64,000 bases of DNA from Octopus bimaculoides (lineage: Eukaryota), in assembly GCF_001194135.2 (NCBI RefSeq), contig NC_068987.1, positions 49,719,116 to 49,783,115 of the forward strand, read 5' to 3'. A program made the translations under genes and the position numbers. The notes beneath the pieces are model-generated. The model had not been told where the DNA came from. It worked only from the letters and a program-made list of their open reading frames with translations, and ran no database searches. How positions within the stretch are numbered: the first letter of the stretch is position 1; the number at the start of each line of letters is the position of its first letter. Below, piece by piece: positions 1 to 64,000 of the stretch.

Positions 1-619
1 GGCATAAGCTATCCTGGGCAGTCTCAGCGATATACTGTTGCAGATATTCAGTTTGTCAGGTCATTAGAAAGTGGCCTGATAGCTGGGAGTTGGTACAATT
101 GTTACTACACCCGACAAGCTGTTTGGTAGTATTTCGCCCATCTTTACATTCTCAGTTCAGATTTGCCTTTGATTCGGAGGTGCAGGGTAGAATAAGCACC
201 AGTCAAATACTTGAGCTGATGTAATAGACTATCCTTATCCCAAAATTTCAAGCCTTGAAAAAGGATATTAGTAAGGATTTTTAGAAAGTGGTTAGAAAGC
301 TGTGTGCTGGTAGAATCATTAGCACACTGCACAAGCAAGGTATAAAAGCTTAGCCAATCAGGCTTAGAGCTTTAATTCCAAAATGTTTTAGCAGCATTTC
401 ACCCATTTTTAAGTACAGAGATCAAATTCTGCCAAGGTTGACTTTGCCTTTCATCCTCTTGGGGTCAACCAGCAGAGGTTCTGTTTAGCTTTCACTTTTC
501 AAGTCCTTCAATTTTGTTCAACTTGATTTCAAATGTGGCATTGATGTAGTTTTGTATGCTAATTATGAACATGAAATTCATTTTTGCTTTAAATTAATTA
601 AAAACCGTAATAACTAAGT

Positions 620-880
620 TAGCAAATTTTGGGTAATTTTAGCCAATTGAAAGCCACAAACAGGGAATATTATGCTTCTCTGCTGCAGAAATTGCAGGAC
701 ACCATGTGGTTATAAAATCCTTCCTCACCCAACTTACTTCCTACACTCTCCAACCATAAAGTCTAATGACCCTATTTCCGAGGTAAAGTCTTGGCTCCAG
801 ACGAGTTCTTCAAAACTGCATAAGGCAATGGGAAAAGTGTCACCATTGGTGGTGGCTATGTAGGACGAATAATTATCCCA
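620..880 (+). mobile_element. Mariner-type transposase relic
   Basis: Frameshifted fragments GYKILPHPTY (cf. WEILPHPPYSPDL), EVKSWLQ and a WEK..TIGGGYV-like C-terminus. Confidence 0.6.
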
Positions 881-1339
881 GTCCTGGAGAAGTGAGACAA
901 ACCTTTTCATTACCACCCCTGCTGAGTACAAATGTCTTATGTCCATAAGTTTTGAATTAAAATCGTCCAAACCTTAGTCACGTTTTCCAACAATAGCTGA
1001 ATGATAACCAAGTTATTTTACTAATTCTTTGCTATATCTAAATTGAAAGAAGCAGTGCATCTCAAAATAAATACAGTAACAAGAGGGTTAATGAATACCC
1101 CTTGTATGAATTAATCTTTTTGACTGCAAAATGAAATTCTTTGTAACTGTCATACTAACTAGTCACAAAAGAAAAAAAAAAATTTTGTAATACGTTTTCA
1201 GTATCTCCTATATGTAGTCTTCCTACTCATCAGTTTAAGTATTTGATAAATGAAAAAATTAAGAAAATCTGAAAAATTGCCTTACAGCATAGTTTTTTCT
1301 TTCCTAAATTGTTAGAGTAAAACCCTCTTTCTGCAATTA

Positions 1340-1690
1340 CCAAAATAAATTAACCAGCTTGATATGCCACTGTGAAGGAAGGTTTCTGATTGTCCTTGAC
1401 ATCAGTGAACAGTCAAATCATTAAGCAGGTATCATCCTTCAACTACCTTGGAATTTTAATCAGATCAAAAGATGAAATGCTGGCAAAGTCTACTCTTAAA
1501 ATTGTATAACATCGTGGGAAACCATACTAGCAGCAAGACCAGGAACCGTATATTGAATTGCTATATCTGTGTAGCTAGGCATGGTCTTTAACATCAGAAA
1601 TCAAGTGTTTGGAGAGCCATGAAATGTGGTTCATAATATTGAAGATAGTATGCTCGTTATCAAGACCAAACCATTATTGATACTCTTTCC
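1340..1690 (+). mobile_element. RTE-clade LINE reverse transcriptase C-terminal relic
   Basis: Fragments IKQVSSFNYLG, TRNRILNCYI and CLESHEMWF. Confidence 0.55.
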
Positions 1691-2589
1691 CAGTTGGAAA
1701 TTGGGTAAAAACACTAGTGCTAGTTTATCAATGCCACAGGATGAAATGCAAAATCTTGGTGTAAAAAGTACTGGAAAAAAAAAAAAAAAAAGAGATCCTA
1801 CACTAATAATTTTGCTAATTCACTTTCCTTACGTTTGTCATCGAAATGGCTATTTAAAGAAAACAATGGGAAAAGATTACTTCTGGAAGGTTTTGAGGCT
1901 TCCGTTGATTTGCTCCCCGCTTTTATACAAATCTCAATAAGTCTCACTGGACGGAAGACAAGACAATGACTTCTGCAGTCTCAAACATGAAATTTTCATT
2001 AATGAGAAAATTTGCTCCCTTACAATTTTTTTTTGCCATGTACCCCTCTCATGAGCTAGGTGACTCGCCAGTTTTGCTCCTTAGCTGTAACATTGTCATG
2101 TCCCTTTACATTTTTCATTTGCTTTCGAACACTGCTTAAGCTTCAATCCCATTGCATAAGTACCTTCCTTTTATGAACCCAAGCCTTGAGGGGTAGAAAA
2201 AGTTTCATGTCATGCACGTCTCCACCTTGAAAATTGCAAGACGGTTGTAAAAGAGAATCACTGTTCTATAAGCAATGTTTCCATTCTAATGAGAAAAAAT
2301 AGCATTTACTTGAAAATATGAGGACTAATGACAGGAAGGACATCCAGTCAGAAAACTTGCCTCAACTTTCATCCAACTCATGAAAGCATGTAAAAGTACA
2401 CATTAAGGCAATGCAGAGATCCTCAAATAGTTGTAACATTAAAATGTAGTAAAAGCAAAAGGCTGCTAAACCCCTCTGCAGATATAAAGAACTATAGGAA
2501 ATAGTAACAGTTTATCATTTTCCGTAACAAAAGGAATAACAAAAAAAACATGTCTATGGTCACTTTTTTTATTATTGACTTTTCAAACA

Positions 2590-2631
2590 CTATGTAGCTT
2601 CCTCCTTAAGACGATCCTTTTTGAGGGGACC
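2590..2631 (-). CDS. RPL3: RPL3 exon 8 (stop)
   Basis: GPLKKDRLKEEAT*. Spliced CDS totals 1209 nt (402 aa). AATAAA at 2568-2573 on the minus strand. Confidence 0.97.
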   Translation of the reverse strand, partial: GPLKKDRLKEEAT

Positions 2632-2704
2632 CTGTAAAAGAAAATGTATTTTTGTAAGTATAATTTAAGATACTGTTCAGTTTGTATAATAAACAGTAAA
2701 ATGA

Positions 2705-2835
2705 ACATGTATCAGCCATTGGCGTCAGAGTAATGGTAAATATCACACTCTAAGCATTTAGACTGAGCTTTAATATTCGAGACTCACAGCACCAAGAAAT
2801 TACCTACAAACATCTCAGTGACTCTTGAGCTCGGA
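2705..2835 (-). ncRNA. Intronic box H/ACA snoRNA candidate (~131 nt) in RPL3 intron 7
   Basis: Hairpin 1: cgagctca/tgagtctcg lower stem, cactgaga/tcttggtg upper stem. H box ATATTA. Hairpin 2: tcagtc/ggctga lower stem, ttagagt/actctga upper stem. ACA lies 14 nt after the upper stem, followed by 3 nt (ACAtgt). Same strand as the host, ending 73 nt before the 3' splice site. Confidence 0.8.
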
Positions 2836-2960
2836 AAACTAAAATATCAGACTGCATATTTAAATAATTCAAACAAGGAACTTTACACAAACATTCTCAC
2901 ATACAGACATGTCAACTTTAACCAGATTTCAATTCATCACAAAAACAATATAACACTTAC

Positions 2961-3080
2961 CATAAAGTTTCTCTTCTCAGCCAATGTTTGGAAGCGACCA
3001 TTTCCAAATTTACTGGCAGTGTCAATAAACTTCAATGTTATCTTCTCCAGAGCCTTACGCTTGAAGTGAGTCAGGAGAGA
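2961..3080 (-). CDS. RPL3: RPL3 exon 7 (120 nt)
   Basis: [40 protein letters not shown]|gtaagt. Confidence 0.98.
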
Positions 3081-3493
3081 CTAAAAAAAAAGGAACAAAT
3101 TTTAAAAATGTTGACAAGTTTGGTTCCCAACCAGGTATTTTGGTTTCAATCCAACTGTGACACGTTCAAGTTTAACAATGAAGGGAAAAAATACTAGCAA
3201 AATATAGACTAAGCTACAACCTCCAGTATAAACGGTAAAGACCACATTGAAACATGACAAAGACATTCTTTCCATACACGTTCATGTTGAATCGTCCAAT
3301 CGATGCCAGCATGGAAGAGACGTTGAAACAATTACTGTTTAATGGCAAGACCTTGGCAAGTATTTAGTGCATAAGCAAACTTGTGTTTACTAAGACTGAT
3401 CATACGTAAGCAATTTCATATATCTAATAGTTTTCTATGTGATCTAATTTTGAGTAGAACATTTACAATTTTAATGGAATTCAGGATATTTAC

Positions 3494-3852
3494 CTTACGC
3501 ATAGTAAGAATCCTTTTTCTGGGTCCCATAACACAGCCTTTTAACATCAGGAAATCTTGATTCACTTTACCATAGTGGGGGAAGCCACCGACAGGAGTGA
3601 TGGATTTGTCAGTTGGATCATATTCAGTAGCAGCGTTGTTCTTTACTACTTTACCATCATGGGTGTGAATACCACGACCAACACGATAGATTTTTTTGTT
3701 GATCTCAGTACGATGATGATAACCTTTCTGACCAGCTCTTGCTACAGAATACTGGACTCTGCTAGGATGCCAAGCACCAATACAAGCAACTTTTCGCAAA
3801 CCTTTGTGAGTTTTCCTGGGCAGTTTTTTGGTATGCCAACGAGATGTAACAC
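3494..3852 (-). CDS. RPL3: RPL3 exon 6 (359 nt)
   Basis: [15 protein letters not shown]...[37 protein letters not shown]...[17 protein letters not shown]|gtaaat. Confidence 0.99.
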
Positions 3853-3985
3853 CTGAAAAGATAAATTGAAATTTCTCCTTGAGTATATTAGAAATTACGT
3901 ATCAAGAAAGAAGCTCCCAAAGATACAAGTAGCAACACCCCATCCCCGCAACGTAAATACTAGTTTTCCAGTAGAACCTACTCAC

Positions 3986-4172
3986 CTTTCATACCCTTGC
4001 CACGGGTCACACCAATTACATCAATTAATTCATCTTGCTGGAAGACATCAGCAATGGATATTGGCTTCTCCAAGTTGGCTCTAGCCCACTTCACCTTATC
4101 TTCAGTGGTGCCACCATTCAGCTGAATTTCACAAATATGTGCCTTCTTGGTACGCTTCCTGAGTTGGCGAAT
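3986..4172 (-). CDS. RPL3: RPL3 exon 5 (187 nt)
   Basis: [62 protein letters not shown]|gtgagt. Confidence 0.98.
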
Positions 4173-4415
4173 CTAAAATGTAGAAAATTTCTAGTTCTAA
4201 GCAAATGTGAAACATTTAACCATACCATAGTTGACTCGTTTCAAATAACTTTCCAATGTAAAATTACTTTTGTAATTAAGCTAGTTTTAAAATTAAAATG
4301 AAATTTTTTTTTATGTAGGATTTTAGTTTAGACTTTAATATCTAGGATGAAGAATTTCAAGTACATATTAGCTTTCAGTTATCAAACTGTTAAAATTGAT
4401 ATTTTGTGAACTCAC

Positions 4416-4551
4416 CTGAGTATGGACGATAATCCTAATGGTGTTGCAATAACGGATCAGCTTTTGATAATCCTTTTCAATACTCTTCTTGCCAGCTGCA
4501 TCTTGGTACTTCTTGGCGTATTTGGTATATGCCTTCCTCTTAGAGCGAGAC
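4416..4551 (-). CDS. RPL3: RPL3 exon 4 (136 nt)
   Basis: (W)SRSKRKAYTKYAKKYQDAAGKKSIEKDYQKLIRYCNTIRIIVHTQ|gtgagt; phase consistent with exon 3. Confidence 0.97.
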
Positions 4552-4794
4552 CTTTAAAGTAGGATGGTAATAAGTAGCAAGCCTCATCACGTAAGAACAG
4601 TGAGCGGAGACTCGTTACATCAAGCAACTCAGCTCAGTCAAGCCAGCCGCAAAGTAAATGCTAAATACGTAAGGACAGTTCACACAACCTTTGTGCCAAA
4701 CAATTAAGTAACTAGCATTGACTTCAAAGACCAGATGAGAGGAACTATACCATTGCTTATCTGCAGACTTGCTATGCATTTATGCGGTATAGTC
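4552..4794 (-). other. Putative alternative (unproductive) 5' extension of RPL3 exon 4 via an upstream 3' splice site
   Basis: gctgactgtttctcttgtAG|G acceptor (AG at 4796-4795). The 243-nt extension reads TGG ACT ATA ... ACT TAA, with the stop at 4706-4704. Confidence 0.6.
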
Positions 4795-5125
4795 CTACAA
4801 GAGAAACAGTCAGCACAATTTAAGACATGCATGTCAGATAAAATAAGTAATCCTTTATGGGAGATTTAAAAAATGTAAAAAATTAAAGGGAAAATAACAA
4901 GGGGAGTTAAGTCAACGTACACATAACCAAAAAGTGAACAAATGTCTTTCTCTGGTGAAAACATTCAATCTATCGCATCACAAAAAATTCATGAAGCTTG
5001 CTCTTGAAAATGAAGCTACACGAAACATTGGTTGCTTTCTCCAGTGTCGGCCGAGCTAAAGATCATGGACCGTACCCCCATTGCGATTTTTTGTTTTCTT
5101 TTTCACAGGAACACAGTATACCGAG

Positions 5126-5810
5126 GGCGGCGATTCCGAATCTGCATTTCAAAATTTAAATCCTCCTTCCTCCCACCTAAATTTTCTTTCAAAACTTTTT
5201 GGCGAAATACGTAAAAAAAAAAATACGAAACCTGAAAAAAAGTTCTGTAAAATTTCGATTAAAAAAAAACCCAACCGTCCCCTCCGACATCTGACAAGTG
5301 AAATTAAAGTGTTTTCTCTACTGCGTCATGCAGAACATATGGTTGAGGGTCTTTTGGAATTAAGAGAGGTATGTAAAAATTAGATTTCTTGCACACAACA
5401 AAATGTCATTAAAAAAATTCTCTTTTGGTAATTCGTATTTAAAAAGTTGATCCTCGGTTTCGCTTGTCAGATTTCCGGTTGGGGCTAGTTTAGTAACTCG
5501 TATTAAAATTTTGAAAACGTGTTTGTAGCATGTCAGGTTTTCTGTTTATATACTTTTTGCGTCTGCTATTTTATAATTCTATGCATGCGTGAAACATTGG
5601 TAGAGAAAACACTTTAATTTCACTTTTTGTCGCAGGGCGAAGGGGGGTGGGGGTGGGGTGAAAAATTGAGACTTTACAATTTTTTTTTTCAGAATCATAA
5701 TCTCCCTATTTTTCTACGTATTTTGCCCCCAAATTTTTTTTTAAATGAATATTTAAGAAATGGGGGAGGGGTGGATTTAAATTTACAAATGCAGATTCGG
5801 AATCTCCGCC
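5126..5810. repeat. Foldback/inverted repeat element in RPL3 intron 3
   Basis: Arms 5126-5321 and 5600-5810. Outer 24 bp match with 1 mismatch; inner 26 bp are perfect (aagtgaaattaaagtgttttctctac / gtagagaaaacactttaatttcactt). Confidence 0.8.
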
Positions 5811-5905
5811 AGCGACAAAAAACATTTAACTTCTCTTCAATTTTTCTTTACTTTTAAAAAATCCCATACTGAAGGATAACCTAAAATATAATGAACTTTA
5901 CTTAC

Positions 5906-6074
5906 CAGTTCTTATAGAAACGACGCCTGCACTCTTCTCCAAGATGTTCAGCAAAAATAGACTTGAAAGCACGTGGACCACGTGGAGTATCGATGTAGCC
6001 AGTAATTCCAATACAGACTACAGGTGGACATTCAATAATGGTGACACCTTCCAATACTTCTTTCTTATTCACCT
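5906..6074 (-). CDS. RPL3: RPL3 exon 3 (169 nt)
   Basis: [55 protein letters not shown]; canonical AG/GT boundaries. Confidence 0.98.
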
Positions 6075-6963
6075 CTGAAATGTCAAATTATTTTAATTGA
6101 TCACCGAAACTAGATAGTGAGTTACGAATTAGTATCGATTGCTAAAATGAGTGGGTATAATATTAAAAACTGGTTTAAACACTAAAATTTCATTTTTTTT
6201 AAATACCACCCCTCACACAGCAAATCCAACTTTAGGGCTAATGCAGTTTTGCACCGGATTCCTCCGCTTTTGATGTCAGAGATAACGGAATAAGCAAACA
6301 AAAGTTTTGATTTTATTTACTTTAAAGAGATCATAACGAATTTACGAACATATGCAAATCGAAATTAAATACAAAAAACAATGAAATAATTTAATGTAAA
6401 TTTTTGAAATAATTCTATGTAAAAAATAAGGAAAAAGAAAATTCAAAGCATCAAATGATGAGTATAATAAAATACACCATTTTATGAGATTTTTTGCATA
6501 TTCGTAATTTCCGACATCTAAAACAGGGATCCGAAAAATATTTTCNNNNNNNNNNNNNNNNNNNNNNNNNNNNNNNNNNNNNNNNNNNNNNNNNNNNNNN
6601 NNNNNNNNNNNNNNNNNNNNNNNCAAGGACAGGTGCGAAACTGCATGGTAGGGTAGGGGGTTAATTTTTTTTTTCCTTGCATATTCGTAATCGACATCTA
6701 AAAGTTAATTTTGTTTTCGAAAAATTGCGTTTTTCAAGAAGTGCGAAACTGCACCTCCCCCCGTTCAGTTTTTTTGTCTGTATTTCATTTCTAACGTAAG
6801 GACAATCGTTTATATTTTCAACTAAATTTTTTTTAATTGTCAAAAGGGGAAAAAAAAAAAAAAATTTACATGCTGCGCGAAAAGAATTTAAATAAGAAAT
6901 TATGAACACTTAATGAACTTAAGTAAAAAAAAGTGAAGTTTTTACTGTAAAACCATCCGACAG

Positions 6964-6988
6964 CACGTGGCAGAATGTCCGCCATCTT
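6964..6988. promoter_or_regulatory. E-box (CACGTG) and YY1-type motif (AAGATGGCGG) in RPL3 intron 2
   Basis: CACGTG at 6964-6969; CCGCCATCTT at 6979-6988 (AAGATGGCGG on minus). Both motif classes are typical near ribosomal protein gene starts; function is inferred. Confidence 0.45.
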
Positions 6989-7054
6989 CACGTACGGCAT
7001 CATACCAAGATAACATTAATTAAAATGCGACTAATTACTAAAAATATAACTTAC

Positions 7055-7247
7055 TTGAGCCAGGTCTGTCAACTTCGCGAACGATATGAGTCATCCCAGC
7101 CTTATAACCCATAAAAGCGGTTAAGTGAACGGGCTTTTTGGGATCATCTTTTGGAAATGCCTTGATTTTCCCCTTATGACGTTGACTTCTTTTTTTGGGC
7201 AGAAAGCCCTTGGAGCCATGCCGTGGGGCAGAAAATTTACGATGAGA
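7055..7247 (-). CDS. RPL3: RPL3 exon 2 (193 nt)
   Basis: cag|TCT CAT CGT AAA: [64 protein letters not shown], then |gtaagt. Confidence 0.98.
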
Positions 7248-7360
7248 CTGAAATGATTAAAAAAATATGCTCAACATAAAAACTGAAGGGTTTTAAGTAG
7301 TATTAATAAATCTGACGACATAATTTTTATAGTGAAGCAACCAGAGACTAGACTACGTAC

Positions 7361-7363
7361 CAT
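7361..7363 (-). CDS. RPL3: Ribosomal protein L3 (uL3), exon 1 (ATG only)
   Basis: Minus strand reads tcttttctctgcagatcgcttgctgtgATG|gtacgt. The ATG is directly followed by a GT donor, the same layout as vertebrate RPL3 exon 1. Confidence 0.9.
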
Positions 7364-7380
7364 CACAGCAAGCGATCTGC

Positions 7381-7419
7381 AGAGAAAAGAATATGGAAGA
7401 CTGGGTGGTGATTTATATA
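7381..7419 (-). promoter_or_regulatory. RPL3 core promoter: TATA box plus TCT/5'TOP initiator
   Basis: TATATAAA at 7419-7412 (minus) lies about 23-30 nt upstream of the pyrimidine run TTCTTTTCTCT (7391-7381). TCT/TOP starts are established for metazoan ribosomal protein genes. Confidence 0.8.
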
Positions 7420-7811
7420 GTAGAAGGTAGCGCGCGCGCGAAGTTCACAACCCTACGAGAGTTTGATTTATGATTAAAATTTTAAATAATTTCTATTAAC
7501 TGAAAATGTACACAATAGTATTTATAATAAAAATTATTCAAGAATATGTTAAAACTAAAAAATATGTGATTCTAAACTATAAAAATTATTTGTGAACAAG
7601 AATTAAGAGTCAAATTGAAAGACACTTTTTCGTATCAAATAAGTTTGTTTTTATTTTTAATTAATTCGTTAAATACAGTGAAAATGTAACTAAAAATTAA
7701 CATGTAAAATTATAGTGCTTCTTAGTTTTAAATTACATAAATGCTCAAAATCTTGATAATGTTATTAGTTCGCTTTATTGTTTCACAACCTTGTCGTTCA
7801 GGGTTGGCAAA

Positions 7812-7908
7812 ATGGTGGCAGACGACAACATTGACCGTGATCTTCCTTATAATAAATTTGTTTTCAGCATTTTTAAGATCATAGATAAACCAGTGACTGC
7901 TTTTAGAG
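7812..7908 (+). CDS. NDUFB10: NADH dehydrogenase 1 beta subcomplex subunit 10 (PDSW), exon 1
   Basis: MVADDNIDRDLPYNKFVFSIFKIIDKPVTAFR + G|gtaagc; resembles vertebrate LIVDRPVTLVRE. Confidence 0.9.
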
Positions 7909-8546
7909 GTAAGCTTTGTCACTTTATAACTAAATCTGTTTTATATTAACTGTCAAGCATTAACTTTATTTAAATACCTTTGCTTTGATTTTGCCCTTGA
8001 AGTTGAAAGAGTTAGGTATTTTTTTTTTAATCCGTGTTTTTAAAACTAGATTTATTTTGTTATGAGAAAAAGACTATTATTAAATAACTACATTTATTCT
8101 CTTTTCATTTTGCAATACTATTTTCCAACAAGGCATTTTTTTAATGCATGTCATTAATGTTAAGATTAAAGATAATAAAGTAAACGGTGGAATTATAAGG
8201 ACAAACTTATTTTCTTAGTAATTTTGGTCTTACAGTCAGTATTTTTTTGATTCAGTTACACCTCTGCACGACCTATCTTAAATTTGTAAGGCGACTCTAG
8301 TTTAATTTTCTTTTGAGGTTTATTAACCTTATAATTCAAATTTTGGCAGTTTTGGAATATATCTGTCAATATCACCTTTAGTTTCTGTGATAAACCTGAT
8401 TGAATAACATGGCCCTATCTCGTTCATTTTCAAATTCATCTTCAAAATAGTAGGGAGTAGTAATCTCAATGGATTTTATTATTATTATCAGACAAATGAT
8501 AACACTGTTTTAGCCTCCAAACCAAGGTGAGGAGAACCTAAAAGTT

Positions 8547-8870
8547 TATTTTTATTTAACAATATTCCAAGTCAATTACAAGTTAAAACTGGAAATCCGA
8601 CATCTTTAGATACTGCTGTCTGTCAGCATCAGTCTGTTGCCATGGTACTCTAGTTGAAGATTGCAGTTCCCCTATTTCATTCATCTTAAAAGAAATTCTA
8701 ATAGAAAATCAAGTACTTTGATAACTTCTTCAAAATATAGACTCTTATATTTTTTTCTAACTAAAATGGATAAATATTTCTTTTGTGTAGTATTGTAAGT
8801 GCATCTGCCTAGCAAAAGAAAGTAACAGGGATGTATTCCAGTGTACATTTTGAAATATTATTTGAATACC
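8547..8870 (+). repeat. ~320-bp direct repeat of 12199-12525
   Basis: Near-identical sequence starting tttttatttaacaatattccaagtcaattaca; the two copies flank NDUFB10 exon 2. Confidence 0.85.
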
Positions 8871-10499
8871 TAAAAATTTGTTGACCAAAATTTTACTATT
8901 ACTTGAGGTATGGTTTCTGAGAATGTGTTAGTTGTGTAGCAGCAACTGAGTGGTGATTATTTTTCTCTTTGCAACCATACATTATTGTAAAATTGTATGG
9001 TTTTTAAATTGTTTCCATTGTCTGTGATTAGCAGTTTAGCGTGTGGTAAACCTGATTGTGATGCCATAGTCTGTATCCATTCACCTGCGTTGTGCTGTTC
9101 TGTGGCCTAACTCTTACTAGTTCTGTGCAGCTCAGTGCTGTAAGAAGCAGGTGTAGTATGTAATTAAAGGTGTTTTGTTTGCCTGCAGTGCTACATTCAT
9201 GTTCTTCATTATGCTTGTATAGACAACAGTAAGCAACCTGAAATCATTGTGATCACATGGAAATAAATCTCAACTTCTGTATAAAACTTTAAGATGGAAG
9301 AAGATATTTTAGTACCAGTTGCAAGTTATTAATGCTTATCAACTTGAAACCATACTGCTTCTTGGTCAGTAGAAGAAAAGATCTATAATTCTTCAGACTT
9401 TAACCACCCTTATCATGATATCACAAAGCACACACACCTATATATATAGAAAGTCATACTAGATCAGTCATCTCTCTTTTAAATATACTCAAACTTCACC
9501 ATTCTGTGCTGCCATCCAACACTTTCTTTTCTGAAAGACCTCTATTTCCAACCTTCACCTACTCTTGCATTTATCTCATCATCCAACTCTGCTGTTACCA
9601 ATCATTCCATTCTCCATGACTTCACTCAAATAGCCTCTTTTTTCCCCATCATACTCTTGCTCTTTTCACCCACTCACCCTTACCTTTACCACTTCAGCCA
9701 TTACCACTTACTTTCCTACCAACAATACCCCTAAATATATCTGCCTTCTCATCATACTCTTGACCCATTCACCTTCCCACCTATTCTCATCCCTCAGATG
9801 TCATGGTTTTCTCTCCTCCTCTTCAAATATCCATTTCTGGCATCATTCTTCCCTTTACTGTTCACACTATAAGGTGGTTGGGTAAATCAGCAGAGAAAGT
9901 ATATGGTTATGAGGTCCCTCTAGTCCTGTCTCACAGATGACTGTTCAGCCTCTCAAGTGTTGGTGCCATAAGAAAATGCACCCAGTATACTATGTAAAGT
10001 GGTTGACATTTGGAAAAACATCTAGCCATACTAGCCATAAATACCAAGCCAGATGACATGTATGTACACCAAGACACCTTGACTTCGAAAGCAGTCGCTC
10101 CTAGTGGGAAGTAACTTGAACTGCAATGACCCAACCAACCTGTGCTAGCATAGAAAATGGACATAAAAAAATAATGATGATATTGTATTACTTAAATGAA
10201 CACAATAGTAATGGATTAGTTAAAAATTGTTGGGAGTGTATGACCATCAATAAATGTTCTGAATATCTCCTTGCTGAACATATTTCCATCTGTATCTCTC
10301 TTAATACCATCACCATTCATGCCACCACTATGGGAGAACTTTTATGCAGTCACTGGACTTGCTTGAAACAGAAGCTGTCCCTCACATTCCACTCTATCAT
10401 TTTTAAAACAAACAAATGACACACACAGTTTACTTGGATATAAAAGCAGGATGGTTCATTGGTGGAAGATCTGTGATGATATTTTTTTTTACTCAATGA

Positions 10500-10740
10500 G
10501 GGCATGTGATTAGAATGTCACAGGAAAGAATAGCGAGAGGGATTCTTCAAACTGAAAGAACTAAGGGTATACCAAGAACAAAATGGTTGGATGACATCTA
10601 TAGTCCTAGTTGGTCACACTTGGGAATCCAGCCTGAAATTCTAATGACAGTTGTTTCTGATAAGACCCTATGGAGGAGTTGCCTGAGGACTCTGCCCCCG
10701 ATGACCCTCCTAGAAATAATGAGCAGACCTGCAAGTAAGC
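10500..10740 (+). mobile_element. RTE LINE 3' coding relic
   Basis: RIARGILQTERTKGIPRTKWLDDI...VVSDKTLWRS, a typical RTE ORF C-terminus. Confidence 0.6.
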
Positions 10741-10823
10741 AATATGAACAACAACATGGATTTTATCATACTCATCATTTGATACTTTGAATTTTCTTTT
10801 TTCTTATTTTTTTTTTTATTTAG

Positions 10824-10965
10824 AAAAAATTGTTGAGCCGCTTCAAAGTAGGAATAAACACTATTTTTATCACCGTCAATTCAGAAGAGTGCCAACCATC
10901 GACCAGTGTGAATTTGATGACGTAGCATGTGTGTTTGAAGCTGACCAACAGTTCAAACGAGACTG
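10824..10965 (+). CDS. NDUFB10: NDUFB10 exon 2
   Basis: EKIVEPLQSRNKHYFYHRQFRRVPTIDQCEFDDVACVFEADQQFKRD; matches the family motif YYYHRQYRRVP..C....C..EA..Q.KRD. Confidence 0.95.
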
Positions 10966-11260
10966 GTAGGTTAAAATTTTTTTTTCTGTTGCTTAACATC
11001 TTTTAAAGCTGTCTGGGTTTTGTATGTTATTTAGAAGGTTCTGAGTTATGTAGAGAGAGAAAATGATAGCATCTTTTGTCCTACCTTACATGTCATTTCA
11101 TTTNNNNNNNNNNNNNNNNNNNNNNNNNNNNNNNNNNNNNNNNNNNNNNNNNNNNNNNNNNNNNNNNNNNNNNNNNNNNNNNNNNNNNNNNNNNNNNNNN
11201 NNNNNNNNNNNNNNNNNNNNNNNNNNNNNNNNNNNNNNNNNNNNNNNNNNNNNNNNNNNN

Positions 11261-11322
<62 letters not shown>

Positions 11323-12198
11323 TGTTATCTAGGCCCTTGTTAAGCCTTGATTCAGGAAACCCGTGATCAAAGGCTTTTTTTAGCTGTGACCACTCCATGT
11401 CTCTCTTTTTCTTTTTTTTTTCCTTTTTTCAGACACAGTGTATCTAAGATCACAATATCCAATGTACCATTTTTAAGGTAGTAGAGTTTGAATTTAAAAG
11501 AGAATAGGCTGCTATTCGTAACAGATCATTTAGACACATAGAGATTCTGAAGTATGTATATTTACTCTATAGCAAGTTAAGGTTATTCCTAACTTTAACA
11601 CCTAACATAAAACCACCTCCCTCTCTTCTACAATCCTACTCAGTCAAGCTGGATCTTGTGAGTTACATGGTAACTTCAATAGTGCTGGTTCCACAAACTA
11701 AAACACCCAATACTCTCTGTTAAGTGGATGACATTTGTAAAGGCATTCAGCTCTAGAAACCATTCCAAAGCAGATGTTGGAACACAATGCATTCCTCTGA
11801 ATTAGTAGAGCCTGTCAAACTCTCCAGCTCATTCCAGCATAGAAGATAGACATTAGAAGATGGTGATGATGATGATTTCTTGTATAGTTGAGACAAGGGA
11901 AGGAAATGCTAATCAAAATATACTGCAGATTAGAGGTTTCTATTTTTTTTTTATAGAAATACTGATCATTTACTTGTTCTAAGATCATTTCCCAGTATCA
12001 GGGTCTTGTCCATTCTTACAATGGCTTCTTCTTGGTCAGCTTCTTCAATTACTCTAGAGCAGTGTTTCCATTGACATTCCAATACTTTTTGCTCTTCGTT
12101 CGTAATGTCTGTTTTATATATAGTGTGCTGGAATGTTGAAATTTGTTGATCTTTTCAGACACATTATGTATTCCCCAAGTGTTTATTTCTGTTCATTA

Positions 12199-13260
12199 TT
12201 TTTATTTAACAATATTCCAAGTCAATTACAGGTTAAAACTGGAAATCCGACAACATCTTTAGATACTGCTGTCAGTCAGCATCAATCTGTTGCCATGGTA
12301 CTCTAGTTGAAGATTGCAGTTCCCCTATTTCATTCATCTTAAAAGAAATTCTAATTGAAAATCAAGTACTTTGATAACTTCTTCAAAATATAGACTCTTG
12401 TATTTTTTCTAACTAAAATGGATAAATATTTCTTTTGTGTAGTATTGTAAGTGCATCTGCCTAGCAGAAGAAAGTAACAGGGATGTGTTCCAGTTTACCA
12501 TTTTGAAATATTACTTGAAGACCTAAGTGATGGATTTGCATAATTATTCTTTTGGAAGAACTGCTAACATTTTCCACAAATTCCTAGTATCTTTCATAAG
12601 ATTTGTTGTATCAGTTTATTCCAAAAGTTTTATTTCATTTTTCATGAGGTTTTTGTAGTGATAAATTTATTATTTTGGGGGTTAGTTGGTTCAGAATTTC
12701 CTTGAATCTTTGTCAATAATGTTTTCCTTTTTGTTTGTAACTTCTCCTCCCTAAAACAAGGGTTTTTATTTTGTCGGTGATTTGTACCCTATTTTTTTTT
12801 TTTTTTTTTGGAAGGGGAGTTTCCAATTGTCAATATATCTAATATTATTGTTATATCATCTTCCATTGTATGTTGACTTGTTTTTAATACTTATACTGTT
12901 TTCTTTGGTTTGACCATCTTATTGTGGTCTGTTCTTCCATTGTTATTGTTTGGAAGTATGTAAAATAATTGAACAAGACAAAACCAAAAAGTTCCAAAAT
13001 GGAAAGAAATTGAAGGTTAATGCAAATATGAACTACAAAACAAAAAATATCATTTACTGCATACATGCCTACAAGGTAGGGAGAATTATATTGGTCAAAC
13101 GGGAACAAAATTAGTAAACTGGGTGAGGGTACATGAACAACAAATAAGATTCATCTGCAAGAAATGTTCCATAAATAGAAAATTCAAAATCTTCTCTATT
13201 TACCAATTAAAGGAAGAAAAAAGTTATAACAAGCTTTCACAATATGAAATCTTTCTAAAA
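12199..13260 (+). mobile_element. Penelope-like element relic with GIY-YIG endonuclease fragment
   Basis: NIIYCI...ENYIGQTGTKL...RVHEQQIR at about 13040-13150. The 12199-12525 segment is nearly identical to 8547-8870. Confidence 0.55.
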
Positions 13261-13499
13261 GATTTGTATTATTCTTTTCTCTTTCTAAGATTTTTTAAAT
13301 ATAATTAATAATTTTATATTTTAAGAAAATCCTTTAAATATTGTGACCATATCAAGAATCCTTTCTAAAAACTTATATATAGTTCTACAAGGTTTATCTT
13401 CAGAGACAATACTTCAATACTCTTGAAAATTTAAAGATGATCAACTCTGTATATACTTTAATTTTTTTGTTTTTATTAAAAAAAATTTTTAACTTTTAG

Positions 13500-13639
13500 G
13501 AGCGTTGATTCAAATATCTTGAAGATTCTTCGTAAACGAAAGATGGAATGCATTATGTATGAAGGTGCTAATGCTCCACAAAAATGCAAAAAGGTTACTG
13601 ATGATTATGAAAATGCTACTACTAACTATTTCATAAAAT
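13500..13639 (+). CDS. NDUFB10: NDUFB10 exon 3
   Basis: (W)SVDSNILKILRKRKMECIMYEGANAPQKCKKVTDDYENATTNYFIK; conserved C..EG.....C pattern; phases consistent. Confidence 0.93.
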
Positions 13640-15856
13640 GTAAGTTTAAATTTCTATTACCAAATTATTTCTGTCCAATAGGTATTTATTTCATTTTACT
13701 TATTGATACAGAAATTGCTTTTTAGTTTGTTTTTGAGCTGAAAATAATTAATTGGCTGACTATTAGTAGCAGAAGTTCTACTTAAAAATAATATATCATC
13801 ATCATAATTGTTTTAACATCTACTTTTTCATGCTTGCAAGGGTCAAATGAGAGTATGTTGTGATAGTTTTCTATGGCTAGAAGCCAACCCTGTCACCAAC
13901 CCACACATTTTCCAAATGGGGTAATGTTCTTCCAGCTTGGACATGCTTTTGTACAAGCAAATGATACTGTTAGTGAAGCCATCATTTATAAGCCAGCAAG
14001 CTAAAGATGTGTAGACACAAGGAACTATGAAATAACTCATATACATATGCTCACACACATACATATATGATGTGTCTGTATGTGTGTGTATACACACATA
14101 TGATGCGCGTCTTTCAATTCCATTTGGCCAAACTCACTCATATGACTTAGGTTGGCCTTGGGCTATTGTCAAAGACACTTGCCCAAGATACCATACAGTG
14201 GGACCAAATCCAAAACAACATGATTTCTTAATGCCACAGCCATCCTACATCATAATATAGAGCTTGAAATAGTGTTAGCATAATTTCTAATGTTTAATGG
14301 CAGTGAAAATATTTCAAATGACTGCTTACATAGTGGCCACAAAAGTATTTCTTTTTGGTTTGAAAGATATATTATATGAAGCATTTATTGATATGTGTAG
14401 TGATTGATAATGAACTGAATGTGTTGTGTGTGTCATTGGTTACCCCCCCAAAAAACTCTGCCCACTTTCTACTGTTGTCGCCTACTCTTTCTTAACTTCT
14501 TTACTTATCATCCCTCATCACCCACTAACTAATTCTCCATCTTCAACCATCTCTCACCCTCTTGTACATTTTTGCAGCCTCTATCCACCCACTTTATATA
14601 TTGAGGGTGCTCTCATATACCTCATCACTACTATATTTATTTATTTCCTGCTCTACCCTAACCAAAACCCTCTCTTCTATAATGTGAGTAGCTGTGTAGC
14701 TCTTCTACAGCAAGAAACCTGTTTTGTTATAGCTCCTCTTAGACTTCAATCCCTCATCCCATAGCATAAAGCTGCCTCCTTCTGTACTATGATCCCACCC
14801 AGTCAGTGAGATCTTAGTCTTGCAGGCTGTATGACAACCTCATTTATGCTGGTGACATGAAAAAAGCAGCCTTGTATAAAAATTATAATCTCAAAATTGT
14901 TGCTACATGAAATGGTTTGGTACTGTCTCTACATTATTGTACATCAATGTTAAAATTATTTGTTGAAAGTAGTACTGACATAGCAGTGGGGTTGAGAATT
15001 TCACTTTGCAACAATGTGGTTACAAGTCCACTGTGAAGCATTTGGGTCAGTGACTTTGACTATAGCCCAGGTCAACCACTTTTGAGTGGATTTGATTAGA
15101 TAGAAAATGAAAGAAGCCTGTTATGTGTGTTTGTGCTAGTACACTTGCATGCGTCTGTATGTGTTTACATTTGTGCTTCTTTGAATATCACTGAGCTACA
15201 AGCAGTGAATATAATTATTATTTCCCCTATCAAGAAATTGTCTACTGGTTTTGTTTCTTTGAAGACTTTTATAGAATGAGATACCTTATGTGAAAAACGA
15301 GTAAAGGTTAGTGACAGGAAGGGCACCAGGCTGTAAAACAGTACCTCAATAATATATTCAACTAGAAAACAGACATAAAAACAAATAAATATAGTGAATC
15401 TATGATCAATAGTCTGGCAAATATGGAGAAGGTCTAATGAAATGTAGACATGCCTGGAGTTGTGCCCATAGTTACCAAGATTAGTTTATCCAATTTTAGT
15501 CATTGAACTATTGATTTCTTCTTATTGCATAATTATTATTAATTAATTACATATTATTTTTTCATATTCATATTATGTCTGAAGATCCTAACCAGAATGA
15601 ATTTAACCCTTTTGTTACAGTTAATTTTGAAAATAATGAAGTATTTAGTAAAATAAATTTGTCGTTATTAAACTGGTGTTTGGAACATAAATTAACATGG
15701 AATTTTGATAGAAGGTTTTAATTTAGATCACTTCAAAACAGCAATTTTTTATCATACAACCAGAGTGGTTCTGAGCAAGTTAGTATTAAAAAGGTTTAAA
15801 TTATTTGTTGTTGAATTTTGAGTTAATATATAATCACATATGTTGTACTCCAACAG

Positions 15857-15969
15857 ATGGTGAACTTGGAGCTGCAGCTTCTGTTGTTGATGCCTACATG
15901 AAACAGAAACATCGCATAATCTGGGAAAGAAGACAAGAAATACAAGGCACCGGTAAACGATTACGCTGA
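15857..15969 (+). CDS. NDUFB10: NDUFB10 exon 4 (stop)
   Basis: (Y)GELGAAASVVDAYMKQKHRIIWERRQEIQGTGKRLR*. Spliced CDS is 492 nt (163 aa). AATAAA at 16041 and 16099. Confidence 0.93.
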
Positions 15970-16299
15970 AAACTTGCAGGAAATGTCTGTAATTCTTAGG
16001 CTTCTTTTATTTTTTCCAAATTTAAAAGTATTAGAAAACAAATAAAATATAAGAACTATTTTATGCTCTTTGTTTTATTTCATTTTTAGAGTGTTTTTAA
16101 TAAAGTTATTTAAAATAGATTCTTGTTGTTGTTATTGAACTGCTTCAAATCTAGGTATAACTAAATACTGAAAGCTAACTTACATATTCATTAATCAAAT
16201 AATTAAATTTTCTGGTCCTGTATTTCAATTTAAATGATTGCTTATCATCGTCAATGTACATCCACAGAAAGATGGCATACTTAGATGGATTTGGCTATT

Positions 16300-17340
16300 T
16301 AACATTCTCTTCCCCTGGGAGCTCCTCTATGCTGATGACCTTGCACTAATTGCGGAGTCACTATCAGAACTAGAGGAGAAGTTTCAGGTGTGGAAGCAAG
16401 GACTAGAATCGAAGGGCCTTAGAGTCAACCTAGCTAAAACCAAAATCCTAATAAGTAGGAAGGTAGATAAAACACAAACCCCTTCAGGTAGATGGCCCTG
16501 CTCAGTATGTAGAAAATGAGTAGGTAGTAACTCTATAAGATGTACCCGGTGCAAGCTATGGACACATAAGAGGTGCAGCAATATCAAAGGCAGGTTAACT
16601 AGGCAGTTATTTTTTGTATGTGGCAGATGTTCAGGTGCAATAAACACTGTTAACNNNNNNNNNNNNNNNNNNNNNNNNNNNNNNNNNNNNNNNNNNNNNN
16701 NNNNNNNNNNNNNNNNNNNNNNNNNNNNNNNNNNNNNNNNNNNNNNNNNNNNNNNNNNNNNNNNNNNNNNNNNNNNNNNNNNNNNNNNNNNNNNNNNNNN
16801 NNNNNNNNNNNNNNNNNNNNNNNNNNNNNNNNNNNNNNNNNNNNNNNNNNNNNNNNNNNNNNNNNNNNNNNNNNNNNNNNNNNNNNNNNNNNNNNNNNNN
16901 NNNNNNNNNNNNNNNNNNNNNNNNNNNNNNNNNNNNNNNNNNNNNNNNNNNNNNNNNNNNNNNNNNNNGCTCTTGTGCGGGTGGCACATAAAATACACCA
17001 TTTTGAGTGTGGCCGTTGCCAGTACCGCCTGACTGGCCTTCGTAGGATTTTCGAGCGAGGTCGTTGCCAGTGCCCCTGGACTGGCTCTTGTGCGGGTGGC
17101 ACATAAAAAACACCATTTTGAGCGTGGCCGTTGCCAGTACTGCCTGAAAGGCCTTCGTGCGGGTGACACGTAAAAGCACCCACTACACTCTGTGAGTGGT
17201 TGGTGTTAGGAATGGCATCCAGCTGTAGAAACTCTGCCAAATTAGATTGGAGCCTGGTGTTGCCATCCGGTTTCACCAGTCCTCAGTCAAATCGTCCAAC
17301 CCATGCTAGCATGGAAAGCGGACTTTAAACGATGATGATA
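16300..17340 (+). mobile_element. 5'-truncated RTE-clade LINE (RT C-terminus, repetitive 3'UTR, (GAT)n tail; gapped)
   Basis: PWELLYADDLALIAES...GLRVNLAKTK; ends ccatgctagcatggaaagcggactttaaacgatgatgat. Confidence 0.85.
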
Positions 17341-18861
17341 TTTTGTTTGAATTATATTTACCTTTTAAAGCTTTTTTATTCCTTTCTTTACAAACAATAT
17401 TAAAGCTATTTGACATAAATCTATTAACTTTATCTCTGATAATCTGCTAGTTATTACTACTGAAATGCAAAAGTATCATAGTATATGTTAATGTGTGGGT
17501 GATACAAAAAAAAGCACCAAGTACATTATGTAAAGTGGTTAGTGTTAGGCAGGCGTCAAGCCATAGAAACCATACAAAAGCAATCATTGGAGCATGGTGC
17601 TGTCATTAGGTCCATTGGATCCTGTCAAGCTGTTCAATTCATGCCAGCATGAAACATGGACGTTAAATGATAATGATAATATTTTGCATTTAATCTATGT
17701 GCTTGATACAATCACTTGCTGGGTCACACCCAGTGACCTAGCACATGAGACGGTTCAAAGATGTTTAGACATAATTGAAAATGGGTGATGGTGGAGGCAG
17801 TACAGAAAACATTCATACGATACAACATAACATTTAATTTGATAGGGTTTTCCCAAGGATGTGGGCAGTATTTGTCAGCACAATCTTTTGGATTTCTTAG
17901 GATGCTATTTAGATGTTTCTGACATCCTACAGTAATAGGGACAATTTTCACTTTAAGATGCCACCTCTTTTGAATCTCAAATTTGAGGTCCTTATATTTT
18001 ATGAGCTTGTCAGATTCCCTTGCTTATATATTTTCCAATGCAAATATTGTTCTACCCTACCCTATTGTGGCAATTTTTATATTCCTTTGGTGTTAGTGCA
18101 GGACACCCCAAAACAAGATGGTCTATTGATTCATCAAATTTGTTGCAAAATCTGCATTTTGGGTCTGCACTGTTTTGTAAGAATATCTATCTGGTTTATT
18201 ATTATTACTAGCTGGCCCCATGCCATCAAAAATGATGGCTAATTGTAGTATTTTATATATAAATAAGGACAAAAGATAGAATATGGATGGTAATTCAAAC
18301 TAATACACTTCTCAATGTTATCTTAGTGGTTGTATTTTGAGATTTGACATCAATCATCATTTGTTACTGAAAGAACACTGGTTCACATATATAAACGTTC
18401 ACATACTTTCCTTATATACACACACACATACTCACACAGAGTAGAAATGCTGTTTGAGTTTTTTTTTTTCACCATAGAATTTCCATCATCCCACTACCAA
18501 GTTTGCCATCACCCCTTCCTTTCTCGTTCTGACAATGTGACAGGGAAAAACACAAGAGTATTATTATAGTAGAATATTAGGACTGTGAGCTGATAGAATT
18601 GAGCATGTCAGACAAAATGCTTAGCAATGTTTCTTCTGGCTTTACATTTTGGATTCATATTCTGTCAAGATCAACTTCTGCTTTTCATCCTTTCAGGATG
18701 GACAGAATAAATACAGGGGTTGATAAAATCCCCACAACTTCAGGCTTTGTGCCTAAGTAGTGGAAAGGATTATTATTATCTTGGCATTTGTCAGTAAATG
18801 TAGACAGTATTGAACACTATTGAACTGAAATGAGAACATAATTGGACAAAACTAATATTGA

Positions 18862-20090
18862 TGATACACTCTCTCACTCAGAGTGAAAGGCAGACTGTAT
18901 GACGCATGTGTACAAACAGCCATGCTACATGGCAGTGAAACATGGGCCATGACTGCTGAGGACATGTGTAAGCTCGCAAGGAATGAAGCCAGTATGCTCC
19001 GATGGATGAGTAATGTCAGTGTGCATATCCGACAGACTGTAAGTATCTTGAGAGAAAAGTTGAACATAAGAAGCATCAGTTGTGGTGTGCAAGAGAGATG
19101 ATTGCGCTGGTATGGACATGTGGCGAGAATGGATGAGGATAGCTGTGTGAAAAAGTGCCACACCCTAACAGATGAGGGAACCCGTGGAAGAGGCAGGCCT
19201 AGGAAGACCTGGGATGAGGTGGTGAAGCACAGCCTCTGAACATTAGGTCTCACCAAGGCAATGACTTGTGACCGTGACCTTTGGAAATATGTTGTGCATG
19301 AGAAGACCCTGCAAGCCAAGTGAGACCAAAATCCAAGGCCTCTGCCAGGGATGTAACCAGCCCACTTACGCATAACATTCCTTCATTGGACACTAAACTC
19401 CGCTTGCGAAGACATGGTGAGGCAAGTGAAATCGGAATCGAACTAAATTTGTAGGAACACTAAACTCGGCTTGCAAAGACCTGTTGGGGCAAGCGAAAGC
19501 GAAATTGTGATGGCACCTGTACCAGTGGAGCATTAAGAGCACTGTCCGAGCGCGATCGTTGCCAGAGCAGCTATCTGGCTTCTGTGCTGGTGGCACGTAA
19601 ATAGCACCAGCGTGATCATTATCAACGTCTCCTTCCTGGCAATTGTGCCAGTGGCACGTGAATAGACATTTGAGCGAGATCGTTGCCAGTGCCGATGGAC
19701 TGGCCCCTATGCAGGTGACACGTAAAATACACCATTTCAAGCATGGCCGTTGATCATTACCAACGTCGCCTCCCTGGCACTTGTGCCAGTGGCACGTAAA
19801 GGGACATTCGAGCAAGATCATTGCCAGTGCCGATGGACTGGCTCCTGTGTAGGTAGCACGTAAAATACACCATTTCGAGCGTGGCCGTTGCCAGTACCGC
19901 CTGACTAGCCCTCGTGCCGTTGGCACATAAAAGCACCCACTACACTCTCGGAGTGGTTGGCGTTAGGAAGGGCATCCAGCTGTAGAAACTCTGCCAAATC
20001 AGATTGGAGCCTAGTGTCGCCTCCTGGTCCACCAGTCCTCAGTCAAATCGTTCAACGTTAAATGACGACGATGATGATGACGACTATGTA
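18862..20090 (+). mobile_element. 5'-truncated RTE LINE, same family
   Basis: VKGRLYDACVQTAMLHGSETWAMT...LRWYGHV...GTRGRGRPRKTWDEVV; same 3'UTR units and (GAT/GAC)n tail. Confidence 0.85.
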
Positions 20091-20934
20091 TTTACCTGCT
20101 ACACTGAAGTCCATACTAGAGATCATTCACTTACGAAGAGGTTAATTTACCAGATGATAAATACACTTGAAGGCATGTGGCTAATTGGTTAGGGTATTTG
20201 ACACACAATCATAAAGACATGAGTTAGAAAACCAGTGGTATGTTGTGTCCTTTGAGTAAAATACTTTACTTCACATTGCTCCAGTTCACTCAGCTGGTAA
20301 AAATGAGTAGTACTTGTAATTCAAAGGACTAGCTTTGTAACGCTGAATCTCCCTGAGAACTATGTTAAGGGTGTATGTGTCTGGAGTGCTCAGCCACTTG
20401 CACTTTAATTTCACAAGCAGGCTATTCCATTGATTGGATCAACTGGAACCCTCGTTGTCATAACTAACGAAGTACTACTTTAAATAAATACACTCAGAGG
20501 CTTTGTTAGTACTCACTGATGTTCTTTTTTTAATTTTATTTACATTTTTTTTTTTGTACATCATTTGGTAGATAGGATTAATAACTTGAATGGATGTGGA
20601 TTAATTGATGAATTAATGGTTGAATTGAAAACATATATGAGAGGTGAAATGTAAAGGAATGAAGAAGAAAAAATTAAAGAAAACTAGAGGGTATTCCCCA
20701 GTCTGTTTGGTATCAAGCAAAAGGGTGAAAAACTTATACAAACTGAGCATTTTAATTACAAGGATGTATGTAATAGAAATGTTTTCAGATCTTTATATTT
20801 CATAAATATATAAATTTCTTTTTCCTCATCAGATTTTCTGATCATCTTCATCACTATCGTATTTTTTTTTCATTTTTCTTTATGCAAGTTTCTCAAATTC
20901 ACAATACAGCAACTTTTATAAATATATATGTATA

Positions 20935-20965
<31 letters not shown>

Positions 20966-21299
20966 CAATCCTGCATTATTTCTTTTGTGAAACCCAATAT
21001 TTTCTGAACTTCATTGCTTTTTCTAGGACTTCTTCAGTTTTCTTCTGTTGTGTGTCGAGAGCTGGTTGTCTTGATGATTCTGAATGAGTTTCTTTTGAAA
21101 AGTGTGAGTATTTGTTTGAGTTCTTAGGATTTGATGACATCTTTATCATCAATTTCTATCACAGTACTGGCAAAGTCATATAGATAGATATAAATGTCTG
21201 GGTGGGTGTATATTATAAGTTGTTCATTAGTCAGAAAAAAGCACAATATAATTAACAGAGGTGTGTTTTTTTCTATATCAGCAAACCATATATAATGTG

Positions 21300-22301
21300 T
21301 TACTGCAAATTTCCATTGTATGTAGATATTTTTATGAAGTCTGCATGAGGTAAGCTTTGCTGCTTCTTAACAAATATATTTCTTTTCTTCAGATGAAACA
21401 TGTCTCGGTATGCTTTATGAAAACCTTTGTTCAAAAAGACATAAGTTACAGGGTTAGTTATAGAAGTTGTAAGTCCCAATAATGTGAATCCTCTACCAAA
21501 TATCAGGAGAGCATTATTGTTAAACCACAACATTTGTATTAAAACAACCGTGAAAAACGGTGTCCATAAAAAGCAGAAAAGGCAAACCACTATTCCATAC
21601 AAAAGAAGTGATCTTGAATTCTTGAATTTTTTCCTAGTTGGGCCAGGAGTAATGCCATTATCAGGTTTCATAATGCCTTTCTGTATTCTCTTAGCAATTG
21701 CAAATACTTTTAAATAAAGGATTATAACAATGATGCTGATGAAAAAAAACTGCACAACTAAAATAATCATATAACCAACAGGAAATACAATGTTAAGATT
21801 GCAGGCACTGTGACCATCCCAGTAATTCCAGTAAATTGGCACAAATCCAAGAGCAGAACTGTAAAGCCAAAGCAATCCAGAAATGATAAAAACTTTTTTG
21901 GTAGACATTAGTGAACTGTAATGGAGGGGATGAACCACAGATAAATATCGATCCAGTGTGATAGCCAACACATGTGTCTGTGATGTACCACAAGGAAGCA
22001 AGTAGGAGATATAGCGCCAGAGGCAAGCATATTTTTGCTTTGTTAAGAATGGATGTACGTAGGACACTGTGTGGTAAGGCAGAGATAAAGCCAGCATGAT
22101 GTCAGTTAATGCCAATGTTAAAACAAAGTGATTTGTAGGAGTGCGTAGGTGTTGGTATCTTATAATAGATATTACCACAGTTCCATTTCCAAACAATATA
22201 ACAACCATGATCAAGACAGAAAAGACAGCCATTGTGTCTTGCCTTTCCCATAATGCATTAACATCTAAAGTTTCAGTGATGTTAAGATCATTCTGTAGCA
22301 T
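21300..22301 (-). CDS. Class A (rhodopsin-like) 7TM GPCR, intronless CDS, ligand unknown (adenosine/amine receptor-like architecture)
   Basis: 333 aa from the first true ATG (the ORF track starts at a TTG). Motifs: GN in TM1, LALTD in TM2, DRY in TM3, W in TM4, FLWTP in TM6, NPVTY in TM7. A splice acceptor at 22426 implies an upstream 5'UTR exon. Confidence 0.95.
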   Translation of the reverse strand: MLQNDLNITETLDVNALWERQDTMAVFSVLIMVVILFGNGTVVISIIRYQHLRTPTNHFVLTLALTDIMLALSLPYHTVSYVHPFLTKQKYACLWRYISYLLPCGTSQTHVLAITLDRYLSVVHPLHYSSLMSTKKVFIISGLLWLYSSALGFVPIYWNYWDGHSACNLNIVFPVGYMIILVVQFFFISIIVIILYLKVFAIAKRIQKGIMKPDNGITPGPTRKKFKNSRSLLLYGIVVCLFCFLWTPFFTVVLIQMLWFNNNALLIFGRGFTLLGLTTSITNPVTYVFLNKGFHKAYRDMFHLKKRNIFVKKQQSLPHADFIKISTYNGNLQ

Positions 22302-22703
22302 TTTTGATAAAGCAAAAATGTATTTAGGCGTATTCAAAATATCTGTTGATTTCTATCAGAATTGGTATGGAAGATTTTCTGCAAGTTTTCTTGATTTTAG
22401 AACTCCAAGACACATATTGATATTTCTGTTTGAAATAAAGAGAGAAAAAAAATGGAAATCAAATTAGTTTTTTTTAAATGACATAATATACATTAATAAT
22501 GTTTTTCCTAGCAGATAGGTTATTGGTTTTTTTATTGTTCATATTTAATCTGTTGTAACAATAGAATAATGCAGAATTCAGGGAAAGTGGGATTAGTTGT
22601 GATTTCAAATGCTGTACCTACATTATTACATAGCAAAAATCCATCTGCTAAAGGATATATACATGCATGCATCTATCTATCTATCAATGTGTATGTATGT
22701 TTG

Positions 22704-22744
<41 letters not shown>

Positions 22745-22928
22745 ATAGATGAATTAAGAAATGGAGTTAAATGCAAGTGTTATTCAAATCTTAATACTTC
22801 CAACATAAGTTTCAAAGAAAACATTGATATTATTCCAGAGGGAAAAAATTGTTGTAAAACAATGCAATCATCACATCAGGGAAAAAAAAAAACAGAAACA
22901 AAACACATCAATAAACCATTTAACTGAA

Positions 22929-22962
<34 letters not shown>

Positions 22963-23168
22963 NNNNNNNNNNTATATAAATATATATATATATCACTGGT
23001 AACGATCACGCTCAAATGGTGCTATTTACGTGCCACCAGCACGGAAGCCAGACAGCTGCTCTGGCAACGATCACGCTTGGACAGTGCTGTTAGCGCTCCA
23101 CTGGTACAGGTGCCATCATGATTTCGCTTTCGCTTGTCCCAACAGGTCTTCACAAGCCGAGTTTAGTG

Positions 23169-23208
<40 letters not shown>

Positions 23209-23339
23209 GTATGTATAAACTTACTTGGAAAAAGATGCTTGGTGTTCAATTACATAATAATATAAATATATATATAATATCATATATATATTTATAATAT
23301 AAATAAATATATATATTTATATATATATATACATATATA

Positions 23340-23560
23340 TATATTGGGTTGGCAACTAAGTTCCACCGTTGTTTCAAATTTTGGAATTTATTGCGTTTTT
23401 AAATTTTGGAATCTATTTTTTTTTTAAGAATTGTATTTTTGAATCATTTTGGAATCTATATTGTTTTTTTGTTTTTTTTTCTAGTTAATTTTAGTTAATT
23501 TCTGTTTATTTTCAGATCATAAAAATGCAATGTCAAGTTAAGAAAAAAGCAGCCAGGATA
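23340..23560 (+). mobile_element. Mariner 5' TIR plus start of transposase
   Basis: tattgggttggcaactaag TIR followed by atgcaatgtcaagttaagaaa (MQCQVKK). Confidence 0.5.
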
Positions 23561-36079: not shown

Positions 36080-37499
36080 TGAAGAGGTCTTAGGCCAGCA
36101 GTGAATGGGGTCTGAAGGTACACCATAAGGCTAAACCCCTTATGAACAAGAAACCTAAGGTAACCCTATAAACTGGCCTCCTCCATTATAATATTAACTG
36201 CTCTACATCTTAGAGTGAGCTTCTCTGGTACCGAGAAGACCCAAAGAGTGATAGGTAATGCTAAGTAAGTGCTATGGACAGACCATAGTTAAACTCTTGG
36301 TTCAATAATACGAATGAGGAGTCTAATGTGGGTCTTGTATTAGCATGCATATGTATATTAGACAAAATGAGATAACAAAACCCAGGCTATGAGGAGTTTT
36401 CATGATATTTATAAGGAAAAAGATATGGATATAGTCTTACAGCTGTTTCTGGGATATTATAGATATCCCTTCATCAGAGATGATGTGAGATGGTTAAATA
36501 GAGGTAAATATTGGAGTTCGAAATAAGGAATTGTTATGGAAAAGGAGGAGATAGGGAATATAAAAGGAAATAAGAGAATGAAAGTAGAAATAAAATATAA
36601 AATATATAAAGATATTGAAATTGCAGTTCCATTATTCAAAGAAAGTGGTGTATAGAGGTGGTAAAAAAGTTTCCTGTATATGGTATGTAAGTTCATGTTT
36701 AGTCATTTCAAAGTATGAAGCCATGGATTCTGTGTTGCTCATTTGAAAGGGTCTTGTGGAGTGAATTATTAAAATTTGAGAATGTATTGGTAGTATTTGT
36801 GGATAGATGGGGGGGGGGAGATTAGAATGAGGAGATAGGTCAAAATGAAAACAGGAAGAGAAAATGAGAAGAAGAAAGAGAGAAAAAGGAAAAAGAAAAG
36901 AGAAAGAAAAAAGAAAAAAAGAGAAAAAATGTGAAAAGAGTGAAAAAAGAGCAAAAGAAATAAGAAAAGGAGTGTTAGTTGGTGGTCAAGATAATGTGAG
37001 GGGAGGATACACACCATATAATCCCTCATAACCTTTTTATTTTTTGGAATTTTCAGAAATCTTTTTAAGAACTTGCATTCTACACTCAAGAATTCATATG
37101 ATTATGAAAAAAATTTCTGTAAAAATTTTTTTCAATTCCCCTTACCCAATAAGTGCTAAAATTTCCATTCTTTTTCCAAATAAAAAACAAATACAGACAG
37201 TCTGAATTTTTTTGCTTAAATCCCAGCAATGGATTACCTTTGGGTGCATCATCATTCTGTTTTATCGGGAGAAAAATATTGAAAAACATCAATACAAGTC
37301 AGAGAGAGACAAAGAAATGAGGAAGGTATCAGGTGGTCGTGGGATGTGCTAAAAACACCAGCTAAATCACCCTTAAATCACACACAATTTTTTTTTCTTT
37401 TTTGCATAATTGTATGAATTCCTGTGTAGAATACAACTTCACAAAGATTTCCTGAAAATTTCAAAATATAGTTGTATGGGATGCTTAAACCAGAAATCC

Positions 37500-38945
37500 G
37501 TCTTTGCTATTCCTCAAAAGTTGTTTTTAATTTAGGTACAAAGACAAGATTTGAATTCAGAATGTAACAGAGTGAGAACAAATACTACAAGCCAGTTTTT
37601 CTGATTTTTTAACGATTCTATCAGCTGGCTGCTTTCTACCAACCCATACTAATGTTTTTTGATTTTCTGCTGATCTGTAATTGTTTCAAATTTTGGTACA
37701 AGGCCAGCAAGTTAGGGGACGGGGAAGTCGCTTACATCAACCTCAGTGCTTGACTGGAATTTGCTGTATTGACTCTGAGGCAAAGTCAATCTCAATGTAA
37801 TTTGAATTCAGAACGTAAACAGCTAGAAAAAATGTTTCTAAGCATTTTATTCGGCACACTAACAACTCTGCTACCACATAATAATGGTTTCAAATTTTGG
37901 CACAAGTCCAGCAATTTCGATGTAATCTACCCCAATACTTGACTGGTACTTTTTAATTTGACCCCACAAAAGATGAAAGGCAAAGCTGACCTCAGTAGAA
38001 TTTGAACTCAAAATATAAAGACAAATTGCCAGTAAGCAATTACCTGGCATGCTAACGATCATACCAGCCCTTCACCTTTTGCTAGTCATAATAATGGTTT
38101 CAAAGTCTGGCACAAGGGCAACGATTTTGGTGGAGAGGTAAGTCAATTACATCCAGGGCCGGATTAAGACCCATCAAGGCCTTAACCACTTAAAAGATTT
38201 TGGTACGCCCATAATAGATTATGTAATTCAAAATACAAACAATAACAAACCATAAAATAAATTTTCATTTTTCAAAACGAAACAAAACAGTAAGAGGGAA
38301 AAATAATATTTTTGTATACTTCCACTTTATTTATATTTGAAAAGTTTCGTCCTACTTTTTTGAATTGCAAAGTCTTTGATCAGATCCTGAAAATGAATTT
38401 GGTAAAACATCTGCATCTATACTTAGTAGAGATAAAGGCATTCCAAATATTATTTTAGCAAATTTGAAGTGATTTCTTTTGTGCTGTAAACCATTTACCA
38501 TTTCAGTGGTGCCTTCTTCCCTCGATGCCCTAAGCACGTGCTTATTTTGCTTAATGGTAAATTCAGCGCTGATTACATTGACTTCAGTAATCAACTGGTA
38601 CTTATTTTATAGAACCCCCAAATGATAAAAGGCGGAGTTGACCTTGATGGAATTCGAATTCAGAACATAAAGACGGATGAAAAACCGCTAAACATATTGT
38701 CTGGCGTGCTAACAACTCTGCTCGCTCACCGCCTTTCCCTAGCTCATAAAAACGGTTTCAAATTTTGGCACAAGGTCAGTAATTTCATGGGAATGGGTAA
38801 GTCGATTACGTCGACTCCAGTGTTCAACTGGTACTTAATTTATCAACTCCGAAAGGATGAAAGGCAAAGTCGATTTCGACAGAATTAGAACGTACGAAGC
38901 ATGTTGCCCGGCATGCTAACAATTCTGCTAGCTGGCTGCCCTTTG
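37500..38945 (-). mobile_element. Second stack of the same SINE family, inverted
   Basis: Repeated aaattttggcacaaggccagcaat...tgctaacaattctgc units. Confidence 0.75.
38154..38571. mobile_element. Non-autonomous hAT element nested in a SINE
   Basis: TIR CAGGGCCGGATT vs CAGCGCTGAATT (reverse complement of the right end); 8-bp TSD attacatc/attacatt; the host SINE resumes on the far side. Confidence 0.75.
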
Positions 38946-40594
38946 CTAGCTCATAATAATAAGGAAAGGAGACCGTGATTGAGAAAAGAGAAAGAGAGGA
39001 GCTTAAAGCGAGTAAGGGAGGTAAGTGAGGAAGTAACTGATAAGAGAATCTAGAGATGGGAATGAGGTGGGGGAGAGAAAGACAGAAGGAAAGGAGAGAG
39101 AGTGACAGACAGAACTGTGGGAGGCTGCAGGATGAACCGAGAATAACAATTAAAAAAGTAACGAAGTAGAGAGAGTGAAAGAGGAATAGCAATTTTCTAT
39201 CGCAGTAAACAGGATGTATAGAAAATATTTAGATAGTAAAATAGACAGAGAAAAAAAGATGAAGAATGAAACAATGACAGAGTGCGAATGAGAGAAGAAA
39301 AGAAGCAGACAGATGATTTTTTAACAGAGAAAGGCAGTCACTGAGTGTAGAAATGCGAAATCGTGATAATATATAAACATATTACACATATATAATATAT
39401 GTGTGCAGTGAAGAAGAATCCTCATGTCGATGACTGAAAAACACACCAACAAGAAAACAAACCTTTAAAGTAAATTAATCAACAGGCACCAAATTTATTA
39501 TTAATCAAAATTAATTAATTAAAGACCAACAAAAGTAGCAACTCCCTGAATATCCAGCGGCTGTTATTGTATCGAAACTGTAAGTCTGATTTTTTTTCTT
39601 TTTTAAACTTATCTTAGAATCTCTGTTAATTATTTTGTATATACATGGTTTCTGTCTGAATATTATGAATTTATTTTTGTTCAAATTCTTATTTTATATC
39701 TTTCTTTAAATGTGTATCTCATTCATTTCTGAAGTAAATATCATACTTAGTCAGCTCTATAGATTAATTCATCGTATCAAGCAAACTACACCCACAGGCA
39801 GACACATAAACACCTCTATATATTTATGTTGTTGTCAACCGCTTATTAGTTCTGGTTGAGAGAAACCAGAATCATAAAAAAAGGGGGAATGGGGGAGGGA
39901 CAAAAGGAAGTCTTTCCAAATATTCCAGTAGAAATTCTCCTTAATTTTAGAAATATCTAAGACTACGTTATTCAGCGTGTCCTTTCTAATGTGATTTAAG
40001 GGAGATTTGGTTGTCATTTCTTGGAGTAGATCATATGTCAGCTTGTATATTATATTTGTGAGTCTGTTTAGCAGATCCCCCTTTGTTGCAAGGTTTGGGA
40101 TAGACCTCGATTTCCCTTGTTCTTGTTTGTCTTAAAAATTTTCAGGGTGGGTGGGTATCGATCTCACCAATATGGAAGGGCCTACAAAACGTCATGGATA
40201 CTTGCCCCTGCTTCTCATCTCACTCAGCCAGCAACCAAACACTCACACGTGGCTGTGTGGTTATGAAGTTAACTTCGGAGCCATGTGGTTGCAGGTTCGA
40301 TCGATCCCACTGTACTTTGAATAGAAGTGTCTTCTGCTATAGCGTTGGCTTGACCAATGCTTGCGAGTGGAATCTTGTGGACGGAACTCTTCAGAAGCAG
40401 TATATTTACTGGTTATGACATTTCACTGGTTAGAACGTTACTGTCGCTTTCGTGCCGATTGTTGCACCTAGGCATTATTGATACTATAACCGCTTTATTA
40501 CAGATACTGAGTGGGTTTTTTTCTAATTTATGGACAACTAACAAATTATACATATATANNNNNNNNNNNNNNNNNNNNNNNNNNNNNNNNNNNN

Positions 40595-40625
<31 letters not shown>

Positions 40626-42854
40626 CCACACACACATGTCAGGTCGCTCTGACTGCTGGTTACGTAATCCAGTCCAGCCTGTTATATAGTGGGATGTTGG
40701 GAGTATGCCCTACATATCTCAACAATGTTGAAAGGTGCGAAGGAAACTCAGCGGGAGAAATTACAACACCTGTCAAAAGGATGGACAGACCCAGTATGAG
40801 GACGAAGACTATATAACAACAGTGTTTAGAAGACGGAAATATTCGAGACGGCAAATGATTCTTCTGCAAACACTGTAGAAGTAATGGAGCCTTAGTTTTC
40901 AAAACAATCTGGTTATCAATATTTTTAACATTGTACAGTGTTGGAGAGCAAATGAAAAAAATGACTGGCCTTCCAGTAAACTGTTTTAAAGTTTAAATTT
41001 TAGAAAATGTATAACAAGCTTGTCCTATTACTCACACTTGGGTATAACAAAATTATAATTAATACATTTTCAAGCAATAACGTATCTATTCACTGTTAAT
41101 AAGTTCTGAGAGATTCGAACGTGAAATCTGATCATTGCTATTTTTCGTCATTGGAGAATAACTCCTCCCTTTAGATGATGTTTGCTCATCGTGACACAGG
41201 TGATGTGCACCTTATGAATTACATTTCCAAATGTTAAGCTGAATTTTCAAATCCCTCTTGTGGTGTTCCATGTCAGAAGCAGAGATATAGGAAAAGGGTA
41301 TTCTGATGTAAGACTGGAGGACCATTCAGTTTCTGGTCGTCTCAACTAATGCTACGAGGGTGTGCTGAAAAGTTCCTGCCTTTAAGCGTGTCGTGAAAGA
41401 CCAGGTTGGAGTCCCAACCTTCTTTTACACAGCTTATACATACAAATATTCTATAATTATAAACATAATTATAATCAGGGGTCAGCTAATTGCTTCACCG
41501 CGCACCGAATTTAGAAATAGGAGTTAAAATACCTTTTCTTCTACCATAGAGATCCTTATGGTAGCNNNNNNNNNNNNNNNNNNNNNNNNNNNNNNNNNNN
41601 NNNNNNNNNNNNNNNNNNNNNNNNNNNNNNNNNNNNNNNNNNNNNNNNNNNNNNNNNNNNNNNNNNNNNNNNNNNNNNNNNNNNNNNNNNNNNNNNNNNN
41701 NNNNNNNNNNNNNNNNNNNNNNNNNNNNNNNNNNNNNNNNNNNNNNNNNNNNNNNNNNNNNNNNNNNNNNNNNNNNNNNNNNNNNNNNNNNNNNNNNNNN
41801 NNNNNNNNNNNNNNNNNNNNNNNNNNNNNNNNNNNNNNNNNNNNNNNNNNNNNNNNNNNNNNNNNNNNNNNNNNNNNNNNNNNNNNNNTATATATATATA
41901 TATGCCTCACAGCGTTCATACACATAATTTTTCCCGTCTGGCCGTATAGCCTTTTCTGTTTGTTTTCCTGTCTTGTTTTTTGTCCGCCACTACATTCCTC
42001 CATGGCAAGGTTTAATTTGTGTATACAAATTTAATTTGCGGTCCATGGGAAGAGCCGTTTTAGCGATGCGTCCTGCCCAGCTCTTCGAAACGCCGGTGTT
42101 AAAACGGGGGTAGCTGATGAAGAAGAATGTTCTCTATGTGGCTTGTGTGTTTTCTCGTTTTCTCGACTATATATATATAGTCAATTTGAGGATGTTAGGT
42201 CCACATTTGGGATTAAATAATCTAATCCATTCCGCTGATTAATCACCATCATACAAGGAGAAAGTCGACGATATATTTAGGGATTATTATAGTAATACAT
42301 ATTATTAATATTGAAACAGAGAAAATGGAGAACTATGGATGTTTGAATAATTCATTTCTATGATATAATAATGCTGAATTTTTTTAATAAACACAATATA
42401 AATAAATTATAAGTTGTAAAGCTCAACGAAAACACAGATGCCAAAAACATACATAAATGTAGGTTTTTGGCATCTGCCTTTTCTTTTAGCGCTTCACTAC
42501 TTAGTTTATTTGTATTGTTTCAACATTATCATTTCATACAAATAAATTATTTAAACATCCATGATTCTCCATTTTCTGTCTTTCAATACTAATGATATGT
42601 ACTTATTTCTTTACTTGTTTCAGTCATTTGACTGCGGCTATGCTGGAGCACCGCCTTTAGTCGAGCAAATCGACCCCAGGACTTATTCTTTGTAAGCCTA
42701 GTACTTATTCTATCGGCCTCTTTTGCCGAACCGCTAAGTTACGTGGACGTAAACAGACAACCATCGGTTGTTAAGCGATGTTAGGGGGACAAACACAGAC
42801 ACACAAACATATACACACACATACATATATATACATACATACATACATACATGC

Positions 42855-42888
<34 letters not shown>

Positions 42889-42959
42889 GACGGGCTTTTT
42901 TCCGTTTCCGTCTACTAAATCCACTCACAAGGCTTTGGTCGGCCGAGGGATATAGTAGA

Positions 42960-43622
42960 AGATGAGGACAGCTGCATGAGGAAGTGGCACTCCCCAACTG
43001 TGGAAGGAACCTGTGGAAGAGGTAGACCCAGGAAAATATGGGATGAGGTGGTGAAGCATGACCTTTGAACATTGGGCCTCATAGAGGCAATGGCAGGAGA
43101 CCGAGTCCTTTGGAGATACGCTGTGATTGAGAAGACTCGGCAACTAAAGTGAGATCGCAGCCACGCATGTCCAGCCCAGTTAAGAGTACTCCTGATGCAT
43201 CGTGTGATATGATATGCTTGAGATGACCTGTTGAGTCAAGTAAAACCAATATCGTAGCTGTGGCTAGTGCCCCCTGACTGGCTCCTGTGCGGTGGCACGT
43301 AAAAAGCACCAACCAAACATGGCCAATGCCAGTACCCCCTGACTGGCCCCTGCGCTGGTGGCACATAAAAAGCACTATCTGAACGTGATTGATACCAGGC
43401 CTGCCCGACTGGCTCCTGTGCTGGTGGCACATAAAAAGCATTCACTACACTCTTGGAGTGGTTGGTGTTAGGAAGGGCATCCAGCTGTAGAAACATTGCC
43501 AGATCAGATTGGAGCCTGGTGCAGCCGCTGGCTCTCCAGACGTCAGTCAAACTATCCAACCCATTGCAAGCATGGAAAACAGACGTTAAACGATGATGAT
43601 GATGAGGATGATGATGATGATG
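42960..43622 (+). mobile_element. RTE LINE 3' fragment
   Basis: GTCGRGRPRKxWDEVVKHDL-like coding end, 3'UTR units and (GAT)n tail. Confidence 0.75.
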
Positions 43623-45783
43623 ATAAACATACATATATAGACATACATATACAAGCAAGGTAATTCTTTCCTATGGTCAGACATGTTTTCATGGAAGATT
43701 GGAAGTAACTGACACACGCACATTTATGCATACTTACACACATATATTACAGGCTTCTTTCAATTACTCACAAGGCTTTGCTTGTCACTTGCCTAATGTG
43801 CTGTACTGAGGAAGACTAAATCCAAAACTAGTTAGTTATGAAGCAACCTGAAAAATTGCATTACTAGGCCAGCCTGGGGCAAAGGCAGAGCAAGCCCCTA
43901 AATCTTCACCTTGGCCTTTTGGCTAATGTCACAGTATAGTATCTGCTTAAAATCTAATATAATCTCTATTGGGGAGCCACCCTATTGAACTGATTTTTGG
44001 ACATAGGCTATATGTGTGTGTGTATGTATGTTTATCGTAATAAATATTTGGATGCATAATATATCTGTATAGTCTCCTTATGTTCCTTTTAAGTCTGTAT
44101 TTGCTCCTTTTACCAGCTATTTTGATTTTCTCTCATCTGTCTATTATTGATCCCCATCTGTACCATTCCATATCAGTATAATGCAGAATAGTTGCAGATC
44201 TCTTCAAATTTGGTTCTCTTTCAGTACTGCTAGTCATCCCTCTCTAACTTTAGTTCATCCATGTTTGACATTCGTCACTTTCTCCATCATCACCCTTCCA
44301 TATTGCTAGCCATCACTCCTGTTCTCCCAGATCATTCATAATTGATATATATCACTCTCTCTTACCATCATCTATCTCTGTAACTTTCCATAACATCACT
44401 TGCTCTCTCTCTCTCTCTCTCTGTCTTTCTTTCTACTAAATATGTAGTTTGCATCACTGCCTCTCTCTAATAAACCTATATCATTACTATATTTCTCTGC
44501 TGTGTCTCTTCCATTACTCGTCTTTCTTGTTATCCCTAATGACTCTATTTCTCCAGTTATACTCTTACTTCTTTCACCATCTCTTCTTGTTCAGTTTGTC
44601 AGTGTCTTCTCTCTCCACCCTCTTAGATACATTACTGTATAGAGACTTTCTAGTCTTGCAAGGTATAAGGCAACCTCTTTTGTGTAGGTGTCACATTAAA
44701 ATATGTAAAATGGTTGGTGTTAGGAAGGGCATCCAGCCAGAGGAAGCCATGCCAAAATAGAACAAATGACATGGTCATTATTTGAAGGCAATTATTTCAG
44801 TTTAGAACTGAAACAGATCGTGACTCACCCAACTCATGCTGGCTTGAAAAGCAGACAAATGACGATGATGATGATCTATGTCTATATTGTCGACTCCTAA
44901 CTTATGCTCATTTGAGTTGTTCAATCTTATAATACCATTCTGACTGATGATATGATCTTTTTTCAATGTTATGATGTGGATCTGCTCTTATTTCACTATA
45001 CAGCTTTTTGTTATTCATTCTGATTTTGTGTCTCAGTTATTATTAATATTTATTTGTGTGTGTGTGTGTTTAACACAAAAAACATTCATAACAAGGGCAT
45101 AAGTGAGTCTCCTGCTGGTTTTGAAAAAAAAAACCCAATCAATTTGGAACAAAATATGCATGAAGGAGGAAAATCTGTTTAAGTGTTTACATGTGATTTG
45201 AATTTGTTCCAGTCAATAATCTCTGTTATTTTCAAGGATAAGTGTCATATCAGTGTTGCAGTGAAGACATCTGTCTCCATTAAAATTAATTATCACCAAA
45301 ACAAACGAAAATAAAACTGATAACTGAGAAAAAATGGAGAACATTTTAGTCACATAAATGGAGGACCAAATATAAAATAGGAAAACCATTCAGCCTTTTC
45401 CCTATGAAAAGCTAAAACAAAGAGCTTCTTTAAAATACTTTAAAAAATGCATCAATGAAAACAGTACCACAAAGTTTTGTAGCAGGTCATGTGTGGCCTG
45501 AGCATTTCAAAAAGCATCATAATTTCCTCAAAGTAAAGGTAATTAGCAAAGTTCATATACCGAAGTTCAGAAATAGCAGCTTTTTTAGCTGCTATTTCTG
45601 AACTTCGGTATATGGTGAAGCAAATGCTTGCTGATCCCTTAATTATGTTTATATATGTATATGAACTTTTAAATAAGTTCTCCACCGATAATGGTGCTTA
45701 CATACCGAAGGGCTTGGTAAAAATTATTAATTGTTGATTTATTAATAAATTAATAAATCTTTACCCTTTTAATTTGTAATAAT

Positions 45784-45815
<32 letters not shown>

Positions 45816-45999
45816 TACGACGGGCTTCTTTCAGTTTCGGTCTACCAAATCCACTCACAAGGCTTTAGTCAGCCTGAGGCTATAGTAGAAGACACTTGCC
45901 CAAGGTGCCACGCAGTGGGACTGAACCCGGAACCATTTGGTTGGTAAGCAAGCTACTTACCACACAGCCACTCCTGCGCCTATTTTATTGTTCATAAAA

Positions 46000-46620
46000 A
46001 AATATTATGCAGAACGAATATTCAATGTTGATGAAACTGGCTTATATTTGGAAGTGCTTACCTGAATGTTCTTCATGTACATTACGAAAATCTATGTGAT
46101 TATAAAGCACACATTGCCAACACAACAAAAATAGCATGGATGACTTAACAGATATTGGGTCTTTAAAAATTGGTTCTTGGATAATTTTGTTCACCAACTA
46201 AAGAGCTATTGTCATAGAGATGAATCTGCATTCAGAATTTAATTCATTTTAGATGATGCTCCATGTCATTCACAACTCAGCAATTTGAATCCTAATATAA
46301 AAGTATTATGTATAAAATATATAGAAGTAATGTATCTACTACTATAATGTAATATAAAAGTAGTGTGTCTGCCTCCAAAGACAACACCATTAATCCAGTC
46401 CACAAATCAAAGGGCTACATACATTTTCAAACTATATTATCAGCAAATAATTTTTTGCCAAATTGATTGATGCAAACGACCATGACACCTCACTCTGTGA
46501 GTTTTGAATATAGTGCAGAACATTGTTAAAGCCTTGAAAGATGTCACAAATGGAAGCATAAACAATGTGGAAACACGTTGAAAATATATGTGAACACCTT
46601 CATAAAGTTTTTATGTTGAC
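46000..46620 (+). mobile_element. Tigger/pogo DDE transposase relic
   Basis: RIFNVDETGLY, LDDAPCH and LPPKTTPLIQ fragments across frames. Confidence 0.7.
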
Positions 46621-47481
46621 AAGGTTGTGAGCAACATTCATGAAAAATAACAATGCTCACAAAACAGTTGACCCTTGAAATGGACAAAGATGATGTTGAC
46701 CAGTTGATAGTGACTAATGACTAAAGGGTTGACAGAGTTGAAAAAGAAAAACATTGTGAAGAGGGAGACTGGTGAGGCAGGAGAATGAAGTGTTAGATAT
46801 TTAATGTTTGGTCGTCCTTCGATAGGTGTTAGAATCAATCCAGTGAGGAACAGCAACAACTCATGTGAGATTTGTGAAGACTTCATGTACATGAGGGATT
46901 TATTCCGATCCGGGATGAGAGCATTTACGCAGCTTGTACATTAACATTCAATAGAACAGAATGGAATTTGAATAAGGAAATGTTTTCATCTTGCCACATT
47001 CCATGACAGGTGAAGAGGTTTTAAGAAAATTTAATCAACGAGAAGTTGTCTTGTAGCAGGAACAGAGATGGAAAAAACTGTAGCTAGCTGCAGGCAGTGT
47101 GTGAGAGAAAGAGGATGTTACCTGTTTGTGCACATCTTTTATAGCTATGTAACGAGCACCACCTAGTTGCTAACGATGTGACAGGGAAGGTAACTATAGA
47201 TGACTCTCATTAAAATATGACAGCACTGGATTCAAATAAGGTTGCCTACATGACCCTCCCCCAGACTGAAAGAAGAGAAAAGGTTGAAAAGGCAAAGAGT
47301 TAAACTGTAGGCACTGAAGAAGGTAATTGCCTTGTGTTTCACAAGGATGAGCAGAGATACCAAGGGCGTGGAAAGGATTATCATGGAAAACGGCAAAATG
47401 TAAACAATGCATGCAAACACAAGAATATGCAAATGAAAAGTCGCAGAATCTGTATGAATGTATGTGATGCAAGGTTAAGAT

Positions 47482-47595
47482 AGTGTGCAGGATGTGTCAG
47501 TTGGTGCAAAGGTGAGGCAGTGTGCAGGATGTGCCAGCTGGTGCAAAGGTGAGGCAGTATGCAGGATGTGCCAGCTAATGCAAAGCTGAGGCACA
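47482..47595 (+). repeat. 37-bp minisatellite, 3 copies
   Basis: Unit gtgtgcaggatgtgtcagttggtgcaaaggtgaggca. Confidence 0.8.
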
Positions 47596-48474
47596 AAACA
47601 ACGTTTGACATGCAAACGTGATAACAACTGTCCAGGAAACTGGAAATCACAGGATGCAAGAGTCAAAGTGTTTTAAGTTAGCAAGAGCGGTAGGTCACTT
47701 ACAGAGGCTAGTGTTGTAAGCCTGCAAGAGCGGTGGGTCGATTACAGAGGCTGGAGGTGCTAGCATGTAGGAGCAATGAGAAAGCAACTAAAATCCTAGA
47801 ACTTGGTGCATGTGTATATGAACATTGAAAGAAGTTAACATAATATACACAGAAAGAAAAGGTCTTTGAGATGTAAAAGGCAACAAATGCCATGCCAAAA
47901 TTAGTGGATGCAAAGGCAAGGTAAACAAGCATATACATGAAAAGGAAAACAGAATAAATGCATTAAATAGGAAAAGGAAAAAACAAATAGAATATGAGTT
48001 TCATATAAAAATAGTTTTACAAAGTTTCTTAGGCCAGTTGAGATGATGGCCACTGCGAGTCATTGTAACGTATGTTGGTGGGTGTGGGGAAGATGCATGT
48101 AGCTGAGCTGGTGGTGGATGCAGTGGTACACGTGTCTGTGGAGTGCTCAGCCACTTGCACGTTAATTTCACGAGCAGGCTGTTCCGTTGATCAGATCAAC
48201 TGGAACCCTCGACGTTGTAAGCGTCGGAGTGCCAACAACAAAACATGCATAAAACCTCATTGTGTAAACAGAGCCTGTTGTTTAATCAAAGGGTTCCCTT
48301 TGCAGAACAAACTGAAATACAAACCTGTTAGTCTTACCTGTTGGAACTCACTGCAGACCTTTCATTGGGTTTGTGAATGACTTTTTTATTCTACATTGCC
48401 TCAGTTCACTGAGTCATCATGAACAATCAGTAGCCATTTGGATTTCACTCATGACCAACATATCTCTTTCTCTC

Positions 48475-48910
48475 TTTTACTTGTTTCAGTCATTTGACTG
48501 CGGCCATGCTGGAGCACCGCCTTTTAGTCGAACAAATCGACCCCAGGACTTNNNNNNNNNNGAGCACCGCCTTTTAGTCGAACAAATCGACCCCAGGACT
48601 TATTCTTTGGATGCCTAGTACTTATTCTATTGGTCTCTTTTGCCGAACCGCTTATTGGGACATAAACACACCAGCATCGGTTGTCAAGCGATGTTGGGGC
48701 GGGGGGACAAACACAGAAACACACATACATATATATATACATATATACGACGGGCTTCTTTCAGTTTCCGTCTACCAAATCCACTCACAAGGCTTTGGTC
48801 AGCCCGAGGCTATAGTAGAAGACACTTGCCCAAGGTGCCACGCAGTGGGAATGAAACCGGAACCATTTGGTTAGTAAGCAAGCTACTTACCACACAGCCA
48901 CTCCTGTGCC
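48475..48910 (-). mobile_element. tRNA-derived SINE family 2, near full length (other copies or pieces near 14100, 25660, 30870, 42610, 45815, 50650, 51045, 61660)
   Basis: Minus head ggcacaggagtggctgtgtggtaag...ggtttcattcccactgcgtggcaccttgggcaagtgtcttc, with an internal (TA/CA)n tract. Confidence 0.8.
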
Positions 48911-49439
48911 TGTTTACATTTAACTACAAAATTTATGGCAGGTGAAATCTAGTACTGCATAATGATATTCATGTATCTGTCTCATTTTATTTTTTTCCTT
49001 TTCTTTCTTTCTTAAGAGCATTATTAATGTGAATGACATGTTTCTAATTAGAGATTGAAACCATGTTGTGTGATTAACTTGTTTTGAACAACCCCCTCAC
49101 CAAACTTACCAAGCACATTGAAATATTCTGTCTGCTCTCAGACTAATTTCCTGTTTACCATTTCCCTTGTTGGTGATTTGGTGATTTATCATCTCAGCTA
49201 CTGCTTATTTTCTCTCTCTTGTAATCTCTCACTTCATCCCTTACTCCTCCACATCTATGAAAACATGTTTTAAATGAGATAATACTGTTTTTATTTTTGG
49301 TAATATTTTTAGAATTGCTTTATTTATTTTTATTTTTATCTACTTCAAGCTTTAAAATTTTTTTCCACTTATAATTACGATAATGGTATTATCAAATATC
49401 TAGACAACTACTTTTTAAAAGATGACTTTTTTGTCTTTG

Positions 49440-49655
49440 CCAGTACCTCCTGACTGGCCTTTGTGCCTGTGGCACGTAAAAGCACCCACTACACTCTCTG
49501 AGTGGTTGGTGTTAGGAAGGGCATCCAGCTGTAGAAACTCTGCCAAATCAGATTGGAGCCTGGTGTAGCCATCTGGTTCACCAGTCCTCAGTCAAATCGT
49601 CCAACCCATGCTAGCATGGAAAGCGGATGTTAAACGATGATGATGATGATGATGT
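49440..49655 (+). mobile_element. RTE 3'-end fragment
   Basis: gagtggttggtgttaggaagggcatccagctgtagaaactctgcc...ttaaacgatgatgatgat. Confidence 0.75.
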
Positions 49656-50183
49656 CGTATTTAAGTCTATTTTTCCATGCTAGCATGGGTTAGAAGAATA
49701 TGTTATTGAGGTGTTGTTTTACAGACATGTCCTTTCTGTCTCTAATCCTTACCTGGTTTTCAAGTTAGGGATCCCTTAATCCCCCTGACTTTGAAGGTAT
49801 AAAGTGGACTGACAATTTATTGACAGAAGTGCCAACAACAACACTGTTCTGTTGTCTTGATTTTCATATAAGTTAGCACAGATGTAAACTAATACACTGA
49901 TACACATATGCATGTGCACATACATACATGTCATTGTTTAACATTCGCATTTCTCTGCCTGCATGGGCAAATGGAATTTGTTGAGGCAGGTTTTCTATGG
50001 CTGGATGCCCTACTTGTCACTGACCCTCACAAATTTCCAAGCAGGGTAGTATTTTCCCATAACCAGATATGTGTTCCACCAAAGACCGAACCCGAATAAC
50101 TTTGCTTGCATGACAGTGATCTTTGTTTACAACCATCACATGATGTCTAGACAATGGAACACACACATGCACACACACGCGCG

Positions 50184-50230
<47 letters not shown>

Positions 50231-50813
50231 GTGTGTCATCATCATCATCATCACAACCATCATCATCAACATTTAATGTCTGTTTTCTAGCATGGGTTGG
50301 ATGGCTTGACAGGAACTGGCAAGACCAGGGCCTGCACCAGATTCCACAGGCTGCTTTGGTGTGGTATCTATGGTTGGATGCCCTTAACACCAACCACTCC
50401 ACAGAGAATACTGAGTGCTTTCTATGTGGCATCATCACCAGTGCTTGTTATGTCACACCAGCACCCACACCAATGTTTTTTACATGGCACCTTGGTTTTA
50501 GGATCTCAATTCTGTTGTAGTGGGTGGGTCTTCTCAAGTACTGCAATGCACTACATATCTCAGTCTTCTGTCATCTCTTCTGTAAAGTTCAGCATTTTAA
50601 GATCAGCCTTCAATACTTCATCCTATGTCTTCCTGGGTCTCCCTCTCTCACAGGGTTTCTTTCAGTTTTCAACTACCAAATCCACTCACAAGGCTCCAGT
50701 CAGCCCAGAGCTATAGTAGAAAACACTTGCCCAAGGTGTTCTGTAGTGAGACTGAACCCCAAACTATATAGTTGAGAAGTAAACTGCTTAACCACTCAGC
50801 CATGCTAGCATCC

Positions 50814-51031
50814 ATACAAGGGGGCTGAAAACTTCCTGGTTTTGAGTAAAAGAAAATACTGGAGGATCAGTGAATTATGATTTTATTCAACATATTCCCC
50901 TATCAGATTCACACACTTAATGCAATGGTCCTTCAGTTTTTCTAAGACTTGTAAAAGAACTCAGAAGGTTGGGCCTCCAATTGAGCCTTTCATATTACCT
51001 TTAAAGCCAGGAACTTTTAGATACCTTTTAT
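50814..51031. mobile_element. Mariner-derived MITE (related TIR at about 41354)
   Basis: tacaagggggctgaaaacttcctgg ... gccaggaacttttagatacctttta-ta. Confidence 0.6.
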
Positions 51032-51906
51032 ATGCACATATACAACGGACTTCTTTCAGTTTCCATCTACCAAATCCACTTATAAGGCTTTGGTTTGCCC
51101 AGGGCTATAGTAGAAGACACTTACCCAAGGTACTGTGTAGTGAGACTTAACCTGAAACCACTGTTTGGGAAACAAACTTCTTAACTGTACATCCAGCCTT
51201 GCATCTGAATCTATTAAGTTATTTTTAATCTCTTCCACTTTCTCTTTGCTTTTTTGCCAATAAGAAGGGCACTCCCCTAAACTGTAACTTCCCCACACCC
51301 ATGAGCCAACACTGGAATCTTATGAAGGCTGACTGGAGTTAGGCATTTGCAACAACAATCATGAACTAATATTGTAGGTTGTTTCTATGCTGTTGCTTGA
51401 TTTGTTTGAAATAGTAGCCAAATCTGCTTCAGTTTATACCCTGTTGTCATAAAAAAAAGAATAACACATTGGGTAATGTAGTACTAGATATACAATGTTT
51501 TGAAAAATGATAGGATAGTTATAACTGGAATGCCTTCTTAAATTTAACCTTGGGTTAAATAACTGCAACATTGCAGTTTATAAAAACATTATATTCTACA
51601 GCTTTTTTTCAAAGTATGTAAAGAAAAATCAACAAATCTATGTTGGCAATGCTGATTATCATCATCATTGTCTAACGCCCTCTTTTCCATGCTTGCATAG
51701 GTCAGACAGAATTTGTTGAGGCAAATTTTGTACAGCTGGATGCCTTTCCTGTTGCTAGCCCTCACCTGTTTCCAAGGAAACTAATATATCCTCATGGAAA
51801 CTCAGAAATGAACAACCTCGCTTGTATGACAGTGGTGCTCATTTACAATCACCACCTGATGTCAAGACTGTACACATAAACAAACACACACATATACTTA
51901 CATTTT

Positions 51907-51959
<53 letters not shown>

Positions 51960-54124
51960 AAGTTTCTTACAGTTTCTACCAAATCCACTCTCAAAGCTTT
52001 GATCAGCCTGGGACTATAGTAGAAGGCATTTGCTTAAGTGCTATGCAGTGGGACTGAACATCAATAAATTTTGAATTCTTATTTCAATGGCAGCATTGTT
52101 TTTAATATCCTTGGACAGGACACTTAACTTGGCTTTTGTTAGGCTTCTAAGCTCAATTTAAGAAGGTAATAGTAGCCAACTAGCTTTTGAATAATGGGAA
52201 CTAATCTTAACGGCAGTCAACAAATTATGTGGTATTTTTAATCAAAACACATAATTATGCTTTCATAAGGCTTTAATGTTTAATCAAGAAACTGATATTT
52301 ATTTATTGTTTTATTTTGTTTTGCTTTCCAAGTTTATAAATTAGTTTCTTGCAATCCTAACTTATATTTATTGTTGTCTTGATTAACAGAAACAGACAGA
52401 GAGACAAACAGACAAACAGAGACAGTCAGACAAACAGAGAGACAGACAGACAGACAGACAGACAAGCAAGCAAGCTGAAAAATGACTAAATGCAAAAAAA
52501 AAGAAAAGAAAAATATTTCAACATTGACGATAAAGGAAACCAAAACACAATCCCTGGTGTCAAAATGTTTTTTTTTTCTGTAATATTTAAAGGCTTCTTA
52601 CTTCCTTATGGGTGAATATAGTCATTTTTGAATAATGTTGCTGTTGCTGTTGGTGGTGCTTTAAATTGTTATGAAGATGATGGTAATTTGAAGAATGTAC
52701 AAGTTTTCACCAACAAGTGAAGCAACTGGCTTTATCCCAAGATTGGAGCAATTTCTGTGGAAGAAACTATATATTTCCCTGTATCAATTGCCAGTATCAT
52801 GATAGCAGGCTAGATGGTGAGTATGAATAAGATAAGGTCCAGACATGGCTACATTGCTAAGAAGTTTGCTTCTCAACTATATGGTTTTTGGTTCAGTCCT
52901 GATGCATGTCAGCTTGAGCAAGTGCCTTCTACTATAGCCCCAGAGTGGTTTCTACACCTGGATGCCCATCCTAATGCCAACCACTTAACAGAATGTACTG
53001 GGTGCTCTTTAAGTGGCATCAATGAGTATGCCAAGTACTTGCAAGATAAGACTCCTCAACTGAGTGGGATATAGACTGGAGAAAGAACCTATGATAGAGG
53101 GAGAAGAACAAGTGTCTTGCTGAAGAGGTAAATACATGGCTTGCCCACCTGGAAAGTGAGAAAAGAGAGAGAGAGAGAGAGAGAGTGTGTGTATGTATTT
53201 TTATTATATATATTGTATAAAAAATATACAGATGTGAGTGTATGTATTTTTTGTGTCTTGCATGATTGTTGTAAATGAATGCCATTCATTTCCAATATTC
53301 TGTGGAAACATGTCTGACCACAGGGAAATATTATCTTACTTGGAAACTGGCAAGAATTGGTGACAGGAATGGCATCTGGCTGTAGAAAGTCTGCTTCAAT
53401 CAACTCTGTCTGACATGCATGCATGGATAAGTAGAAGTTCAAATAATGATGATAATAAGTTACTCTGAAATATACTTTTTGCTTTTTTGAGGGCTGGATT
53501 GTCCTGGTTGATGTAAAGAAATTAATTTATGTAAATATTGGTTTTAAATTTTGGTACTAGGCCAGCAATTTTAGGGGAGGAGTAAGTTAATGACATCAAC
53601 CCCAATGTTCAACTGGTACTTATTTTATTGACTTTGGAAGGATGTAAGGCAAAGTTGACCTCAGTAGAATTTGAATTCAACATAAAGACAGATGAAATGC
53701 CACTAAGCATTTTGCCTGGTGTACTAATGATTCTGTCAGCACACCAACTAATAATAATAGTAATGATAATCCTTTCTATTATAGGAACAAAGCCAGCAAT
53801 TTTAGGAGAGGGATAAGTCGATGAAATCGACCCCAGTGTTCAACTGGTACTTATTTTATTTATTCTGGAAGGATGAAAGCAAAGTCAACCTCGGTGGAAT
53901 TTTAACTCAGAATGTAAAGGTGGACGAAATACTGCTAAGCATTTTGCCTGGCATTGCTAACAATTCTGTGAGCTCACCACCTTACTTTTATGTAAATATT
54001 AATGAGAAAAATATTTCAATCAGTACATTCTATTGCAGTTTCTTATATATGCCTTAGATACATAAACCAGTTCGAGCTCCCTTAACCTTTTTGTGACCAT
54101 ATTTCTGTTAAAATATAGTGCCTT

Positions 54125-54810
54125 TCATCATCATCATCATCGTCGTTTAACGTCCGCTTTCCATGCTAGCATGAGTTGGACGATTTGACTGAGGACTGGC
54201 GAAACCAGATGGTTACACCAGGCTCCAATCTGATTTGGCAGAGTTTCTACAGCTGGATGCCCTTCCTAGCGCCAACCACTCCGAGAGTGTAGTAGGTGNN
54301 NNNNNNNNCAGAGTTTCTACAGCTGGATGCCCTTCCTAGCGCCAACCACTCCGAGAGTGTAGTAGGTGCTTTTACATGCCACCGGCATGAAGGCCAGTCA
54401 GGGTACTGGCAACGGCCACGCTCAAAATGGTGTATTTTACGTGCCACCTGCACAGGAGTCAGTTCGGTGGCACTGGCAACGATCTCCCTTGAATGTCTTT
54501 ACACGTGCCACCAGCACAAGTGTCAGAAAGGCGATGCAGGCACAGGTGCCATTGACGGTTTCGCTTTTGCTTGCCCCAATAGGTCTTCGCAAGCCGAGTT
54601 TCGTTTCCAATAAAGGAGACGACGTTGGCATGGGTGCCAGTCGTCGAATTTAATTCGATTTTGATTTCACTTGCCTCAACAGGTCTTCACTAGCGGAGTT
54701 TAGTGTCCAATGAAGGAAGGTACATATAAGTGGGCTGCATGAGGCCTTGGATTTAGGTCTCACTTGGCTTGCCGGGTCTTCACACGCACTGCATATTTCC
54801 AAAGGTCGTG
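54125..54810 (-). mobile_element. RTE LINE 3' fragment, inverted
   Basis: Reverse complement of the same 3' end (catcatcgtcgtttaacgtccgctttccatgctagc). Confidence 0.75.
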
Positions 54811-56704
54811 CCTCACCACCTCATTTATTTGAATTAATTTTGAAAATGAAGAATTTAGTAAAATATCTTTGACATTATTAAGCTGGTGTTTGGAATGTAA
54901 ATTAACATGAAATTGTGATTGAAAGCTTTGATTTAGATCTCTAACCCTAACCCTTTTGTTACCTTATTTCTGTTGAAATACACCCTCTATATTTCAATTA
55001 ATTTTAGAAATAATGAATATAGCAAAATAACTTTTTCTTTTATTCAGCTGAGGATTAGAACATTAACATGAAATTTTAAATGCAAATTTTAATTTAGATA
55101 ACTTTTAAACAAGAAGTTTGTACCATAGGATCAAGGTTGGTCTTGGACAGGTTGATATTGAAAGCATTAAAACATGAGTTTTGTATCATAGAACCAGGGT
55201 AGTCTCAGGTGGATTGATTTCAGAAGGATTCAATTCAGGTCTGGTTCTGAATTGCTGAAAGTTGAGGAGACTAGATGGAAACAGCTCTGAGAAATAGTTA
55301 TTGAGAAATAGTAGCCTCAAGTTAACTCAGATCTATGCTCAAAGATGTTCTAGCTGTGACTCACATTTTATAATTACACCCTAAAATTACATCATACAGT
55401 GTATCTTTATTTTTTGAAGATGGTTGGGTGTTGCTTGAGGTTACATGGTTATTATTTCTAGAAGGTTATGCAATTGGTTTGATAGGGGTTCATCATGGTA
55501 AGTGAAGTGGGAATTGGGCAAGAAAAGAGTGGAGGAGTGGATTGGGGAATTGAACATAAGAGAATTCATACAAACATATCTAGTACATACTTAAACCTAA
55601 CAATCTTCATTATGGAAATTTGTATTGTTGAAGTTCTTCATTCTTCATATTTCAAAGATATACAATCAAAATGGTTAAGATTCTTTCATAAGAGCATGTT
55701 AACATAAAAAAAGGAATGGCTGTAGTTATAATAATGAAATTTGAGCCAAACTGACAAATCAGACACCATCAAATAAAACCTTATAATAATTCTGCTTGTC
55801 ATTCTGTTACTTAGCCGTCTGTAACAAAGTGGGACAGAGAAAAAGAGGGAGAGAGAATCATCCATGACATGAGGTAGAAGGGGCGTAATTGTAATGCTTT
55901 CACATGATTAGTTGAAGGGAAAGAGAGAACAAGAGGTAGAAAGTAAAAGGGGAGAGAAAAAGAGGATAAGGTGAAGAGTGAGAAAGAAAAAGAGGGAGAG
56001 AGAAGTGTCCATGATATGGAGTAGGAGGAATGTAATATTTATTATGTGATTAATAAAGTTAGTTGAAGGTAGTGGTAATATAGAAGAAGAGAGTTAAAAA
56101 TATAATTTTAGTAAAGGGGTGATTTTCTGATGGTGAGGTTAAAGAAAGGCAGAGAGAGATGGGGGAGAGAGAGAGAGAGATGATAGTGGTGGTGGTGATT
56201 GGATAGTGAAAAGTGTATTTGTTTTTTTTTAATCGAACTAAGTTTTTTATATCAACCATCACTTAAGGCATGCACATAAGTGCAATTCTGTGAAATATTC
56301 ATGCTTATTTACATGGCAGATATATGCAATTTAACTAATGGTTGTATCAAATGTACGGCGATTTTTTTTTTTTTTGTTTATGGGTGAAATGGGAAAATAA
56401 GAGTGGATATTTATTTTATTGTGCTGTGTATTAAGTCTATAAAATTATGCATAAAGTATATAAAGTATATATATAAAGTGCATTAAATAATCATCGTATT
56501 CCAATTTCTTTCACTTTTCAATGGGTAGCAGATGAGTGACTATCTTTCCATACAGACACAACACAGGCTATGCTTTCAGGTGTTTTAGATAAAGTTTTCA
56601 GAAATAACCCGATAGGTTTACCATTAATTCCATGAGACATTCATGGGTCCCACTAGTAATTTTAATTTATTGTTTTTGTTTTTTCTGTTGTAGCAATATA
56701 CAAC

Positions 56705-56882
56705 ATGGTTGCTCCTTCATCCACATCTAAAGAAAGCTTACCATCAGAAATGTCAAAAATGAAGAAGTTTGAGAAATCACTTGGCTTTAAGTTTTCAGAC
56801 TTTTCAAGTCCTTCACGATTTGTCAATTTGCTGAATCGACCAACCGATCCTGCATTACTTGGAATGGTACGACTTTTGTTTG
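56705..56882 (+). CDS. GGCX: Vitamin K-dependent gamma-glutamyl carboxylase, first coding exon
   Basis: MVAPSS...[34 protein letters not shown] + G|gtaagt; LLNRPTDPA is a GGCX motif. Acceptor tag| at 56691-56693. Confidence 0.93.
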
Positions 56883-58301
56883 GTAAGTTTGGCTAACTTA
56901 TTTTACATTGGAGTCTTTAAATATAATTAATATAAGAGTTAAAGTGTCTTTAGTCCCACAGTGCAGTACCTTGGGCAAATGCCTTTGACTATAGTCCCAA
57001 GCCAACCAAAGCCTTAGTGATTTCATTTGTTAGCCATCTTTCATTCTTAATATTATTCTCTCCACTCACTTTTTACATTGATCGCTCTCAAACACATACT
57101 ATCTCTCCCACTCTCTCTTTTTCTCTTATCTTCTCTCATCTTTCCCTTGTTCACTGTACCATTATTACTATTCTGCCGTTCTTTACCCCCCCCCCTTTTT
57201 ATGAACTGTCAGTCATTTTCTACACTCTCCCACTTCCTCTAACTCATATGTATCATTGGTCAATTCCCACCCCTTACCATTCACTACATCCACCCCTTAA
57301 CCCTAACCAGTTTCTACAGTTGTTACATACTCTTCTCTGCCTTCCCTACTTATCATCCCTCAACTCTTGTTCTTCATCATATTCACCTTCTCAACCATTC
57401 CCCATCTCTAACAATCTCTCACTCTCCCATACACTCTTGCAACCTTTCCTCACTCACACTACCTGTTCACTTGTCTCCACTCACTTCTAATTACCTTGAA
57501 GATCAACCTGACACCTCATCACTTCTATTTTACCTCTTTCCAGCTCCACTTCAGTTACTCCCATCCTCTCTTCTATAATTTGAGTAGCCATGTAGCTCCT
57601 CTATAGCAAGAAACCTGTTCTTTTCTTACCCTTTCTCTCATACTTTAACCTCTCATCTCAAAGCATAAAGCTGCGTCTCTCTTTACTGCAGCCTCATGTC
57701 AAAGAGGATAAGAAGATCTCAGTCTTGCAAACTGCATGGTAAACTCATTAGTGCTGGTGCCATGAAAAACAGCACTCAGTACATGCTGTAAAGTGGCTGG
57801 CATTAAGAAGAACATCCAGCTGCAGAAATCACACTAATGCAATTCTTGGATGCACCAGGTCTTATCAAATATCCAACCCATGCTAGCATGGAACATGGAT
57901 GTAAAATGATAAGGATGATAATGATAACAATGGTAGCAGTAGTGTGTGTGTGTGTGTGTGTATGTGTGTGTGTGTGTGTGTGTGTGCTTGTTTACATCCT
58001 TGTAACTTAACAGTTCTCCAAAAGTTCTCCAAAGGGGATCTATAGAATTAGTATCAAACTTAAAATAAGTTATGGGGGTCAATTTAATTGACTAGATCCT
58101 TTAATATGGTGCCCCAACATGGCTGCAGTGCAATTACTGAAACCAGTAAAAGAATAAGAAGTAACAGGTCTCACCTGAAAATTGTGGTGGCATGAACCTC
58201 AAGTCAAGAGACAAACATTCAGTTTAAAAAAAAAAAACATATTCTATGACATGTTTTGAGTGCCCCTCAGATTCATTCAGCACAATTCAATGCTTATGAG
58301 T

Positions 58302-58353
<52 letters not shown>

Positions 58354-58354
58354 C

Positions 58355-59595
58355 AAGTAAGAGTCCACCAAGATTCAGTTCTTAGCCCCATTTTATTTAT
58401 CATGGTCCTTCAAGCTATAACTGAAGAATTTAAGACTGACTGCCCTTGGGAGCTCCTCTATGCTGATGACCTTGTTCTTATTGCTGAATCACTACCAGAA
58501 CTAGAGAAGAAATTTCAGGTATGGAAGCACCGACTGGAATTGAAGGGCCTTAGAGTTAATTTAGCAAAGACCAAGGTAATGATAAGTAGGAAAACAGACA
58601 AATCACTGATTCCTTCAGGGAGATGGCCCTGCTTGATATATAGAAAAGGTATTGGAAGAAACTCCATTAGATGTACCCAGTGCAAGCTATGGATACATAA
58701 GAGGTCACTGGAAGACTAACAGGGAAACTAGTCTTTACATGTGGCAGATGTGCAGGTACATTAAACACCAGGAATGTACAAGAAATAGACTCCCTCAAAT
58801 GTCAGTGGGGATCCTTAACTGACCAAGTTAGTAGTGGGGAGGTTATTCCAAAAGCATAGCTGCTAGAATAAGAATAGGCTGGGTGAAGTTCAGAGCTATT
58901 ACCTCTGTTAGTAACAAAGGACCTCTCCCTCAGAGTGAAAGACAGGTTGTATGATGCCTGTGTGTGGACAGTTATGCTACATAACAATGAGACATGGGCT
59001 GTGACTACTGAGGATATGTGAAGGCTTGAAAGAAATGAAACCAGTTACACTCCACTGGATGGGTAATATCAATGTGCATATATGATAGTGTAAGTGATTT
59101 GAGAGAAAAACTGGGTATATGAGGCATCAGATATAGTGTGCAATCGAAATCAAAATGGAAATTGTAGTTGTGGCTGATGCCAGTGCCACCTGACTGGCTC
59201 CCGTGCTGGTAGCACACAATAAGCACCATTTATACGTGGGTCATCGCCAGTGCTGCCTGATTGGCTCCCCGTGCCAGTGGCACATAAAAAGCACCATCCA
59301 AACGTGGTCAATGCCAGCCCCACCACCCCGACTGGCTCCTGTGCCAGTAGCACATAAAAAGCACCATCCAAACGTAACCAATGCCAGTGCCTCCTGACTG
59401 GCTCCCATGCTGGTGGCACGTATAAAGCACCCACTACACTCTTGGAGTGGTTGGTGTTAGGAAGGGCATCCAGTTGTAGAAACCTTGCCAGATCAGATTG
59501 GAGCCTGGTGCAGCCTCCTGGCTTGCCAGTCCCCAGTCAAACCGTCCAACCCCTGCCAGCATGGAAAACGGACGTTAAACAATGATGATGATGGT
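58355..59595 (+). mobile_element. Degenerate RTE LINE in GGCX intron
   Basis: LSPILFIMVLQAITEEFKTDCPWELLYADDLVLIAES; same 3'UTR and tail. Confidence 0.85.
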
Positions 59596-59966
59596 ATATA
59601 TATATATATATATATATNNNNNNNNNNNNNNNNNNNNNNNNNNNNNNNNNNNNNNNNNNNNNNNNNNNNNNNNNNNNNNNNNNNNNNNNNNNNNNNNNNN
59701 NNNNNNNNNNNNNNNNNNNNNNNNNNNATATTTTCATAATTTTAACAGTTGAGCTCAGAGTATACCAAGCTATAAATGATAGCATGTAAATATTCAGTTA
59801 AAAACCCCTTTGACCAGAAAAAGTTAAAAGCTGAACCCACATTTTATAGCTTTATGTACTTTGAGTTCAACCGTTAAAAATTAATTATTTCATGTTTTCT
59901 CAAAGTTTCCGAAATTCTTCTGATGTAAATAATATATATATGCATTTTTTTTTTTTTTTGGTGCAG

Positions 59967-60122
59967 GGTTCATTATGCTGCTGGATATACCTCAGGAGCG
60001 TGGCTTATCATCTATTGATGAAAAATACAATGATGCTCAAATGTGTAATTTTCCTTTATTTGACTTCCTGAAGCCTCTTCCCCTCGAATGGATGTATGTA
60101 CTATACTTTTCCATGTGGCTTT
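59967..60122 (+). CDS. GGCX: GGCX second coding exon (gene continues beyond the window)
   Basis: [52 protein letters not shown]; matches LDIPQERGL...C.FPL...L.PLP..WMY. Confidence 0.95.
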
Positions 60123-62059
60123 GTAAGTAGCTTGAACTTTACATACTTTTTGGAAGCAAGTAAATTTATTTTACTTTATTCACTCCACCTCCCTTTATTG
60201 AGTTTTTTCTTTTTTTATTTGTACAACTTAATATTTTTTCTTTTTGGCATCTGTTTTTAGAAACTCTTGTGTTCTTTCCTTTTCTTTCACTTATATGGGA
60301 TATGCTCTAACACACTACAACACTAAATATAAGTTGGTAAAAATAAAATTTTGTAATAAGACAGAACATGAAAATATTTGGTACCATGCAAAGTATATAA
60401 GATTTCAAAATGAGCCAAATTTAGATAAAAAGAAATAGAAAGAAAAAGAACACTAAAAAAATACAGTCATTTCAGGCTGTTAGTTAGTATACTTGTGGGA
60501 AATATTTAATTATTTATTGAAAAATGTAGTAAGTTTTTAATTTTGATTATGAGAAAATTCACATATAACATGAACTAGACTTTAGTTTGGATTTTCCACT
60601 TTAACCATCTGTTACTCTCCTCTTACACTCTTATGAAATTAACCTACTCCTCCCCAATCTAAGGGTGGTCCATTTCTGGATTAAAGCAAAAAATTTGAAC
60701 TAACTGTATTTTAAACACGTATTCTCACTTTCTTGTATGTACCTTGAGAGTTAGCTCTGATTCCTTATCACCACCATCTTTATCTTCATTCTGGATACTC
60801 CCACCTTTATATAATGCAAGGTAGCTACATATCAACTCTATTGCAAAACACCTGTGTTTTTCCTCTCAACACCTGACATGAAGCCATCTTCCCCTGTTCT
60901 CTCAAATATACTCTTCAGTTAGGCAAAGAGGATTTTTCTTTTCTTTTGTTGTCTTGCAAGTTACTTAGAGAACTCACTTATGCTGATGTCATGAAAAAAA
61001 AAAAAACTATCCAGAACACACTCTCGGAGTGGTTGGCATTAGGAAGGGCATCCAGCTGTAGAAACCATACCAAAGCTGACAATGGACTCAACACAGTACT
61101 GTAGCTTGTTACTACCTGTCAAACCACCCAACTCATGACAGCATGGAAAACAAATATTAAATGATGTTGATAATGATGATGACTCTAGGTTTTCTCATCT
61201 ATCAATATTTATTGCATTGTCATGCTATGTTGGGCTTTAATGATGTTAATAATTGAGCTCATAAATATCATGGATATATTTTATGATGTTTATGCTTTGC
61301 ATTTATAAGTCACACCCAACACAGTCATTTACATTACTTATACTAAGCTGGGAAATATTTAATTAGTATTAAATAGGTGATAAGTTTTAGTGGTAATTTC
61401 TAGAAAATTATGAAAATAGGTGATTTTGTTTCAATGTCGTAATTTTAGGGTTTCAATTTACATTGAGATATGCTAACATTGAAACATTAAATTTAAATTT
61501 TCTTGTCATATTAATTGTCTGTAGTCAGGACTGGCTGCACTGTTAGGTGCTGGACTGCCTGCCTTTTAGTTCTTGGTAGTTGTCATGTTGCTGGTATTAC
61601 ATTGCATGCTGGATCACTATAATTGATTTATCTATTCTTTTATTTATTACTTGTTTCAATCATTGGTCTGCAGCCATGCTGAGCCACTGCCTTGAAAGGT
61701 TTTAGTTGAACAAATCAACCTCTGTACTTTTTTTTTAAGCCTGGTTGTATCCTATCAGGCTCTTATACCAAACTGCGAAGTAAGGTGGATGTAAACCAAC
61801 CAACGCTGGTTGTCAAGCTATGGTGGGGGATAAACACAGACACACACATAAATATATACATATGTATATACAACAGGTTTCTTTCAGTTTCTGTCTACCA
61901 AATCCACTGACAAGGCTTAAATCAGCCCAAGGCTATAGCAGACACTTTATCCAAGGTATCACATGGTGGGACTGAACCCAAAACCATGTGGTTGGGAAGC
62001 ATGCTTCTTACCACACTGCTATGTCTGCACCTACACTGTTATTTGACTCAAAATATATA

Positions 62060-62602
62060 GGCAGAATTCTGGTTTAAATACCCCATATAACCCCTCATAA
62101 CTTTTTTATTTTTAGGAATTTTAAGAAAACTTTTACAAAATTCTGTTCTACACTTGGGAATTCATACAATTATTCAAAAAAAATTTCTGTGTGATTTAAG
62201 GGTTATTTAGCTGTTGTTTTTAGCACATCTCACGACCACCTGATATCTTCCTCATTTCTTTGTCACTCTGACATATATTGATGTTTTTCAATATTTTTCT
62301 CCCCATAAACACATTTAATGGAATTTTGATGCATCCAAAGGTAATCCATTGATGGTTTAAGCAAAAAATTCTAACTACCAGTATTTTAAACTGATTTAAA
62401 AAAAAAAAAAATTGGAAAAAGAGTGAAAGTTTTTAGATTTATGGGGGAAGGTGGAATGCATTAAAAATTATAGAAAAGGTTTTTTTTTCATAATTGTATA
62501 AATTTCCATCTGCAGATCACACATTGGCAAAACTTTTCTGAAAATTTCAAAAAATAAAAGAGCTATGAGAGTTATATGAGGTGCTTAAGCCAGAATTCTG
62601 CC
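62060..62602. mobile_element. ~540-bp MITE with long TIRs in GGCX intron (inverted family member near 37005-37501)
   Basis: ggcagaattctgg...ccagaattctgcc termini, about 130-bp imperfect TIRs, AT-rich flanks. Confidence 0.75.
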
Positions 62603-63673
62603 AATATATTTACTCTAGTAAATGGCCAATTTACATTTTATTGACCTCAGAGGATTGAAACACAAAGTCACTGGTGATGAAATTTTAATTCAAGAGAATG
62701 TAGAAATATGAAACTATTTTGTAAAACATTTAGTTCTATATTCAAGTATTTCTTCTGTTCAACAACCTTTTGAAACTGTATAACTGACAATTTTGTTGTC
62801 TTTGCAATGTTTACTTCAAATTTTCTTACAGATATCTATCAAAGAAAGCCTGAACCTACCAGGGGCTTGCTTGTTTGATATATAAATATATATAGCTAAG
62901 TGAAACCATTATTTTGTCTTTACATTAAAATGTTGTGCCTTTACAGGGTATTACGGTTTCACTTAGCCATAGTGGCACCTATAACCATTTGCTAGAACCT
63001 AGTTCACATTATTAATTAAGACCTGACAGTGAAAAGGTGTGAATTGTCTGATGATCTCCACTCAAAACTTTTGTATGAACTAGAAAATCAGTATAGAGCA
63101 TAATCTTAATAAATGAATGACCAAAGAACAGGAGTTATGTAACTACATTCATTAGCTTACAGCTGTTGCAGTTATAGGTTGAGTGCCAGCATGACATAAT
63201 ATAGCTTCTTCAGAACTATTTCAATGAAGTTTTTTTTTTTTTATTGAAGAGTATATTTAAATGTATAGTTGGGTGCATATGATATAATAAAATATGATAT
63301 AATATAGTACAAAATAATATATAAAATAATATATTATTGAAGTGAGGCTTTTTTGGCCCTAGTGATTATAAGAAACTTGGTATATTAAATGTGACACTAA
63401 ATAAACTATTTATTATAAGGGCCAAATCAAGAATAGTGATAGAATAAATGCTTTATGGTATTTATCTGTATTTCTTTATGCTCTGAGTGCCTTTCATCAT
63501 TTATGGATTGAAGACATAAGTAGCAAGTAAATTTAATCTATGATTTTTGTCTCCCCACACCTCTGGCCTTTTGAAATCATTATTTTAAAATAGCAGAGTG
63601 GCAGAACTGTAAAATGACTCCTCTTCCTCCTCCTCGTCATCGTGATCATCATTGAAACCATTATTATTATTAT

Positions 63674-63916
63674 TACAATTAAACCTTGGGAGAGGCATTA
63701 TGCTGGTAATAAACACACGCACTGGTTCAGTCCTTTATCAATTTATATAGTTTTTTGATAAATTATTTCATTGCACTCTTGCAATCTCTTCAGTAACTGA
63801 AGAGATTGCAAGAGTGCAATGAAATAATTTAACAAAAAACTATATAAATTGATAAAGGACTGAACCAGTGCGTGTGTTTATTACCGGCATAATGCCTCTC
63901 CCAAGGTTTAATTGTA
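63674..63916. repeat. 243-bp near-perfect palindrome (121-bp arms, 2 mismatches, 1-nt centre at 63795)
   Basis: tacaattaaaccttgggagaggc...cttcagt A actgaag...gcctctcccaaggtttaattgta; begins and ends with TA. Confidence 0.95.
63793..63833 (+). ncRNA. Minimal type I hammerhead ribozyme motif (mirror copy on minus strand, 63757-63797)
   Basis: gtaa-CTGAAGA-g-attgc(aagagt)gcaat-GAAA-taa-T-T/taac: full catalytic core, 5-bp helix II, short helix III, 3-of-4-bp helix I. Confidence 0.65.
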
Positions 63917-64000
63917 TTTCTTTCAACACATGTATCCACATCAAGAATCTTGCACACGAAATACACATACAAAATATTATTATTATTATTATTATTATAA

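Follow-up and report, generated by a model that had tools for sequence, protein, structure and literature searches.

The analysed window was a 64,000-nt stretch of the Octopus bimaculoides genome, and it holds RPL3 (uL3) on the minus strand. The spliced product of eight exons (7363-7361, 7247-7055, 6074-5906, 4551-4416, 4172-3986, 3852-3494, 3080-2961 and 2631-2590) was 100% identical to O. bimaculoides uL3. Intron 3 spans 5905-4552 (1354 nt) and lies at the same position and phase (AAC TG|G, after ...FYKN) in every species fetched, being orthologous to human RPL3 intron 3 and C. elegans rpl-3 intron 1. The features at its 3' end, all on the minus strand, are as follows.
5906-6074: RPL3 exon 3, ending in ...FYKN and a W codon split TG|G; the 5' splice site GT is at 5905-5904.
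4809-4837: branch-point-like CTGAC motifs (4813-4809 and 4837-4833) upstream of the candidate alternative acceptor; a YTGAC at the near position is kept in O. sinensis and Sepia.
4795-4808: candidate alternative 3' splice site, with pyrimidine tract TGTTTCTCTTGT (4808-4797) and AG (4796-4795); the alternative exon would start at 4794.
4740-4796: predicted cephalopod-specific hairpin, with 5' arm AGGACTATACC (4796-4786) and 3' arm GGTATAGTTCCT (4751-4740), 11 bp with one bulged U; the 34-nt loop contains a small inner stem, and the AG lies at the base.
4733-4747: 5' half of a split motif copy (copy 1), with P1 5' strand UAGUUC 4747-4742, bulge side CUCU 4741-4738 and P2 5' strand 4737-4733.
4704-4706: TAA that would be in frame if the alternative acceptor were used (codon 152 of 402).
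4630-4643: 3' half of split copy 1, with P2 3' strand 4643-4639, ACU 4638-4636 and P1 3' strand GAGCUG 4635-4630.
4578-4614: intact motif copy 2, with P1 CGAGUCUC (4614-4607) and GAGGCUUG (4585-4578), CGCU 4606-4603, P2 CAC (4602-4600) with GUG (4590-4588), and AU 4587-4586.
4552-4577: productive branch-point and pyrimidine region (probable branch point CTTAT 4574-4570) and weak acceptor TTTAAAG (AG 4553-4552), starting immediately after motif copy 2.
4416-4551: RPL3 exon 4.

A preliminary description of this region, made from the sequence alone, had proposed a strong upstream acceptor with two CTGAC motifs, a weaker productive acceptor (...ctactttaaAG), a 243-nt extension (4794-4552) with an in-frame TAA about 290 nt before the next exon junction, and an 11-bp stem holding the AG. 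These observations were confirmed, with the TAA 288 nt upstream of the exon 4/5 junction. The one exception was the second CTGAC, which had been placed at 4847-4843. That stretch reads CTTAT, and the motif lies 10 nt away, at 4837-4833.

The hairpin was predicted to fold at -18 kcal/mol (z = -2.35, 3 of 200 shuffles folding as well), which is marginal on its own. In the predicted ensemble, G4795 was paired with a probability of 1.00 and A4796 with 0.64. Of the 65 AGs in the intron, the one at 4796-4795 ranked first on a crude composite of pyrimidine run, branch-like motif, Y at -3 and no nearby upstream AG. However, two AGs (5246 and 5233) scored similarly. They lie inside a long foldback (palindromic) element at 5126-5810, which has 50-nt and 26-nt near-perfect inverted arms, is partly shared with O. 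sinensis and is probably a MITE-like insertion. The productive acceptor is the only one in the gene with A at -3, and its longest pyrimidine run (4) ties for the shortest in the gene. An A at -3 was found in 8 of the 12 species read by eye, a count that leaves out Asterias.

The real evidence against chance is conservation, which the preliminary description had named as a test. The RPL3 loci of Argonauta hians, O. sinensis and Sepia pharaonis were compared with the window. Octopus and Argonauta aligned only at the exons and at two intronic islands. One is 4827-4552, the region in question. The other is 2834-2708 in intron 7, within an H/ACA snoRNA-like element (2706-2836, minus strand; 81% over 130 nt) that hits Rfam ceN100 at 37.7 bits (E 2.7e-5), below the gathering score. 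The block from 60 to 31 nt upstream of the AG matched at 7/30 positions in both Argonauta and Sepia, whereas the 30 nt holding the branch-like motif and pyrimidine tract matched at 19/30 and 17/30, respectively. Constraint is strong and starts about 30 nt upstream of the proposed acceptor. The hairpin arms matched at 23/23, 23/23 and 22/23 positions in O. sinensis, Argonauta and Sepia, compared with 30, 27 and 22 of 34 in the loop, and TAG|GACTATACC was identical in all three. The acceptor-plus-hairpin module is therefore under selection. The arms showed no compensatory change, and thus no covariation for or against the stem; the single difference, in Sepia, breaks the basal pair. The hairpin is absent outside cephalopods.

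In Sepia, intron 3 is 29 kb long (7654-37014 of the fetched Sepia locus), against 0.5-2.4 kb in octopods. The conserved TAG|GACTATACC...GGTATAGTTCC module lies at 9770-9832 of that locus, 2 kb into the intron and 27 kb upstream of exon 4, with no assembly gap. Use of its AG would give a stop after 7 codons. A simple extension of exon 4 cannot be the general cephalopod outcome.

The last ~100 nt before exon 4 are also conserved in Sepia, and they contain a structured motif that the preliminary description had missed. Its pattern is 5'-[P1 ..YUC]-CKC-U-[P2 hairpin, free sequence and length]-A-U-[GAR.. P1]-3'. It was found in the orthologous intron of the two Octopus species, Argonauta, Sepia, Haliotis, Saccostrea, Liolophura, Lingula, Capitella, Drosophila sechellia, Acipenser and the pika Ochotona, in one to three tandem copies. 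The last copy ends 20-31 nt from the productive AG in the non-fly protostomes, 41-71 nt in the vertebrates and 136 nt in Drosophila. A starfish locus (Asterias), fetched afterwards and not used for training, gave four tandem hits (E from 3e-6 to 9e-4), all in the orthologous intron just upstream of exon 4. The motif was thus present in all 13 bilaterians examined, with 1-4 copies each.

Covariation of the motif is strong. On 21 instances, 77.8% of cells were paired, compared with 59% in shuffles (0 of 500 reached the observed value) and 35-43% in slid controls. Double changes occurred at 14 of 15 pairs; pair 7-53, for example, is GC 9, UA 4, UG 4 and CG 3. RNAalifold recovered both helices unaided and added an invariant U-A pair, leaving a CKC bulge opposite a single U. 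Because some instances had been picked with a pairing descriptor, the test was repeated with sequence-only anchors (YYC-CKCU ... AU-GRR). Of the anchor pairs in the orthologous introns, 17 of 34 were fully paired, versus 1 of 647 in 1.68 Mb of other sequence. In 214 kb searched with a covariance model of the motif (R1), every hit below E = 1 lay in the orthologous introns; the two weak hits above E = 1 were a third Saccostrea copy and one noise hit elsewhere in the window. A metagenome scan for the cephalopod sequence version of the motif found nothing.

In the octopus window, the intact copy (4614-4578) scored 38 bits (E 7e-7). It ends 25 nt before the productive AG, where the branch point and U2 anchoring site must lie, so that the probable branch point abuts it. 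The second copy is split into UAGUUC-CUCU-CAUCU (4747-4733) and GCUUG-ACU-GAGCUG (4643-4630). In Sepia the two halves, UAGUUC-CGCU-CAACUA and UGGUUG-AU-GAGCUG, are perfectly complementary with canonical loops although 27 kb apart, and no local partner was found for the Sepia 3' half. O. sinensis keeps a 5-bp P2, with one compensatory difference from Sepia. In O. bimaculoides, P2 of this copy is only 2 bp, and its 3' bulge side reads ACU rather than AU. Bases 4747-4740 belong both to the split copy and to the 3' arm of the hairpin, so the two folds are mutually exclusive. Forcing the split copy costs about +4.5 kcal/mol in prediction.

Feedback on RPL3 by unproductive splicing has been known since 2000-2005. 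In mammals (Cuccurese 2005; Russo 2010; Russo 2011, PMC3177206; Murphy 2026, PMC12811116), an upstream cryptic 3' splice site in the same intron extends exon 4 and brings in a PTC, and the productive acceptor is weak. Murphy et al. call the isoform deeply conserved, and show that RPL3L drives it and crosslinks to intron 3; RPL3L represses RPL3 through it in heart muscle, which gives the system medical weight. The human extension is about 180 nt. In pika, an acceptor-like CAG|CUCCGCUC inside P1 of the first motif copy lies 176 nt upstream of exon 4 and gives in-frame stops, and the tandem motif copies fall within the stretch that corresponds to the human extension. In-frame stops also follow the candidate acceptor in Argonauta (read by eye from the alignment). 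Octopus has one intact and one split copy instead of three, and its candidate AG lies 44 nt upstream of the P1 of the motif, inside a separate hairpin, rather than inside P1. The G-runs and hnRNP H1 sites described for human are not evident in octopus.

The worm rpl-3 gene is also spliced unproductively at the orthologous intron, and its alternative region is unusually conserved among related species (Mitrovich & Anderson 2000, as cited in PMC4937301). Takei et al. 2016 (PMC4937301) note that the worm, human and fly introns are orthologous, and state that no stretch conserved across phyla was found. Here, a structure-level motif is shared across phyla. The L10a element L10ARE (PMC4937301) and the intron structures of yeast RPL30, RPS14B, RPL22 and RPL7B are comparable, in that a ribosomal protein gene carries a conserved intronic RNA element between or near competing splice signals, which the protein uses for negative feedback. 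L10ARE is a ~40-nt sequence block between alternative 5' splice sites, whereas the present element is a short helix-bulge-helix in tandem copies next to the 3' splice site, for which a role of uL3 is only inferred.

The explanation we favour, with moderate confidence, is that 4850-4552 is the cephalopod form of the regulated 3' end of the RPL3 feedback intron. The layout of the two acceptors, the early stop, the conservation, and the motif with its position rest directly on sequence and comparison. Use of the upstream AG, decay of its product by NMD, binding by uL3 and the feedback itself are inferred. In this view, a good upstream acceptor competes with a deliberately weak productive one, and its use would add 243 nt with an early stop, giving a 152-aa alternative product and an NMD-type transcript. 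Surplus uL3, or a uL3-containing complex, would bind or stabilise the motif, occlude the branch-point region of the productive site and shift splicing to the upstream site, lowering RPL3 mRNA. In cephalopods, formation of the split copy would additionally melt the base of the hairpin and expose the AG. The preliminary description had inferred that the intron carries the same logic as in human and worm, with RNA structure gating the site, and this interpretation is partly supported: homology to human RPL3 AS-NMD is well supported by comparative evidence, while hairpin gating is plausible but unproven.

Several results weigh against parts of this model. In vertebrates, Capitella and Saccostrea the candidate upstream AG lies inside P1, where motif formation would hide it rather than expose it, so the gating logic cannot be universal. 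The Sepia geometry suggests a cassette-type or long-range variant. Model R1 and a long-range descriptor, searched against 120 eukaryotic rDNA fragments, gave no conserved counterpart in LSU rRNA, so uL3 binding has no support from mimicry, although a three-dimensional or discontinuous mimic is not excluded. The human CLIP-qPCR signal was reported upstream of the alternative site, not within the extension (PMC12811116). A search of a protein collection for the alternative-isoform peptide found no candidate, but the index seems unreliable for a 41-aa query and the collection shows no octopus transcriptome source.

An unlikely alternative is that the structure is a constitutive splicing aid, needed to use the weak AAAG acceptor, for example by presenting the branch point, while the upstream AG is an unused decoy kept buried by the hairpin. 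The conserved weakness of the productive acceptor, the predicted pairing of the AG and the structural splicing enhancers of yeast RP introns (PMC12311795) fit this view. However, the orthologous intron is experimentally an AS-NMD switch in human and worm (PMC3177206, PMC4937301), and an acceptor-like AG with a pyrimidine tract sits just upstream of, or inside, the first motif copy in 11 of the 12 species read (not located in Drosophila; Asterias not included). It is also unlikely that the cephalopod hairpin module marks a poison cassette exon or another long-range element, rather than a simple 5' extension of exon 4. The distance of the module from exon 4 in Sepia suggests it, but no conserved donor site follows the module in octopods or Sepia, and in octopods it is contiguous with the rest of the conserved region. 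A chance acceptor and hairpin in neutral intron sequence, to which the modest z-score and the similarly scoring AGs of the foldback element might point, is refuted by the conservation across four cephalopods and of the motif across Bilateria.

A C/D-type snoRNA or snoRNA relic is very unlikely. Rfam RF01151 (snoU82P) hits the last 53 nt of pika RPL3 intron 3 (73.7 bits), and a box-C-like GUGAUGA lies at 4590-4584 in octopus. Rfam searches of the window, and of 4400-5000 at a loose threshold (E <= 10), gave only noise, with no snoU82P hit, and no CUGA box D or terminal stem lies downstream. The "box C" bases covary as Watson-Crick pairs and the partner strand lacks GA, which also rules out K-turn, SECIS and hammerhead readings of UGAUGAG. 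The tandem copies, the last ending 20-31 nt from the AG in the non-fly protostomes, likewise argue against a snoRNA. The snoU82P model has no structure, is restricted to mammals, does not hit Acipenser at the gathering score, and spans from the 3' strand of the last motif copy to the splice site without capturing the helices or the upstream copies. Complementarity between 4687-4672 and the exon-4 donor at 4417-4402 (16 nt, 81%) was dismissed as probably chance, because the stretch is deleted in Argonauta; it is also altered in O. sinensis.

A more far-reaching possibility, which remains tentative, is that the motif (..YUC CKC UC..GA U GAR..) is the direct uL3/uL3L recognition element of the feedback loop, kept since the bilaterian ancestor in 1-4 tandem copies between the unproductive and productive 3' splice sites. 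In cephalopods, one copy would have been split and wired to a mutually exclusive hairpin hiding the unproductive acceptor, making a protein-operated RNA switch that works over ~100 nt in octopods and ~27 kb in cuttlefish. No cis-element has been defined for RPL3 feedback, and a bilaterian-wide structured motif in this intron appears not to have been described as such. The motif, shared by molluscs, worms, flies, starfish, fish and mammals, may be this long-sought control element. It offers a concrete RNA target that can be mutated, probed and used in binding assays with uL3 and uL3L, and it would relabel the mammalian snoU82P as part of a splicing control element. The octopus and cuttlefish arrangement adds a natural experiment on whether competing RNA folds choose the splice site.

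Rfam snoRNAs were detected in RPL3 introns of other animals: SNORD31 in the orthologous intron of Lingula (1471-1540 of the fetched locus, L007), U83D in that of Drosophila (1218-1298, L010), and SNORD43 plus two U83B in pika (6789-6852, 8658-8750 and 9362-9454, L011). None of these families was detected in the octopus gene. The annotated second RPL3 isoform of O. sinensis (X2, 355 aa) diverges within the exon 6 region (after ...KKIYRVGR), not at intron 3, and the annotated gene span is 22 kb because of it. In intron 2 of the octopus gene, an assembly gap (run of N, 6545-6622) is flanked by repeated "tagatgtcg..attacgaatatgcaa" pieces that resemble each other, suggesting a collapsed repeat. 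A probable NDUFB10 start codon lies head-to-head (~7812 onward, plus strand), about 420 bp from the RPL3 start region, and the divergent RPL3-NDUFB10 pair was also seen in O. sinensis, Argonauta, Sepia, Haliotis and Saccostrea. Farther along the window, 24001-28000 and 34001-36000 are very AT-rich (GC about 0.19), compared with 0.30-0.43 elsewhere.
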